This document shows positions 1 through 64,000 of a DNA stretch of 64,000 nucleotides, piece by piece; within the stretch, counting starts at the first letter, position 1; every line of letters begins with the position of its first letter. The notes below the pieces were generated by a model. That model did not search any database. It was given only the letters and a program-made list of their open reading frames with translations, and had not been told where the DNA came from. This DNA is from Parachlamydiales bacterium. GTDB lineage: Bacteria > Chlamydiota > Chlamydiia > Chlamydiales > Rhabdochlamydiaceae. A program made the position numbers and the translations under genes. The DNA is taken from NCBI GenBank assembly GCA_023265455.1, contig JAHFTQ010000006.1, positions 30,746 to 94,745 on the forward strand, written 5' to 3'.

Positions 1-165
1 TTCTGTGGCTTGTTCAACAACTAAGACGCGGTGTCCTTCGCATCTTTTATAGAGAGCCTCAAACATGGAGAGTGGACTCGTTCCCACAACAACATAATCA
101 AAGTCGGTCTCAACACCATAGAGGGCAATGCACCACAGGCATAGGAGAAGAAGTTGCTTTGGCAT
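1..165 (-). CDS. N-terminal fragment of a putative FAD/NAD(P)-binding oxidoreductase; the gene continues beyond the window start
   Basis: My translation of the minus strand from the ATG at 165 gives MPKQLLLLCLWCIALYGVETDFDYVVVGTSPLSMFEALYKRCEGHRVLVVEQATE. It has a hydrophobic leader followed by a DYVVVG...VLVVE dinucleotide-binding-like pattern, and it stays open to the window edge. Confidence 0.4.
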   Translation of the reverse strand, partial: MPKQLLLLCLWCIALYGVETDFDYVVVGTSPLSMFEALYKRCEGHRVLVVEQATE

Positions 166-185
166 AGGATATCCCTTTTAAATTC

Positions 186-312
186 CGTTTAGCAGAGAGG
201 CGCTTACGCGCGGGAGAGACGCGGAGAACGCAGAGTAAAAAAATCCCAGGAATTTTTCTCTGCGCCCTCTGCGTCTCTCCCGCGCGTAGTGCCTCTGCGC
301 TGATGAAACTTG
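186..312. repeat. Family A palindromic repeat, copy A1 (core-only, degenerate, no terminal TIRs)
   Basis: agcagagaggcgcttacgcgcgggagagacgcggag ... ctctgcgtctctcccgcgcgtagtgcctctgcgctgatgaaact forms a GC-rich hairpin. It is homologous to the cores at 17280-17415 and 53210-53335. Confidence 0.7.
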
Positions 313-334
313 TCCTAAGTATTGTTGCGAATTG

Positions 335-2548
335 TTAAAAAAAAGTCGAGAGGGGATCGACATCGACTAAAAGATGGACATGGGGATGTTTTTTTAAAAC
401 TTTGACAACCTCAGTGACAGGACGAGCTGACGCCCCTTTGATGAGACATTGAAATCTAAAGTGGTCTTTAATTTTGGCATAGCCGCAAGCAATGACGGGA
501 TGAAGTTGGTAGCCGGAAGAGAGGGCTTTGATGAGCATCTGACGCACTTCCTGGGCATAACCTAGAGTCATAGTTTCATCTTTGCCAGAGAAAGTGAGTT
601 TGACTAAATGACAAGAGGGGGGGAAGTGAAAAAGTTTACGCACTTCGATTTCTTCATTGAAGAAAGCGGGATAATCGAGCTTGGCCGCGTGTAAGATGGT
701 GCTATGGTGGGGAAGCTGGGTTTGAAGGATGACTTCTCCTTTCAAGCTACTGCGTCCTGCTCTACCTGCCACTTGGGTGATCAGCTGAAACGTCTGTTCA
801 GAGGCGCGAAAATCGGGAATCTGCAGCGCTCCATCGGTGTTGAGGACACCTACAAGAGTCACCGAGGGAAAGTGGAGCCCTTTGGCGATCATCTGAGTTC
901 CGATGAGAACATCGGCTTTTCCCGCGCGGAATTGTTTGAAAAGTTTGTCATGGCTTCCCTTATGGCGCGTTGTATCGGCATCGAGGCGGATGGTGCGGAC
1001 TTCTGGGAAAATCGCGTGAAGAGACCTCTCGACTAACTCAGTACCAGCGCCTTTAAATTTAAAGGCCTCTTCAGCTTGGCAACCCGGACATGTTTTAGGA
1101 AGCGGAGAAAGTTCATAACCGCAGAGGTGGCAAGATAGAACATTTTGACCTTTGTGAAAGGTGAGGCTCAGCGAGCAGTGAGGGCATTGCAGGATGTGCG
1201 CGCAAAGATTGCAAGCCGCGGAGGTATGAAACCCCCTACGGTTCAAAAAAAGAAGCGATTGCTCGCCGATCTCCAATCGCTTTTTTAAAGAGGCGAGAAG
1301 TTGATCTGAAAAGAGAGTAAATCCCTTGGCTTTGTCGAACTCAGCTCGCATGTCGACGATTTGAACAGAAGGTAAATGAGCGCTGTCAGCGCGCAGTGTC
1401 AGCGAGCTCAACGTGTATTTGCCACTCAGTGCATTAGCGTAACTTTCAAGGCTAGGAGTCGCGCTTCCTAAAATCACCGTTGCCCGGCAGATTTTTCCTC
1501 GCATGACGGCGACATCGCGGGCATGATAGCAGGGCGTGTCGTCGGCTTGCTTGTAAGCTGAGTCGTGCTCTTCGTCGACGACGATGAGGCCGAGATTGTT
1601 GACCGGACTAAATAGCGCGGATCTGGGGCCTACCACTAAAGAAAGAGTTCCTTGCCGGATCTTTTGCCAGGTGTCACGCCGCTCTCCATCGCTGAGTCGA
1701 TGGTGAAGAATAGCAACTTTTTCTTGGAACCTGCTGCGGAGTCTTTCGACGGTTTGTGAAGTCAGGGCAATCTCGGGGACTAGAAATAGAGCCGATTTAC
1801 CTTGGGCCAGCGCTCTTTCGATGGCCCGCAGGTAGACCTCGGTTTTACCGCTACCTGTGACGCCATAAAGAAGGTGAGTCTCGAAAGTCGAGGCATTTAA
1901 GCTTCCCAAAATTTTTTCTAAAGCCGCTTCTTGCTCAGCATTGAGTACTTTTGACTTCGTCGGAAAAAAATCGTGCTCTAAGGCGAATGAGCGATCAATG
2001 GTGATCGGAGCGAGCGATAAAATGCCTGCCTCAACAAGCGTCTCAACAGGACTTCGAGAAACCTCAGCTTTTTCGAGAAGCTCCGTCAATAAAATCCCCT
2101 GGGGATGCTTAAGCACGGTTTCCAAGACTTTAGCTTGAGAGCCCCGCTTTTGACTACAGACATCAGCTAGCTGAGGCCGTGTCAGAAGTGATTTGACGAG
2201 CAGCTGTTTTTTTTCTTCCATGCCTCGACGAATCTGAGGTGGCAAAAGGAGTTTAATCACCTTGAAAAACGGTGTGCAATAGTAGCTAGCCAGCCAAATT
2301 CCCAAGGCAAGAAGATCAGGAGCAATGGCTCGGTCAGAAGAATGGAGGGCAACAATAGGCTGGGTTTTTTTTGACGCGGTCTCTTTTTTGAGAGAGATGA
2401 CAGTTCCACTGCAGCTTTGTTTTTGCAAAGAGACTTGGACACGCATGCCAGGCCCCACCTGATCTATCAAATGGGCGGGAACCGCGTAATCGAGAAGCTT
2501 ATCGAGCGCTACGTCGACGTAGATAGCAGCGTAGAGAGGGTTTTCCAT
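335..2548 (-). CDS. priA: Primosomal protein N' (replication restart helicase PriA)
   Basis: 737 aa. Walker A GVTGSGKTEVYL, DEEHD box, a CxxC...CxxC zinc-binding insertion (CNLCAHILQCPHCSLSL...CHLCGY...CPGC) and a C-terminal helicase motif QVAGRAGR. Confidence 0.95.
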   Translation of the reverse strand: MENPLYAAIYVDVALDKLLDYAVPAHLIDQVGPGMRVQVSLQKQSCSGTVISLKKETASKKTQPIVALHSSDRAIAPDLLALGIWLASYYCTPFFKVIKLLLPPQIRRGMEEKKQLLVKSLLTRPQLADVCSQKRGSQAKVLETVLKHPQGILLTELLEKAEVSRSPVETLVEAGILSLAPITIDRSFALEHDFFPTKSKVLNAEQEAALEKILGSLNASTFETHLLYGVTGSGKTEVYLRAIERALAQGKSALFLVPEIALTSQTVERLRSRFQEKVAILHHRLSDGERRDTWQKIRQGTLSLVVGPRSALFSPVNNLGLIVVDEEHDSAYKQADDTPCYHARDVAVMRGKICRATVILGSATPSLESYANALSGKYTLSSLTLRADSAHLPSVQIVDMRAEFDKAKGFTLFSDQLLASLKKRLEIGEQSLLFLNRRGFHTSAACNLCAHILQCPHCSLSLTFHKGQNVLSCHLCGYELSPLPKTCPGCQAEEAFKFKGAGTELVERSLHAIFPEVRTIRLDADTTRHKGSHDKLFKQFRAGKADVLIGTQMIAKGLHFPSVTLVGVLNTDGALQIPDFRASEQTFQLITQVAGRAGRSSLKGEVILQTQLPHHSTILHAAKLDYPAFFNEEIEVRKLFHFPPSCHLVKLTFSGKDETMTLGYAQEVRQMLIKALSSGYQLHPVIACGYAKIKDHFRFQCLIKGASARPVTEVVKVLKKHPHVHLLVDVDPLSTFF

Positions 2549-3117
2549 AGGTCTTTTTTGAGCTCGGGATTTTTCAAATAGGCGGCGGCCTGCTGCATGA
2601 GGATAACGGGAGTCTCGCCTAGGAAACAGGTTTTAGAGGCGGGGGTTTCTTTGTAAAAACGAGCTAGAGAAAGCGATTTCCACTCTTGTAAAGGGGGAGC
2701 GAGGATGAGTTTGAGCTGAGGAGAGCTAAGGATCATCTCCCAGCCATTTTCTTTTTCGATCTCAATGAGATGAGCTGGAGCTAAATGAGAGTGAATGGCT
2801 TTTGTCATATTTTGTAAAAGTTGTAATGCAGCGTCACTCTCTTTGAGAGTTAGCACAAGCACTTGGGCGGTCAGTTGGGGCTCTTTCCACAGGTTCGAGC
2901 GCTTGCGAGCTTCATGATCCGGGGGAATTTCCGTCTTCAAAGCCATCTCAGGAAGAGCTTTTTTAATGAGCTTTTGCATTTCAGGATCGATCACTTCGGA
3001 GGGCCTTTTTTTCTTCGTGGAGAAATACTCAAACTCTTCAGGAGAAACCAAAATGGAGTCTTGTTTTGCAGCTTCTTGCTTGAGAAATTCTAAAGAGTCG
3101 CGGATGAGTTGATCCAT
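2509..3117 (-). CDS. Hypothetical protein
   Basis: 202-aa ORF co-directional with priA, overlapping its start by 40 nt. I recognise no motif. Confidence 0.45.
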   Translation of the reverse strand: MDQLIRDSLEFLKQEAAKQDSILVSPEEFEYFSTKKKRPSEVIDPEMQKLIKKALPEMALKTEIPPDHEARKRSNLWKEPQLTAQVLVLTLKESDAALQLLQNMTKAIHSHLAPAHLIEIEKENGWEMILSSPQLKLILAPPLQEWKSLSLARFYKETPASKTCFLGETPVILMQQAAAYLKNPELKKDLWKTLSTLLSTST

Positions 3118-3590
3118 TCAGGGGTATAAAAGCCTCGTTTTTGGTATTGATCAGCAACCATCAGTTTAAGCTTTTCGGGCCCTTCTGGGCAAATTTTATT
3201 CAGGATCGACTCAATATTTAGGAAATTTCGATGTTTGAGAAGAAATAAAAGCAGATTTTCATTGGTTTGACAAGCCAAGACAAAAGGCTCTAATAGCTCC
3301 ATCAGCTGATGACAGGGCTTGTCGAGATGTCTCAAAAATTTTTGAGCCTCCGCAGCAAGAGATGGAAATGCAGCCGAAAGAAGAGAGGCATGCTCTGAAA
3401 CTTTGTAATGAGAGCCTTGCTTCCACGACCAGTCGAAAGGCGCCAGAAGGGGAGGGGCCTCTTTGCTTAAGTAGCCTTCAGCTCGGATCAGCTCTTTGAG
3501 GATGAATTGAAGAATGAGTGAGGGTCCTTCGCCTTCTGAGGCGGTGGAGAGTGAAAAAGGGGAGTGAAAGTACACGTGCTGCCCAACCAT
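3090..3590 (-). CDS. Hypothetical protein
   Basis: 166-aa ORF with a 28-nt overlap onto the downstream ORF, which suggests an operon with priA. I recognise no motif. Confidence 0.45.
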   Translation of the reverse strand: MVGQHVYFHSPFSLSTASEGEGPSLILQFILKELIRAEGYLSKEAPPLLAPFDWSWKQGSHYKVSEHASLLSAAFPSLAAEAQKFLRHLDKPCHQLMELLEPFVLACQTNENLLLFLLKHRNFLNIESILNKICPEGPEKLKLMVADQYQKRGFYTPEWINSSATL

Positions 3591-3648
3591 TAAAGCCGAA
3601 AATATAGATTGGGGGATTTTCGGACAAGTCCCCTTTATGAGCTCTTAT

Positions 3649-6210
3649 TTAAAATGAAAATTTTAATTCGCCTTCTGCGACATTCTCAATGAATTTTTTT
3701 CCGTACTCTCCATGGTAACCTAAAGTGAAAGCTACTTTTTTCTCAGGGAAGGCATAACTGAAGATGGCAGAGGGGCAGATGAGATCGTTGGTGGGCAGTA
3801 GTCCATTGACTGTAAATTGGCAGGAGCTATTTTTAAAGCCTGCTTTAGTTTTTTTTCCCTGAAAGCGGCGCTCATGGGCATAGCTAAGTGAGATTTCTCC
3901 CATCCATTTGCCAGATGTTGAACACTTAATGAAAGCACTGCCAAGACCGATTTCTGTTCTTAAAAGATCGTAGTTTTTTTGATGAACTTTCAAATCTAGA
4001 CTTTGTGCTCCTTTCTCTTGATAACCGCTTTGTACGGTGTGTGTGTAATCCCCATTGACGAAGGGGTAAAGGTGGATGGTTTTATTAGGGGTATGCCAAA
4101 CTTTAAAGTCATAACCGCCTCCTAAGTGCTCTAGGAATTCATGAGAATGTTGGGGATGCGCAGCTGCTTGGTGATCCCTGTAAGAAAAAAGAGGGGTTGC
4201 AACATTGAAGTGCATAGCGCGCTCGGCTTGAGTTTTGTGGTGAAGATAGGAGAAAAGAGCATCAGCAAAAAAATGAGAATTTGTCCAGAGGGTTCCTAAA
4301 GAGCCCGCATAACTATCGGAATGGGCATCAGCTAGATGACCCATTTTTACATGAGTTTTGGAATATGAAAAACCCGTTGTAAATATCCAATGCTCTTTAA
4401 GCTGATAATCTAATGCAGTGGTAAATCCTGCAAACGTCTCTTGGTACCCTTTTAAATTTTCATGGCCATCTTGGTGCACCCATTCGACAAAAGGTGCCGC
4501 CCAAAAAGACCAAGCTCTCTTCTCAGAATCATCATTCTGAGAGCAGTTGAGTACGTTGGCCTCCAAGAGGTGCCTGCTATAAGTTTGACGAATTCTTTCA
4601 GCTACATTTTCTTGAGCAAAAGCAATTGAATTGAAATCTGCAGGAGACATTTGAGTGAAAGTCGTTTGCCTTTCGCTTTGACTTTGGAAAGCGAGCATTG
4701 TGATGAAATTTTCTAAATCAGGGAGCCTTTTGTTAATGAGGGTGTTAAAACATTTTACAATAGCGCCGGTTTCGCCGGATGCAACATATTGATTAAAGGA
4801 TTGCAAAACCACGAAGACATGATTGGAATCATAGAAAGTAAGGTAGCGAACGTTAGGATCCCCACTGCTAAGTGTGAAAGGGGCATTTTGAATAACACCC
4901 TCTAATGCTGTGATAATCGTATACATAGGAAGTTGAGGAGAGCTTCCTTCTAATGATGATAGGGTAAGGGATGTCCCTGGATTAATGGTCACGGTCCCTG
5001 TTGCTAAGATGAGATCGGAACGTGTTTCGCCAATTTCAACGAAATAATTTGAGCCACTGTTAAATGTAACATTTCCAACGGTTCCGTTTCCCGCTAAGGT
5101 CGCGCTATTTTCAATTGTGATAGGGGAATTTGAGATAACCCCATTGACAATGAGGGTTCCTGCTGAAATAGTTGTTGGCCCATTGTAAGTGTTATTTCCC
5201 GTGAGAATAAGTTTTCCAGGACCCGTTTTAGTCAGAGAGCCCGCTCCTTCGATGTTTCCAGCAAAGGTGGCATTAACAGAGGTATCCGTTTGCAGGGTCC
5301 CATTTTCAGCATTCAAAATTAGCACATTGTTAAGAGTGCTCGATTCCCATGCAGTTAAAAGTTGAAGGGTGGACTCATTAAATATAATCGCACCAACTCC
5401 TAAATTCGTAGGACTTGAAACCTGCACAATTCCGCCGTTTAGGGTTGTCGTGCCAGCATAGTTATTTGTTCCTGTTAGATTTAGTGTGCTATTATTTTGT
5501 ATCGTCACATTTCCTGTTCCACTGATCTGACCGCCATAGGTTCCTGTTCCTATTTGGTTAAAAATCAACTCGGAATTATTGGTGATAGGACCTTGAAGAG
5601 TGATGGAATTGCCTTGCAGAGTCCCGTCTTGGATAGTTGTTCCTCCTGAGTAATGGTTAATGGTTCCTGTGAGAATGAGTTTTCCAGGGCCTGTTTTAAT
5701 CAAAGCACCTGTTCCCCCCAGGCTTCCACTGAATGTTGCATTAACAGAAGTATCTGTTTGTAGGGTTCCATTTCCGCTACCCAGCGTCATACTATTAGTA
5801 AAAGTATGGGTTCCAAAAGAGGGGAGTAACTCGAGGGTTCCTCCAGAAAAGCTAAAATTATTAAAGCCCAAATTTGATGGGCTGGAAATTTGTACGGTTC
5901 CCCCCTTAAAAATGGTATTTCCTCCATAGGTATTCATCCCCGTCAGAAGGAGTATGCCCGTCCCTGTTTTGGTTAAGTTTCCGATGCCCCCAATGTTTGT
6001 ACTGATCGTTGCACTAGCAGGATGATCTGTTAGGAAGGTTCCTCCCTCTGCATTGAGGATGATAGGGCGAGATAGCGTGAGTCCTGCCATCAATTCTAGT
6101 GTTTCACCATTGAAAACCAAGCGATCTTCACCAAATAGAGCACCTATGCTTGCACATGAAAGACAGATCCAATAGGCGTATTCCCAAATAGCGAATTTGT
6201 TATTTCTCAT
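3649..6210 (-). CDS. Type Va autotransporter outer membrane protein with PATR-type passenger repeats
   Basis: 853 aa with an N-terminal signal-like segment. It has at least four autotransporter-associated beta-strand repeats (GILLLTGMNTYGGNTIFKGGTVQISS; GKLILTGTINHYSGGTTIQDGTLQ; LNLTGTNNYAGTTTLNGGIVQVSS; GKLILTGNNTYNGPTTISAGTLIVNG). The C-terminal region has alternating aromatic residues typical of a beta-barrel and ends in ...ELKFSF. Confidence 0.85.
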   Translation of the reverse strand: MRNNKFAIWEYAYWICLSCASIGALFGEDRLVFNGETLELMAGLTLSRPIILNAEGGTFLTDHPASATISTNIGGIGNLTKTGTGILLLTGMNTYGGNTIFKGGTVQISSPSNLGFNNFSFSGGTLELLPSFGTHTFTNSMTLGSGNGTLQTDTSVNATFSGSLGGTGALIKTGPGKLILTGTINHYSGGTTIQDGTLQGNSITLQGPITNNSELIFNQIGTGTYGGQISGTGNVTIQNNSTLNLTGTNNYAGTTTLNGGIVQVSSPTNLGVGAIIFNESTLQLLTAWESSTLNNVLILNAENGTLQTDTSVNATFAGNIEGAGSLTKTGPGKLILTGNNTYNGPTTISAGTLIVNGVISNSPITIENSATLAGNGTVGNVTFNSGSNYFVEIGETRSDLILATGTVTINPGTSLTLSSLEGSSPQLPMYTIITALEGVIQNAPFTLSSGDPNVRYLTFYDSNHVFVVLQSFNQYVASGETGAIVKCFNTLINKRLPDLENFITMLAFQSQSERQTTFTQMSPADFNSIAFAQENVAERIRQTYSRHLLEANVLNCSQNDDSEKRAWSFWAAPFVEWVHQDGHENLKGYQETFAGFTTALDYQLKEHWIFTTGFSYSKTHVKMGHLADAHSDSYAGSLGTLWTNSHFFADALFSYLHHKTQAERAMHFNVATPLFSYRDHQAAAHPQHSHEFLEHLGGGYDFKVWHTPNKTIHLYPFVNGDYTHTVQSGYQEKGAQSLDLKVHQKNYDLLRTEIGLGSAFIKCSTSGKWMGEISLSYAHERRFQGKKTKAGFKNSSCQFTVNGLLPTNDLICPSAIFSYAFPEKKVAFTLGYHGEYGKKFIENVAEGELKFSF

Positions 6211-6393
6211 TATTAATTTTCTATAACAATATATTAAAATAATAAAAAGATATTTATATTATAATAATATATAATATTAAAAATTAATAACGAAGATTTC
6301 TGGTTTTGCCACTCAGGATCAATAAAAGATTGCTTTATCTGCAGTTTATCGGCATAATAAAGCTATGAGCAATGCAGATAAAGTGCAGTTAAA

Positions 6394-7449
6394 ATGCCGA
6401 TAAAATTTGAGCCGAAGTACACCCTTACTCCAAGAATTGTGAATGGCTTGCTGCGTATTGAGGCAGCCAAGGAAAAGGTCCTGTATTTGCCTTTAAATCC
6501 CTTAATTCTCAACTCTTTAAGAGAGTCTGCCCGTTTATATACGACACACTATTCTACCATGATCGAAGGCAACCGGATGAGGCTGGATGAAATCGATGTG
6601 ATTCTCAAGCATGAGGGTCATTTTCCGGGCCGAGAGCGGGAAGAACACGAAATCAGAGGATATTATGCGGCTCTGACTCAAGTGGAAAAATGGGCAGCCA
6701 CAGGAACTCCTGTATCCGAAAAAATGATCCAATCCCTCCATGCACTTGTGATGGGGGACGGTAAAAGTAAAGTTAAGCCCACGTCCTACCGAGACGGGCA
6801 AAATGTCATTCGTGATGCTCGGACAAGGGCAATTGTTTATTTGCCGCCGGAGGCTAAAGATGTAAAGGATTTGATGGGGGCCATGGCCAGTTGGATCAAT
6901 ACAAATCGTGAGCTTCCCTGCGCCCTTAGAGCTGCTATTACTCATTACCAATTTGCCACGATTCATCCTTATTACGACGGTAATGGAAGAACAGCAAGGT
7001 TACTGACCACACTGATCCTGCATTTGGGAGGCTATGACTTGAAAGGACTCTATTCTCTAGAGGAATACTATGCGCGCAATCTGGGAGCTTATTACGAAGC
7101 CATCGCAGATATCACCCAGTGGGTGGAGTATTTTGTTGAAGGAATGGCGGTTGCGTTTGAAAATGTGCTGAAGCGGATGGCGGATACACCAGGCGCTCAA
7201 GACCAAAGCCCTCTACTGAGACAACTAGATCCCCGGCAGCGCAAGGCGCTACAGCTATTTCAAGAATTTGATTCGATCACAAGCCATCAGATTGGCGAGC
7301 TATTTGGTTTTAAACCTCGTACCAGTGCTGCGCTCTGTGCAACTTGGGTTAAAAATGGTTTCTTAGAAGTCGTTGATGCATCCAACAAAGGTCGCAAATA
7401 TAGCTTGTCTAAGCAGTACCGCGGCCTGATAGCGTCAAACGATTTTTAA
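6394..7449 (+). CDS. Fic family protein (class II, N-terminal inhibitory helix, C-terminal winged-helix domain)
   Basis: Fic motif HPYYDGNGRTAR at 6964-6999. Inhibitory motif S-x-x-x-E-G is present (STMIEGN). The C-terminal wHTH-like tail reads PRQRKALQLF...ITSHQIGELFG. Confidence 0.9.
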   Translation: MPIKFEPKYTLTPRIVNGLLRIEAAKEKVLYLPLNPLILNSLRESARLYTTHYSTMIEGNRMRLDEIDVILKHEGHFPGREREEHEIRGYYAALTQVEKWAATGTPVSEKMIQSLHALVMGDGKSKVKPTSYRDGQNVIRDARTRAIVYLPPEAKDVKDLMGAMASWINTNRELPCALRAAITHYQFATIHPYYDGNGRTARLLTTLILHLGGYDLKGLYSLEEYYARNLGAYYEAIADITQWVEYFVEGMAVAFENVLKRMADTPGAQDQSPLLRQLDPRQRKALQLFQEFDSITSHQIGELFGFKPRTSAALCATWVKNGFLEVVDASNKGRKYSLSKQYRGLIASNDF

Positions 7450-7733
7450 GTTGTCGAGCCGCTTTTTTCTCTTTGTCTTCGTAAAGAGAGTGCAAGAAGA
7501 AGCTTATTGTCATTTGAAGTGAGACCGAAAGAATCTTTTTTGTAGTCGATGACGGTAATATCAAATTTTTTCCCAACTTCGGATTCAAAGTAACATTCTA
7601 TAAGTCCCATCGAAGCATCTCTGATCATCTTAAGGGCATCTTTTCTGGACTTGCCTTGTGTCATTAGATTCAATGAGGGGACTTCTATGAGCCAGATTTT
7701 ACCGTCTCTCCAAACTTTTCCTTCAAATTCCAT
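7446..7733 (-). CDS. HicB-like antitoxin-fold protein, possibly C-terminally truncated
   Basis: The N-terminus (MEFEGKVWRDGKIWLIEVPSLNLMTQGKSRKDALKMIRDASMGLIE) fits the HicB/UPF0150 pattern: an X-W-hydrophobic-X-V-P stretch, then G, then EAL-like and IE-like positions. The ORF ends 4 nt inside the fic stop, just where an HTH would begin (LRRQREKSG). Confidence 0.5.
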   Translation of the reverse strand: MEFEGKVWRDGKIWLIEVPSLNLMTQGKSRKDALKMIRDASMGLIECYFESEVGKKFDITVIDYKKDSFGLTSNDNKLLLALSLRRQREKSGSTT

Positions 7734-7738
7734 TAGTA

Positions 7739-8020
7739 CTACAGATAGTGGTAGTGCTTTTTGAAGAAAGTTAGAGCTACACTTTGCGGAAAATGCGCTG
7801 GCTGGCTTTGACTTAACACGATCCAGTTATCGACATATTTTTTCGGAGCAGTGAGGAATTCAGAATCTTGCAAGATAGTTTGAATATAGGCTCGGACTTG
7901 CCTATCGCTGTAATCCTGATTGTAGGTAGAGCTTTTTGCAAGAAGACGTAGTTCTATGAGGGGAGGGCTGGGCGCTGTTAGTGCCGCATGGCCTGACTGT
8001 TCTAATATACGAAGTGACAT
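7739..8020 (-). CDS. Hypothetical protein in the toxin position upstream of the HicB-like ORF
   Basis: 93-aa ORF ending 6 nt upstream of the HicB-like start. I see no HicA, RelE or ParE motif. Confidence 0.3.
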   Translation of the reverse strand: MSLRILEQSGHAALTAPSPPLIELRLLAKSSTYNQDYSDRQVRAYIQTILQDSEFLTAPKKYVDNWIVLSQSQPAHFPQSVALTFFKKHYHYL

Positions 8021-8158
8021 TGTTGGGCTCCTTTGAAAAGGGCAAGTATTGCATAAATGATATTTTAGGTGATATAACGCTGGCTACGGAGATTAAAATG
8101 ACTCTTAAAAAGGTTGTCAATTTTGGATTTGCTGCAGGCATGAGTTTTGCGTATTGCT

Positions 8159-9202
8159 CTAGAGAGATTCTGGTTCTTCCTTGCCTTTCAGATATTTGGC
8201 GAATGCATGGTCAAAATCAGATAGATATTCGCGATTCTGGTCTACCCGGTATTTTTCATATTCTTCGCTAGCTTTGGCAATAGCCATGTTATGAGAAATT
8301 TGTCCCGCATGTCGCAAAATTTGTTGATCAGTGTAATCCAAGAACTTTTCTACCTGCCTCAGCCAGTCTTTCATTGTCATAACTTGTCGATTTAAGGCTC
8401 GGAGTTCAGCAAAGTCAATAAACATGTTCACCAAACGATCTAATTTAGAAACTTCCTCTTGGTTTAGGTAATTTTTTGCAACGCTTACGTCACTTTTTAA
8501 AATTTTCCCCTTGGGCGAATTCTTCCAAGTAGTGAGTCCCATAAATGGCTTATTACTATCCACTCGCTCATAAATGATCTCAGCAGCAGTTTTTCCAGTG
8601 GTGGCAAAGTGGAGTTGATTCTGAACAATCTGGTAAAACAGTTGAGTCTCTTCCGCTTTGCTCTGATAGTCACCGCTGCATTGCTCAAACACATCTGTAA
8701 TTTTTTGATAGGCTCTTCTTTCGCTGGCTCGAATTTCCCGAATTTTTTCAAGCAACTCATCAAAGTAATCTTTGCCAAAAGAGCGCCCGTTTTTTAGCAT
8801 TTGGTCGTTGAGTACAAAACCTTTCATGATAAACTCACGAAGGGTGTTTGTGGCCCATATCCTGAAGTGCGTAGCTTTAATGGAGTTAACGCGGTAACCC
8901 ACTGCTATTGCCGTATCTAGGTTATAAACTTCTATTTCACGCACAATCTGGCGATTCCCCTCAATTTGAACTGTTTCCATTTTGGAAATAGTTGCTTCTT
9001 GAGTCAGTTCTCCGGTCGCATAAATATTTTTTATATGTTTAGAGATTGCTGGAGGATTTACACCAAATAGCTCGGCCATAGTCCGTTGTGTCAACCAAAA
9101 AGTCTCTTTTTCAAAAAAGACATCTGCCGTCACCTTGCCATCAGGTGTAGTATAAAGAATGATCTTATTTTGCAGATCTTGCAAAGTGATTTGTTCTTTC
9201 AT
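8159..9202 (-). CDS. RhuM family virulence/DNA-binding protein
   Basis: 347 aa. The N-terminus (LYTTPDGKVTADVFFEKETFWLTQRTMAELFGVNPPAISKHIKNIYATGEL...NLDTAIAVGYRVNSIKATHFRIWATNTLREFIMKGFVLND) is the characteristic RhuM signature. Confidence 0.85.
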   Translation of the reverse strand: MKEQITLQDLQNKIILYTTPDGKVTADVFFEKETFWLTQRTMAELFGVNPPAISKHIKNIYATGELTQEATISKMETVQIEGNRQIVREIEVYNLDTAIAVGYRVNSIKATHFRIWATNTLREFIMKGFVLNDQMLKNGRSFGKDYFDELLEKIREIRASERRAYQKITDVFEQCSGDYQSKAEETQLFYQIVQNQLHFATTGKTAAEIIYERVDSNKPFMGLTTWKNSPKGKILKSDVSVAKNYLNQEEVSKLDRLVNMFIDFAELRALNRQVMTMKDWLRQVEKFLDYTDQQILRHAGQISHNMAIAKASEEYEKYRVDQNREYLSDFDHAFAKYLKGKEEPESL

Positions 9203-9319
9203 AAGGATTCCTTAATTGGAAATGTTTTAACGAATTCACCGGATTTAACATTCATTTTGTGAGATTATGCTCCTTTGAAAGTGCAAATATTGCATATTTG
9301 GAAATGATTAACAACAATA

Positions 9320-10225
9320 TTACTCAAAAAGACTAGCGACGTAGTCGGGGGCGCTGAAGGGGGCGAGGTCGTCGATTTTTTCACCCAGGCCGATCCAGCG
9401 GATGGGAATGCCTAGTTCACGGTAGATGGGAAGGAGGGCGCCGCCTTTGGCGCTTCCATCGAGTTTAGCCATTAAGATACCCGTAAGGGGAGTGAATTTG
9501 TGGAAGATGCGGGCCTGCTCGACGGCATTTTGCCCGAGGGTCGCATCTAAAACGAGGATGATCTCATGGGGAGATCCGGGGATGACTTTGTTGCAGACGC
9601 GGCAGATTTTTTCAAGTTCTTGCATGAGGTCGGTTTTGTTTTGAAGGCGTCCGGCTGTGTCGATGAGGATCGCGTCGGCACCGCGGCTCTGAGCAGCGGT
9701 GAGAGCATCGAAAGCCACGCTAGAGGGATCGCTTCCCGGTTTTGCTTTGACGATATCGATCTGGAGGCGATCGGCCCACAGAGTGAGTTGATCGATGGCG
9801 CCCGCGCGGAAGGTATCGCCCGCAGCTAAGAGCACTTTTTTTCCTTCGCTTTTTAAGAGGTGGGCAAGTTTGGCAATCGAGGTGGTTTTGCCGCTGCCAT
9901 TGATGCCGACGATGAGGAAGACAAGCGGTTTGCCGGTTTTAGGTTGAATTTTCGGAGGAGTAGCGAGGATTTGCCCTGCAAAAGCTCGCATTTGGGCAAG
10001 GATTTCATCGCCGGTAGCTTCCGGTTTTTTTCGGAGGAAGATTTTAAGATCTTCAATGAACTCATGGGTGACAGTCGTTCCGATATCGGCTTCGTAGAGG
10101 ATTTGCTCAAGCTTGTTGAAGGTCTCCTCATTCCAAGGTGAGCTGAAGAGAGAGCGGATTTTTGAGCTGAGAAAATCGCGCGTCTTGGAAAGAGCCGACT
10201 TAATTTTCTTGAAAAAATTTAGCAT
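9320..10225 (-). CDS. ftsY: Signal recognition particle receptor FtsY (short form, NG domain only)
   Basis: GINGSGKTTSIAKLA (G1), DTAGR (G3), AKLDGSAKGG (G4-like). Confidence 0.95.
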   Translation of the reverse strand: MLNFFKKIKSALSKTRDFLSSKIRSLFSSPWNEETFNKLEQILYEADIGTTVTHEFIEDLKIFLRKKPEATGDEILAQMRAFAGQILATPPKIQPKTGKPLVFLIVGINGSGKTTSIAKLAHLLKSEGKKVLLAAGDTFRAGAIDQLTLWADRLQIDIVKAKPGSDPSSVAFDALTAAQSRGADAILIDTAGRLQNKTDLMQELEKICRVCNKVIPGSPHEIILVLDATLGQNAVEQARIFHKFTPLTGILMAKLDGSAKGGALLPIYRELGIPIRWIGLGEKIDDLAPFSAPDYVASLFE

Positions 10226-10234
10226 GTTGATAGC

Positions 10235-10990
10235 TTAACAATATTTTTGAGCGATCAACTCTATCCATCGGAAAGCTAAGCCACCCATTGTCTGCATTGC
10301 CAAGACTTCTGACAAAGGAGGTGTTTTTTTCAGCAGGATCTGCCCTAGAGCATGGATTGCCAGGGGTGTGATTAACATTCGACAATCTTGTAACAAATGG
10401 TAGTGCTGTGCCATAGAATGTCGTTTGGCTGGATCAGTCACTTGTGAAGTATCGAAATAGGATTGCAAGCAGGGTGTTACAATCTTTCGAATTGTGGAAA
10501 TCAGTGTGATCATGAGTGCGGTCGTTATAGAATTAGGTGACTTAAACCCCCATTGAAGAGCCGCAAGAGAAAACAGGCCCATACATCCGACTTCGGATGC
10601 ATGATATTTCCAGGTGTGAGCTGGTTGGGGAGTTTTGTCGAATGTCCATGTCAAACTACAGACAACGGCACCGAAAATATGGGCGATTGAACGGACTGCA
10701 ACACCATCGAAAAGGGTGGGTAATTTTTGTGAGAAAAGAGTGCTCCAGCCTACTAAAGAGAATGTTTCTATCGCTAGCGCCGTGTACTTCATTTCTTGAT
10801 GTGATCTCTTCTGTTCGTGGCCTAGGACATGCATTCCAATCTGTAAAAACTTTAAACTACCGAGTGTTAAAGCGGTTATTTTAGGGTCGGCAGAAGGGAA
10901 ATACTGCCGGGTCAAGGCATAGGCAGAGAGGCCATAAGCAGAGAGTCCAGGACCATACTCTTTGATGAATGTCGTAGCAGTGGCTGCCAT
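10235..10990 (-). CDS. Hypothetical integral membrane protein
   Basis: 251-aa ORF with several hydrophobic segments and a 9-nt gap to ftsY. Confidence 0.45.
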   Translation of the reverse strand: MAATATTFIKEYGPGLSAYGLSAYALTRQYFPSADPKITALTLGSLKFLQIGMHVLGHEQKRSHQEMKYTALAIETFSLVGWSTLFSQKLPTLFDGVAVRSIAHIFGAVVCSLTWTFDKTPQPAHTWKYHASEVGCMGLFSLAALQWGFKSPNSITTALMITLISTIRKIVTPCLQSYFDTSQVTDPAKRHSMAQHYHLLQDCRMLITPLAIHALGQILLKKTPPLSEVLAMQTMGGLAFRWIELIAQKYC

Positions 10991-11041
10991 AAAAATCCTC
11001 CAATGATTGGAGGGTATTTTACTAGGATTGCCGATTTTTAG

Positions 11042-11209
11042 CTAGTGCCCGACCACGAAAATCTTTCACATTTCGGCTGCGTCAAAGCCTCGGGGTTCAA
11101 CGATCGTAAAGCTAGCTGTATTGATTAATACTGCGCGCTTTACGATCGTTGAACCGCGAGAGCTTTCACGTCAGCCCAAATGCGAAAGATTTTCGTGGTC
11201 GGGCACTAA
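11042..11209. repeat. Family B long palindrome, copy B1
   Basis: Left arm ctagtgcccgaccacgaaaatctttcacatttcggctgcgtcaaagcctcggggttcaacgatcgtaaag pairs with right arm ctttacgatcgttgaaccgcgagagctttcacgtcagcccaaatgcgaaagattttcgtggtcgggcactaag. The central loop is around gtattgattaatac. Confidence 0.85.
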
Positions 11210-11255
11210 GAGTTGTTGCGAAGAAATTGGACTGTGCCCCATAAGGGGGGAAAGA

Positions 11256-11415
11256 CCTCTTTCGGAATTAAGGGTTCGTCGATTTTCTGGATTATTTTGG
11301 CCGTCTTTCGGTTTTTTTTGCAGGGGTAATATCAATATTCGTATATTACCCCTGCAAAAAAAATCGAAAAACGGTCAAAAGAACCAGAAAATCGACAGAA
11401 CCTTAGTTTCGAAGG
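11256..11415. repeat. Family C long palindrome, copy C1; its right end overlaps the sucC ribosome-binding region
   Basis: Arms cgattttctggattattttggccgtctttcggttttttttgcaggggtaatat and atattacccctgcaaaaaaaatcgaaaaacggtcaaaagaaccagaaaatcg, with loop caatattcgt. Confidence 0.85.
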
Positions 11416-11432
11416 AGGTCGAAGGCAGAATT

Positions 11433-12596
11433 GTGAACTTACACGAATACCAGGCAAAAGAAATTTTGAAAGAATACGGGGTAGCTGTGCCTCCATTTGG
11501 GGTAGCTTCCAACCATGGGCAAGTGGAAAAGATCATCAAAGATTTGCATTTGAAAGAGGCGGTGGTCAAGATCCAGGTGCATGCGGGAGGACGGGGAAAG
11601 GCAGGGGGCGTCAAATTTTGCAAGTCTCCGGAGGAGATTGTCAAGATTGCGGGTCAATTGATCGGGATGAAATTGGTCAACAATCAGACGGGATCGGAAG
11701 GGGTGATTGCTCATCAGGTGCTGATTGCTCCTCCCATCGATATCGCTAAAGAATATTACTTGGGGGCGATTGTCGATCGGGCCAAGGGAGAAGCCGTGCT
11801 GATTGCCTCGCCGGAAGGGGGAATGGAGATTGAGGAGATTGCGGCGCACCATCCGGACAAAATTTTGACAGTTCCGATAGGACTTGATGGAAGTGTAAAA
11901 CCGTATCATCTGCTTTATCTGGCAAAGTTCATGGGTTGGGAGGCGAGAGAAGAGGGGATAAAAATGGCAGCGGCCGTTGCTAAAATTTTTATCGAACAAG
12001 ATGCCTCTTTACTGGAGATCAATCCGCTGGTGCAGTCTAAAGATGGGAAGCTGTGGGCGCTCGATGCGAAGCTGAGCATCGATGATAACGCATTATACCG
12101 TCAGCCTCACATCGCTGCGATGTACGATCCGTCGCAAGAGTCAAAAAACGAAGTTGCGGCAAAAAAACACGATTTGGCCTATATCGCTTTGGAAGGCAAC
12201 ATTGGCTGTATGGTCAATGGGGCAGGGTTGGCGATGGCGACGATGGATATCATTAAATATGCAGGAGGAAAACCGGCAAATTTTCTCGATGTGGGAGGCG
12301 GCGCAACAGCGGAAAAAATTGCTGCGGGGTTTCATGTGCTGGTATCGGATCCTCATGTGAAGGCGATTCTCGTCAATATTTTTGGGGGAATCATGAACTG
12401 CGCCACGATTGCCGAAGGAATCCTAAAGGCTTTAGAAGAGTCTCCTCTGAAGATTCCACTTGTTGTCCGGATGGAAGGGACAAACGTCGAAGAGGGCAAA
12501 AAGATGCTCGAGAGTCTGAAGATTTTAACAGCAGATACGTTGGAAGAGGCTGCGACTCTGGTAGTGAAGGAGGCTAAGCATGCCCATTCTAGTTGA
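11433..12596 (+). CDS. sucC: Succinyl-CoA synthetase beta subunit
   Basis: The GTG start at 11433 gives (M)[16 protein letters not shown]..., the canonical SucC N-terminus, and a 387-aa product. gaaggagg lies upstream. The ORF-track extension back to 11121 reads through the two palindromes. Confidence 0.95.
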
Positions 12597-13458
12597 TCAG
12601 AAGACGCGGGTGATTACCCAGGGAATTTCTGGCAAGGCGGGTAGCTTTCATACGGAGCAGTGTCTGCTTTATGGATCTAAGTTTGTGGGTGGCGTGACGC
12701 CAGGGAAAGGGGGGCAAGAGATTTTAGGTCTTCCTGTTTTCGATACGGTCTATGAGGCGAAAAAAGCAGTTCATCCTGATGCGACGATGATTTTTGTGCC
12801 AGCGCCCTTTGCGGCAAATGCGATTTTGGAGGCAGAAGATGCGGGGATTGCTCTCATTGTCTGTATTACAGAGGGGATTCCGATCCGGGATATGTTAGAG
12901 GTGAGCCGTGTGATGCGTCACTCCCAGCGGAGCCGTCTGATCGGTCCTAACTGTCCAGGGGTCATCACTCCGGGTGCGTGTAAGATCGGCATTATGCCGG
13001 GGTATATCCATAAGAAGGGAAAGATCGGGATTGTGTCGCGTTCGGGAACTTTGACGTATGAGGCGGTGTGGCAGACCTCTTTACTGGGCCTGGGGCAATC
13101 GACTTGTGTAGGGATCGGGGGAGATCCGTTGAATGGAACCGATTTTATTCATGTTCTCAAGCTGTTCGAAAAGGATCCTCAGACAGAGGGGATCTTGCTC
13201 ATTGGAGAGATTGGGGGAAGTGCAGAAGAAGAGGCTGCTGAGTGGATCCGGCACCATTGCAGTAAGCCGGTGGCAGCCTTTATTGCGGGAGCAACGGCTC
13301 CCTCGGGAAAGCGGATGGGGCATGCTGGTGCGATCATTTCTGGAGGTAAAGGGGCTGCAAAGGATAAGATGGAGGCTTTGAAAAAAGCAGGTGTGACGGT
13401 GGCAGAAAGTCCTTCTCATTTAGGAAAAACTATGCTCGAGGCACTCAAAAAATCATGA
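12580..13458 (+). CDS. sucD: Succinyl-CoA synthetase alpha subunit
   Basis: [24 protein letters not shown]..., [15 protein letters not shown] and MGHAGAII (the phosphohistidine loop). It overlaps the sucC stop. Confidence 0.95.
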
Positions 13459-14600
13459 TTCGTATCGGTGGAAAAATCCCTATCGCGATCTATCCTTCAT
13501 TTTGGATTCTTGCTGGGCTGATCGCTTTTTTGTTCGGAGAGGGGAGTATTCTTCGGATGGTGATCTGGGTCGGGGTGATTTTTATTTCGGTTTTGTTCCA
13601 TGAGTTTGGTCATGCGCTGACAGCGCTGATGTTTGGTAGGAAGCCGCGGATTGAACTGGTGGCGATGGGGGGATTGACGTATCACGATGGGGATAAGCTT
13701 CCGTATTGGAAGCAGCTTCTCATTACTATCAATGGTCCTCTTTTTGGGTTTATCATTGTGATTCTCGTCTATTTGATTAAAGACATTCCCGCATTATCAA
13801 CGGGTCATCCCGGAGAGCTTCTTTTACAGATTTTAGTGGTGAATTTGATTTGGACAGGGGTTAACTTACTTCCGATCTTGCCCCTTGATGGGGGTCAGGT
13901 GCTTCGTCTGACGTTGGAAAAGGTCTTTGAGTTTAAAGGGCTGAGATACGCCTTTATGATCAGTGCTATTTTGAGTTTGCTGTTTGCCCTTTTTCTTTTT
14001 CTCACGCAAAATCTTCTGGCAGGCGCTGTCTTTTTTCTGTTTGCTTTTGAAAATTTCAATAATTTCCGCCGGAGTCGATTTGTCAGTGGAAGCGACCGGA
14101 TTGATACGTTGAAACAGGCCCTTCTTGATGCTGAGATGCAGTTAAGACAAGGGCATCCGACAGAGGCCCTGCAAGCTTTTGAGACCCTCAGGATCACTGC
14201 CAAGGAGGGGGTGATCTTTGATGCCGCGTCTCAGTATGCCGCTTTTTTGCACTATGACAAAGGGGAAATTCCCGAGACGTATCAAATCCTTTTGCCTCTC
14301 AAAGAGAGGCTAGATCCTAACGCTTTAGTTCTGCTGCACCGGGTGGCTTTTGAAAAGGGCGACTTTGCTCTAGTCATTGAAATCGCAGGTCCTGTTTTTC
14401 AGTATACCCCAGAGGCTGAAGTGGCGCTAAGGACAGCGTACGCTGCGGCTCATCTTCATCAAGTGGAGAGCTCTGTAGGGTGGCTCCAGACGGCTCATCA
14501 AAGTGGCGTAGAAAATCTCAAAGAGATTGTCCAAGAGCATCTATTCGATGCGATACGGAATGATCCCGTCTTTCAAAAATTCATCAATCACACTCTCTAA
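13455..14600 (+). CDS. M50-family (site-2 protease type) membrane metalloprotease with a helical-repeat C-terminal domain
   Basis: HEFGHAL (HExxH) sits in a transmembrane segment, and [11 protein letters not shown] is the second metal-ligand motif. The start overlaps the sucD stop by 4 nt. Confidence 0.8.
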
Positions 14601-15316
14601 GTCGAAGAAATGGGCTTTCGTTCAAGAGCCACAAAACTTGCGCCTCTTCTTTCTATGACAAAAATTTCGCAGTAGTGGCTGCTTTTTAAAAATGTAGAAG
14701 AGGTCTCACCTTGCAACTGGTTCGTGTAGGTAAGCCCTTCAAATAACGATTTCATTGCGGTTTGGTGAGCTACAAAGACCGGTAATATTGCAGGATCTTG
14801 GATGGTATCTAATCTAGCATGGATGCCTTCTTGCATTCTTTGAAACAGCATCTCCCCACTTTCAACGTTGGGGACTGGCATACAGCGAAATTTTTCTTTT
14901 TCATCCTTGAGATGACTGTAATACTGGTATTGGGGATGCTTTTTTTTCTCTTCCTTAGATAAAAAACTGGGATTGCATTCGCGAATTCTAGCTTCAATAT
15001 GAGGGGCCGTAACGATTTTTAAGGCCTCAGCTACAACGGCTCCCGTCTCCTGAGATCGCTTGATCGATGAGACGATGAGTTGAATCTCTGTTTTCCCCCG
15101 CTCTTTTGCAATCCCTTGAATTACTTCAGCGGCTATTTTGGTCCTCAGTTTTCCTTTATCGGTGATTGAGGGATCGCTTCCTTTTCCTTTATCCGCATGG
15201 CGCATGATAATAAAAATTTGATTTGTCAGTTTCTGGATTTTTTGTTCTTCTTGAGATTGAGTTAATTGTGGTTCATATCGATCTGATGTTTTTATCTCAT
15301 TTATATTGACTGACAT
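14597..15316 (-). CDS. Histidine phosphatase superfamily (SixA/PGM-like) protein
   Basis: IFIIMRHADKG (RH catalytic motif), ITDKG, VSSIKRSQETG (SSP-x-R-x-x-T-like) and FVAHQ (second His). It is a paralog of 58615-59334; both are 239 aa. Confidence 0.6.
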   Translation of the reverse strand: MSVNINEIKTSDRYEPQLTQSQEEQKIQKLTNQIFIIMRHADKGKGSDPSITDKGKLRTKIAAEVIQGIAKERGKTEIQLIVSSIKRSQETGAVVAEALKIVTAPHIEARIRECNPSFLSKEEKKKHPQYQYYSHLKDEKEKFRCMPVPNVESGEMLFQRMQEGIHARLDTIQDPAILPVFVAHQTAMKSLFEGLTYTNQLQGETSSTFLKSSHYCEIFVIERRGASFVALERKPISST

Positions 15317-15424
15317 ATAATGAATCCTTTTTACAAGACATTATAACAAATAAAGTGGTAAAAATCAAACGACAGAAAACCGAGAAGGTGCTACATTGTT
15401 CCCATTAATTTAGGAGATATCAAG

Positions 15425-17230
15425 ATGGGACTATTAACGACGGTGAGGCAGGCCTATACTCTGGCATCTCCCTACTTTTCTCCTGTGCGGGGAAATTGGG
15501 GCAGAATAGGGGGTGTAGCAGGCTCGGTTTTTATGATGGCGTTTCGAGCCCAATATGATGGGGTGATGCATAAGCGCATGTATGCTTTTTTTGACTTTTT
15601 TCAACAAAAAAGACCGATTGCAGAATTTAACGGGGTCTTCCGAGCCGCTGTCGGTGGATTTGTTTCGATTATGGCGACTGACATGGTCAGGGAGTTTCTT
15701 CAAAAGCGGTTAGAGCTTTCTTTTCAGAATGCTATGTTGAAAGATACCCTCGAGCGTTGGCTTAAAGAAGAGAATTATCTAGGGGTTAAAACGCGAAAAT
15801 GGGAAATCTCAAAAAAGATCTGCTGTACACTTGAAGATAAAATTCCTAATTTTACATCGACGACTCTCACCTTGGTTATTGAGAGAGTCGGAGATCTGGT
15901 GATCAATCTTCTCTCTTTATATCGCATCTATCACCTATCAAAACCTCTATATTCGAAGTCTCTGCAGTTCCCTTTTAACCGCCCTGGAGGCGTTTTCGCT
16001 GTGATGATCGGTATATTGGGGGTGTTTTCTTGGATCAAGATCAGAGCACAAGCAGGTATTGCAAAATCCCATGCGCTTCTCAATCAAAAGGAGTCCGAGG
16101 CGTTAGATCTGATCGGTTCTCTAGAGGGAAATGCTCTTCAAACGGCTTCTCTGCTTCTAAAGTATAGAAAAAATATTTTAGATGACATCAAAAACACTAG
16201 TGCATGCGCGTTATCTGAGGTATCTTCCTTTAAACTCACCAGATTGTTCAATACTAATATGACCTTCATGTTCCCTAACGCTTTTCAATTATCACTGGTT
16301 TATTTGGCCTCTTTGTTTGCCAAAGTAGATCCGGAAAATTTTGACTACACGAACTCTTTTTTACCCCTATTTAGGGAGTGCATGAACTTCATGTGGAGGA
16401 GTACGAGCTTAATTCAGGGTGTTCTCGATGACTGGCTAAAGTATGATAGTAGTGTCCAAAGAATTCGGGCATTATCTGAAGTCATCTCTCAGTATGAAAA
16501 TCGACAAAAGACTATAACCATTACCCGCGGGGCCCAGCTTTCAATTCAAGACCTGACTGTCAAAGTCATGAAAGATAAAGACGAGAAGACTTTATTTAGT
16601 CAGTTGAATCTTAATATTGATCCGGGGTCCGTCTATTTCGTCTCTGGAGAGAACGGGTCTGGAAAAACAGTTCTGCTACAGACAATTGCAGGCGTTCATA
16701 CGCTTGGGACAGGCAGAGTGACAGTTCCAGGGCCTGTCTCGTATTTACAGCCCAAGATTGAAATAGATCCAGCTAAAGCAGATTTTGCTGGAATACTGAG
16801 AAAAACATTTGGGATGATAGATCCGGAAGAGGTTGGGAAGGTTCGGTCTTATTTGAAAGAATTTAGGTCGTTTTACCCGGATGGTCAGTGGAAATTTCCA
16901 GAGGTTATCGAAGGTAAACGTGATTGGTTCAAGTTAAGCGATGGGGAAAAACAGGTCTTAAATCTAGCCGTCAATTTAACTATGATGGAGAAGGTCACAA
17001 CCCCTTTATTGATTTTGGCGGATGAAATCTTGGGTCAAGTTGATGATAGGACTAAGGTTGGGCTGTCGTCAAGAGCAAAAGCACTGGATCTTCTAAAAAA
17101 ACTAGCAAATGGTGCGGTTAAACACACGATCCTCCTTGTCGACCATAGCGGCGCAGGAATGGAGTGGGATAAAGAAAATAAGATTACGAAGAGCCAAGGT
17201 GCAGACTTTGAAATCTACAAACTAAACTAA
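15425..17230 (+). CDS. ABC transporter, fused SbmA/BacA-ABCD-type membrane domain and ATPase
   Basis: The N-terminal transmembrane region has an L-x-x-R-W-L-x-x-x-x-Y-like element (LERWLKEENYLGV). Walker A SGENGSGKT, signature LSDGEKQ, Walker B LILADE. Confidence 0.7.
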   Translation: MGLLTTVRQAYTLASPYFSPVRGNWGRIGGVAGSVFMMAFRAQYDGVMHKRMYAFFDFFQQKRPIAEFNGVFRAAVGGFVSIMATDMVREFLQKRLELSFQNAMLKDTLERWLKEENYLGVKTRKWEISKKICCTLEDKIPNFTSTTLTLVIERVGDLVINLLSLYRIYHLSKPLYSKSLQFPFNRPGGVFAVMIGILGVFSWIKIRAQAGIAKSHALLNQKESEALDLIGSLEGNALQTASLLLKYRKNILDDIKNTSACALSEVSSFKLTRLFNTNMTFMFPNAFQLSLVYLASLFAKVDPENFDYTNSFLPLFRECMNFMWRSTSLIQGVLDDWLKYDSSVQRIRALSEVISQYENRQKTITITRGAQLSIQDLTVKVMKDKDEKTLFSQLNLNIDPGSVYFVSGENGSGKTVLLQTIAGVHTLGTGRVTVPGPVSYLQPKIEIDPAKADFAGILRKTFGMIDPEEVGKVRSYLKEFRSFYPDGQWKFPEVIEGKRDWFKLSDGEKQVLNLAVNLTMMEKVTTPLLILADEILGQVDDRTKVGLSSRAKALDLLKKLANGAVKHTILLVDHSGAGMEWDKENKITKSQGADFEIYKLN

Positions 17231-17467
17231 CGCCATGTGCAACTTTTGTCATATCACGTAGTTATCAGTACTTTGTCCTAAGAGTATGAGTTTCATCAGC
17301 GCAGAGGCGCTTCGCGCGGGAGAGACGCTGAGGACGCGGAGAGGAAACTTAAAAATCCCCCTCTGCGTCCTCAGCGTCTCCTGCTTTGCGCGGAGCGCCT
17401 CTGCGCTGATGAAATTTAACGCTATAACTTGATCGGTTGGGTGGTGTGCTAAAAGTTGCACATGGCG
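17231..17467. repeat. Family A MITE-like element, copy A2 (full length, 237 bp)
   Basis: 17-nt terminal inverted repeats cgccatgtgcaactttt / aaaagttgcacatggcg. The internal GC-rich palindrome is catcagcgcagaggcgcttcgcgcgggagagacgctgaggacgc...gcgtcctcagcgtctc...gcgcctctgcgctgatg. It fills the entire gap between the stop codons at 17228-17230 and 17468-17470. Confidence 0.85.
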
Positions 17468-19219
17468 TTAAACTAGAGCTTTGTCGCTCGTTTGGATGCT
17501 CCAGAGCTGGGCATAGCGTCCCCTAAGGTCGAGGAGTTGCTGGTGGGTGCCTTCTTCGATGACGCACCCTTTTTCAAAGACGAGAATGCGGTCCATTTGG
17601 CGCAGTGTCGAGAGCCGGTGGGCGATGGCCAAGGTGGTGCGGTCTTGCATGAGGTAATCGAGGCTGGATTGGATCTGTTGTTCGGTGAAAGAATCCAGAG
17701 CCGATGTCGCTTCATCTAAAATCAGAATGGGGGCGTTTTTCAAAATCGCCCGAGCAATCGATAACCGTTGACGTTGGCCTCCTGAGAGTTTAAGTCCACG
17801 CTCGCCGACGATGGTTTGATACCCTTCTTTCATTTGTAGGATAAACGGGTGGCAGTGGGCTTTTTTGGAAGCTTCTATGATTTCAGGCTCGGTAGCGTCA
17901 TGTTTTCCATAGAGAATATTTTCATGAACCGTACGGTGGAATAAGACCGTATCTTGAGGGATCATGGCAATATGGCGGGTCAGTGAAGAACGGGTGACTT
18001 TGGAGATGTCTTGGCCATCAATCAGAATACGGCCGCTGGAGAGTTCATAGAGTCTGAGGAGTAGGTGGACGAGCGTGCTTTTTCCGCTGCCGGAGAGTCC
18101 AACGAGGCCGACTTTTTCTCCGGGGGCGATTTTTAGGGAGAGATTTTCAAAAATGGGCTGTCCGTTGAAATAGTTAAAGGAGACCTTGTCAAAGACGATT
18201 TCCCCTTTTGTAATGGCAAGGTCGGTAGCCTCGGGAGAATCTAGTGCATCAGGTGGTCTGGAAATGATGGAGAGGGCTTGCTTACAGACACCCACATCTT
18301 CAGAGAAGGTGACAAACTGCATCGCCAGATAAAACGTTTCATCCACGATGCCGGTGGTGAGTGTGAGGACGAGTGCGAAGTCGCCGACAGTGATCCAGCC
18401 TTGCAGCCGTGTGTAAATGAGAAGCCCCATCATTGCAAAGATCAGGAGCGTAATCGAAACGCTCTGGATCGATTTGAGTTTCATCATGTACCAGTGAAGG
18501 CGTTGTTCTTTGTCAACCATCTCTTTGATGTGTTTACGGAGGTAGCCGTGTTCGTATTTCTCTGTCGCAAAGAGCTTGATATTGAAAATATTCGTCATGG
18601 CATCGACGACTTTTCCCATGACAGTGCTGCGTGATTCTGAAAATTCGGTGCTGTATTTTTCCGATTTTTTAGCGAGGGTATAAGAGAGAAGAAAGAAAAT
18701 ACCCGACCACAGAATCAACGCGAGGGCAAAGAGGGGATGGACCCAGAAGAGAGTTGAAAGACTAAAAATGAATAGTAAGCTGCGAGAGAAAAAGTCATCA
18801 ATGACAGAGCAGAGGACTGTAATGATGTTTTTAGAGAGGTCAGAGATCTTATTGGAAAGGGTTCCGGCGAGTTGAGTTTGAAAAAAATAGTAAGAATGCT
18901 TCTGGAGATGAGCATGCATATCTTCGATAATGTCGGCTCTGATCCGTGGGAAAACTTTTAAAAATAGATAATCGTAGGCGGTGCTCAGGGATAATAAAAC
19001 AATGGCCATCCCAAAATAGCCGCAAATGGGGCCTAGGGCATAGTGGATGAGCTCATCTGTCGGATGCTCTGCAACGGCGTCGATGATGAGCTTGACCATC
19101 ATCGGATTTAAAGAAAAATAGGCAGCCCAGATGAGGCCGACTGCAAAAAGTCCTAAAACAGGCCACTTGTAACGGTTGGCGTAGTGCCAGGTAAAACTTG
19201 TGAGTGAACGAAAGATCAT
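17468..19219 (-). CDS. ABC exporter, fused permease/ATPase (MsbA/multidrug-type)
   Basis: 583 aa with six predicted transmembrane segments, then GLSGSGKST, LSGGQRQRLSIARA and ILILDEATSALD. Confidence 0.9.
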   Translation of the reverse strand: MIFRSLTSFTWHYANRYKWPVLGLFAVGLIWAAYFSLNPMMVKLIIDAVAEHPTDELIHYALGPICGYFGMAIVLLSLSTAYDYLFLKVFPRIRADIIEDMHAHLQKHSYYFFQTQLAGTLSNKISDLSKNIITVLCSVIDDFFSRSLLFIFSLSTLFWVHPLFALALILWSGIFFLLSYTLAKKSEKYSTEFSESRSTVMGKVVDAMTNIFNIKLFATEKYEHGYLRKHIKEMVDKEQRLHWYMMKLKSIQSVSITLLIFAMMGLLIYTRLQGWITVGDFALVLTLTTGIVDETFYLAMQFVTFSEDVGVCKQALSIISRPPDALDSPEATDLAITKGEIVFDKVSFNYFNGQPIFENLSLKIAPGEKVGLVGLSGSGKSTLVHLLLRLYELSSGRILIDGQDISKVTRSSLTRHIAMIPQDTVLFHRTVHENILYGKHDATEPEIIEASKKAHCHPFILQMKEGYQTIVGERGLKLSGGQRQRLSIARAILKNAPILILDEATSALDSFTEQQIQSSLDYLMQDRTTLAIAHRLSTLRQMDRILVFEKGCVIEEGTHQQLLDLRGRYAQLWSIQTSDKALV

Positions 19220-19233
19220 TTTGACCTCCTCGT

Positions 19234-20214
19234 TTAAGTAGTTACGGCAGGCTGGGGTGAAGATTTAATAATATACCCCTGTTTAAGTTCTGCGGCATAG
19301 ACGACCCAAAGACCCAGGCAGACAACACCGGTGGATAGGAAAATCATCAAGGAGAGCGGCTCTCCTAAAAAGAGCCAGCCGTGGAGGGAGGCAAAAATCG
19401 GGCTGAGTAGGCCGATAAATGATAAGAACGTCACGGTGAATCGTCTGAGCATCAGGGTGTAGAGGTTGGTGCAGATGATATTAGAGATAAACGCCATGAG
19501 GACGATCCAGCCAAAGAAGGGGACAAGATTGGTAGCCATGACAGGAATAGGGTGCCACGCTTCAGCAAAAAAGGAATGGGCAAAGGCCATGATCCCGCCG
19601 ATCATCATGCTACTGCCATTGGCCATCACGGGGGAGATCATTTGGTCTTTAACAATGAGGCGGAGTAGGACCCATCCATAGACAGAGCAGAGGGCCGCGC
19701 CTACCATGGCCAGCGATGGCCAAGAGAAGAAACTAAAAGCATTCAGAAGCTCTTCTCCTCCGGTTTGTAAGAGCAAAACGGGGATAATTCCCAGGAAGCC
19801 GATGCTGAGTCCCACGGCTTTTCGGAGGTTGATTTTTTCATTGAAGTGGAGGTAGGAAAAAAAGGCGGCAAAGAAAGGGGAGAGGCTATAGATAAAGCAG
19901 GCTTTTGCAGCAGAAAGGTACTGCAGGGCCCAAAATTCTAATACGTTAGTAAGATAGATGCTAAAAAAGGCTAGAAATCCAATTGAGAGCCATTGAGACC
20001 GGCTGATTTTGAATGATGACCGTTTTGTCAAAAAAAGATAGCCGAGCAAAATGAGTCCTGCGATGGCCATACGAGCCCCCGTCAAAAAGAAAGGAGGGCT
20101 ATACTGGAGGGCAATCTTAGCCAGCGAAAACATGCTGGACCAGATGCCGTACATAGCGATGACAACCAAAATAGACATGGGAGAGATCATACCACTCCCC
20201 AGGAATGAGGTCAA
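19234..20214 (-). CDS. EamA/DMT superfamily transporter
   Basis: 326 aa with about 10 hydrophobic helices in two repeated halves, as in the EamA architecture. Confidence 0.7.
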   Translation of the reverse strand: MTSFLGSGMISPMSILVVIAMYGIWSSMFSLAKIALQYSPPFFLTGARMAIAGLILLGYLFLTKRSSFKISRSQWLSIGFLAFFSIYLTNVLEFWALQYLSAAKACFIYSLSPFFAAFFSYLHFNEKINLRKAVGLSIGFLGIIPVLLLQTGGEELLNAFSFFSWPSLAMVGAALCSVYGWVLLRLIVKDQMISPVMANGSSMMIGGIMAFAHSFFAEAWHPIPVMATNLVPFFGWIVLMAFISNIICTNLYTLMLRRFTVTFLSFIGLLSPIFASLHGWLFLGEPLSLMIFLSTGVVCLGLWVVYAAELKQGYIIKSSPQPAVTT

Positions 20215-20232
20215 TCCCTACCACTAAAGAAT

Positions 20233-21684
20233 TTATTCAATACGAATCGAATAAAATCTTGTCACTTTCCCATGACGGATGAGAAGCAAGATCCGTTTAT
20301 TTTGAGAGGCTTCGCTCAAAATATCTTCATAATCTTTAGTATTCAAAACTTTTTTATGGTTGATCGCCTGGATTAAGAACCCCGGGCGTAGGCCCGCTAA
20401 AGCCGCAGGGGATCCGGGTTTGACCTTGGTGATCACGACTCCTTGCTCTTCTGGGGAGTACCCGAGCTGACGGGCTAGGTCACCTGAGAGATCTTCAATT
20501 TCAATTCCCAGTTTTTGTGAGATGACAGCCGGGGCGGCTCCTTTGTCAGCGGCGGATCCGAGAGTAACGGGAACGGTTAAAATTTTGCCTTTGCGGTTGA
20601 CTTTCAGCTGGACTTGCTGCCCCGGATTAATCATGGAAATATCATAACGAAATGATTGGAGAGACTTGATCGGCTTATTGTTGTATTCCAAGATGATGTC
20701 GCCTTGTTGCAGGCCAGCTTTTTCTGCAGGAGATCCCTTCTCAACTCCCGTAATAAGAACCCCTTCAACCTTGGGGAGGTTAAACCCTGCAGCGATGTCT
20801 TTGTCAATGGGCTGCAAGCTGATCCCTAAGAATCCCCTTGTGACAGACCCTTTTTGGATGAGTTGATCCATCACATTTTTTGCCATATTGCTCGGAATTG
20901 CAAAACCGATTCCCATATAGCCGCCCGTGCGCGAAACGATAGCGGTGTTAATACCAATGACATGCCCTGCTAAATCTAGAAGAGGTCCTCCAGAATTTCC
21001 CGGATTAATCGCAGCATCTGTTTGAATGAAGTCTTCCAAATCGGTAATGTTCAGCCCTTGTCTGCCTTTTGCGCTGACGACACCGACAGTCAAAGAGGCT
21101 TGGAGTTGGAATGGACTTCCAATCGCAATCACCCATTCACCCACATCCAGAATTTCAGAGTCTCCTAATTGCAAAAAGGGGTAGTCTTTACCATCAATTT
21201 TTTCGATTTTAATCACAGCAAGATCGGTATGAGGATCGGCTCCCACAAGCGTGGCTTTTTGGATGTCCCCATCATTGAGAGTGACTTCGATTTTATCAGC
21301 TCCTTTGACGACGTGAGCGTTCGTAATGATGTAACCATCAGCAGAGACTAAGAAGCCCGATCCTTGGCCGATCTGAGGTTGCGGCTGTTGAGGTTTGCCG
21401 TAAGGAGCGCCAAAAAATCGTTGGAAAAGATCATCTCCAAAGGGAGATGCAGGCCCTTCTGGATAGCCGAAACCGTCAGATTCTGCAGCATTAATTTCGA
21501 CTTTGATAAAGACGACTGCTGGAGTAGCTTTTTTAGCAACCGAGGTAAATCCTTTTGAGAGTTGCTTGAGAGCGCAGGCACACTCTTCTTTACACGGACA
21601 GGAGTCATCGGCTTTTGCAGGAGTAACCGAAGATAAGATGAGAGGTAAGGTGAGAAGAAGGGCTGCACGGGCTAAAATTTTCAT
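20233..21684 (-). CDS. htrA: Periplasmic serine endoprotease HtrA/DegP (trypsin domain plus two PDZ domains)
   Basis: Signal peptide, TNAHVV (His), DLAVIK (Asp), GNSGGPL (Ser), and two PDZ-like blocks (GFLGISLQ...; GDIILEYNN...; PGFLIQAINHKKV). Confidence 0.95.
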   Translation of the reverse strand: MKILARAALLLTLPLILSSVTPAKADDSCPCKEECACALKQLSKGFTSVAKKATPAVVFIKVEINAAESDGFGYPEGPASPFGDDLFQRFFGAPYGKPQQPQPQIGQGSGFLVSADGYIITNAHVVKGADKIEVTLNDGDIQKATLVGADPHTDLAVIKIEKIDGKDYPFLQLGDSEILDVGEWVIAIGSPFQLQASLTVGVVSAKGRQGLNITDLEDFIQTDAAINPGNSGGPLLDLAGHVIGINTAIVSRTGGYMGIGFAIPSNMAKNVMDQLIQKGSVTRGFLGISLQPIDKDIAAGFNLPKVEGVLITGVEKGSPAEKAGLQQGDIILEYNNKPIKSLQSFRYDISMINPGQQVQLKVNRKGKILTVPVTLGSAADKGAAPAVISQKLGIEIEDLSGDLARQLGYSPEEQGVVITKVKPGSPAALAGLRPGFLIQAINHKKVLNTKDYEDILSEASQNKRILLLIRHGKVTRFYSIRIE

Positions 21685-21768
21685 AAGAGTTCCTTGAGGT
21701 TTTCTATTTTTATAGCTCAGACCGATTTTTTTTCCTATTTTTTCCGAGAGTTGCTAGACTTTAGGCCT

Positions 21769-22083
21769 ATGAAAATAATATTCGTGATTATTCCACTCCT
21801 CATCTTGTTGTTCTATAAAAGAAAAAAACAGATAGGAAAACCTTGGCAAGGGGCAGTTGGAAAAGTGGTGATCAATCAGATTCCATTGAGCTGCCAGATC
21901 TGTCAATGTAATTATTTCTCAAAGAGAGAAGCGTTGATTCCAACGACGTTTCTCACTTTTTTTGGGCTTCATTATTTCAATCAAAGCGGTTCGGCCTACG
22001 TCTGTCAATCGTGTGGATTTATCCACTGGTTCAGCCGTCCCAAAGAGAGCGAGGTCGAGTTCATTTACGACCGCACGTCATAA
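21769..22083 (+). CDS. Small membrane-anchored zinc-ribbon-like protein
   Basis: An internal ATG at 21769 gives MKIIFVIIPLLILLFYKRKK (a transmembrane anchor), followed by CQICQC...CQSCG cysteine pairs. Confidence 0.4.
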   Translation: MKIIFVIIPLLILLFYKRKKQIGKPWQGAVGKVVINQIPLSCQICQCNYFSKREALIPTTFLTFFGLHYFNQSGSAYVCQSCGFIHWFSRPKESEVEFIYDRTS

Positions 22084-22146
22084 CCCTGAATGTCTTGATA
22101 TTAATTTTTATACAGTATAAATTTTCCTGACATCAGGAGAAGCTAG

Positions 22147-24582
22147 ATGTCTACCAGTTCAACTGTTACTGCTTTTTCTCAAGGGGCTCTTCGTTTTTTC
22201 GATTATCATATATCGCCAGAAGGAAGGATAAATTTTCTACAAGATACTTCTTCGAGCTCGGGTGCTGTGAAAGCTCAAGTTTCTAATGTTCAAGGGACCG
22301 TCTCAGTTAAATTGCCTGAATCGGATCAGCTAGGAATAATGACCTTTGATTCGACTAAGCTCAAAATTCAGCAGTTATTACGAAATGTTCATTTAAAACC
22401 TATTTATCTTCAGGAGCTCAATGAGGTTCAGTTTGTTCCTATTTCACCCGAAGGCAAAATTTGGGAAAAAAGAGCTGAGATTTCTCATTGGGGTGTTAAA
22501 CACTGGGTAGCTCGTTTAAATGGGATGATTACGTATTTGAATAATGAGGGCGAGATAACAACATGGAATTGGGTAGATAATTCAAAAAAAACCGAACCGA
22601 ATTTTAGTGAAGCTAAGAAGGTGTGCATTACAGCATTTTCTGAAAAAACAGACGGTTCTCTCATCATGGGGGATAAGGAGGGGAGAGTATGGTCTGGTGG
22701 AAAGATCGTATTTGATACGGGGAAAAAGGAACCTATTGAAAAAATTGCCCCACTAGGACCCGCCCATTGTCTCGTAGTATTCAAGGGTAATTCAACAATC
22801 ATTGTAGATTATGGTTCTGAGAAAATTTTGAAGGACTTGGGAACATCGTCATCCTTTTTTGTTGTCAGAGAAGAAAAAATTGTTGTTTTAAGTGATTCTA
22901 AATTGGCAGTTTATCAATACAACCCCAGCGAAAATTCTTATCAGACTATAGAGCATCCCTACCAGCAATTAGAGGGAATTAAGGAAATTAAACAGGTCTC
23001 ATCGACTAAAGTGCTTGTATTTCATGAAGACGTTTATTTGTGGGATGTTGAAAAAAACCTTAAAGAATCCTGTCTAGATAGAGGAGTGCCACCCTACTAT
23101 TTGAAAAAGCTAGTGATTTGTTTGGATGATGAAACGTTATGCGTCAATGATCCTACTAAAATAGGGCTAGGCAATTGTCGGGTTTCGTTTTTTAATAAGG
23201 AAGGGGAATGTTTTCATGGGGATGCCGCAGGAACTTGGGGTATCCTTGATATGATTCTTCTTTCCGATAGTACGGTCATGTATGCAACAGATCAAAGGGG
23301 TGGGCAAGTTCATATTGTTACAAGACAGGGAAGAGTGATTTTCTCAAAATTCATTCAAGACTTAGCCGGTCACGATGGCCAGATACAAAAGCTCAAAGAA
23401 TTAGCCGATGGCTCAGTTGCTGTTATGTTTCGCGATAATATTTTAATTCTTAAGCCACGCATTGATCAGTCAGAAGATCAAAAATATTTGAATGAAAAAG
23501 CCGAGCTAGAACGAAAACACCAGATCGAAAAATACACTCTAGAATTGAAATACAACCCTGATAAGATAAGCCTTTACGCTGAGCTGGCTAATTCTTATAC
23601 AAATACTGAAAAGCAGTATGAAACCTATTTATCTGGCTTAAAGGCGGCTATTCGGATTTCTAATTTTTATCAGGCGCGGCGTTTTTATGAACGTGCCCGA
23701 CGGATTAAAAAGACTGACGAAGAACCTTGCCGGTTTTTTCTTGCCTATCTTCAAAATTCTCCTCACGAAAAAATTACACGATCGGTCCAGCTGGATCTAT
23801 TCAAGCTCACAGAAAATCCAAAGGATCGGCCTACACCAGATAAAAAGATTAAAGAACGATTGTTCGTTGGCGAAGGAGATTTTACCTATACAGAGGCGTT
23901 TATCAAAAAACATGAGAAAAGCCATCCGGATTTAAGCAAAGCCATCACTGCATCGGAGTTTTTGTCAGTGACGGATAAAACAGTTAATAGCAGAATCGAT
24001 CTTCTGAAAAAAAAGGGTGTTAAGATAGAAGAGAGTGTGGATGGCCGTAGTATACATGAAAAGTTTATAAATCGAAATTTTAAGCGGATTCACTGGAATT
24101 GCCCTTTTGGAGACAATGGAAGCTATGAATCAAAGGAACAATTTAAAAAAGTTATTCCCCAATTTTTTCGATCTTGTCGTCAATTGCAGAACAATAAAAA
24201 TCGTGTCCATGTCACCTTAGTCCAAGGAAATGAGTATTCAAAAGAAAGGCAACTGGAGAACCCTATCGTTCTAGGTGCAACCTCTAATGCTTATCGCTTG
24301 ATTCGGAAAAGACGGTTTGGGGCTGAGCGTTATCCGGGGTATCGACATGTCAAGACAGGTCGGACAACTCTCTACGATGCGGGCGGGCAAGAGATGGAGT
24401 TTGTGTTTGAGAAAACCGATTGTTCTGAATCTGATCCTCTTAAATTAAAAGATCCGAGTCAGAAAGAGTATAAAGTTATATCCGAACCGCCGGTTTCAGA
24501 AGAGAGCAAGATGGATCTTAGCCAGAGCCATTTTGAATGCAGTACAGATGACGATTCATCTGACTGCTATGATTCTGAATAG
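22147..24582 (+). CDS. Large effector-like protein: N-terminal beta-propeller-like region, helical middle, C-terminal BMT5/DUF2431-like methyltransferase domain, acidic tail
   Basis: The C-terminal region (about 23851-24415) carries LFVGEGDFTYTEAF, FKRIHWNCPFGD, VHVTLVQG, ERYPGYRHVKTG and MEFVFEK. These match the DUF2431 hallmark blocks (VGEGDFSF; FDRIIFNFPH; IHVT; YPGYxH; a terminal F-x-F block). Confidence 0.7.
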   Translation: MSTSSTVTAFSQGALRFFDYHISPEGRINFLQDTSSSSGAVKAQVSNVQGTVSVKLPESDQLGIMTFDSTKLKIQQLLRNVHLKPIYLQELNEVQFVPISPEGKIWEKRAEISHWGVKHWVARLNGMITYLNNEGEITTWNWVDNSKKTEPNFSEAKKVCITAFSEKTDGSLIMGDKEGRVWSGGKIVFDTGKKEPIEKIAPLGPAHCLVVFKGNSTIIVDYGSEKILKDLGTSSSFFVVREEKIVVLSDSKLAVYQYNPSENSYQTIEHPYQQLEGIKEIKQVSSTKVLVFHEDVYLWDVEKNLKESCLDRGVPPYYLKKLVICLDDETLCVNDPTKIGLGNCRVSFFNKEGECFHGDAAGTWGILDMILLSDSTVMYATDQRGGQVHIVTRQGRVIFSKFIQDLAGHDGQIQKLKELADGSVAVMFRDNILILKPRIDQSEDQKYLNEKAELERKHQIEKYTLELKYNPDKISLYAELANSYTNTEKQYETYLSGLKAAIRISNFYQARRFYERARRIKKTDEEPCRFFLAYLQNSPHEKITRSVQLDLFKLTENPKDRPTPDKKIKERLFVGEGDFTYTEAFIKKHEKSHPDLSKAITASEFLSVTDKTVNSRIDLLKKKGVKIEESVDGRSIHEKFINRNFKRIHWNCPFGDNGSYESKEQFKKVIPQFFRSCRQLQNNKNRVHVTLVQGNEYSKERQLENPIVLGATSNAYRLIRKRRFGAERYPGYRHVKTGRTTLYDAGGQEMEFVFEKTDCSESDPLKLKDPSQKEYKVISEPPVSEESKMDLSQSHFECSTDDDSSDCYDSE

Positions 24583-24585
24583 TTT

Positions 24586-25044
24586 TCACGGTTGGGGTGT
24601 AGCAGGTGCCTGAGGAGCTCGGATGAGCTTTCCATTGACGCTAGCGCCGGTGAGAGTGTTCGTGATTTTAGAGGGAAAGAGGGGATCTCCACTCGGTTTG
24701 ATGGAAGCTGCAAAGGGTGTCAGCCAGAAGGCTGCTTTGGCTTGATCTGTAGGGGCAATCTCATAGATAGAGCCATCACTGAACATGAGCTGTGAGCCGT
24801 TGTTCATGTTTTGCTGGAGATAGAGTTGAGGAGCGGCTGCAGTGGTCGCCTTGAGGGTAAATTTCTCATTGATCCAATTTTCCAGTTCTTTTTTCTGGGT
24901 ATCCGATAATTGGGAGACGCCTGTTTTACGTTGTTCATCAGGTGTCATCATGTCCTGAAGCTGAATGGTTCCGAGTAGCTTACTTGAATAAAAAGCTGTC
25001 ACGGCAAAAATTGTCAAAGTTGAAATCACACGAATTAGTTGCAT
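24586..25044 (-). CDS. Hypothetical secreted protein
   Basis: 152 aa with an N-terminal hydrophobic signal-like segment (MQLIRVISTLTIFAVTAFYSSKLLG). It converges on the previous gene with a 3-nt gap. Confidence 0.5.
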   Translation of the reverse strand: MQLIRVISTLTIFAVTAFYSSKLLGTIQLQDMMTPDEQRKTGVSQLSDTQKKELENWINEKFTLKATTAAAPQLYLQQNMNNGSQLMFSDGSIYEIAPTDQAKAAFWLTPFAASIKPSGDPLFPSKITNTLTGASVNGKLIRAPQAPATPQP

Positions 25045-25237
25045 AGTAATTTCATTCTCTAAAATAATTGTATTAAAATAGCAAGTTTTTACGGCCCCTA
25101 ACAGTCTCTCAGAGATTGAAGCGGCTGTTTCATACCATCATCAAATTTCCAATGTATGACATTTTTTCGTACGAAAAAGTGTGAGATTTCACACTTATTG
25201 GTACGAATAAATGGGGGTTTAGGCTAAATTAAGGATT

Positions 25238-25567
25238 ATGAAGCGTCAAATCATGGACAAGCTCTGGACCTGGAAGGCTGACCCCAAGAGAAAGCCTTTA
25301 ATCCTTATGGGAGCCAGGCAGGTAGGTAAAACCTTTGTCTTAAAGAAATTTGGGGAACTCGAGTATGCAAACACCGTTTACCTGAATTTTGAAGACACTC
25401 CTCGGCTTTGCAAGCTGTTTGAGGACAGCTTAGATCCGGAAGTCATCTTAAAATCTCTGGCAATTGAGATGGATACCCACATCGTTGCTGGAAAAACACT
25501 CATTATTTTCGATGAGGTTCAAGAATGTCCCAATGCCCTAAACAGCCTCAAATATTTTTGTGAAGAC
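25238..25567 (+). pseudogene. 5' part of a DUF4143-type AAA ATPase gene interrupted by an IS607-family element
   Basis: KRKPLILMGARQVGKTF (Walker A) and LIIFDEVQE (Walker B). Homology to the intact paralog at 39946-41313 ends after ...LKYFCED. Confidence 0.85.
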
Positions 25568-25586
25568 ACTGTTCCTAAAAACGTGA

Positions 25587-27140
25587 TTAAACGTGTTCAT
25601 TTTGTTTCGCTCTCTGATTGACCGTCCGGTTTTTACGAGATTTCTCTCTCCCGGCTGTGACATTTTCAGTCTCGATAGGAACGGTGGATACATCCCTAGT
25701 TCGGTGTCTAGAGTCCTGCCCGGAACAGTCAGGGGGTTCTCCCCTTTCCAATCGGCGATGGAACCTGTCTTGAAGAATGATTTTCACTTGACTGTAAGGC
25801 GTATACAGTCCGATCTCGGGATCGTTCATTCTTCTGGCATAGTTCAGTGCGGCAATCCGATCTGCTGTGTCCTCATGTCTACAATGTAGACATTGAAAGC
25901 GGTCTCCCATGCGATTTCCTTGATCCACAAATTCACAAAGGGGACAGCTTTGAGAGCCATAGGCCGGATTGACCTGCTCATGGCGGAAACCTTCCGCCAG
26001 CGCTTTAAAGGCTATTCGATCTTGTATTTTTCCTCTGATCCACGAAGATAGCCGTCTGTTCACTTTTTTGGGTTTATCATAGATAAAGGCATGTCTTAGA
26101 TTTTCTGTGACCAAGATAGAGGGTTTTTTTGTGTGGATGAGTTGGTTGATGGAGGTATTGATTTGTTTTTCTAAAGTGGCTTTAACGCTTTGGGAGTTGG
26201 AGTGCTGTTTTTTCTTGCCAAGGTTGAATTTACGAAGGCGCTTAGCTTGCTGAGGGTTGCTAAGTCTTCGTTTTTTCTCAAGGGAGTGGAGTTTATGCCG
26301 TTTTTGCATTTTATGAGACAAGGTATCTGAGGCTTGGGTCAGTGTCGTCCCAAATTCTGTGCCATAGCGGATGCCTTGAGTGTCTGTCATCACTTCGGTA
26401 TAACCCAAGTCAACGGCCTCCAGGGATGTTTTAGGAGTGGTTTTCTTTTTTAATGCTTGGGGAATGTGAAGGTTAAATGTATTGTCAGCTGAGTAAATGA
26501 GTGTGATTGTGCCGGAGATGGCTGTTTTGCCGGAGAGGGGGATGCAAATCCTTTTGCCGGGTGTCAAAGACATGAGCTTTATGTATTGGCACTCTTTTTT
26601 TTCAAATACATCGTAACAGTTGGCATCAAATCGGACGCTTCTGGATATTTTGACGGTAGGAGGCTTCCCTTGGCAAGCTCTGATCAGTCTTCGTACATAA
26701 TTTGCAGTGCGTTTTTGAGCTGATTTTTCGATTGGGAAAGAGGGGTCGGGACTTTTGCCTTGCATCATGGCTGCAAATGATGAGGAGCTTTTGAGGAGCC
26801 AGTAAGCATAATGCTGCTCTATTTCTGTGAGGTCTTTGCGACGAGCAATCTTTGGACGGACTTTAACAAAAAGGGCTTGCCAGTATTTGTTCCATGTTTC
26901 GGCTGCGTCTTCAAGGGCAAGTTTCCAATGACGGGCTTGCAGCCCTTGGGGAGATTTATATGCTTGCTTAATCATCTTGTCGCGGATGGTTCGTGGTCTG
27001 TCTAAATGAACTTGGAAGCTCCAGGCTTGAAATTGACGCAGCCAGTACTGTTTTTCATTGGAATAGGCCTGGCAGATGTCTCTCAGAGAAATTTGTTTTT
27101 TAGCATTGAGTCGTAAAGTATCACGCTTAAGGGTTCTCAT
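25587..27140 (-). CDS. tnpB: TnpB (OrfB) RNA-guided endonuclease family protein
   Basis: RuvC-I AVDLGYT, RuvC-II ILVTENL, zinc ribbon CPLC...CLHC, RuvC-III DTADRIAALNYA. It overlaps the tnpA stop by 14 nt. Confidence 0.85.
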   Translation of the reverse strand: MRTLKRDTLRLNAKKQISLRDICQAYSNEKQYWLRQFQAWSFQVHLDRPRTIRDKMIKQAYKSPQGLQARHWKLALEDAAETWNKYWQALFVKVRPKIARRKDLTEIEQHYAYWLLKSSSSFAAMMQGKSPDPSFPIEKSAQKRTANYVRRLIRACQGKPPTVKISRSVRFDANCYDVFEKKECQYIKLMSLTPGKRICIPLSGKTAISGTITLIYSADNTFNLHIPQALKKKTTPKTSLEAVDLGYTEVMTDTQGIRYGTEFGTTLTQASDTLSHKMQKRHKLHSLEKKRRLSNPQQAKRLRKFNLGKKKQHSNSQSVKATLEKQINTSINQLIHTKKPSILVTENLRHAFIYDKPKKVNRRLSSWIRGKIQDRIAFKALAEGFRHEQVNPAYGSQSCPLCEFVDQGNRMGDRFQCLHCRHEDTADRIAALNYARRMNDPEIGLYTPYSQVKIILQDRFHRRLERGEPPDCSGQDSRHRTRDVSTVPIETENVTAGREKSRKNRTVNQRAKQNEHV

Positions 27141-27735
27141 TGTCTCTTGCCATCTCGATTATCTTTTTTTTGTATTTTCTCAGTCCATCTAAACGGCTGG
27201 AAAAACAATGTATAATTGATAGGAGGTCTTTCGTCATTTCTTGTTCGGGAGAAAGGGTATCGGCATTCATAACAAGAATAGAAACGCCGTGATCCTTGCA
27301 GAATTTTTCAAACCATTCGAATCCGAAGCGGACTAATCTATCTTTATGAGCTATTACAATTTTAGAGATCTCTCCTTGTTCTACCATTTCCATCAGATGC
27401 AAGAAATGTTTCCGTTTGTAATTTAATCCGGAGCCGATATCTTCTATTTTTTTATCAATGATCATTCCTGCTGCCAAGCAGAAGGATTCTACAGCATTCT
27501 TCTGCGAAATCAAATCCTTTTTTTGACTTGCACTTGATACTCGACAATATGTGACTAATAGACGTCTTTTAGACTTTTGCCCTGTGACCTGTAAATACTG
27601 ATCATGGGTATAGTAGCGTCGTTGTGTAATAGAGCGATGGGCCTTGAGTAGTCCTTTTCGATCCCATCTTTGAAGGGTTTTTGTTGTTTTCCCGATCAGC
27701 AATCCAAATTTACCAGGAGAATATATGTTCTTCAT
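27127..27735 (-). CDS. tnpA: IS607-family serine recombinase transposase (MerR-like HTH plus resolvase catalytic domain)
   Basis: The N-terminal HTH is GKTTKTLQRWDRKGLL, followed by YCRVSSASQKKDL, the catalytic serine motif. Confidence 0.85.
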   Translation of the reverse strand: MKNIYSPGKFGLLIGKTTKTLQRWDRKGLLKAHRSITQRRYYTHDQYLQVTGQKSKRRLLVTYCRVSSASQKKDLISQKNAVESFCLAAGMIIDKKIEDIGSGLNYKRKHFLHLMEMVEQGEISKIVIAHKDRLVRFGFEWFEKFCKDHGVSILVMNADTLSPEQEMTKDLLSIIHCFSSRLDGLRKYKKKIIEMARDNENP

Positions 27736-27782
27736 GGGTATGAATTTTCACATATGCGTATATTTTTATACTACTATTAATT

Positions 27783-28757
27783 GCTCCTGAACAACATATC
27801 ATAGCAGCTGGCTCCTTACTGGGAGTTAAGCTGGCTCACACAAAGGGATTTCCTGTTGGTAAAGTACAGTTTTTGACCCTGTACCCGTTAAGTTTTTCTG
27901 AATTTTTAGAGGCTTTGAAGAAGGAAAGATTAAGAACCTATTTCGAAGAATTGAAGGGGTTGGAGCCGCTGCCCTCCAATTTACATGATAGGCTTCTGGG
28001 ACATTTCAAAAAGTATCTTTTTGTTGGAGGTATGCCCGAGGCTGTCGCTGAATATATCGATTCTCAAAATCTGTCTAAGGTTCGTGAAATCCAAGAGGCG
28101 ATTCTCAATGCCTACAGTTTGGATTTTGCCAAGCACGCTCCTGAGGAAGAGATCATGAAAATCAACCAGGTTTGGGGATCCATTCCTAATCAACTCGCCA
28201 AGGAAAATAAAAAATTCATCTATTCTGCCCTGCGCCCAGGGGGGCGCGCTAAAGAATTCGAAATGGCTTTACAATGGCTGATGGAGGCGGGATTGATCTA
28301 CAAAGTCTCCCTTGTCAGTACTCCAAAAATCCCTTTATCGGCTTATGCAGATTTTAACATTTTTAAAATCTATCTCGTCGATGTGGGTCTCTTAGGCGCC
28401 ATGTCTCGGCTATCTGCAAAAACGATTCTTTATGAGAATGAACTCTTTCAGGAATTTCGAGGAGCGATCACTGAAAATTTCGTGGCTCAAGAGCTCGTCC
28501 ATAGCCACTTGCCGTTATTTTATTGGACAAGCGAGGGAAGAGCAGAACTCGATTTTATCATTGAGCAAGATGATCGTATCTATCCCCTGGAAGTCAAATC
28601 GGGAAATTCATCCAAGAAAAAAAGCCTCCGCGTTTATGGCGATACTTATCAGCCCAAACTTCTCGTTCGCATATCTCCGATGAATCTTAAAAAAGATGGA
28701 GATATTTTAAATTGCCCTCTCTACCTACTAGAAAAGCTTTCTATCTTGTTGTCATAG
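27783..28757 (+). pseudogene. 3' part of the interrupted DUF4143-type AAA ATPase gene
   Basis: Reading from 27783 gives APEQHIIAAGSLLGVKLAHTKGFPVGKVQFLTLYPLSFSEFLEAL..., in the frame of the track ORF 27873-28757. It is collinear with the paralog (HVIAAGSLFDFAL...MYMYPLSFIEYLAA). Confidence 0.85.
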
Positions 28758-28758
28758 G

Positions 28759-30273
28759 TTAGGCTTCTGGAGATAAACGGCGGAGATGGTCGCGCAGGCC
28801 CCGGAGGGCTTTGCAGCGGTGGCTTGCTTGAGAGAGAATAATTTCAGTGCACCGCAGATGATCCCATGCTTTGCGGTAGTCGAGCCGTTGGATGGCCAAG
28901 ACAGACAGGTAGTACTCGACGACGCTATGGGAGTCATCTAAGGAGTGGTAACGCTCGAGGGTTTGCTGCGCTTCTAATTGACGGCCTAGCTGGAGCCAGG
29001 TGACGGCAAGTTGGAAGATTCCAGCGCGGAAGAGGGGATAGCGCTGGAGAACTTTTTGGAGCTTCAGCTGTTTATCGAGAATCGATGCACGGGTTTCATC
29101 AACGGGAAGAAAAATGACTTGGAGTCCTTCAGCATCGACTTTGCCTGTGAGGTAGTCTTCAGGGATGGTCTCAGGAGAGACAGCCCATTCGAAGGTGTGA
29201 TTTCTTAAAGATTCTAAAAGCGCTTTTCCCTCTTTTTTATTTCCGACAAAGAGGTAGTTGAGTCCGAGGAAGAACTTGAGAAGAGGGTCGTCTCCCACAT
29301 AGAGACGGGCTTTTTCATACAGTTCGATGGTTTTAGCATAATTGCATTGGGTCCAGGCGACGGAGGCTTGGTTGATGAAGGCAAGTCCAATCACCTCTTT
29401 GATGGTTCTCTCTTGGAGAAGGCGAGTGTCGATGCCTAAGTAGGTGTCAGAAGGAAGGTCAATTCCCCGAGCGGTGGTTTCAATGTTGATGATTTTTGCG
29501 CCGTGCCGGTACCGGACGTAGATATGTCCAGGGGGGGTAATGATCTCTAAGGGAAGGCCTAGCCGTTGAGCCAGACAGAGGTAGAGGATGGAAACGCCTA
29601 AACAGACCCCTTCACGGCTGTCCATCACCGAGGGAAGAAACGTATATAAATCGATCTCTTTGGCATAGAGAGAATGGGGAGGGAAGCGGAACTTCATCTC
29701 TTGAAAGACAAAGCGGTTGATTTCACGGATTTGATCTTCGGCCGTCGCAGTTTGCGGAAGCCTAGCGAGAATTTGAAGCGCCATGAGGTCTAGGCTGGCT
29801 TCATATTGCCGGATATCTTCAACATTTTCCTGGAACTGCTCGATGAGGAGGCCTCGCCCGATGTCGATTTCATGGGGCTGAAGAGCCAGAAGTTGCTCTC
29901 TTGTCCAAATCTGATGTCCTTTCAAGAAACGGTGAGGCAAACGGCTGCTGAGCTCTTCGATCGCGTTGAGTTGCTCAGATGAGAGCTTGACGGTCTTTTG
30001 AAAATTTTTCCGTGAAACGAGGTGAACGATCTCTTGGATGTCAACCGTCGGAAGAGAGACAGGGACTCCGCCTGTTTTAACTTTACCGCCGGACAGAAGA
30101 TGCCAAGCGTGATTAAGAGCCTTGGTTCCTTCAGCGGTGTCTTGATAAAGTTCATAAAAAGCCAGATGTTCAGTAACTGACAGCGGGTCGAGGCTGCTCA
30201 GTCTGTTTTTTAAAAACAGATCTTCCGCCTGCAAAAGCAGCGGCAGAAAAAACAAAAATAGCCAGCATCTCAT
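28759..30273 (-). CDS. Secreted transglutaminase-like (SirB1-type) plus TPR repeat protein
   Basis: Signal peptide. REGVCLGVSILYLCLAQRLGLPLEIITPPGHIYVRY matches the transglutaminase-like/SirB1 N-terminal pattern. The C-terminus is TPR-like and helical. Confidence 0.6.
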   Translation of the reverse strand: MRCWLFLFFLPLLLQAEDLFLKNRLSSLDPLSVTEHLAFYELYQDTAEGTKALNHAWHLLSGGKVKTGGVPVSLPTVDIQEIVHLVSRKNFQKTVKLSSEQLNAIEELSSRLPHRFLKGHQIWTREQLLALQPHEIDIGRGLLIEQFQENVEDIRQYEASLDLMALQILARLPQTATAEDQIREINRFVFQEMKFRFPPHSLYAKEIDLYTFLPSVMDSREGVCLGVSILYLCLAQRLGLPLEIITPPGHIYVRYRHGAKIINIETTARGIDLPSDTYLGIDTRLLQERTIKEVIGLAFINQASVAWTQCNYAKTIELYEKARLYVGDDPLLKFFLGLNYLFVGNKKEGKALLESLRNHTFEWAVSPETIPEDYLTGKVDAEGLQVIFLPVDETRASILDKQLKLQKVLQRYPLFRAGIFQLAVTWLQLGRQLEAQQTLERYHSLDDSHSVVEYYLSVLAIQRLDYRKAWDHLRCTEIILSQASHRCKALRGLRDHLRRLSPEA

Positions 30274-30289
30274 AGAAGGGATATTAGTG

Positions 30290-31834
30290 TTATTTCAGAA
30301 GAGATGCAATTGCTTTTTTTAAAGGAGCATGCTTAGTGATCTCTTCGAGAGGTAAGAGAAGACGGTAGGTCCAATTGGTCGGTAAGATTTTCCCCGGGAT
30401 ATTAATCCGTTCGTCAGCGGGATGTGACGCGACAAGTTCAGGAAAAAGAGCCAGGTACTCAAGAAGCAAGTTGATATGAAAAAGCGAGGGGGTATGGTGG
30501 GCTTTTTTTAAAATTTCCATCCGACGCTCGAAAGAGAGATCGGGAGAGTAGGTCCATCCTTGAAAGGCGCAGAACTCTTTAGCGTCATTTACGGGATCTT
30601 GCCACCACAGCTGCAGCGTTTCCGAGTCGTGGGTAGAAACCGTCGTCATCGATAGGGGAGAATACTCTTCAAAAGGGATAAAGGCTCCGTCTTGATCGTA
30701 TCTGCGCTCCCACCGGATGACTTTAGTCCCGCAAATGCCAAGCTCTTGAAGGGCGATTCGGACGGATGCGGGGATATCGCCGAGGTCTTCAGCGATCGGG
30801 AGCATTGAAGAAGCGCCTAGCATCATTTGAAGGATCGCTTTGCCTTCAGGTATCCATAGAGAGGGGTTCTCAGGCAAGAACTTTCCCTCCTTGGGATGTT
30901 GTCCTAGAGGGATGGCCCAAATCCGGAAGAGGCCTACAACGTGATCAACGCGGTAGAGATCGTAATAGTAAGAAGCGACTTTCAGTCTTTCCTTCCACCA
31001 CAGAAAATCGGTTGTTTTCAGATCGTCCCAGTTGAAGAGGGGAAATCCCCAGTACTGCCCTTCACTATTATAAGCATCAGGAGGCGCTCCTGCAGAGTAC
31101 GAGAAGTCGAAGAGATGGGGTTTAAACCAAGCATCGGCGCTTTCAGGGCTGATGAGAATCGGAATATCGCCTTTCAGCAGAATGCCTTTGGTATGAGCAT
31201 ACTCTTTGATCTCCGTTAACTGGAGATGGCAAAGATATTGTAACACGAGGTAAAAGAGGATCTCCTGGGAGTGCTCAGCTTCGAGTTTTTTGAAGTTAGG
31301 TTTTTTAAGTTCTTCAGGCCAGCTTTGCCATGAAATATGCTGGAGTTTGTCCTTGAGAACCTTGAAAAGCGCGTAAGGAAAGAGCCACGGGTTGTTGGTG
31401 ACGAACTCCTGAAACGGTTTGCTTTTAGCAATCTCTTGTCCTGCAATTTCAAAGTACTGATGCAGAAAATTCAGCTTCAGTGACAGCACTTCGTGGTAGG
31501 AAGTGCGGGGGAGTGCGTTGAGCTGGGAGGCATCAGGCGGCTCTGGATGGCCTGGAAGATGGGCTAAAGAGAGGTAGATGGGATGGAGTGCAGAGGAAGA
31601 AAGAGCGTTGTAAGGAGAGGCATCGGTTCCCGAGTCGTTCAAAGGCAAGAGCTGAATCACCTCGAAGCCAAGTTCTTGGCACCAGTCGATCAAGGGGATC
31701 ATATCGAAAAATTCTCCAATACCTGAGCTCTCCCGCGTGCGCAAGCTCGCCAGGGGGATATCGATTCCATGACGCGGGCGCACTCCGATCTTTTTCCAGT
31801 GCGAGGCGGACGGCAATTGGCTAAAATCGAGCAT
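30290..31834 (-). CDS. malQ: 4-alpha-glucanotransferase (amylomaltase)
   Basis: 514 aa. GIDIPLASLRT...GIGEF, SPY...S, YRVDHVVGLFR, IAEDLG and STHDS are GH77 signature blocks. Confidence 0.95.
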   Translation of the reverse strand: MLDFSQLPSASHWKKIGVRPRHGIDIPLASLRTRESSGIGEFFDMIPLIDWCQELGFEVIQLLPLNDSGTDASPYNALSSSALHPIYLSLAHLPGHPEPPDASQLNALPRTSYHEVLSLKLNFLHQYFEIAGQEIAKSKPFQEFVTNNPWLFPYALFKVLKDKLQHISWQSWPEELKKPNFKKLEAEHSQEILFYLVLQYLCHLQLTEIKEYAHTKGILLKGDIPILISPESADAWFKPHLFDFSYSAGAPPDAYNSEGQYWGFPLFNWDDLKTTDFLWWKERLKVASYYYDLYRVDHVVGLFRIWAIPLGQHPKEGKFLPENPSLWIPEGKAILQMMLGASSMLPIAEDLGDIPASVRIALQELGICGTKVIRWERRYDQDGAFIPFEEYSPLSMTTVSTHDSETLQLWWQDPVNDAKEFCAFQGWTYSPDLSFERRMEILKKAHHTPSLFHINLLLEYLALFPELVASHPADERINIPGKILPTNWTYRLLLPLEEITKHAPLKKAIASLLK

Positions 31835-31931
31835 AAATTACTCTATATACTTAAACAATATTTTATATTAGTATATTTGATTTAATTCTCTTTTATATTA
31901 CAATTCTCTGAAAAATAACGGAGACTATCCT

Positions 31932-34265
31932 ATGGCTATTCGTTCAACAACCGATGTATCTATCACTACCACGACAAGCACGGTTCAGGCCCCTTCTCAA
32001 AGTGTTGACCTTAAAATGGCCTCCATCAGAGCCCGTGTGCTGCAAACCATCCGCAATTACATGCCTCTGACAACACTTTTTACACACCAGCTCAAAATTG
32101 ACCTGGGGGTGTTCATCAAAGATCAGATGCTCATCCATCGCATTGCAGAGTTTATTGCTCCACTGCAGAGCACGGATATGGCTTCGATTGCTAAACATTT
32201 TGAAGGAAGTGAGCTCCTCACAGAACTCAAGGACATGTTTAAGGAAGATCTTTACTTAGTATCTATTTATGAAGCGTGCTCTGATGTGCTGAGTAAAAAA
32301 CCATGCTCAAATATGCTTAAATCGGCAATTGAGGGACGGATTTTTACTTTGAAAAACGCTTTGATTGCAAAGCACAATCCTGTGTTGGTGCGTAAGAGTC
32401 AGGTTCAATACCAAATTTCTTCACACAGTATCCCAGATATCGAAAAAGAAGGGGCAAGCTTCATTCGAGAATCACTTAGGTTGCACTTAACCGCACTTCA
32501 GGAGACAGACAACACCTCTTTTCGCAAGTGTCTGACTTCAGCAGCTGAGCAACTTATTCCTTTTGTTGAAAGAATTACTGGAGGCGTTCTCATGGAAAAC
32601 GGCTATCCGCCGGAGCCCCTAACCTTTCGAAATCCTACGGGGTACAACTATCAGGGGTTTGTTGCTGCGATCGTCATGGAAGTGTGTTTGAATGCTCTGG
32701 GGTGCAAAACGAGGGTGATGAGACGCTGTGATCTTGAGCCACGCGTCACCCTTGCAACGACACATAGCATCGTAGAAGTGACCAGTCCTGATGATTTAAG
32801 ATATATCATCGACCCTTGCTATCTTCAGTTTCATAAAGATATTGGAGTTGAAGAAAAGTTGCTTCCTACCGCTACTGTTCTTGTACTTGAGGAAAATGAG
32901 GTTGATGATTACATCGAGAAAAATATTATGATGCATTGGAAAGCCAACGCTCAACGGTTCTCCAAAAGTGATCCTTCTTTTATGGATAAAATAACCACGC
33001 AAGATCTGATGTCCTTTCGATTTCTCAATTACAACAACGTGCCTAAGGAGCTTATACCTTCGGGCGTGGAAGATTTTGTAAGAAGGGCATTTAAACGAGT
33101 CTGGGGACTCTCAACTTATAGCTCGACTCGTTTTGTTGAGGGATGCCAAGACATTTTCAATGGTTTGAAAGAGAACAGCATCGTTTACAAAACGACCAAA
33201 CCCATGGGGATTTTTCCCCTAACCCATCACCTCTCTTACCCCGACGTGGGGAGGCAGTTGGAGCCTTTCATGTCCAATCCAGCGTTAAAAGGGCAAAATG
33301 CCCTTGAGGCGTTAGCGCTCTTATCGCAGCTCCCTTATTTAAAACGGGCTAAATATAAGTGTTTGCTGGATTTAGATCCTCGTACTCATACTGACGTAGG
33401 CTTAGATGTCTATTTTCGTTCTCTTAAAAAGGTTGTCAACCCTCAGGAAAAAGATCTCAAAGTGGTTTATGGTTGCTCAGGTGCAGATTGTATGAGTGTG
33501 TTGCTTGCAACTGATGCTAAGGAGTTGCTGTTTGTTGATCTGACAAAGATCTCTTTTTCTGAATTCAAAGAGGCCTTAACCCTGCTTAAAAGCTCTTCTA
33601 AAAGTCAAATCAAAGAGCGGCTGGGGAAGGATTATTTTATAGGCCGAGAGACTTACATGGCAGGAATGAGCGGTTATGGGGATGGTCAACATCATATGGA
33701 TGATTTAGCACTCAAACTTCTGTTTGATTTGCAAGAAACAGGTGTCGATTTAGACCAGGTGGATCTCACATCTATCAATGGGGAAGTGCGGATCGATTTT
33801 TCGTGGCAATATTATGGAGCTCCAAGCGCTAGAAAAAGGAGCGTGACCTTTATCACCGCAGATATTACAAAACCAGATGCCTATCCAGACCACTTGCAAA
33901 GCCAGCTAAAAGCGGGAATCGATATTTTTTATCTGAAAGGGGCCTTTTTTGCACCCCAGTCCTACCCCCAATTTTTACCGACCCTTGCAAAGCATATGAA
34001 TGCGGGTGGCTGGCTTATGACGACGGACAAAACATCGTTCATGGAAACAGTCAATCCTGAGTTCTGCTTAAAGCAAAACAATCTTCATTTTTCACTTCAC
34101 AAAAGTGAAGAAATTCATCTTCTCGAAGAGCTGATAAGTCCCTCAAGTAGCCCCTTTGCCGTTGTTCAAACGCTGCGGATGTTTCCTCCTGAAAAAAGAC
34201 TTCAGCGTTCTCCTGGGACAGACATCACCTATTGGGCAATTCTAAACCTTCGACAAAAGATCTAG
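31932..34265 (+). CDS. Large hypothetical (effector-like) protein with a possible C-terminal class I SAM-methyltransferase fold
   Basis: 777 aa. Methyltransferase-like blocks are VVYGCSGADC (motif I-like), LLFVDL (acidic post-I), FITADITKP, IDIFYLKGA and NAGGWLMTTD. A mid-region resembles a transglutaminase/papain-like core (ALGCKTRVM...THSIVEV...IIDP), but the canonical Cys position is not conserved. Confidence 0.5.
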   Translation: MAIRSTTDVSITTTTSTVQAPSQSVDLKMASIRARVLQTIRNYMPLTTLFTHQLKIDLGVFIKDQMLIHRIAEFIAPLQSTDMASIAKHFEGSELLTELKDMFKEDLYLVSIYEACSDVLSKKPCSNMLKSAIEGRIFTLKNALIAKHNPVLVRKSQVQYQISSHSIPDIEKEGASFIRESLRLHLTALQETDNTSFRKCLTSAAEQLIPFVERITGGVLMENGYPPEPLTFRNPTGYNYQGFVAAIVMEVCLNALGCKTRVMRRCDLEPRVTLATTHSIVEVTSPDDLRYIIDPCYLQFHKDIGVEEKLLPTATVLVLEENEVDDYIEKNIMMHWKANAQRFSKSDPSFMDKITTQDLMSFRFLNYNNVPKELIPSGVEDFVRRAFKRVWGLSTYSSTRFVEGCQDIFNGLKENSIVYKTTKPMGIFPLTHHLSYPDVGRQLEPFMSNPALKGQNALEALALLSQLPYLKRAKYKCLLDLDPRTHTDVGLDVYFRSLKKVVNPQEKDLKVVYGCSGADCMSVLLATDAKELLFVDLTKISFSEFKEALTLLKSSSKSQIKERLGKDYFIGRETYMAGMSGYGDGQHHMDDLALKLLFDLQETGVDLDQVDLTSINGEVRIDFSWQYYGAPSARKRSVTFITADITKPDAYPDHLQSQLKAGIDIFYLKGAFFAPQSYPQFLPTLAKHMNAGGWLMTTDKTSFMETVNPEFCLKQNNLHFSLHKSEEIHLLEELISPSSSPFAVVQTLRMFPPEKRLQRSPGTDITYWAILNLRQKI

Positions 34266-34269
34266 AATT

Positions 34270-35574
34270 TTGTTATCCTGGATACTTATGCGATACTTGA
34301 TGTTGGCATTAGTGTGGGTAGCGTTTATTTACGGAGAAGACTCTCTCCAACATGCTACCGTCAGCGCTTATGCTGTCGACATGGAGACGGGGGAGGTTCT
34401 AGTCAATGAAAATAGCGATAAAAGCCTCATCCCCGGCTCTTGTATCAAAGTTGTCACAACAGCGGCAGCGCTTCATTTACTAGGTTCTCAAGCTCAATTT
34501 GAAACTCAGCTGGAATATGATGGCAATCTCACGATCCGAGGTGGGGGAGATCCGTGTTTAGGCTCTAACCGGATTTCGTCAGTACTGCCTTGGAAAAAGC
34601 AAATCGAGGCGTGGGCCAATGCATTTGAAAAATTGGGAATCCGAACCATCGAAGGCGATGTGATCGGTGATGCAACCCTTTGGGAAAAAGCCTCTGCTCC
34701 TCCCAGTTGGGCCTTCGAAGACCTCGGAAATTACTATGGAGCGGGAGCCTCTGCGCTCTCCTTTCATGAAAATTTGTACGCGCTCTTTTTTAAACCAGGA
34801 ACTAAAGTAGGGGAATCTGCAGCGATTTTACGCACAGAGCCTGTGATTCCAGCGCTGGTTCTTCAGAATGAAGTCAAAACAGGTGCTGTAGGATCAGGCG
34901 ATGGAGCTTGCATTTACGGTATTGAATTTTCTCTTCAACAGACGGTTAGAGGAACGGTTCCCGCGGGCGTCCAGGAGTTTTCTATCAAAGGATCGATTCC
35001 CGATCCTGCGGCTTTTTGCGCGCAGCTTCTATCGCAAGAGTTGCAAAGAAGAGGCATTAAGATTCTGAAGAAACCTCCTAATCCAGCAAAGAAAATCATC
35101 GTTCATACAACAACTTCTCCTCCCTTAAGTGAGATTATCTACTGGACGAATCAGAAAAGCATTAACTTATATGCGGAGCATCTTCTCAAAAAAATGGGAG
35201 AAAAGGCCCAGCAGGAAGGCTCAACTTCAGCTGGAATTCAAGCTGTCCGAGAGTTTTTAAAGAAAGAGCAGGTCGATCTGGATGGCTTTAATATGGTCGA
35301 TGGCTCGGGTCTATCGAGGAAAAATCTCATGACCACAAAACAACTGGTTGCTGTCTTGCTGAAAATGAAGAAATCAGAACATTTTCCAGTGTTTTTTGAG
35401 TCGCTGCCTTCAAGAGATAGCAAAGTCCGAGCTAAATCGGGCTCGATGTCTCTCATTAGAGGCTGCTGTGGATATGCAGGGAATGTGGCCTTTGCAATCC
35501 TCATCAATCAATGCACAGACTCTCAAGCTATGAAAGCAAAAATCGACAGTTTCTTAGCTCAATTGTCCCCGTGA
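34270..35574 (+). CDS. dacB: D-alanyl-D-alanine carboxypeptidase/endopeptidase, PBP4 (S13) family
   Basis: S-x-x-K (SCIK, in LIPGSCIKVVTTAAAL), DGSGLSR, and a K-S-G triad variant (AKSGSM). The start is ambiguous: TTG at 34270 or ATG at 34288. Confidence 0.8.
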   Translation: MLSWILMRYLMLALVWVAFIYGEDSLQHATVSAYAVDMETGEVLVNENSDKSLIPGSCIKVVTTAAALHLLGSQAQFETQLEYDGNLTIRGGGDPCLGSNRISSVLPWKKQIEAWANAFEKLGIRTIEGDVIGDATLWEKASAPPSWAFEDLGNYYGAGASALSFHENLYALFFKPGTKVGESAAILRTEPVIPALVLQNEVKTGAVGSGDGACIYGIEFSLQQTVRGTVPAGVQEFSIKGSIPDPAAFCAQLLSQELQRRGIKILKKPPNPAKKIIVHTTTSPPLSEIIYWTNQKSINLYAEHLLKKMGEKAQQEGSTSAGIQAVREFLKKEQVDLDGFNMVDGSGLSRKNLMTTKQLVAVLLKMKKSEHFPVFFESLPSRDSKVRAKSGSMSLIRGCCGYAGNVAFAILINQCTDSQAMKAKIDSFLAQLSP

Positions 35575-35670
35575 GCTATTTTTGCAAGAACCAGGTCTAA
35601 AAAGGTCATTGGTTTTAAATGGCTGTCTTTGCATAATTAACTCTTGATTTAATGGCTTGGAGGCTTTCGT

Positions 35671-36561
35671 ATGGCATTTTTTAGTTGTGTCTTGCCCAAT
35701 TACAAATACAATTATTTCGACAAATATAATCAATTTCAAGAAAAACAACTAAATATTTTTCAGTATTTCCTTAGGAAATGGTTTGGATATTATGCTGAAA
35801 CACATCTATCAGCTGTGGTAAAAAAAGCATACAGCCTAACCCTTTCGGATCAATTTCAAGGGTCTGCAAAAAAAAGGCAAGAATTGTTGCAACTGATTGA
35901 GAAATCACAACGTGTCTATGGTGTCACTCAGTCTTACGTGGAGCTCTATAATCGGCCGCTATCTTCTGGCAAAACTGCAAAGATTTCTGTACGTTATTGG
36001 ATAGATACCCAAAAAATTAGCTCTGTTGATTTCAAAATTAATCTAATAGGGAACAACTCTAATCAAGAAGTTTATAAGGTCTCTATATTTCAAAACAAAT
36101 CTAACAGGTTAGTTGTCAGTCTTCCTGCTGAGATCTTTAATGAAGGTATTAGTGATAATGAACAATCAATACAATCACGTTTGAACGGAGAGTGTGCTAC
36201 CATCGTCAATGATTTAATCAAAAAGACTTTACATGATTCGTCAACATGCCCTCAATTAGCTGATATTTACTTTTATGCAAATGATTATCGTTTCATGTTG
36301 CGTCCTATACCATCGCCATTTGATGTAAAAAGGACTCCCAGCCCTGATGTTTTAAATGAGGCTCAAATGAAAGCAATGAATGCATTAGGATGGGTATATT
36401 TCCAACAGTTTGTTGAGGAAGGAAAGGGATTGGTGCGTGATGCAAAATGTGTATATCTCTTGAGAAGAGAAGTCTTGGGGAAAACTAAGGATGAATTTAA
36501 ACAGACTATTTCCTTGAATTTTGCAGTAGAGTCTTTGCTGCCTCGATCGCGAGAATACTAA
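35671..36561 (+). CDS. Hypothetical protein (orphan, AT-rich by eye)
   Basis: 296-aa ORF with no recognisable motif. Confidence 0.45.
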   Translation: MAFFSCVLPNYKYNYFDKYNQFQEKQLNIFQYFLRKWFGYYAETHLSAVVKKAYSLTLSDQFQGSAKKRQELLQLIEKSQRVYGVTQSYVELYNRPLSSGKTAKISVRYWIDTQKISSVDFKINLIGNNSNQEVYKVSIFQNKSNRLVVSLPAEIFNEGISDNEQSIQSRLNGECATIVNDLIKKTLHDSSTCPQLADIYFYANDYRFMLRPIPSPFDVKRTPSPDVLNEAQMKAMNALGWVYFQQFVEEGKGLVRDAKCVYLLRREVLGKTKDEFKQTISLNFAVESLLPRSREY

Positions 36562-36580
36562 AAGGGAGATTCTTATTGCT

Positions 36581-37123
36581 ATGGTGGGTAAGTCTGTAGC
36601 TAAACTTGGACCTATTCAAAAGAAACGCAAGGTGAAAATTGGAGCGCTTAAAGGAAAACTTAAAATTCCAAAGGATTTTGATGGTCCTCTTCCTGCTGAA
36701 ACTCTCGATGAGTTTGAGGCATCATCACACGTGCAAGAAATAATAGAAAAACTCAAAGCTGCAATGACCTCGCTTGAAAAAGAGAAAGGTCCTCTTTTGA
36801 TTTTTGCTCTTTTTTTAAGAGAAGATTCTTTTGAGAAATGGGATATAATTATTTCAGGTACATGGCTGAATTCTAAGGAAATGAGCGCCTATAAACTGAT
36901 TTCTTCTAAGCTTCGTGAAGTGTTGGACGAGTCTGAACTTCTTCAGTTTTCTCGTATTGTTCTTCTTGACCCTGAAGACCCCGTGGTTTCGTTTTTGCTA
37001 GATCAGCAAACCATTAAGAATGGGGGGTATAAGGAATTGTCTGGAGAAGCGCTTTCGGATAAGTTCAAATTTACCATTAAACGAGCTTATTTGCTGCGTT
37101 CTCAAAAACCTCAGAAGCCTTGA
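36581..37123 (+). CDS. Hypothetical protein with a DUF2281-like N-terminal motif
   Basis: GALKGKLKIPKDFDGPLPAETLDEFE resembles the K-G-x-I-x-I-x-x-D-F-D-x-P-L-P motif seen in small antitoxin-like proteins. The rest is unassigned. Confidence 0.4.
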   Translation: MVGKSVAKLGPIQKKRKVKIGALKGKLKIPKDFDGPLPAETLDEFEASSHVQEIIEKLKAAMTSLEKEKGPLLIFALFLREDSFEKWDIIISGTWLNSKEMSAYKLISSKLREVLDESELLQFSRIVLLDPEDPVVSFLLDQQTIKNGGYKELSGEALSDKFKFTIKRAYLLRSQKPQKP

Positions 37124-37132
37124 AACTTCACA

Positions 37133-37588
37133 TTACTTCCTTCGGATGTCGAAGACGGAGGGGCCTGTTTTCTGTAGAGTCTGGCCGCGCAAGGGGAGTT
37201 GACCGGTGGTGAGGGCTGTCTTCCAAGAGAAGGCCTTTTCGATGAAAAGTTCGAGAAAATCTACAAGGGTATCGCCGCGCAGTTCTGCGAAAGACAAGTA
37301 AGTGATGAAAGCCAGCTGGTTATTACGTTCGCTGTAGCTAAAGGTTCCTAAGCGGGGAAAAAAGTGATTTTCCTTTAGGGCTTCTTTTAAGACAGTTTCC
37401 CGAAAGTTCCCAGCGGGGATTTCTCCGAGGAAGGCTGCAATCGAGATGCGGTCTTTAAGATCATCTTCTTTGATTTGAATATGCAACTCTCCATTGATGC
37501 TGAGTTGACAGCTGCGGTGGTGATCGGGATGGAGGGGAACTTGAATCAAAGTTCCTAAATCATCGAGCAAGATGGCAAATCTATCCAT
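37133..37588 (-). CDS. Type III secretion chaperone, class I (Scc1/SycE-like)
   Basis: An internal ATG at 37588 gives MDRFAILLDDLGTLIQVPLHPD..., a 151-aa CesT/SycE-like protein. The start overlaps the copN stop (ATGGATAG). The position matches CT088 next to CT089 in C. trachomatis. Confidence 0.6.
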   Translation of the reverse strand: MDRFAILLDDLGTLIQVPLHPDHHRSCQLSINGELHIQIKEDDLKDRISIAAFLGEIPAGNFRETVLKEALKENHFFPRLGTFSYSERNNQLAFITYLSFAELRGDTLVDFLELFIEKAFSWKTALTTGQLPLRGQTLQKTGPSVFDIRRK

Positions 37589-38786
37589 TAAATTTCTTCT
37601 TTTTGTCTTTTTTTTCTTTCTCGAGGTCTTCTTCAATGTCTTCTAGTGTCTCCATAAAACACATGAGAAGTTCTTGACGGTGCCTCTCATCGCGAAATAG
37701 CCGGGGAGAGACTTGACGCATCGCGTCACGGAACTGAAGGTAAATGACCAACTGAGCTAGCTCATCTTCAGAAATGCCCAGTTGGCGAGCCATACTTTTG
37801 GCTTTGTCAACAGAGGGGTATCTCTCTTGGAGAAATAGCATAAATGTTTTAGCTAAGGCCTCAAAAGTGAGGCGCTCGGAAAAGGTCAGCCCTTGCCGTT
37901 CAAATGAGCTGATGATGAGCCTCATGCGAGAGTGGAAATACCTGAAAATACCCAAAATCGCCTGCATATTGCGGGTTTCACTCATCATGCGATGGAGTTC
38001 TTCTCGGGAGATGGAAGGGCCCTTGGCCTTAACATCGGCTCCTAGCGAATGGAGCATGAAGTCGATGACAGCTTTCAGCTTATCGAATGCGTATTTGCTT
38101 GAAAGCTCTTGAAATAGCGTATAGGCATCCCGGGGATTGGCAGTCACATTCCGATAAAGATCGCGCAGAGCTGTCGGAGAACCGAGACCTTGGGCGGAAA
38201 AATTCCGGGCTTGAGCGGCCATATTGCGGCCTGCGCGGATTTCTCTTTCATGTCTTTGATTGAGTTCAACTTTGGCTTTTTGAAGAAGCTCGCGCATGCG
38301 GGTGTCTGCTGTCTCAAGCAAAAAATCAAGAGCCTCATCAGCAAGGGATAGATCGCTGTAGGTTTCAACAAGTTTACGAAGAATGTCTTCAACAGAATCA
38401 TTTGGAGAGAGGCGAGCGCGGAGCGCTAGCAATGTCCGAGCTTGCAGCTCGGGGTTTCTCCGTTGATAAAACTCCGAGGTCTCTTGAAGCTTTTCAATCG
38501 CGGGGATTTCTTGTTCATCTTCAGCTTTTTCAGTTTTTTGGGCATCTTCCGGACGAACTCTTTCGCGAGTCCGTCTTTCAATGGATTGAAAGTTACGAGC
38601 TAAAGCCAGGGGATTCCAGGCATTGAGATCTCCCCATTCTTCAAACCCGACTTTTGCAGATTCTTGGGCGATTGCATACTGGCTTAAGCGTTGTTGGGAA
38701 GCGGCCTTTTGTGCCGTTGTCCTCTGATCGATATGCGGGATGTTGTGACTGATAATCTGGTCGTCTGACAAACGCTCGCCCTCCAT
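37581..38786 (-). CDS. copN: Type III secretion gatekeeper CopN (SctW; YopN/InvE/MxiC family)
   Basis: 401 aa, against about 400-420 aa for chlamydial CopN. It has an unstructured polar N-terminus, then helical repeats (ALDFLLETAD..., LTFEALAKTFMLFLQERYPS...). It is followed by a class I chaperone. Confidence 0.7.
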   Translation of the reverse strand: MEGERLSDDQIISHNIPHIDQRTTAQKAASQQRLSQYAIAQESAKVGFEEWGDLNAWNPLALARNFQSIERRTRERVRPEDAQKTEKAEDEQEIPAIEKLQETSEFYQRRNPELQARTLLALRARLSPNDSVEDILRKLVETYSDLSLADEALDFLLETADTRMRELLQKAKVELNQRHEREIRAGRNMAAQARNFSAQGLGSPTALRDLYRNVTANPRDAYTLFQELSSKYAFDKLKAVIDFMLHSLGADVKAKGPSISREELHRMMSETRNMQAILGIFRYFHSRMRLIISSFERQGLTFSERLTFEALAKTFMLFLQERYPSVDKAKSMARQLGISEDELAQLVIYLQFRDAMRQVSPRLFRDERHRQELLMCFMETLEDIEEDLEKEKKDKKKKFNG

Positions 38787-38872
38787 TTCGTATCAAAGCA
38801 ATAAAAATATATTTTGTCTACAAAACCATATAATATTGATTTAATTAGTTTGTTTTTGTATAATTGTTGAAC

Positions 38873-39778
38873 ATGGAAAATATAATTAAGTCGGGTGTTA
38901 GTTATATATCGCAGCAATGGCAGAATAGAAGCCCTATTTTCCCTTTAGCCTCATGGGTTTGTACCTCTGCAGCCATTCAGACATTGGTTAAAAATATTTT
39001 TCCTTCGATGTCAGGCTTGCCTGGAAAATGCCTCTCTTGGCTATCTGCCACGGTGTTGATAGGGTTGAGCTACCCCTATCCCAGAGTGAATATTGCACTA
39101 GGGCCTCTCAGTTGTCTTGCGGCGCTCGCCTATCTGAATTGGCCTTCTCGGGGTGGTCCACTGGAGATCTGCGATCACAAAATTATCGAAGATACTTACT
39201 GCAGTCGTAAACATTTCGTAGTCCAGGACTCCTTTGAATGTAAGAGGCTAGTAGCAGAAAAATCTCGCTTTAAGAGTATTAAGGCAAAACAGGGTGTCTG
39301 GTTAAAGAATGCTTATACGAGTTCAGTTCATGTTTTCGAGGGAAAGTGCATTTGGACAAATGATAAACTGATGGAGTTTCCTGCTGAATCCATTTTCGCA
39401 CGCGATGGATTTGAGTTAGAGGGTGTAAATTGTTTAGGTTCAGCTATTTGTATGAAAGGAATCGCTCTAGCAAAAAAATGTAATTTGTTTGCTATTGATG
39501 CAGCTGAGCAAATAAAGTTAATTAATTCAGTGTGTAATAAAATATTTTTGAGCCCTTCGGGTGAAAAATGTTTGATCAGTCTTGAGGATGCTGTTGTAGG
39601 AGACGTCTATATAACACCAGAGTGCAAGGAAATTAAAATTATTGGGAAGGGCACTATCAGAGGTGGCATTTATTTTGTGGGATTTGAGGGCAAAGTGATT
39701 CGATCTAAGACCATTGCCCTCGAAGGAAAAATTTATCAAAATGTCCGTTTACCTTTCCATTTGACCAAAAAATCGTAA
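38873..39778 (+). CDS. Hypothetical membrane protein, Inc-like bilobed hydrophobic segment
   Basis: Two adjacent hydrophobic helices (CLSWLSATVLIGLSY-PYPRV-NIALGPLSCLAALAYL) lie near the N-terminus. The C-terminus has repetitive G-x-I/V beta-strand-like units. Confidence 0.4.
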   Translation: MENIIKSGVSYISQQWQNRSPIFPLASWVCTSAAIQTLVKNIFPSMSGLPGKCLSWLSATVLIGLSYPYPRVNIALGPLSCLAALAYLNWPSRGGPLEICDHKIIEDTYCSRKHFVVQDSFECKRLVAEKSRFKSIKAKQGVWLKNAYTSSVHVFEGKCIWTNDKLMEFPAESIFARDGFELEGVNCLGSAICMKGIALAKKCNLFAIDAAEQIKLINSVCNKIFLSPSGEKCLISLEDAVVGDVYITPECKEIKIIGKGTIRGGIYFVGFEGKVIRSKTIALEGKIYQNVRLPFHLTKKS

Positions 39779-39909
39779 AAGTTACCTTTCTTTTTGAAAA
39801 AATAGCCGATTTTTAGCCCGATTTTAGCCCACTAGCAAGGTGGAAAATCGTTCTTAATCCATTTATAATTAACAGATTAAAAATTGTCCTTTCTTTTTGA
39901 CCAAAATAG
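39749..39909. repeat. Three direct copies of a roughly 25-nt motif plus a short tandem repeat
   Basis: ttacctttccatttgaccaaaaaat (39749), ttacctttctttttgaaaaaat (39782) and ttgtcctttctttttgaccaaaat (39884). A tandem agccgatttt/agcccgatttt repeat lies between them. Confidence 0.6.
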
Positions 39910-39945
39910 TGATAAATTTACCTTGTAATACGACAAGGAAGGGCT

Positions 39946-41313
39946 ATGTTCAAACGTCTGATCGATTGGCATCTTAAAGCATGGAAGGATCACAAATACC
40001 GCAAGCCCTTACTGCTGCGGGGAGCTCGCCAGGTGGGAAAAACACACGCAGTCAGACAACTCGGTAAACATTTTGACCATATGATCGAGATCAATTTTGA
40101 ACTGGCAAAAGATGCTAAGCCCATTTTTGACAAAGATCTTAGGCCAGAGAGGATTTTGCGAGAATTGGCTGCGTACGTGGGACGAACAAAGATAATCCCT
40201 GGGAAAACACTGCTATTTTTTGATGAAATTCAAGAGGCTCCTGAGGCGATTTTAGCGCTTCGTTATTTTTATGAAGAAATGCCAGAGCTTCACGTCATTG
40301 CAGCAGGCTCGCTTTTTGATTTTGCACTGGAACAGGTGGGGCTGCCTGTAGGCCGGGTTTCAAGTATGTATATGTATCCGCTATCATTCATAGAATATTT
40401 AGCCGCAAGTGGGAATATTGCAGCAGTCCAGACAATTTTAGGGAACCCGAATAAAGAATCGTTTTCTGAACCCATTCATCAATCGCTGATGAGTTTGGTG
40501 GGAGAGTATTTAGCTATTGGAGGTATGCCAGAGGCTGTCGCAAAGTGGGTGGAAGAGAGAAACCCCAAAGAGAGTTTTCAGGTTCATCATGACTTGATTG
40601 CCTCGTATCGGCAAGATTTTGAAAAATACGCTTCTAAACCTCAGATGGAACCTATTGATACCCTTTTTCGTCAAATACCCTCTATGGTTGGAGAAGAGTT
40701 TCAATATAAAAACATTCATGGGGAATTCCGAAAAAGAGAGCTTGCGCCTTGTTTGGATTTGCTTTGCAAAGCCAATGTGGTACACAGGATCCAGCATAGC
40801 GCTGGGAATGGTATTCCTCTGGGAGCTGAAGTCAATTTAGAGTGGTTCAAACTCATTTTAGTTGACGTTGCGCTTTGCCAGGCGACGTTAGGGTTCGATC
40901 TTTCAACATGGTTTTTAGAGCCGGGGCTTGATTTTGTTAATCGGGGATCTATCACAGAGGCGTTCGTGGGACAAGAACTGCTTTGCTATTCTCACCCTCA
41001 TCAAAAAGCCGAGCTCCATTTTTGGAAGCGTCAGGCTAAAAGTAGCACAGCAGAAGTTGATTATCTCTTTGAGTACAATCGAGAGATTGTTCCGATTGAG
41101 GTCAAAAGCGGGGATGGAAGAACGTTAAAGAGCATGCTAATGTTTTTAGAGAATCATCCTGATTCGCCTTATGGGGTGCGGTTTTCAGCGCAAAACTATT
41201 CTCAATGGGAAAAGGTTGATTCAAGGCCGCTCTATGCTGTTTGTTCTTTAGCGCATGAAGAGCAAAAGCAGGCACTAGACTATTTACTTGAGTTTCCCAA
41301 ATTTTTGGCTTGA
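39946..41313 (+). CDS. DUF4143-type AAA ATPase (intact paralog of the IS-disrupted gene)
   Basis: Walker A RGARQVGKTH, Walker B LLFFDEIQE and HVIAAGS. The C-terminal DUF4143-like region ends ...EVDYLFEYNREIVPIEVKSG. Confidence 0.85.
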   Translation: MFKRLIDWHLKAWKDHKYRKPLLLRGARQVGKTHAVRQLGKHFDHMIEINFELAKDAKPIFDKDLRPERILRELAAYVGRTKIIPGKTLLFFDEIQEAPEAILALRYFYEEMPELHVIAAGSLFDFALEQVGLPVGRVSSMYMYPLSFIEYLAASGNIAAVQTILGNPNKESFSEPIHQSLMSLVGEYLAIGGMPEAVAKWVEERNPKESFQVHHDLIASYRQDFEKYASKPQMEPIDTLFRQIPSMVGEEFQYKNIHGEFRKRELAPCLDLLCKANVVHRIQHSAGNGIPLGAEVNLEWFKLILVDVALCQATLGFDLSTWFLEPGLDFVNRGSITEAFVGQELLCYSHPHQKAELHFWKRQAKSSTAEVDYLFEYNREIVPIEVKSGDGRTLKSMLMFLENHPDSPYGVRFSAQNYSQWEKVDSRPLYAVCSLAHEEQKQALDYLLEFPKFLA

Positions 41314-41448
41314 CAGAACTGTTCTCTATAGGCGACCGCAAGGCGCGGGCACGACGGATATAGCCAAGTGGCTATTTCCGAGTGCCCGCAACACAGCGGT
41401 CGCCATAGAGAACAGGAGATGTCAAGCTAAAAATTTGGGAAACTCAAG
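41285..41448. repeat. Family E long palindrome (E1), overlapping the last roughly 10 codons and the stop of the AAA ATPase gene
   Basis: tacttgagtttcccaaatttttggcttgacagaactgttctctataggcgaccgc... pairs with ...gcggtcgccatagagaacaggagatgtcaagctaaaaatttgggaaactcaagta. Confidence 0.85.
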
Positions 41449-41532
41449 TATTTAATAACCGGATAAAAATCAGCTTGTAATCAAAGCGTGAAGCTCCTCA
41501 GATCAACAGGAATGCATAACTCGTCTTCTAAT

Positions 41533-41572
41533 GGAGCAGCGGCCTTTTAAAGAGGACTCCGCTGCTTTTTTT
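41533..41572 (+). terminator. Rho-independent terminator candidate
   Basis: Stem gcagcgg / ccgctgc, followed by ttttttt. Confidence 0.5.
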
Positions 41573-41581
41573 ATTCCTGTA

Positions 41582-41625
41582 TTGACAAAAAATTCACTTT
41601 AGACTAGTCTGAAGTTTAGACTAGT
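41582..41625 (+). promoter_or_regulatory. Candidate promoter and operator of the phd-vapC operon
   Basis: ttgaca at 41582. Two copies of tttagactagt lie 17 bp apart (41598 and 41615). The first contains the perfect 10-bp palindrome agactagtct and overlaps the likely -10 element. Confidence 0.45.
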
Positions 41626-41638
41626 TCAAAGGGGCAAT

Positions 41639-41887
41639 ATGAAACATTTTGGGGCATTTGAAGCGAAATCTCATTTTTCTGAGATTTTAAGAAAAGTCAT
41701 CAGCGGGGAAAAATTCATAATTACAAAACACGGCGTGCAGGTGGCTATGATTATTCCTTTTTATCCCAAGGAAGAAAAGGCCGACTCCGTTAACAATGTT
41801 ATACGAGCATTAAAAAAACTTAAGAAGGGAATAACGCTGGGTAAGAAATTATCAATCAAAAAGATGATTGGTGAGGGCAGAAAATAA
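41639..41887 (+). CDS. Phd/YefM-type antitoxin
   Basis: MKHFGAFEAKSHFSEILRKVISGEKFIITKHGVQVAMIIP is the Phd/YefM N-terminal pattern. Its stop overlaps the vapC start (TAATG). Confidence 0.8.
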   Translation: MKHFGAFEAKSHFSEILRKVISGEKFIITKHGVQVAMIIPFYPKEEKADSVNNVIRALKKLKKGITLGKKLSIKKMIGEGRK

Positions 41888-42333
41888 TGGGGAAAAATCT
41901 CTATGATTTTGTGCTGGACTGCTCAATTACAATGGCGTGGTGCTTTGAAGATGAAAGCACGAACTATACGGATAAAATTCTGGACAGCCTAAACAATTCT
42001 ACTGCGGTTGTTCCAACAATATGGCCTCTAGAGGTAGCAAATGTTCTGCTGATGTCGAAGAAACATAAAAGAATCACGGAAGTTCAATCAGCCAGCTTTA
42101 TTGATGCTCTATCGGCTTTGCCGATCGTTGTTGATCCCTCTACGACAGCTAAAGCCATGCATAGCATTTTTGCTTTGGCGGGAGAGTTAGATCTTACAAT
42201 CTATGACGCCACCTATCTGGAACTAGCTGCCAGAGAAAAAATCCCTCTTTTTACTCTAGATAAAGCTCTCATTAGGGCTGCGAAAAAGCTAAATATTCTG
42301 CTGCAACCTCTACCACATTTCAGTGAAAAGTAG
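41887..42333 (+). CDS. vapC: PIN-domain toxin VapC
   Basis: The acidic residues follow a PIN arrangement: FVLDCS (Asp1), the E in LEVANVL, YDATYLELA (Asp3) and FTLD (Asp4). Confidence 0.85.
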   Translation: MGKNLYDFVLDCSITMAWCFEDESTNYTDKILDSLNNSTAVVPTIWPLEVANVLLMSKKHKRITEVQSASFIDALSALPIVVDPSTTAKAMHSIFALAGELDLTIYDATYLELAAREKIPLFTLDKALIRAAKKLNILLQPLPHFSEK

Positions 42334-42334
42334 C

Positions 42335-42450
42335 CTTTTTGGCTGCGTGAAATCTCCCGCGGTTAAGACATCGTAAGTGGGCCAGTATTAAGTCAATACA
42401 GGCCCACTTACGATCGTGAAATTGCGGCGCTTTGACGCGCTAAAATGTGG
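42335..42450. repeat. Family B palindrome, copy B2 (inverted relative to B1, more degenerate)
   Basis: ggctgcgtgaaatctcccgcggttaagacatcgtaagtgggcc-agtattaagtcaatac-aggcccacttacgatcgtgaaattgcggcgctttgacgc. The arm and loop resemble B1 (ggctgcgtcaaagcctcggggttcaacgatcgtaaag; gtattgattaatac). Confidence 0.7.
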
Positions 42451-42579
42451 CTTTATTTTCTGGAAATGGTATAAGTCAAATTTAGAGAAAGGGGACTCAA
42501 GTAAGAACTCTCCTAAGGTTTTTTCAGAGGTCTGGAATTTTTCAGGGTTTTTATTATCAATTGGCGACACGCCCTAGAT

Positions 42580-42840
42580 TCACGGTCGAGTTCCATCTTC
42601 CAGATAGCGGAGGATTTTTTCTCGCTCCATAGGGGAGAAGTCGTCTCTATAGAATTTTAGGAATAGTTCTTTGCGAAGCTCAGTGGGTGTGATATCGGGA
42701 TTTTCTCGTAAAATGGCTTGTGTGATGATATACTTCGATGTCAGATACATCGACCACCCCATCATTGCTCGTTCTCCAGGAGTTTTATTTTGGATTAACT
42801 CATGCATTTTGGCTTCTATTTCAGGAGATGTATCACGCAT
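42580..42840 (-). CDS. Small hypothetical protein
   Basis: 86-aa ORF (MRDTSPEIEAKMHELIQNKTPGERAMMGWSMY...) with no assignable function. Confidence 0.4.
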   Translation of the reverse strand: MRDTSPEIEAKMHELIQNKTPGERAMMGWSMYLTSKYIITQAILRENPDITPTELRKELFLKFYRDDFSPMEREKILRYLEDGTRP

Positions 42841-42888
42841 GGGGTACCTGGCTATAGGTTTCAGTAAGGTTTAATTCTTTTATCCATC

Positions 42889-45021
42889 TCAAGAAAGCTG
42901 GACCCTGCCTAGAGGTTGGATGCGCATTTCTGGGACGATCTCTTGGTAGGAGACGACGGGCAGATCGGGGAACTCACCTTCGATGAGTTTGCGGCTGAAG
43001 CGGCGGACATCGATGGCGGTGAGGAGCACAGGGGGTTGTCCTCCGGCGGGAGTCGGGGTAATGGTGCTACGCATCGCATGCATGATCATTTGAACAGCGT
43101 CGGGGTCTAGGGCAAGGTAGGAGCCGGCAGAGGTTTGTTTGATGGCTCCGCGGATCATGTCTTCAATGACAGGATCGAGGAGATAGACGGCTAGGACCGA
43201 TTGGCCAAGTGAGTATTTGTAACTGATGTACCGCTTGAGAGACGAGCGGATATATTCGGTGAGGAGGACGGTATCTTTTTCGGTTTGGGCCCACTCGCTG
43301 AGAGATTCTAAGATGGTACGGAGATCTTTGATCGAGACTTGTTCTTGAACAAGTCGGCGGAAGATCTCGGTGAGTTTTTGAAGGGGGACAAGACGGGTGA
43401 CTTCTTTGACGAGGTCAGGGTATGATTTTTCAACAAATTCTAAAATGGCGCGGACTTCTTGGATACCGATGAAATCGCTGGCGTGCATGCGGTAGAAATA
43501 AGAGAGGTGGAGGATGATGACTTCAAGGGGCTTCCAAAATTTGATCCCCGCTTTTTGGAGAACTTCTTGGAATCGATTATCAATCCAAACAGAAGGCAGG
43601 CCAAAAACGGTTTTAGACTGAGTAAAGGGGATGTTGTATTTGCGAAGGATATCGGGAGATTCGTTGACGAGAAGATAGCCTTCTCCAATTCTGCCGCGCA
43701 CGACGGGAACTTCATTGAGAAGAATGGCGTATTCATCGGCTTCTAAATTGGGTGAGTCGGTGCGAACGTGGACTCCGGGGAAGCGGACGCCCAGGTCTTG
43801 ATAGAGGGCATGGCGCATTTTGGGGACCATGTCTTCGATAAAGGTCGTTCCGCCGCGTTCTTTTTTCATGACTTGGGATAGGCTTTTACCGACTTCTAAG
43901 ATAATGGGGAGTGTGAGGGCGTATTCATCAGTAGGGCCGCGGACCATGGCATGTCCACCAGCTTCAGCACCACCGCCTCCTCCGACCATTCCAGAGGCGG
44001 CTTTAGCGGCGGCTTTCTTCGCGCTATTCATCCGGACAATCCCCATGGTTCCTAAGAGAAAGCTGAGAATGATGAAAATCGGTTTTGGCAAGCCAGGAAT
44101 AAACACAAAGAGAAACAAAGCAGCGGCTGCGATCAGGATCGCTTTGGGCTGACCGAGAAGCTGACTTGAGATCTCGGTTCCGAGGTGAGAGTCTTTCTTT
44201 TCACTGGAGACGCGGGTTGTCACGATACCGGCTGTCATCGAAATGAGAAGAGAGGGGAGCTGTGAAATGAGTCCAGATCCAATGGAAAGGAGGGTATAGG
44301 TTTTGGCTGACTGAAGGGCAGTCATCCCATGCATGGTCACTCCGATGATGAGTCCCGCAACGATGTTAATAACAGCGATGACGATACCGGCGATCACGTC
44401 TCCCTTGACGAATTTCATGGCTCCGTCCATCGCTCCGTAAAGCTGACTTTCTCGGGCAAGAGCCAGGCGCAGTTCCCGGGCTTGGTTGGCATCGATGATG
44501 CCGCTTCTCATATCGGCATCGATGCTCATCTGTTTACCGGGCATGGCATCCAAGGTAAAGCGGGCAGCGACCTCAGCGACCCGTTCAGCACCTTTGGTGA
44601 CCACGATGAACTGGACGATGGTGATGATTAAGAAGACGACGCCTCCCACCACAAAGTTGCCTCCCACGACGAAGTTTCCAAATGTTTGGATGATGTGGCC
44701 TGCGTAGGCGTAAAGGAGGATCTGTTTAGTAGCTGAGATTTCAATCCCTAAGCGAAAAAGGGTCGTAATAAGAAGTAGAGAGGGGAACATCGAGAGGTTG
44801 ACGGCTTTGGGGATGTAGAGAGCGACCATCATCAAAGCAATGGAGACCGTCAAGTTGATAGCGATCAAATTATCCAAAAATGCGGGAGTCACTGGCAAGA
44901 CGATCATCATGATGATGGTGATCACAAAAAATGCCAAGATCACGTCGCTGGACTGACTGATAATGCGTAAGATTCTAGCGCCCCCTAAAGAGCGTCCGAG
45001 ATTTGTAAAAAAATTATTCAT
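42889..45021 (-). CDS. sctV: Type III secretion export apparatus protein SctV (CdsV; LcrD/FlhA family)
   Basis: 710 aa. The N-terminal polytopic domain has FLIITIVQFIVVTKGAERVAEVAARFTLDAMPGKQMSIDAD, the FHIPEP signature. A cytoplasmic C-terminal domain follows. Confidence 0.95.
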   Translation of the reverse strand: MNNFFTNLGRSLGGARILRIISQSSDVILAFFVITIIMMIVLPVTPAFLDNLIAINLTVSIALMMVALYIPKAVNLSMFPSLLLITTLFRLGIEISATKQILLYAYAGHIIQTFGNFVVGGNFVVGGVVFLIITIVQFIVVTKGAERVAEVAARFTLDAMPGKQMSIDADMRSGIIDANQARELRLALARESQLYGAMDGAMKFVKGDVIAGIVIAVINIVAGLIIGVTMHGMTALQSAKTYTLLSIGSGLISQLPSLLISMTAGIVTTRVSSEKKDSHLGTEISSQLLGQPKAILIAAAALFLFVFIPGLPKPIFIILSFLLGTMGIVRMNSAKKAAAKAASGMVGGGGGAEAGGHAMVRGPTDEYALTLPIILEVGKSLSQVMKKERGGTTFIEDMVPKMRHALYQDLGVRFPGVHVRTDSPNLEADEYAILLNEVPVVRGRIGEGYLLVNESPDILRKYNIPFTQSKTVFGLPSVWIDNRFQEVLQKAGIKFWKPLEVIILHLSYFYRMHASDFIGIQEVRAILEFVEKSYPDLVKEVTRLVPLQKLTEIFRRLVQEQVSIKDLRTILESLSEWAQTEKDTVLLTEYIRSSLKRYISYKYSLGQSVLAVYLLDPVIEDMIRGAIKQTSAGSYLALDPDAVQMIMHAMRSTITPTPAGGQPPVLLTAIDVRRFSRKLIEGEFPDLPVVSYQEIVPEMRIQPLGRVQLS

Positions 45022-46088
45022 GTAAACAGCTTTGGTTCCTCTTCTCCGGCTTCAAGCCGTTTCAGCCACTGCAGGAGCTCTGCGATAGCCTCATAGGTCT
45101 CCTCAGGTACATAATCGCCGATTTTGCCTTTCTGGGAAAGAGTTTGTGCAAGTTGGACGTTTCTCATGATGGGAATTTGGGCTTCTTGCGCAAAGCGAAT
45201 GATCTGATCGGCGATGAGTCCTTGCCCCATGGTCACAATCCGGGGAGCCGGTTCAATTTCTTCTTTATATTCGATAGCGACCGCGATATGGACGGGGTTT
45301 GTAATAATGGCTCTGGCCCGGCGAGCTGAGATGGGACCTTCTTGATAGGCCATCTCTTGAGCGACTTGCTTGCGGCGGCTTTTCATGTGGGGGTCGCCTT
45401 CCGTGTCACGGTACTCTTGCTTGATCTCAAATTTTTCCATTTTCATTTCTTTCATGAAATTGTGCTTTTGGTAAGCGAGATCGAAAATCGCGATGATCAG
45501 GAAGAAAATGCCGACCCGGATAATGACCTTAACAAGGAAATCAGAGAAAACTGCTGCGCTCCCTAGAACGGGCATGGCAGCTGTGGCGATGATTTCAGGA
45601 ACGCTATTGTAGATCACGGAGTAGATGAGGAGCATGGCTCCAAAAATTTTTAAGATGGATTTAAGCAGCTCAATCAAGGTTTTTAGTTTGAACATGTTCT
45701 TGAGATTGGTCACCGGATTGAGCCTTTTAGGGTCCATTTTAAGGACTTCGCTAGAAAAGACAGGCCCTACGATCAAGAACGAGACTAAGACTCCAGTTAG
45801 GCTTGTGATCACGACAATCGGAAGGCTGCACTCGAGAATGACCATCAAGCACTGGCCTAGGTAGCCTCCCATCCGGTTGGCTATATCTGTGGTTTGCCCG
45901 ATGCTGCGAAATGTCGAAATTAAGTAGCCTCCCATCTGCTGAAAGAGATGCTTAGTGGTAAATAGCACAACCGCGATCGAGGTGACAAAGGTGAAAGCGG
46001 AAGGAAAGTCTTGCGACTTTGCCACCTGTCCTTTTTTACGAGCGTCACGGAGTTTTTTCGGCGTCGCCTTTTCTGTTTTTTCTGCCAT
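45018..46088 (-). CDS. sctU: Type III secretion export apparatus switch protein SctU (CdsU; YscU/FlhB family)
   Basis: MAEKTEKATPKKLRDARKKGQVAKSQD, four transmembrane segments and MKMEKFEIKQEYRDTEGDPHMKSRR. The autocleavage loop reads ITNPVHIAVAI, whereas NPTH is canonical. The start overlaps the sctV stop region. Confidence 0.95.
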   Translation of the reverse strand: MAEKTEKATPKKLRDARKKGQVAKSQDFPSAFTFVTSIAVVLFTTKHLFQQMGGYLISTFRSIGQTTDIANRMGGYLGQCLMVILECSLPIVVITSLTGVLVSFLIVGPVFSSEVLKMDPKRLNPVTNLKNMFKLKTLIELLKSILKIFGAMLLIYSVIYNSVPEIIATAAMPVLGSAAVFSDFLVKVIIRVGIFFLIIAIFDLAYQKHNFMKEMKMEKFEIKQEYRDTEGDPHMKSRRKQVAQEMAYQEGPISARRARAIITNPVHIAVAIEYKEEIEPAPRIVTMGQGLIADQIIRFAQEAQIPIMRNVQLAQTLSQKGKIGDYVPEETYEAIAELLQWLKRLEAGEEEPKLFT

Positions 46089-46131
46089 AGACTTCGCTTA
46101 TTTAAGCATGAACGGTAAAATTTGCCTAGAT

Positions 46132-46298
46132 TTATACCGAACTCTATGGAATAATTAAAATTTATGCGAAGAGATTTTGACCTGAGAGGTGATGAAAAGG
46201 GCCGAGGTAAACTTGAGAAAGTTACTTCGGCCCTTTTCATCACCTCTCAGGTCAAAAGATCGAGCAGAATCTTAACTATTCCATAGAGTTCGGTATAA
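46132..46298. repeat. Family D long palindrome (D1) in the divergent sctU / U-box-like intergenic region
   Basis: ttataccgaactctatggaataattaaaatttatgcgaagagattttgacctgagaggtgatgaaaagggccgaggtaa pairs with gttacttcggcccttttcatcacctctcaggtcaaaagatcgagcagaatcttaactattccatagagttcggtataa. Confidence 0.85.
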
Positions 46299-46316
46299 CA
46301 CCAGGGGATTTAACTT

Positions 46317-47057
46317 ATGGCAGCGCAGCTCGATGTGAAGCATTTTTTAAGGTCGTTAACATGCCCCATTGGGTTAGATCCTCTCAGACAGGCTGTCAAC
46401 TTGTTTCCCTGCTGTCACAAAGTCAATCAGGTTGCTGCCGAAAAGCGCCATGGTAAAATTGTCGAGGGTCATTGTGAGTTAAAAGAAAGATGTGTCGTTT
46501 GTAATACCGAAGTTGTGGACTATGCTCCAGATGACACCATTCGAGACCTTGCTGGGTCTGTTTTTGGTCATGAAAAAGATTTAGAATCTTTGCCAACACA
46601 TCCTTTGGTATTAGAGCAAAAAAGGGCTGAGATCGGCATCTCTTATCCTGGCCCTTCGGCTATTTTTATTTGGACAGGGGGTGAGTGGGATAAGCCTTTT
46701 GATAGTGGTGGGGACTTATGTAGATTAATGCATTTTATGAGTATAACTGATAACTCGTTGTTGGAAGGGTTTCGGCTGTTGGGATACTATGGTGGACAAA
46801 TATCCCTAGCTATAGATTTTAAAAAAGATGGTTCTTTTAAAAAATTTTTAAAGTCTCATCGGATGTTTTGTTCGATTAATGGGTCGTATAGGACCGAAAC
46901 CCTCCAGGAGCTCAAAACGCTCTTTCGCATTATCGCTCTTAATAACGAAATTCCTGCCGATCAATTTAATCAAATTCGACAGATTGTAGAGCGGGGCGCT
47001 TGTGATCCTTTATCAGAGCCTTCACGATCCCCGTTTTTAGGAGGAATTGGTTGGTAA
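46317..47057 (+). CDS. Hypothetical protein with an N-terminal U-box/RING-like motif (candidate E3 ligase-like effector)
   Basis: LTCPIGLDPLRQAVNLFPCCHKVNQVAAEK...CVVCNTEVVDYAPDDTIRDL parallels the U-box pattern: C-P-I, then L-x-D-P-V, then H, then C-P-x-C, then a P-N-x-x-L-R-x-L-like tail. Confidence 0.5.
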   Translation: MAAQLDVKHFLRSLTCPIGLDPLRQAVNLFPCCHKVNQVAAEKRHGKIVEGHCELKERCVVCNTEVVDYAPDDTIRDLAGSVFGHEKDLESLPTHPLVLEQKRAEIGISYPGPSAIFIWTGGEWDKPFDSGGDLCRLMHFMSITDNSLLEGFRLLGYYGGQISLAIDFKKDGSFKKFLKSHRMFCSINGSYRTETLQELKTLFRIIALNNEIPADQFNQIRQIVERGACDPLSEPSRSPFLGGIGW

Positions 47058-47115
47058 ACGGCCTTCTTATTTTGTTGAACTTAAAAATAACATCGTCGAT
47101 ATATAAGAAAGAACA

Positions 47116-64000: not shown

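Follow-up and report, generated by a model that had tools for sequence, protein, structure and literature searches.

Bacterial MITEs, among them Correia/NEMIS in Neisseria, Nezha in cyanobacteria and ERIC/IRU in enterobacteria, are short, non-coding, multicopy elements with terminal repeats and target duplications that form long hairpins and lie in intergenic spaces at gene ends, where they can rebuild or alter stop codons. Correia elements duplicate TA upon insertion. Nesting of one MITE in another is common in plants and occasional in bacteria, and a further class of inverted-end elements, the ORF-bearing intervening sequences of 23S rRNA, is known in Leptospira and Coxiella. The element described here lies in a stretch of 64,000 nucleotides, which we call the window, from an uncultured Parachlamydiales bacterium of groundwater. 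It represents a new MITE family, ordinary in kind, with a nested, flippable, ORF-less hairpin core, and it fits the structural definition of a MITE except that an autonomous partner with the same ends was not found. Other genes of the window code for an FHIPEP protein of type III secretion and for an autotransporter.

A 239-bp inverted-repeat element between convergent ABC genes

One copy, copy A, separates the 3' ends of two ABC genes and is built of two arms around a central hairpin core:

15425..17230, plus strand: ABC-type ATPase gene, 601 aa (Pfam ABC_tran), with the insertion at its 3' end
17223..17229: left target-site duplication TAAACTA, 7 bp, direct repeat
17230..17468, plus strand: composite element copy A, 239 bp, with boundaries set by alignment with copy B
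17230..17247, plus strand: left terminal inverted repeat, ACGCCATGTGCAACTTTT, 18 nt
17230..17290, plus strand: left arm (LA type), 61 nt, with a small hairpin TACTTTGTCCTAAGAGTA and an ATGAG end that abuts the core
17291..17414, plus strand: GC-rich hairpin core, 124 nt, two half-cores of about 55 nt and a short loop
17292-17347: type-1 half-core
17307-17317: mini-hairpin GCGC TTC GCGC in the core
17356-17413, minus strand: type-2 half-core
17415..17468, plus strand: right arm (RA type), 54 nt
17451-17468: right terminal inverted repeat, within the right arm
17469..17475: right target-site duplication TAAACTA, 7 bp, direct repeat
17468..19219, minus strand: convergent ABC exporter gene, 583 aa (Pfam ABC_membrane and ABC_tran), with the insertion at its 3' end

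An earlier note, made from the sequence alone, described a nested palindrome bounded by terminal inverted repeats at 17231-17467, and the sequence is as described there, with repeats and a fold far beyond chance. The 17-mer CGCCATGTGCAACTTTT at 17231-17247 on the plus strand has its exact reverse complement at 17451-17467 on the minus strand; 0.17 matches to this 17-mer are expected by chance in the window, and the observed count was reached in 0 of 100 shuffles. A 249-nt stretch across the locus folds at -158.5 kcal/mol, compared with -73.6 +/- 4.8 kcal/mol for dinucleotide shuffles (z = -17.9). The unit had been measured at 237 bp with 17-nt repeats. The repeats are indeed there, and once the terminal A and T are included the true unit is 239 bp with perfect 18-nt repeats. 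The alignment likewise revises the arms and core, put earlier at about 45 and 115 nt, to 61 and 54 nt for the arms and 124 nt for the core. The half-cores of the window score 51-59 bits against a half-core profile and are joined by loops of 8-13 nt, and the inner 40 nt of the left and right arms have no mutual complementarity. This short element (239 bp) has no coding capacity beyond a 70-aa ORF that had been called spurious; we reject it as a real gene too, its sole relatives among 5.8 billion proteins being two clusters whose ORFs were themselves predicted within further copies of the element. Between the same two genes, the 239 bp of copy A are 100% identical in two independent ENA assemblies (L001 and L002), so that copy A is not an assembly artefact, and the locus is present in four Logan runs of groundwater metagenomes.

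Target duplication and the stop codons

As had been seen before, the element fills the gap between the two convergent genes so closely that both of their stop codons abut it, and complementarity does extend through the stop codons. The exact fit is a by-product of insertion with a 7-bp duplication, TAAACTA, next to the terminal A and T of the element. The TAA stop of the plus-strand gene consists of the last two bases of the left TAAACTA and the first A of the element, and the TTA of the minus-strand gene (its TAA stop) consists of the last T of the element and the first two bases of the right TAAACTA. The palindromy through the stop codons has the same source, namely the terminal A and T together with the TA at each duplication end. 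A 7-bp duplication at overlapping convergent gene ends thus removes the apparent oddity of the perfect fit.

In silico removal of copy A together with one TAAACTA yields CTAAACTAG, i.e., ...AAACTAAACTAGAGC..., as the reconstructed empty site. In it the plus-strand gene ends in ..EIYKLN* and the minus-strand gene in ..SDKALV*, with the exact C-termini kept, and both genes have TAG stops and share a 9-nt overlap. Before the insertion, the two ABC genes would then have overlapped by 9 nt, each ending in TAG. Eight homologues of the 601-aa ABC protein were available for empty-site comparison; the nearest homologue of the plus-strand gene (68% identity, L026) has the same final codon (..EIYKLD*) with no element after it, in downstream DNA and synteny that differ from those of the window. 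A same-species empty site did not appear in the four metagenome runs, where no joint skips the element, and the empty-site polymorphism proposed earlier as a check found no empty allele there. The TAA or TTAA target preference that had been suggested gives way to duplications of 6-7 bp of AT-rich sequence. Copy A is a reconstructable case of a mobile element separating overlapping genes with neither protein changed.

Further copies

A search for further copies, proposed in the earlier note, returned copy B in the window and at least four more loci, beyond the two full copies of the window, in the same groundwater metagenomes. The copies that can be placed are as follows:

53160..53398, minus strand: copy B of the composite element, 239 bp, arms reversed relative to copy A
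53154-53159 and 53399-53404: copy B duplication GTATTG, 6 bp
53214..53337, plus strand: copy B core, in the same absolute orientation as the copy A core, 116/124 identical
Contig L025, 2225-2435: copy C, left arm, core and truncated right arm
196..307, minus strand: third, diverged, core-only hairpin, between the priA stop and the start of the next gene

Copies D, E and F and several more flanks were recovered from Logan contigs. The terminal repeats are conserved among copies, with 17 of 18 bases shared by copy B (one base differs) and recognisable repeats in copies C, D and E. Copy D has a 7-bp duplication ATTTAGA, with a left flank of ...ATTTAGA/ACGCC and a right flank of ...GCGT/ATTTAGATATTC (slashes mark the element boundary); as about 30 flank pairs were compared, a 7-mer would match by chance with a probability of about 0.002. 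This brings the known target duplications to three (TAAACTA, ATTTAGA and GTATTG; 7, 7 and 6 bp). The arms of copy E, which lies on a contig of 5152 nt, are diverged, and 8 nt stand in place of 104 nt of the core in the window, so that the contig spacing implies a mini-core of 28 nt. A 28-nt mini-core is present in L012. With further copies, conserved terminal repeats and target duplications all in hand, the earlier description of the architecture as MITE-like and of no recognised family is borne out.

Logan contig depth is about 7 in unique flanks, 20-70 in the arms and 180-260 in the core halves, which puts the arms at 3-10 times unique depth and the core at about 3-5 times the abundance of the arms; these copy numbers derive from metagenome contig depth and may include related strains. 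As is expected at a repeat, two contigs (L003 and L004) end after the first 27 nt of the element, and the sequences that adjoin the loose ends at 17289 and 17291 are unrelated. No arm-only copies were seen in the four metagenome runs, and no new copies occur in the ~5.6 kb of sequence added to the left of the window via priA. In the third core (196..307) the left half is without the terminal box and the outer arms are missing; its sequence does not vary across three other assemblies.

Matches to the terminal repeat in the window are restricted to the two full copies and one match with 3 mismatches at 369-385, none of them close to the IS607 copy. This last match adjoins the third core but lies inside the conserved C-terminus of PriA (the PriA_C domain is matched to residue 732 of 737), and we set it aside as probably due to chance. 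An autonomous element with the same terminal repeats was not found in the window, in line with the earlier remark that it has no matching transposase, nor in GTDB species representatives, viral contigs, plasmids or phages; a single match in the GTDB representatives, inside a Hyphomicrobiales coding region, was judged to be chance. Copies of the element itself were absent from the viral contig, plasmid and phage collections. BLAST of the element against the window gave no match in the IS607 copy at 25587-27735, in agreement with the earlier view that the IS607 ends are unrelated.

A core that changes orientation within its arms

Comparison of the copies shows that the core behaves as a module of its own. 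Aligned with copy B, copy A has arms that run the opposite way (LA 58/60, RA 47/53), its left arm being the reverse of the right arm of copy B and its right arm the reverse of the left arm of copy B, and a core that runs the same way (116/124). Copies A and C agree at 59/60 positions of the left arm, and their cores agree at 121/124 only after reverse-complementing. Copy F has the arm and core arrangement of copy B (loose end at 17394). Copies B, C and F thus share one orientation of the core relative to the arms, and copy A has the opposite one. The flip is unambiguous because the two core halves are asymmetric (type-1 half GCGCTTCGCGCGGGAGAGACGC, type-2 half GCGCTCCGCGCAAAGCAGGAGACGC), as is the loop.

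The junction of the core with the arms is identical in position in every copy, and the core also occurs without arms in the same metagenomes, with several unrelated flanks. The same junction in both orientations, together with the recurrent 28-nt mini-core, suggests in-place inversion and deletion of a palindrome, or site-specific re-insertion, and not random nesting. We favour in-place inversion, in which the outer ~21 nt that the halves have in common would recombine or serve for template switching. Such an inversion does not pass through an arm-only intermediate, a form that was not seen; the alternative is repeated site-specific insertion. The 28-nt mini-core fits an origin by slippage, for which GCGCT repeats are present at either end of the palindrome.

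Half-core anatomy and association with GxxExxY genes

Half-cores are units of about 55 nt that start with TTCATCAGCGC and lack a terminal GTAG or CGTC. Each consists, in order, of a terminal box TTCATCAGCGCAGAG, a mini-hairpin of 4-9 bp and two or three CAGAG-type repeats (GAGACGCTGAGGACGCGGAGAGG in copy A), and at GxxExxY loci the repeats end in GAGAA adjoining the start codon. The mini-hairpin keeps a fixed position and a sequence that varies by lineage yet stays self-complementary, with at least 7 different stems (e.g., GCGC/GCGC, GCAC/GTGC, ACGC/GCGT, TGCGCG/CGCGCA and GCTTGGGGC/GCCCCAAGC). The core-end 20-mer TTTCATCAGCGCAGAGGCRC matched 15 JGI metagenome contigs, 10 of which (37-50% GC) carry a recognisable half-core of about 55 nt. 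The half-cores are arranged in four layouts:

Short hairpin: as in the window
Hairpin with about 90 nt of AT-rich filler: L011, L016 and L017
Back-to-back pair with a 38-60-nt spacer: L008, L010, L013, L014 and L018
Pair enclosing a 142-aa gene: L007 (PF13366 PDDEXK_3, 1.7e-39; TIGR04256 GxxExxY)

Half-cores bracket GxxExxY (PD-(D/E)XK) genes in 6 of the 7 independent, mostly chlamydia-like loci examined; apart from L007, which was found via the core-end 20-mer, these loci were picked by protein similarity alone. One locus (L028/L029) derives from the same ENA samples as the window and has halves nearly identical to its type-1 half on both sides of the gene, with an additional 35-nt inverted repeat outside the half-cores. 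Three further loci (L034/35, L036/37 and L038/39) are bracketed likewise, and in L036 and L038 the inverted repeat continues for 12-18 nt past the half-core. L030/31 has a diverged inverted repeat of at least 75 nt around the gene. In L032 the gene is not bracketed, and a separate hairpin lies downstream. The bracketed genes encode GxxExxY PD-(D/E)XK proteins of about 125-140 aa (TIGR04256 match 9.6e-43), and at least 13 of the 120 closest homologues carry N- or C-terminal read-through extensions that translate the half-core, of the form (F)IS(A/T)E...AENAE. Two homologues are labelled Chlamydiales bacterium, and one neighbouring gene encodes the type III secretion protein CdsD; these names and neighbours suggest that the bracketed loci belong to Chlamydiota. 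The window has no GxxExxY homologue, and its copies, with no such gene between the halves, are ORF-less derivatives at best.

Related inverted repeats at GxxExxY genes also occur outside the chlamydia-like lineage, in Bacteroidota, Gemmatimonadota and Sphingomonas. In annotated replicons the following repeats lie near the gene or adjoin it directly:

Bacteroides finegoldii: TTCACCACAGAGGACGCAGAGGACACGGAG, 30 nt
Bernardetia sp.: AACACAGAGATAAGGAGAACCACAGAGA, 28 nt
Sphingomonas parapaucimobilis: TTCACGCGAAGGCGCGAGGACGCGA, 25 nt
Gemmatirosa kalamazoonensis: GAACCGCAGAGGACGCAGAGGGCCG, 25 nt, 100%, with the upstream arm about 127 nt from the gene
Treponema saccharophilum: a weaker repeat, 16 nt

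No such inverted repeats accompany the gene in the three homologues that are most distant (Fusobacteria, Persicobacter and Prevotella). The repeats in Bacteroides, Bernardetia, Gemmatirosa and Sphingomonas share a GAGGACGC(A/G) core, and two of these four contain the 17-mer CGCAGAGGACGCAGAGG itself. In S. parapaucimobilis a 437-bp cassette occupies the fabD-fabG spacer, which in S. paeninsulae is a 32-nt spacer only, and gain or loss has therefore affected the cassette as a whole. Gene and repeat are linked frequently, not exclusively. We reject an exclusive link because CGCAGAGGACGCAGAGG occurs in 74 viral-contig stretches without a GxxExxY gene. It is found 85 times in the viral contigs, in 32 cases with a second, inverted copy at a distance of mostly 15-150 nt; about a third of the occurrences are short hairpins, and hairpins of CGCAGAGG repeats are likewise found in viral contigs without the gene.

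GxxExxY (PF13366/TIGR04256) is a very large family of unknown function, for which our search returned more than 7,600 clusters. Structured repeats that bracket its genes, and the spread of ORF-less hairpins, offer a testable handle on what the protein does. The core hairpins are also a source of the long palindromes that break metagenome assemblies of environmental chlamydia-like bacteria.

Origin of the composite element

We hypothesize that the element is a non-autonomous composite in which an outer MITE carries a core hairpin module related to the repeats that bracket GxxExxY genes, and this is the reading that we hold to be probable. The outer element would be a miniature inverted-repeat element of the cut-and-paste kind, moved by a transposase encoded elsewhere whose staggered cut would leave the 6-7-bp target duplication; this transposition mechanism is suggested by the terminal repeats and duplications. 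It would have inserted into CTAAACTAG, where the convergent ABC genes overlapped by 9 nt, and the duplicated TAAACTA with the terminal A and T would have given both genes a new TAA stop without shifting the codon at which they end. The core, in turn, may be an ORF-less version of the GxxExxY cassette bracketed by half-cores, having descended from the gene-bearing cassette to a bare hairpin. It would have been kept or re-created at the centre of the arms, where it appears prone to inversion and recurrent deletion.

A broader proposal concerns the cassettes themselves, and we offer it tentatively, as a reading with perhaps a modest chance of being right. The core could be the non-autonomous form of a class of very small GxxExxY nuclease-gene cassettes, for which we know of no description, consisting of a nuclease gene of about 125-140 aa and inverted repeats with a TTCA box, a mini-hairpin and CGCAGAGG repeats. 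The nuclease might recognise or cut its own hairpin ends and so mobilise both the cassette and the ORF-less hairpins, in the manner of RAYT and REPIN, across bacterial phyla. The bracketing at 6 of 7 loci, the repeats shared across phyla and the presence and absence of the cassette in Sphingomonas are hints in this direction, and the RAYT/REPIN analogy for the nuclease and its hairpins serves as a working model.

The probable composite has to be set against a reading in which the whole 239 bp is one unit, descended from a GxxExxY cassette with long repeats that included the arms; the core would then be the functional part of the ends, the arms would be fast-evolving and lineage-specific, and the flip would be a later internal rearrangement. 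Several observations speak for a single unit. The inverted repeat of L028 runs 35 nt past the half-core and those of L036 and L038 run 12-18 nt past it; the arm-only copy is absent from the four metagenome runs; and in a second lineage L012, L016 and L017 share the design of arms around a central core, with arms unrelated to those of the window. In another lineage, L013 has ATGTGCAACTT at 47 nt from TTTCATCAG, a distance of 48 nt in copy B, in an arm-like stretch that includes 11 exact bases of the terminal repeat. The stretch in L013 and the design of L012, L016 and L017 suggest that arms and core may be one ancestral unit. We nonetheless regard the single unit as unlikely. In the same metagenomes the core is 3-5 times as abundant as the arms and is found next to several unrelated sequences. 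The two arms are not mutually complementary over their inner 40 nt, and the orientation of the core varies among near-identical copies. Moreover, the conserved part is internal, and the ends, which are expected to be functional in a transposon with terminal repeats, differ completely between lineages.

That the hairpin is instead a host-selected RNA element, a bidirectional terminator or 3'-end stabiliser whose copies are kept by selection, would suit its site between convergent genes, its very stable fold, the third core that likewise follows a gene end and the many other long palindromes in the intergenic spaces of the window. The earlier note had suggested a bidirectional terminator, yet no GC-rich stem followed by a T-run occurs on either strand in 16900-17800, and copy B lies upstream of a gene start with a canonical terminator nearby and outside it. 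Rfam 15 gives 0 matches at the gathering threshold in the window, the locus having only sub-threshold microRNA-hairpin look-alikes, and the presence of target duplications and terminal repeats points to insertion and not to selection; we rate an RNA element as quite improbable. Three metatranscriptomes of the same study have no coverage of the locus. A hammerhead (CUGAUGA..GAAA at the core end) was also considered and discarded, since the boxes do not enclose a helix II and Rfam does not support it. As for a palindrome produced by chance or by misassembly, the case for it is a prior one, in that metagenome assemblers can create foldback chimeras, and the identical sequence in two independent ENA assemblies, the locus in four Logan runs, a second copy 36 kb away and a fold at z = -17.9 leave it with next to no probability.

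Comparison with known systems

The element is not a derivative of IS200/IS605/IS607, an Rfam family or a canonical terminator; it has terminal repeats and duplications, which IS200/IS605/IS607 derivatives lack. The half-core repeat family is widespread, and the literature, including that on chlamydial MITEs, yielded no published description of these repeats or of their link to GxxExxY, an absence that is not proof of novelty.

Among repeat systems associated with a single enzyme, REP doublets (REPINs), with RAYT as their transposase, and the BIME mosaics of enterobacteria offer a structural parallel. The core is formed by two inverted units of about 55 nt that make a hairpin, each with a small hairpin of its own, and half-cores are dispersed intergenically in head-to-head and tail-to-tail layouts with different linkers. 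Like REPs at RAYT genes, half-cores are also placed as an inverted pair on the two sides of one small enzyme gene. However, the half-core is about 55 nt long, not 20-40 nt as in REPs, and has no GTAG or CGTC tag, and the gene that it flanks encodes a PF13366/TIGR04256 PD-(D/E)XK GxxExxY protein, not an IS200-like Y1 transposase. Because unit size, tag and enzyme all differ, the element is not a REP/RAYT system. The intervening sequences of 23S rRNA resemble it in having a long terminal stem of inverted ends that encloses an optional small ORF of a multicopy family, and in having ORF-less versions, whereas here the sites lie between protein-coding genes and not in rRNA helices, and the cargo is GxxExxY and not a four-helix-bundle protein.

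Bacterial MITEs are the closest match, and the 239-bp element is like them in size, repeats, duplications, hairpin, position at gene ends and rebuilding of stop codons. Its duplication is 6-7 bp, not TA as in Correia, and it has no detected similarity to the Rfam, plasmid or phage collections. It also differs in carrying an independently repeated central module of variable orientation, and a parent insertion sequence for it was not found in the collections searched. Nested MITEs share with it the placement of one short repeat family inside another and the subsequent amplification of the composite. What sets this element apart from them is that near-identical copies have the inner core in either orientation without any change in its position, and that it recurs as a 28-nt mini-core.

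Additional core copies and mini-cores

The window holds a third, diverged copy of the GC-rich hairpin core, which stands without arms in the spacer behind priA:
196-307, core-only hairpin, after the stop codon of priA and before the following gene

This hairpin is identical in three other assemblies. A 17-mer resembling the terminal inverted repeat of the element lies at 369-385, within the conserved C-terminus of priA, and is probably a chance match. Reduced cores also occur elsewhere, with the JGI metagenome contig L012 carrying a 28-nt mini-core (8677-8704) centrally between its arms, composed of the half-core's first 20 nt plus TGATGAAA. The contig spacing of Logan copy E, a further copy of the element, implies a putative mini-core of equal length (28 nt); the arms of these two copies are unrelated and represent two lineages.

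Other repeats of the window and the source genome

Besides the element studied, the window contains at least four further long intergenic palindromes, in part nested, whose folded stretches have energies between -114 and -246 kcal/mol:
11043-11208 and 11254-11420, palindrome
41285-41450, palindrome
46125-46305, palindrome
49236-49406, palindrome

The palindromes at 49.3 kb and 11.3 kb have a 43-nt segment in common. A TAA stop immediately precedes the palindrome at 49237-49405 and TAA also follows it, and these sites may therefore represent a 3-bp duplication. The source genome appears to contain many MITE-like elements, belonging to several families. The window also encodes a mobile unit recognized by Pfam and unrelated in sequence to the element studied:
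25587-27735, IS607-type unit, overlapping ORFs for a 202-aa serine recombinase (MerR-type HTH) and a 517-aa TnpB/Cas12f-like protein

Two smaller features were noted. A repeat of ∼105 nt occurs three times in tandem (58015-58323; 70 to 78% identical) in the C-terminal region of an ORF for a DEAD-box helicase (56851-58440), and a canonical plus-strand terminator with a stem and T-run (53508-53534) is located 110 nt downstream of copy B, the element copy at 53160-53398, and about 70 nt upstream of an amino-acid permease gene.

Several genes bear on the source genome:
42889-46088 and 3649-6210, type III secretion FHIPEP (SctV-like, 710 aa) with a neighboring 356-aa ORF, autotransporter with PATR repeats, and Fic protein

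These genes and the chlamydial homologues of the GxxExxY nuclease loci suggest an environmental Chlamydiota genome as the source.

Related hairpins on viral contigs and at GxxExxY loci

Six IMG/VR contigs of about 62% GC (L110, L125, L093, L105, L072, and L052) lack a GxxExxY gene and carry TTTCAA-CGCAGAGGACGCAGAGG...CCTCTGCG hairpins, repeated between the phage-like structural genes of single contigs with as many as 5 copies within 12 kb. At a GxxExxY locus in a 2.2-Mb genome (L032), a 52-nt unit (GCTGACTCAGCTTAGTATGAATAGAAGCTGAACCATTTTGGTAGAGAGTT) is present four times in tandem directly 3' of the gene (2925-3100), followed by a half-core-like hairpin. The fabD-fabG spacer of Sphingomonas parapaucimobilis contains a 437-bp GxxExxY cassette bounded by inverted repeats (L042, 562-998), whereas that of S. 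paeninsulae measures just 32 nt (L044, 474-505), a clean presence/absence difference between the two species.

Follow-up and report, generated by a model that had tools for sequence, protein, structure and literature searches.

The BMT5-like methyltransferases (Pfam PF10354, or DUF2431) have yeast Bmt5 as their founding member, and Bmt5 is, to our knowledge, the only PF10354 protein whose substrate is known. Bmt5 (YIL096C) binds SAM and produces m3U2634 in 25S rRNA, and mutation of residues in its SAM motif abolishes the activity (PMC3950682). A literature search on DUF2431, PF10354, and Bmt5 together with effector returned nothing on bacterial members, and a preprint on Reclusachlamydia mentions neither methyltransferases nor WD40 proteins.

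Methyltransferases secreted as effectors include NUE of Chlamydia trachomatis, RomA/LegAS4 of Legionella (SET-domain histone methyltransferases), and NleE/OspZ. As far as we know, the ones that intracellular bacteria export modify host proteins, above all histones. We know of no described effector with a Bmt5-type RNA methyltransferase, and our literature search found none. The protein analyzed here would share with NUE, RomA/LegAS4, and NleE/OspZ the concept of an intracellular bacterium that exports a eukaryote-like SAM methyltransferase onto host macromolecules, but those effectors have SET or NleE folds and protein substrates.

The window is a stretch of 64,000 nucleotides from a genome of the Rhabdochlamydiaceae that has the same genus code as a symbiont of Dictyostelium giganteum. 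It contains an intact gene, P0001 (22147..24582, + strand, stop codon included), whose single open frame is complete and uninterrupted and codes for 811 aa. A ribosome-binding site, AGGAG, can be read from the sequence at 22135..22139 (+), with the ATG 7 nt further on, and M1 is the aligned start in 35 full-length homologues. The composition of the gene (GC 39.3%, GC3 34.2%) falls in the 3rd–4th percentile among the long ORFs of the genome. In the AlphaFold model of the whole protein (pLDDT 87), a WD40 propeller is followed by a helical linker, a class I methyltransferase, and an ordered 55-residue extension with an acidic tail. Our best reading, to which we give a probability of about 45%, is that P0001 encodes a type III-secreted, host-directed RNA methyltransferase.

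The BMT5-like class I SAM methyltransferase domain comprises residues 565–756 (23839..24414, +), as delimited by Pfam, AF2, and structural matches. A preliminary description of this DNA had recognized a C-terminal BMT5/DUF2431 domain of about 190 aa at 23851–24415, that is, residues 569–756, and this is the fold found in the model. In the Pfam search, PF10354 matched residues 572–735 along model positions 1–167 of 168 (E 7.3e-26), with a score of 91.9 bits against a curated gathering cut-off of 24.7; a six-frame search of the genome with the same model gave 94.4 bits. All of the motif blocks named in that description are present: LFVGEGDF (572–579), RIHWNCPF (647–654), VHVT (687–690), RYPGYRH (728–734), and MEFVFEK (750–756). 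The first of these is motif I, the SAM-binding glycine loop (23860..23883, +), in which conservation of G575, E576, and F579 across 36 full-length homologues is 90% or higher. The second is motif IV, an N-x-P catalytic loop typical of N-methyltransferases (24085..24108, +); R647, I648, W650, N651, and P653 reach at least 90% conservation in the same 36 proteins, and P653 is invariant in the bacterial and plant domains. The acidic or Asp residues after strands 2 and 3 are also there (TASE, 601–604; VDG, 631–633), D632 being at least 90% conserved. The mutual identity of the 36 homologues is only 21–47%, with motif I and N-x-P near-invariant. AF2 predicted residues 556–811 as a class I (Rossmann-like) methyltransferase fold with a pLDDT of 92.6 and a pTM of 0.90.

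Judged by sequence and model, the protein is an intact and probably active N-methyltransferase, SAM-dependent and of the Bmt5 family. It has a serine at position 603 where the family has threonine, as might befit a protein that has lost catalysis and serves as a scaffold through its fold alone; we consider such a scaffold very improbable, given that the motif I glycines, E604, D632, N651, P653, and the YPGY block, all near-invariant in the family, are retained. The protein and Bmt5 have in common the full-length PF10354 domain, whose blocks include the GxGDF(S/T) SAM loop, the N-x-P of motif IV, and YPGY, and they share the class I Rossmann fold. The differences from Bmt5 are that P0001 is bacterial and 811 aa long, that a WD40 propeller and a helical linker precede its enzyme domain and an acidic extension of 55 residues follows it, and that it has the clade-specific inserts RQxENP and RKRxFG, in a comparison made without the yeast sequence. 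Plant BMT5-like proteins (At4g26485-like/'HIPP41' and a seven-domain protein of Cuscuta) and marine-protist RRM/CCCH-BMT5 fusions belong to the same Pfam family and have the same core motifs, with 20–29% domain identity.

The nearest solved folds found by VIA-align were the tRNA m2G6 methyltransferases TrmN (3tma; Z 12.3, rmsd 2.8 over 146 residues) and Trm14 (3tlj; Z 12.1), which have a class I fold and a (D/N)PP(Y/F)-type motif IV as P0001 does. Their identity to P0001 is only 14–19%, and about 50 unrelated methyltransferases score Z 10–12, so this flat list identifies a fold class without implying orthology. Sequence searches of the PDB gave only a chance match for the single protein (ERGIC-53, E 0.13) and nothing at E ≤ 0.1 for a profile of the enzyme and tail; the PDB offers no structure of the Bmt5 family to compare with. 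We do not read RKRR (720–723) as a nuclear localization signal, since AF2 makes it part of a strand within the fold.

The flat list bears on the substrate, since it includes DNA adenine methyltransferases (CamA, M.TaqI) as well as small-molecule and protein or peptide N-methyltransferases. A secreted effector could therefore act on something other than rRNA: a host protein (for example at glutamine, lysine, or an N-terminal amine), DNA, or another class of RNA chosen by the propeller. Proteins or peptides are the usual ligands of WD40 propellers. In the bacterial clade the inserts and the C-terminal extension are distinctive, and the distance to the eukaryotic sequences sampled is large: a plant domain matches the chlamydial profile at about 1e-17, clade members at below 1e-40. 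We nevertheless hold a substrate other than rRNA to be unlikely: the net charge of the methyltransferase domain (+14) suggests nucleic acid, RNA methyltransferases top the structural neighbors, RRM and CCCH RNA-binding domains are fused in protist relatives, and the only characterized family member, Bmt5, acts on rRNA (PMC3950682).

The front of the protein was described earlier as a beta-propeller-like N-terminus followed by a helical middle region, and both parts are borne out by the AF2 strands and helices and by WD40 matches from Foldseek and from the family profile. Residues 1–14 (22147..22188, +) form a Ser/Thr-rich N-terminus that is predicted to be disordered, with a pLDDT below 50 for residues 1–12. 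The first 25 residues include eight Ser/Thr and two acidic residues and have no hydrophobic (Sec) signal peptide; residues 1–14 are thus a possible, putative type III secretion signal. A small beta subdomain with a conserved helix (KIQQLLRNVHLKP) follows at residues 15–82 (22189..22392, +), assigned from AF2 secondary structure and the family consensus.

The WD40-repeat beta-propeller covers residues 83–440 (22393..23466, +). AF2 placed about 34 strands across residues 83–439 with a pLDDT of about 90, and the modeled propeller probably has eight blades. The top Foldseek matches were all WD40 propellers (G-beta, Fbw7, TBL1XR1, WDR41; E about 1e-11, target TM 0.5–0.64). The family profile found WD40 proteins among PDB sequences (Tako8, 2.8e-10; 2ymu, 1e-7; WDR5, 2e-6), and the Pfam WD40 models had no match at E ≤ 1 to the single protein sequence. 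The linker, residues 441–556 (23467..23814, +), was defined from AF2 and the family consensus; its six helices span residues 442–555 in the model, and YxARRFYEKARK is conserved in its consensus.

The extension at residues 757–811 (24415..24579, +) is specific to the bacterial clade, as seen in AF2 and by comparison with plant proteins. It has two predicted strands (775–779 and 794–798), a net charge of −11, and a pLDDT of 85–97 as far as about residue 805. The protein ends in the tail motif HFECSTDDDSSDCYDSE (residues 795–811; 24529..24579, +), for which the family consensus is YFECSTDEDSSDYYxSD and that of the wider bacterial clade TDxDSSxY. Among full-length homologues, conservation is 90% or more at C798, S799, D801, D803, S804, and S805, and the motif recurs in the short forms as well as in relatives from Coxiellaceae and Legionellales. 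The plant proteins sampled, in contrast, stop at the last methyltransferase strand (CSTFKF), which is equivalent to MEFVFEK, and have no TDxDSSxY tail. The acidic tail of the preliminary description is therefore present at the C-terminus, not as a loose appendage but as a conserved hallmark of the bacterial clade that is predicted to be ordered. We also considered YFEC and the acidic run as a free FFAT-like or CK2-site motif and dropped this idea because the model puts the aromatic residues, with confidence, in a strand that packs against the domain.

The bacterium had been described as bearing a type III secretion system, and the window does carry the relevant genes 13–22 kb downstream of P0001: CopN (37581–38786), FHIPEP/SctV (42889–45021), SctU (45018–46088), and a CesT-family chaperone (37133–37636). 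No chaperone gene adjoins P0001 itself; the flanking ORFs (129 and 152 aa) have no Pfam family. An adjacent chaperone gene is common for type III effectors but not required. The downstream 152-aa product has a hydrophobic signal-like start, looks from its sequence like a signal-peptide protein, and is not kept beside the homologue in L002. We found no conserved neighborhood around the homologues, whose context varies. An ABC transporter of 49% identity beside the homologue of the same genus (L034) was not taken as synteny because its orientation differs. A BTB-domain gene adjoins one of the relatives.

An alphaproteobacterial relative adjoins transposase genes, a setting that would suit a nucleic acid-methylating toxin of a toxin/antidote or inter-bacterial system. 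For P0001 we find this far-fetched. No AlkB-type oxygenase (PF13532) was matched in the whole 96.9%-complete genome by a search that found the family in three control genomes; P0001 has no small co-directional partner gene beside it, and its WD40-helical front of 560 residues does not resemble a toxin delivery domain.

The gene is accessory and not core. It was found in 4 of 13 genomes in its genus, in 10 of 89 in the family, in 46 of 401 in the sample of the phylum, and in none of 14 well-known control genomes. An exhaustive homologue search showed that the bacterial branch of PF10354 consists of 372 clusters, against which the two relatives recovered by a word-index search with the full protein mark a limit of sensitivity. 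Members of the bacterial enzyme clade were seen in chlamydiae, Legionellales, Coxiellaceae, an alphaproteobacterial MAG, and Babeliaceae, all of them intracellular lineages; this list of named genomes, obtained with a single peptide pattern, is a lower bound biased to close relatives. The relatives are confined to intracellular bacteria and are not common bacterial proteins. Members of this branch belong to the same enzyme clade as P0001, with 30–62% domain identity and the same acidic tail motif; they include short chlamydial forms of about 300 aa, an Ank-BMT5 protein (Coxiellaceae MAG), a DnaJ-BMT5 protein (alphaproteobacterial MAG), and HVX00703.1 of Babeliaceae. The nearest relative by domain is in the Rhabdochlamydiaceae MAG MFD05580.bin.1.47 (about 60–62% identity). 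The WD40-helical front of P0001 occurs only in a chlamydial sub-clade. Fusions in the clade include WD40, ankyrin, TPR, and J domains, and borderline OTU and herpes-tegument DUB-like matches point to possible deubiquitinase-like fusions.

This distribution also bears on whether the protein might serve the bacterium itself, as an enzyme for chlamydial rRNA or tRNA or a ribosome-assembly factor with the propeller as a bacterial scaffold. The architecture is old and kept in many chlamydial families with its catalytic motifs conserved, there is no adjacent chaperone, the secretion signal is only putative, and bacterial WD40 proteins exist, cyanobacterial 2ymu being among the profile matches. We still think such an endogenous role improbable. 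Nine of the 13 genomes of the genus, and most sampled genomes likewise, had no match, so the gene is not essential housekeeping; it is also missing from all 14 controls. The variable genomic context, the atypical composition, and the effector-style ankyrin, TPR, and J-domain fusions in clade members of other phyla argue in the same direction.

For a type III-secreted RNA methyltransferase, the host-directed role is drawn from the type III secretion genes, the patchy accessory distribution, the varying neighborhood, the atypical GC, the confinement of the clade to intracellular lineages, the eukaryote-type fusion modules, the BTB neighbor, and the disordered N-terminus. The enzyme role is drawn from the full PF10354 match, the near-invariant motifs, the confident model, the TrmN/Trm14 neighbors, the +14 charge, and the biochemistry of Bmt5. 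In this scheme, the protein would be exported by the type III secretion system as an accessory effector, the propeller and linker would dock it on a host partner, and the basic methyltransferase domain would methylate host nucleic acid. If it acts as Bmt5 does in yeast, the modified position may be N3 of a uridine in the large-subunit rRNA. The acidic extension, which packs on the enzyme domain in the model, might modulate or complete the active enzyme. Because PF10354 has one known substrate and the sampled plant members are just 21–28% identical, RNA, and m3U especially, is an extrapolation. Several points count against this reading: the gene has no chaperone gene beside it, N-x-P motifs occur in DNA and protein-glutamine methyltransferases too, WD40 propellers are not exclusive to eukaryotes, and long vertical maintenance across many chlamydial families is also compatible with a function in the bacterial cell.

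A more specific proposal, which we regard as something of a long shot, is that the family represents the first bacterial effectors that methylate a host rRNA base (e.g., m3U), with the propeller on host ribosomal or pre-ribosomal particles and the invariant acidic TDxDSSxY tail as an off-switch. The tail would then be a nucleic acid mimic or a switch controlled by a host kinase, and the basic enzyme would be off inside the bacterium, which would explain how the bacterium tolerates it without an AlkB-type antidote. If the main reading is true, an RNA base methyltransferase delivered by type III secretion would be a new way to tamper with host translation or ribosome biogenesis. The WD40-BMT5 family (about 800 residues) is a concrete candidate that is widely conserved in many families of environmental chlamydiae, and the Dictyostelium symbiont with the same genus code, which can be cultivated, has a member.

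The origin of the domain was addressed with a quick PMSF tree and a FastTree tree. A well-supported branch divides all 75 bacterial rows from the sampled plant and protist sequences, and all 33 fused rows fall in one clade of 38 rows (SH-aLRT 96), found in chlamydiae; the fusion of WD40 propeller and methyltransferase arose once. The eukaryotic sample was almost only plants, plus three usable protist sequences among five weak matches to L008, a divergent chlamydial form used as query; fungi, Amoebozoa, and animals were left out, so the trees do not fix the donor or the direction of transfer. The protein had been proposed to be of eukaryotic type and horizontally acquired. The assignment of the domain to PF10354 stands; the protein is no recent import, since its closest relatives are several hundred bacterial proteins in a clade of their own. 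The whole architecture of about 800 residues (WD40, helical, methyltransferase) recurs in many chlamydial families, so any transfer from eukaryotes would be ancient. For annotation, PF10354 in these genomes should not be taken as eukaryotic contamination or recent transfer, and the TDxDSSxY C-terminal extension is a signature by which the large bacterial branch of PF10354 can be recognized. At least one record labeled as plant (Sarracenia) looks like a member of the bacterial branch.

P0001, the 811-residue protein under study, is encoded at 22147-24582 on the forward strand by a single unbroken frame of 811 codons, with an AGGAG ribosome-binding site 7 nt upstream of the ATG. A Pfam search placed PF10354 (BMT5-like, formerly DUF2431) on residues 572-735 (E 7.3e-26; 91.9 bits, cut-off 24.7), covering model positions 1-167 of 168; the preliminary description, which had assigned the C-terminal part to DUF2431, was correct in this. 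The sequence blocks it had listed were all found: LFVGEGDF (motif I, residues 572-579), RIHWNCPF (N-x-P loop, 647-654), VHVT (687-690), RYPGYRH (YPGY block, 728-734), and MEFVFEK (750-756). The acidic C-terminal end, HFECSTDDDSSDCYDSE, occupies residues 795-811. An NCBIfam search of P0001 gave no meaningful match.

AlphaFold2 modeling from an alignment (A1) of 36 full-length homologues, 21-47% identical to P0001, gave a whole-protein model with a mean pLDDT of 87.2 and a pTM of 0.60. In this model, residues 1-12 are a disordered N-terminus; a small beta subdomain with a conserved helix occupies 15-82, about 34 beta-strands follow in 83-439, and six helices in 442-555. Foldseek searches with the strand region retrieved only WD40 propellers (E ~1e-11; G-beta, Fbw7, TBL1XR1, WDR41, and processome UTPs), and the family profile matched WD40 proteins among PDB sequences, the best being the designed eight-bladed Tako8 (2.8e-10), then 2ymu and WDR5. 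The Pfam WD40 models had no match in the single P0001 sequence. The beta-propeller-like N-terminus and the helical middle region proposed earlier thus both appear in the model, the former as a WD40 fold that, at about 45 residues per blade, likely has eight blades.

Residues 556-811, modeled separately with a 50-sequence alignment, adopted a class I methyltransferase fold (pLDDT 92.6, pTM 0.90). Their structural matches formed a flat list (Z 10-12), with the tRNA m2G methyltransferases TrmN (Z 12.3, rmsd 2.8 across 146 residues) and Trm14 (Z 12.1) on top, and Foldseek retrieved CamA, TrmN, aTrm11, and TrmB (TM 0.38-0.47); these matches indicate the fold class and no more. Single-sequence and profile searches of the PDB found no solved structure related by sequence to the enzyme family.

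Residues 555-760, used as the query in an exhaustive HMMER search, retrieved 372 clusters at E ≤ 1e-3, the best 60 of which were mostly proteins of 650-900 residues with the domain close to the C-terminus. PF10354 matched above the Pfam cut-off in 46 of the 401 genomes sampled across the phylum, all of one order code and of many family codes, and open frames of 750-890 residues were common among them. Matches occurred in 4 of 13 other genomes of the window's genus, in 10 of 89 of its family, and in none of 14 well-known control genomes. The WD40-helical front (propeller plus helical linker) was homologous in at least 30 loci by tblastn, and a profile search found it in 69 of 166 bacterial rows. 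Among named genomes, the chlamydial holders of the enzyme clade are Rhabdochlamydiaceae, Parachlamydiales, Parachlamydiaceae HS-T3, and Anoxychlamydiales; those outside the chlamydiae are one MAG each of Coxiellaceae, Legionellales, Alphaproteobacteria, and Babeliaceae.

In other lineages the enzyme's fusion partners are ankyrin repeats (Coxiellaceae), a J domain (Alphaproteobacteria), and TPR repeats. The ankyrin-BMT5 fusion (L054, 2080-3777) and the J-domain-BMT5 fusion (L056, 19-2277, with transposase HTH genes after it) are effector-style architectures of the same clade outside chlamydiae. Two metagenomic proteins may be deubiquitinase fusions, on borderline scores: P0014 (1076 aa), a WD40-BMT5 protein with a C-terminal match to the herpesvirus tegument protease-type (DUB-like) domain (25.9 bits, cut-off 25), and P0138 (1163 aa), with a sub-threshold OTU match upstream of the BMT5 domain (21.2 bits, cut-off 23.3). 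On JGI metagenome contig Ga0669116_0000808 (L002, 6602-8011), a BTB-domain gene overlaps the 5' start of the WD40-BMT5 gene, whose product was the closest full-length relative of P0001 in a word search (42% identity); BTB is a further eukaryote-like domain typical of amoeba-associated chlamydiae.

The sampled plant proteins stop at the last methyltransferase strand (…CSTFKF); in almost every bacterial member a further 45-60 residues lead on to a conserved motif. It reads YFECSTDEDSSDYYxSD in the chlamydial consensus, …EHDTDNDSSSYE in Coxiellaceae, …MDTCSDSSDGE in Legionellales, and, as an acidic variant, FDSxDEFxHSSxxSxDxG in L008 and L020, the chlamydial forms that diverge most. The acidic tail noted earlier in P0001 is present, but it is not a loose appendage: within the last 55 residues, strands are predicted at 775-779 and 794-798 with pLDDT 85-97. 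The motif stays with the enzyme irrespective of the N-terminal fusion partner, and the taxa that bear it are known for differing secretion systems. For these two reasons the motif is taken to be part of the enzyme and not an export signal. Given the opposite net charges of the enzyme domain (+14) and the extension (-11), we favor an intramolecular regulatory (nucleic-acid mimic) or structural role.

Plant Bmt5-like proteins are 20-29% identical to the P0001 domain. In the search with the chlamydial profile, a Cuscuta protein of seven tandem domains reached only ~1e-17 per domain, whereas all others in the top 150 were below 1e-40. Unrooted trees were built with FastTree (177 rows) and a quick IQ-TREE run (LG+C20 PMSF, 83 rows), and in both a long, fully supported branch separated plants from all bacterial rows. 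The basal bacterial branches held the bacteria from outside the chlamydiae together with many metagenomic forms that carry no label, and the chlamydial forms made up a 54-row clade (SH-aLRT 95). Each of the 33 rows that carry the WD40 front lay inside one 38-row clade (SH-aLRT 96), the other five being short forms that may be fragments or secondary losses. With three marine-protist sequences (RRM/CCCH-BMT5 fusions) added, a branch of the FastTree tree (support 96) had all 75 bacterial rows together on the same side. From this consistent picture, the WD40-helical-methyltransferase fusion arose once and is old, and the bacterial branch of PF10354 has one origin relative to the eukaryotes sampled (plants and three marine protists). 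The enzyme family is known and its bacterial branch uncharacterised; P0001 belongs to a fused chlamydial sub-family within that branch. The divergent proteins L008 (G370) and L020 (G356), of chlamydial family code f7, branch as the sister group of the remaining bacterial members; their scores are ~1e-25 to 1e-28 against Pfam and weaker, 1e-14 to 1e-18, against the chlamydial profile, and they may represent either the earliest-branching bacterial lineage or an independent acquisition. The proposal of a horizontally acquired, eukaryote-type domain is not supported as a direct import: the bacterial rows form their own branch, apart from plants and protists. From the distribution, a eukaryotic origin of this branch is plausible; the unrooted trees, whose eukaryotes are plants and three marine protists, do not show it.

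Upstream of the P0001 gene lie HtrA, an EamA transporter, and an ABC transporter; downstream are a small signal-peptide-like ORF and an AAA_14/DUF4143 ATPase gene (25238-28757), which an IS607-type unit has split into two ORFs (25238-25621 and 27873-28757). The unit encodes, on the reverse strand, a TnpB/Cas12f-like protein (25587-27140) and a serine recombinase bearing a MerR HTH (27127-27735). An intact ATPase paralogue lies at 39946-41313. None of the flanking genes was conserved beside homologues in the loci compared. A 777-aa ORF at 31932-34265 (forward strand), flanked by malQ and a gene for a PBP4-type peptidase, had no Pfam match at E ≤ 1e-3. The BMT5-like gene is single-copy in its genome, and its GC (39.3%) and GC3 (34.2%) fall in the 3rd-4th percentile of the genome's long ORFs (on average 45.7±3.4% and 45.3±6.2%).

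Although family members have diverged to 21-47% identity, hardly any variation is seen in the motif I glycines, E604, D632, the N-x-P loop, or the YPGY block, which points to selection for catalysis; that P0001 is a dead scaffold seems very improbable. The sole characterised relative, yeast Bmt5, is a SAM-binding nucleolar protein responsible for m3U2634 in 25S rRNA, and substitutions in its SAM motif abolish activity (PMC3950682). An effector with a substrate other than rRNA is an unlikely reading of P0001. Two marine-protist transcriptome proteins of ~395 aa (P0280 and P0282) combine RRM, CCCH zinc-finger, and BMT5-like domains, which favors RNA as the substrate of at least some family members. 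That P0001 is an endogenous RNA methyltransferase is an equally unlikely reading as the non-rRNA effector. No AlkB-family gene was found in the window's genome (1.94 Mb, 96.9% complete), which counts against a toxin/antidote-type methylase and leaves that reading a slim chance. We rank first, at a probability of roughly 0.45, that P0001 would be delivered to the host by type III secretion and there methylate host RNA, since several features match the usual effector profile of intracellular bacteria: a basic enzyme surface and RNA-binding fusions in protists; presence in intracellular bacteria only, accessory occurrence, shifting genomic context, and low GC; eukaryote-type interaction-domain fusions; and a type III system encoded by this genome, of which the window carries a chlamydial-type block (SctV/FHIPEP, SctU, CopN, and a CesT-type chaperone). 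The original observation is confirmed and its interpretation borne out in part only. Full-text literature searches on the family and on Bmt5-type effectors found no paper on bacterial members. New here are the finding that the WD40-helical-methyltransferase architecture is conserved and arose once, the structural models, the recognition of the TDxDSSxY extension as marking the clade, and the lack of an AlkB partner in the window's genome. P0001 is moderately interesting as a candidate, open to testing, for an effector activity of a new class.

Some record labels call for comment. Two genomes with the window's genus code, Rhabdochlamydiaceae MAG MFD05580.bin.1.47 and the 'Rhabdochlamydiaceae symbiont of Dictyostelium giganteum' (NZ_OZ197277), were recognised by loci identical to the named records; the latter is described as Reclusachlamydia socialis (bioRxiv 10.1101/2024.11.28.625222). 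MAGs labelled 'Verrucomicrobia' also hold the enzyme clade, and the search grouping places them in the window's genus or family. Genes at L034, L037, L046, L048, and L053, in MAGs titled 'Verrucomicrobia bacterium SZAS…', are of chlamydial type; G066 (SZAS AMP-14) has three domain copies (L034, L046, and L048) and shares its genus code with the window's Rhabdochlamydiaceae genome. These titles look like outdated or wrong taxonomy. P0160 (215 aa; 'hypothetical protein U1Q18_050735 [Sarracenia purpurea var. burkii]') is recorded as a pitcher-plant protein and comes from a contig of 55.8 kb. It shares 44% identity with the P0001 domain, and its C-terminal end is the chlamydial tail YFVCSTDDDSSDYYSSD; this contig is probably chlamydial (symbiont or contaminant) within a plant assembly.
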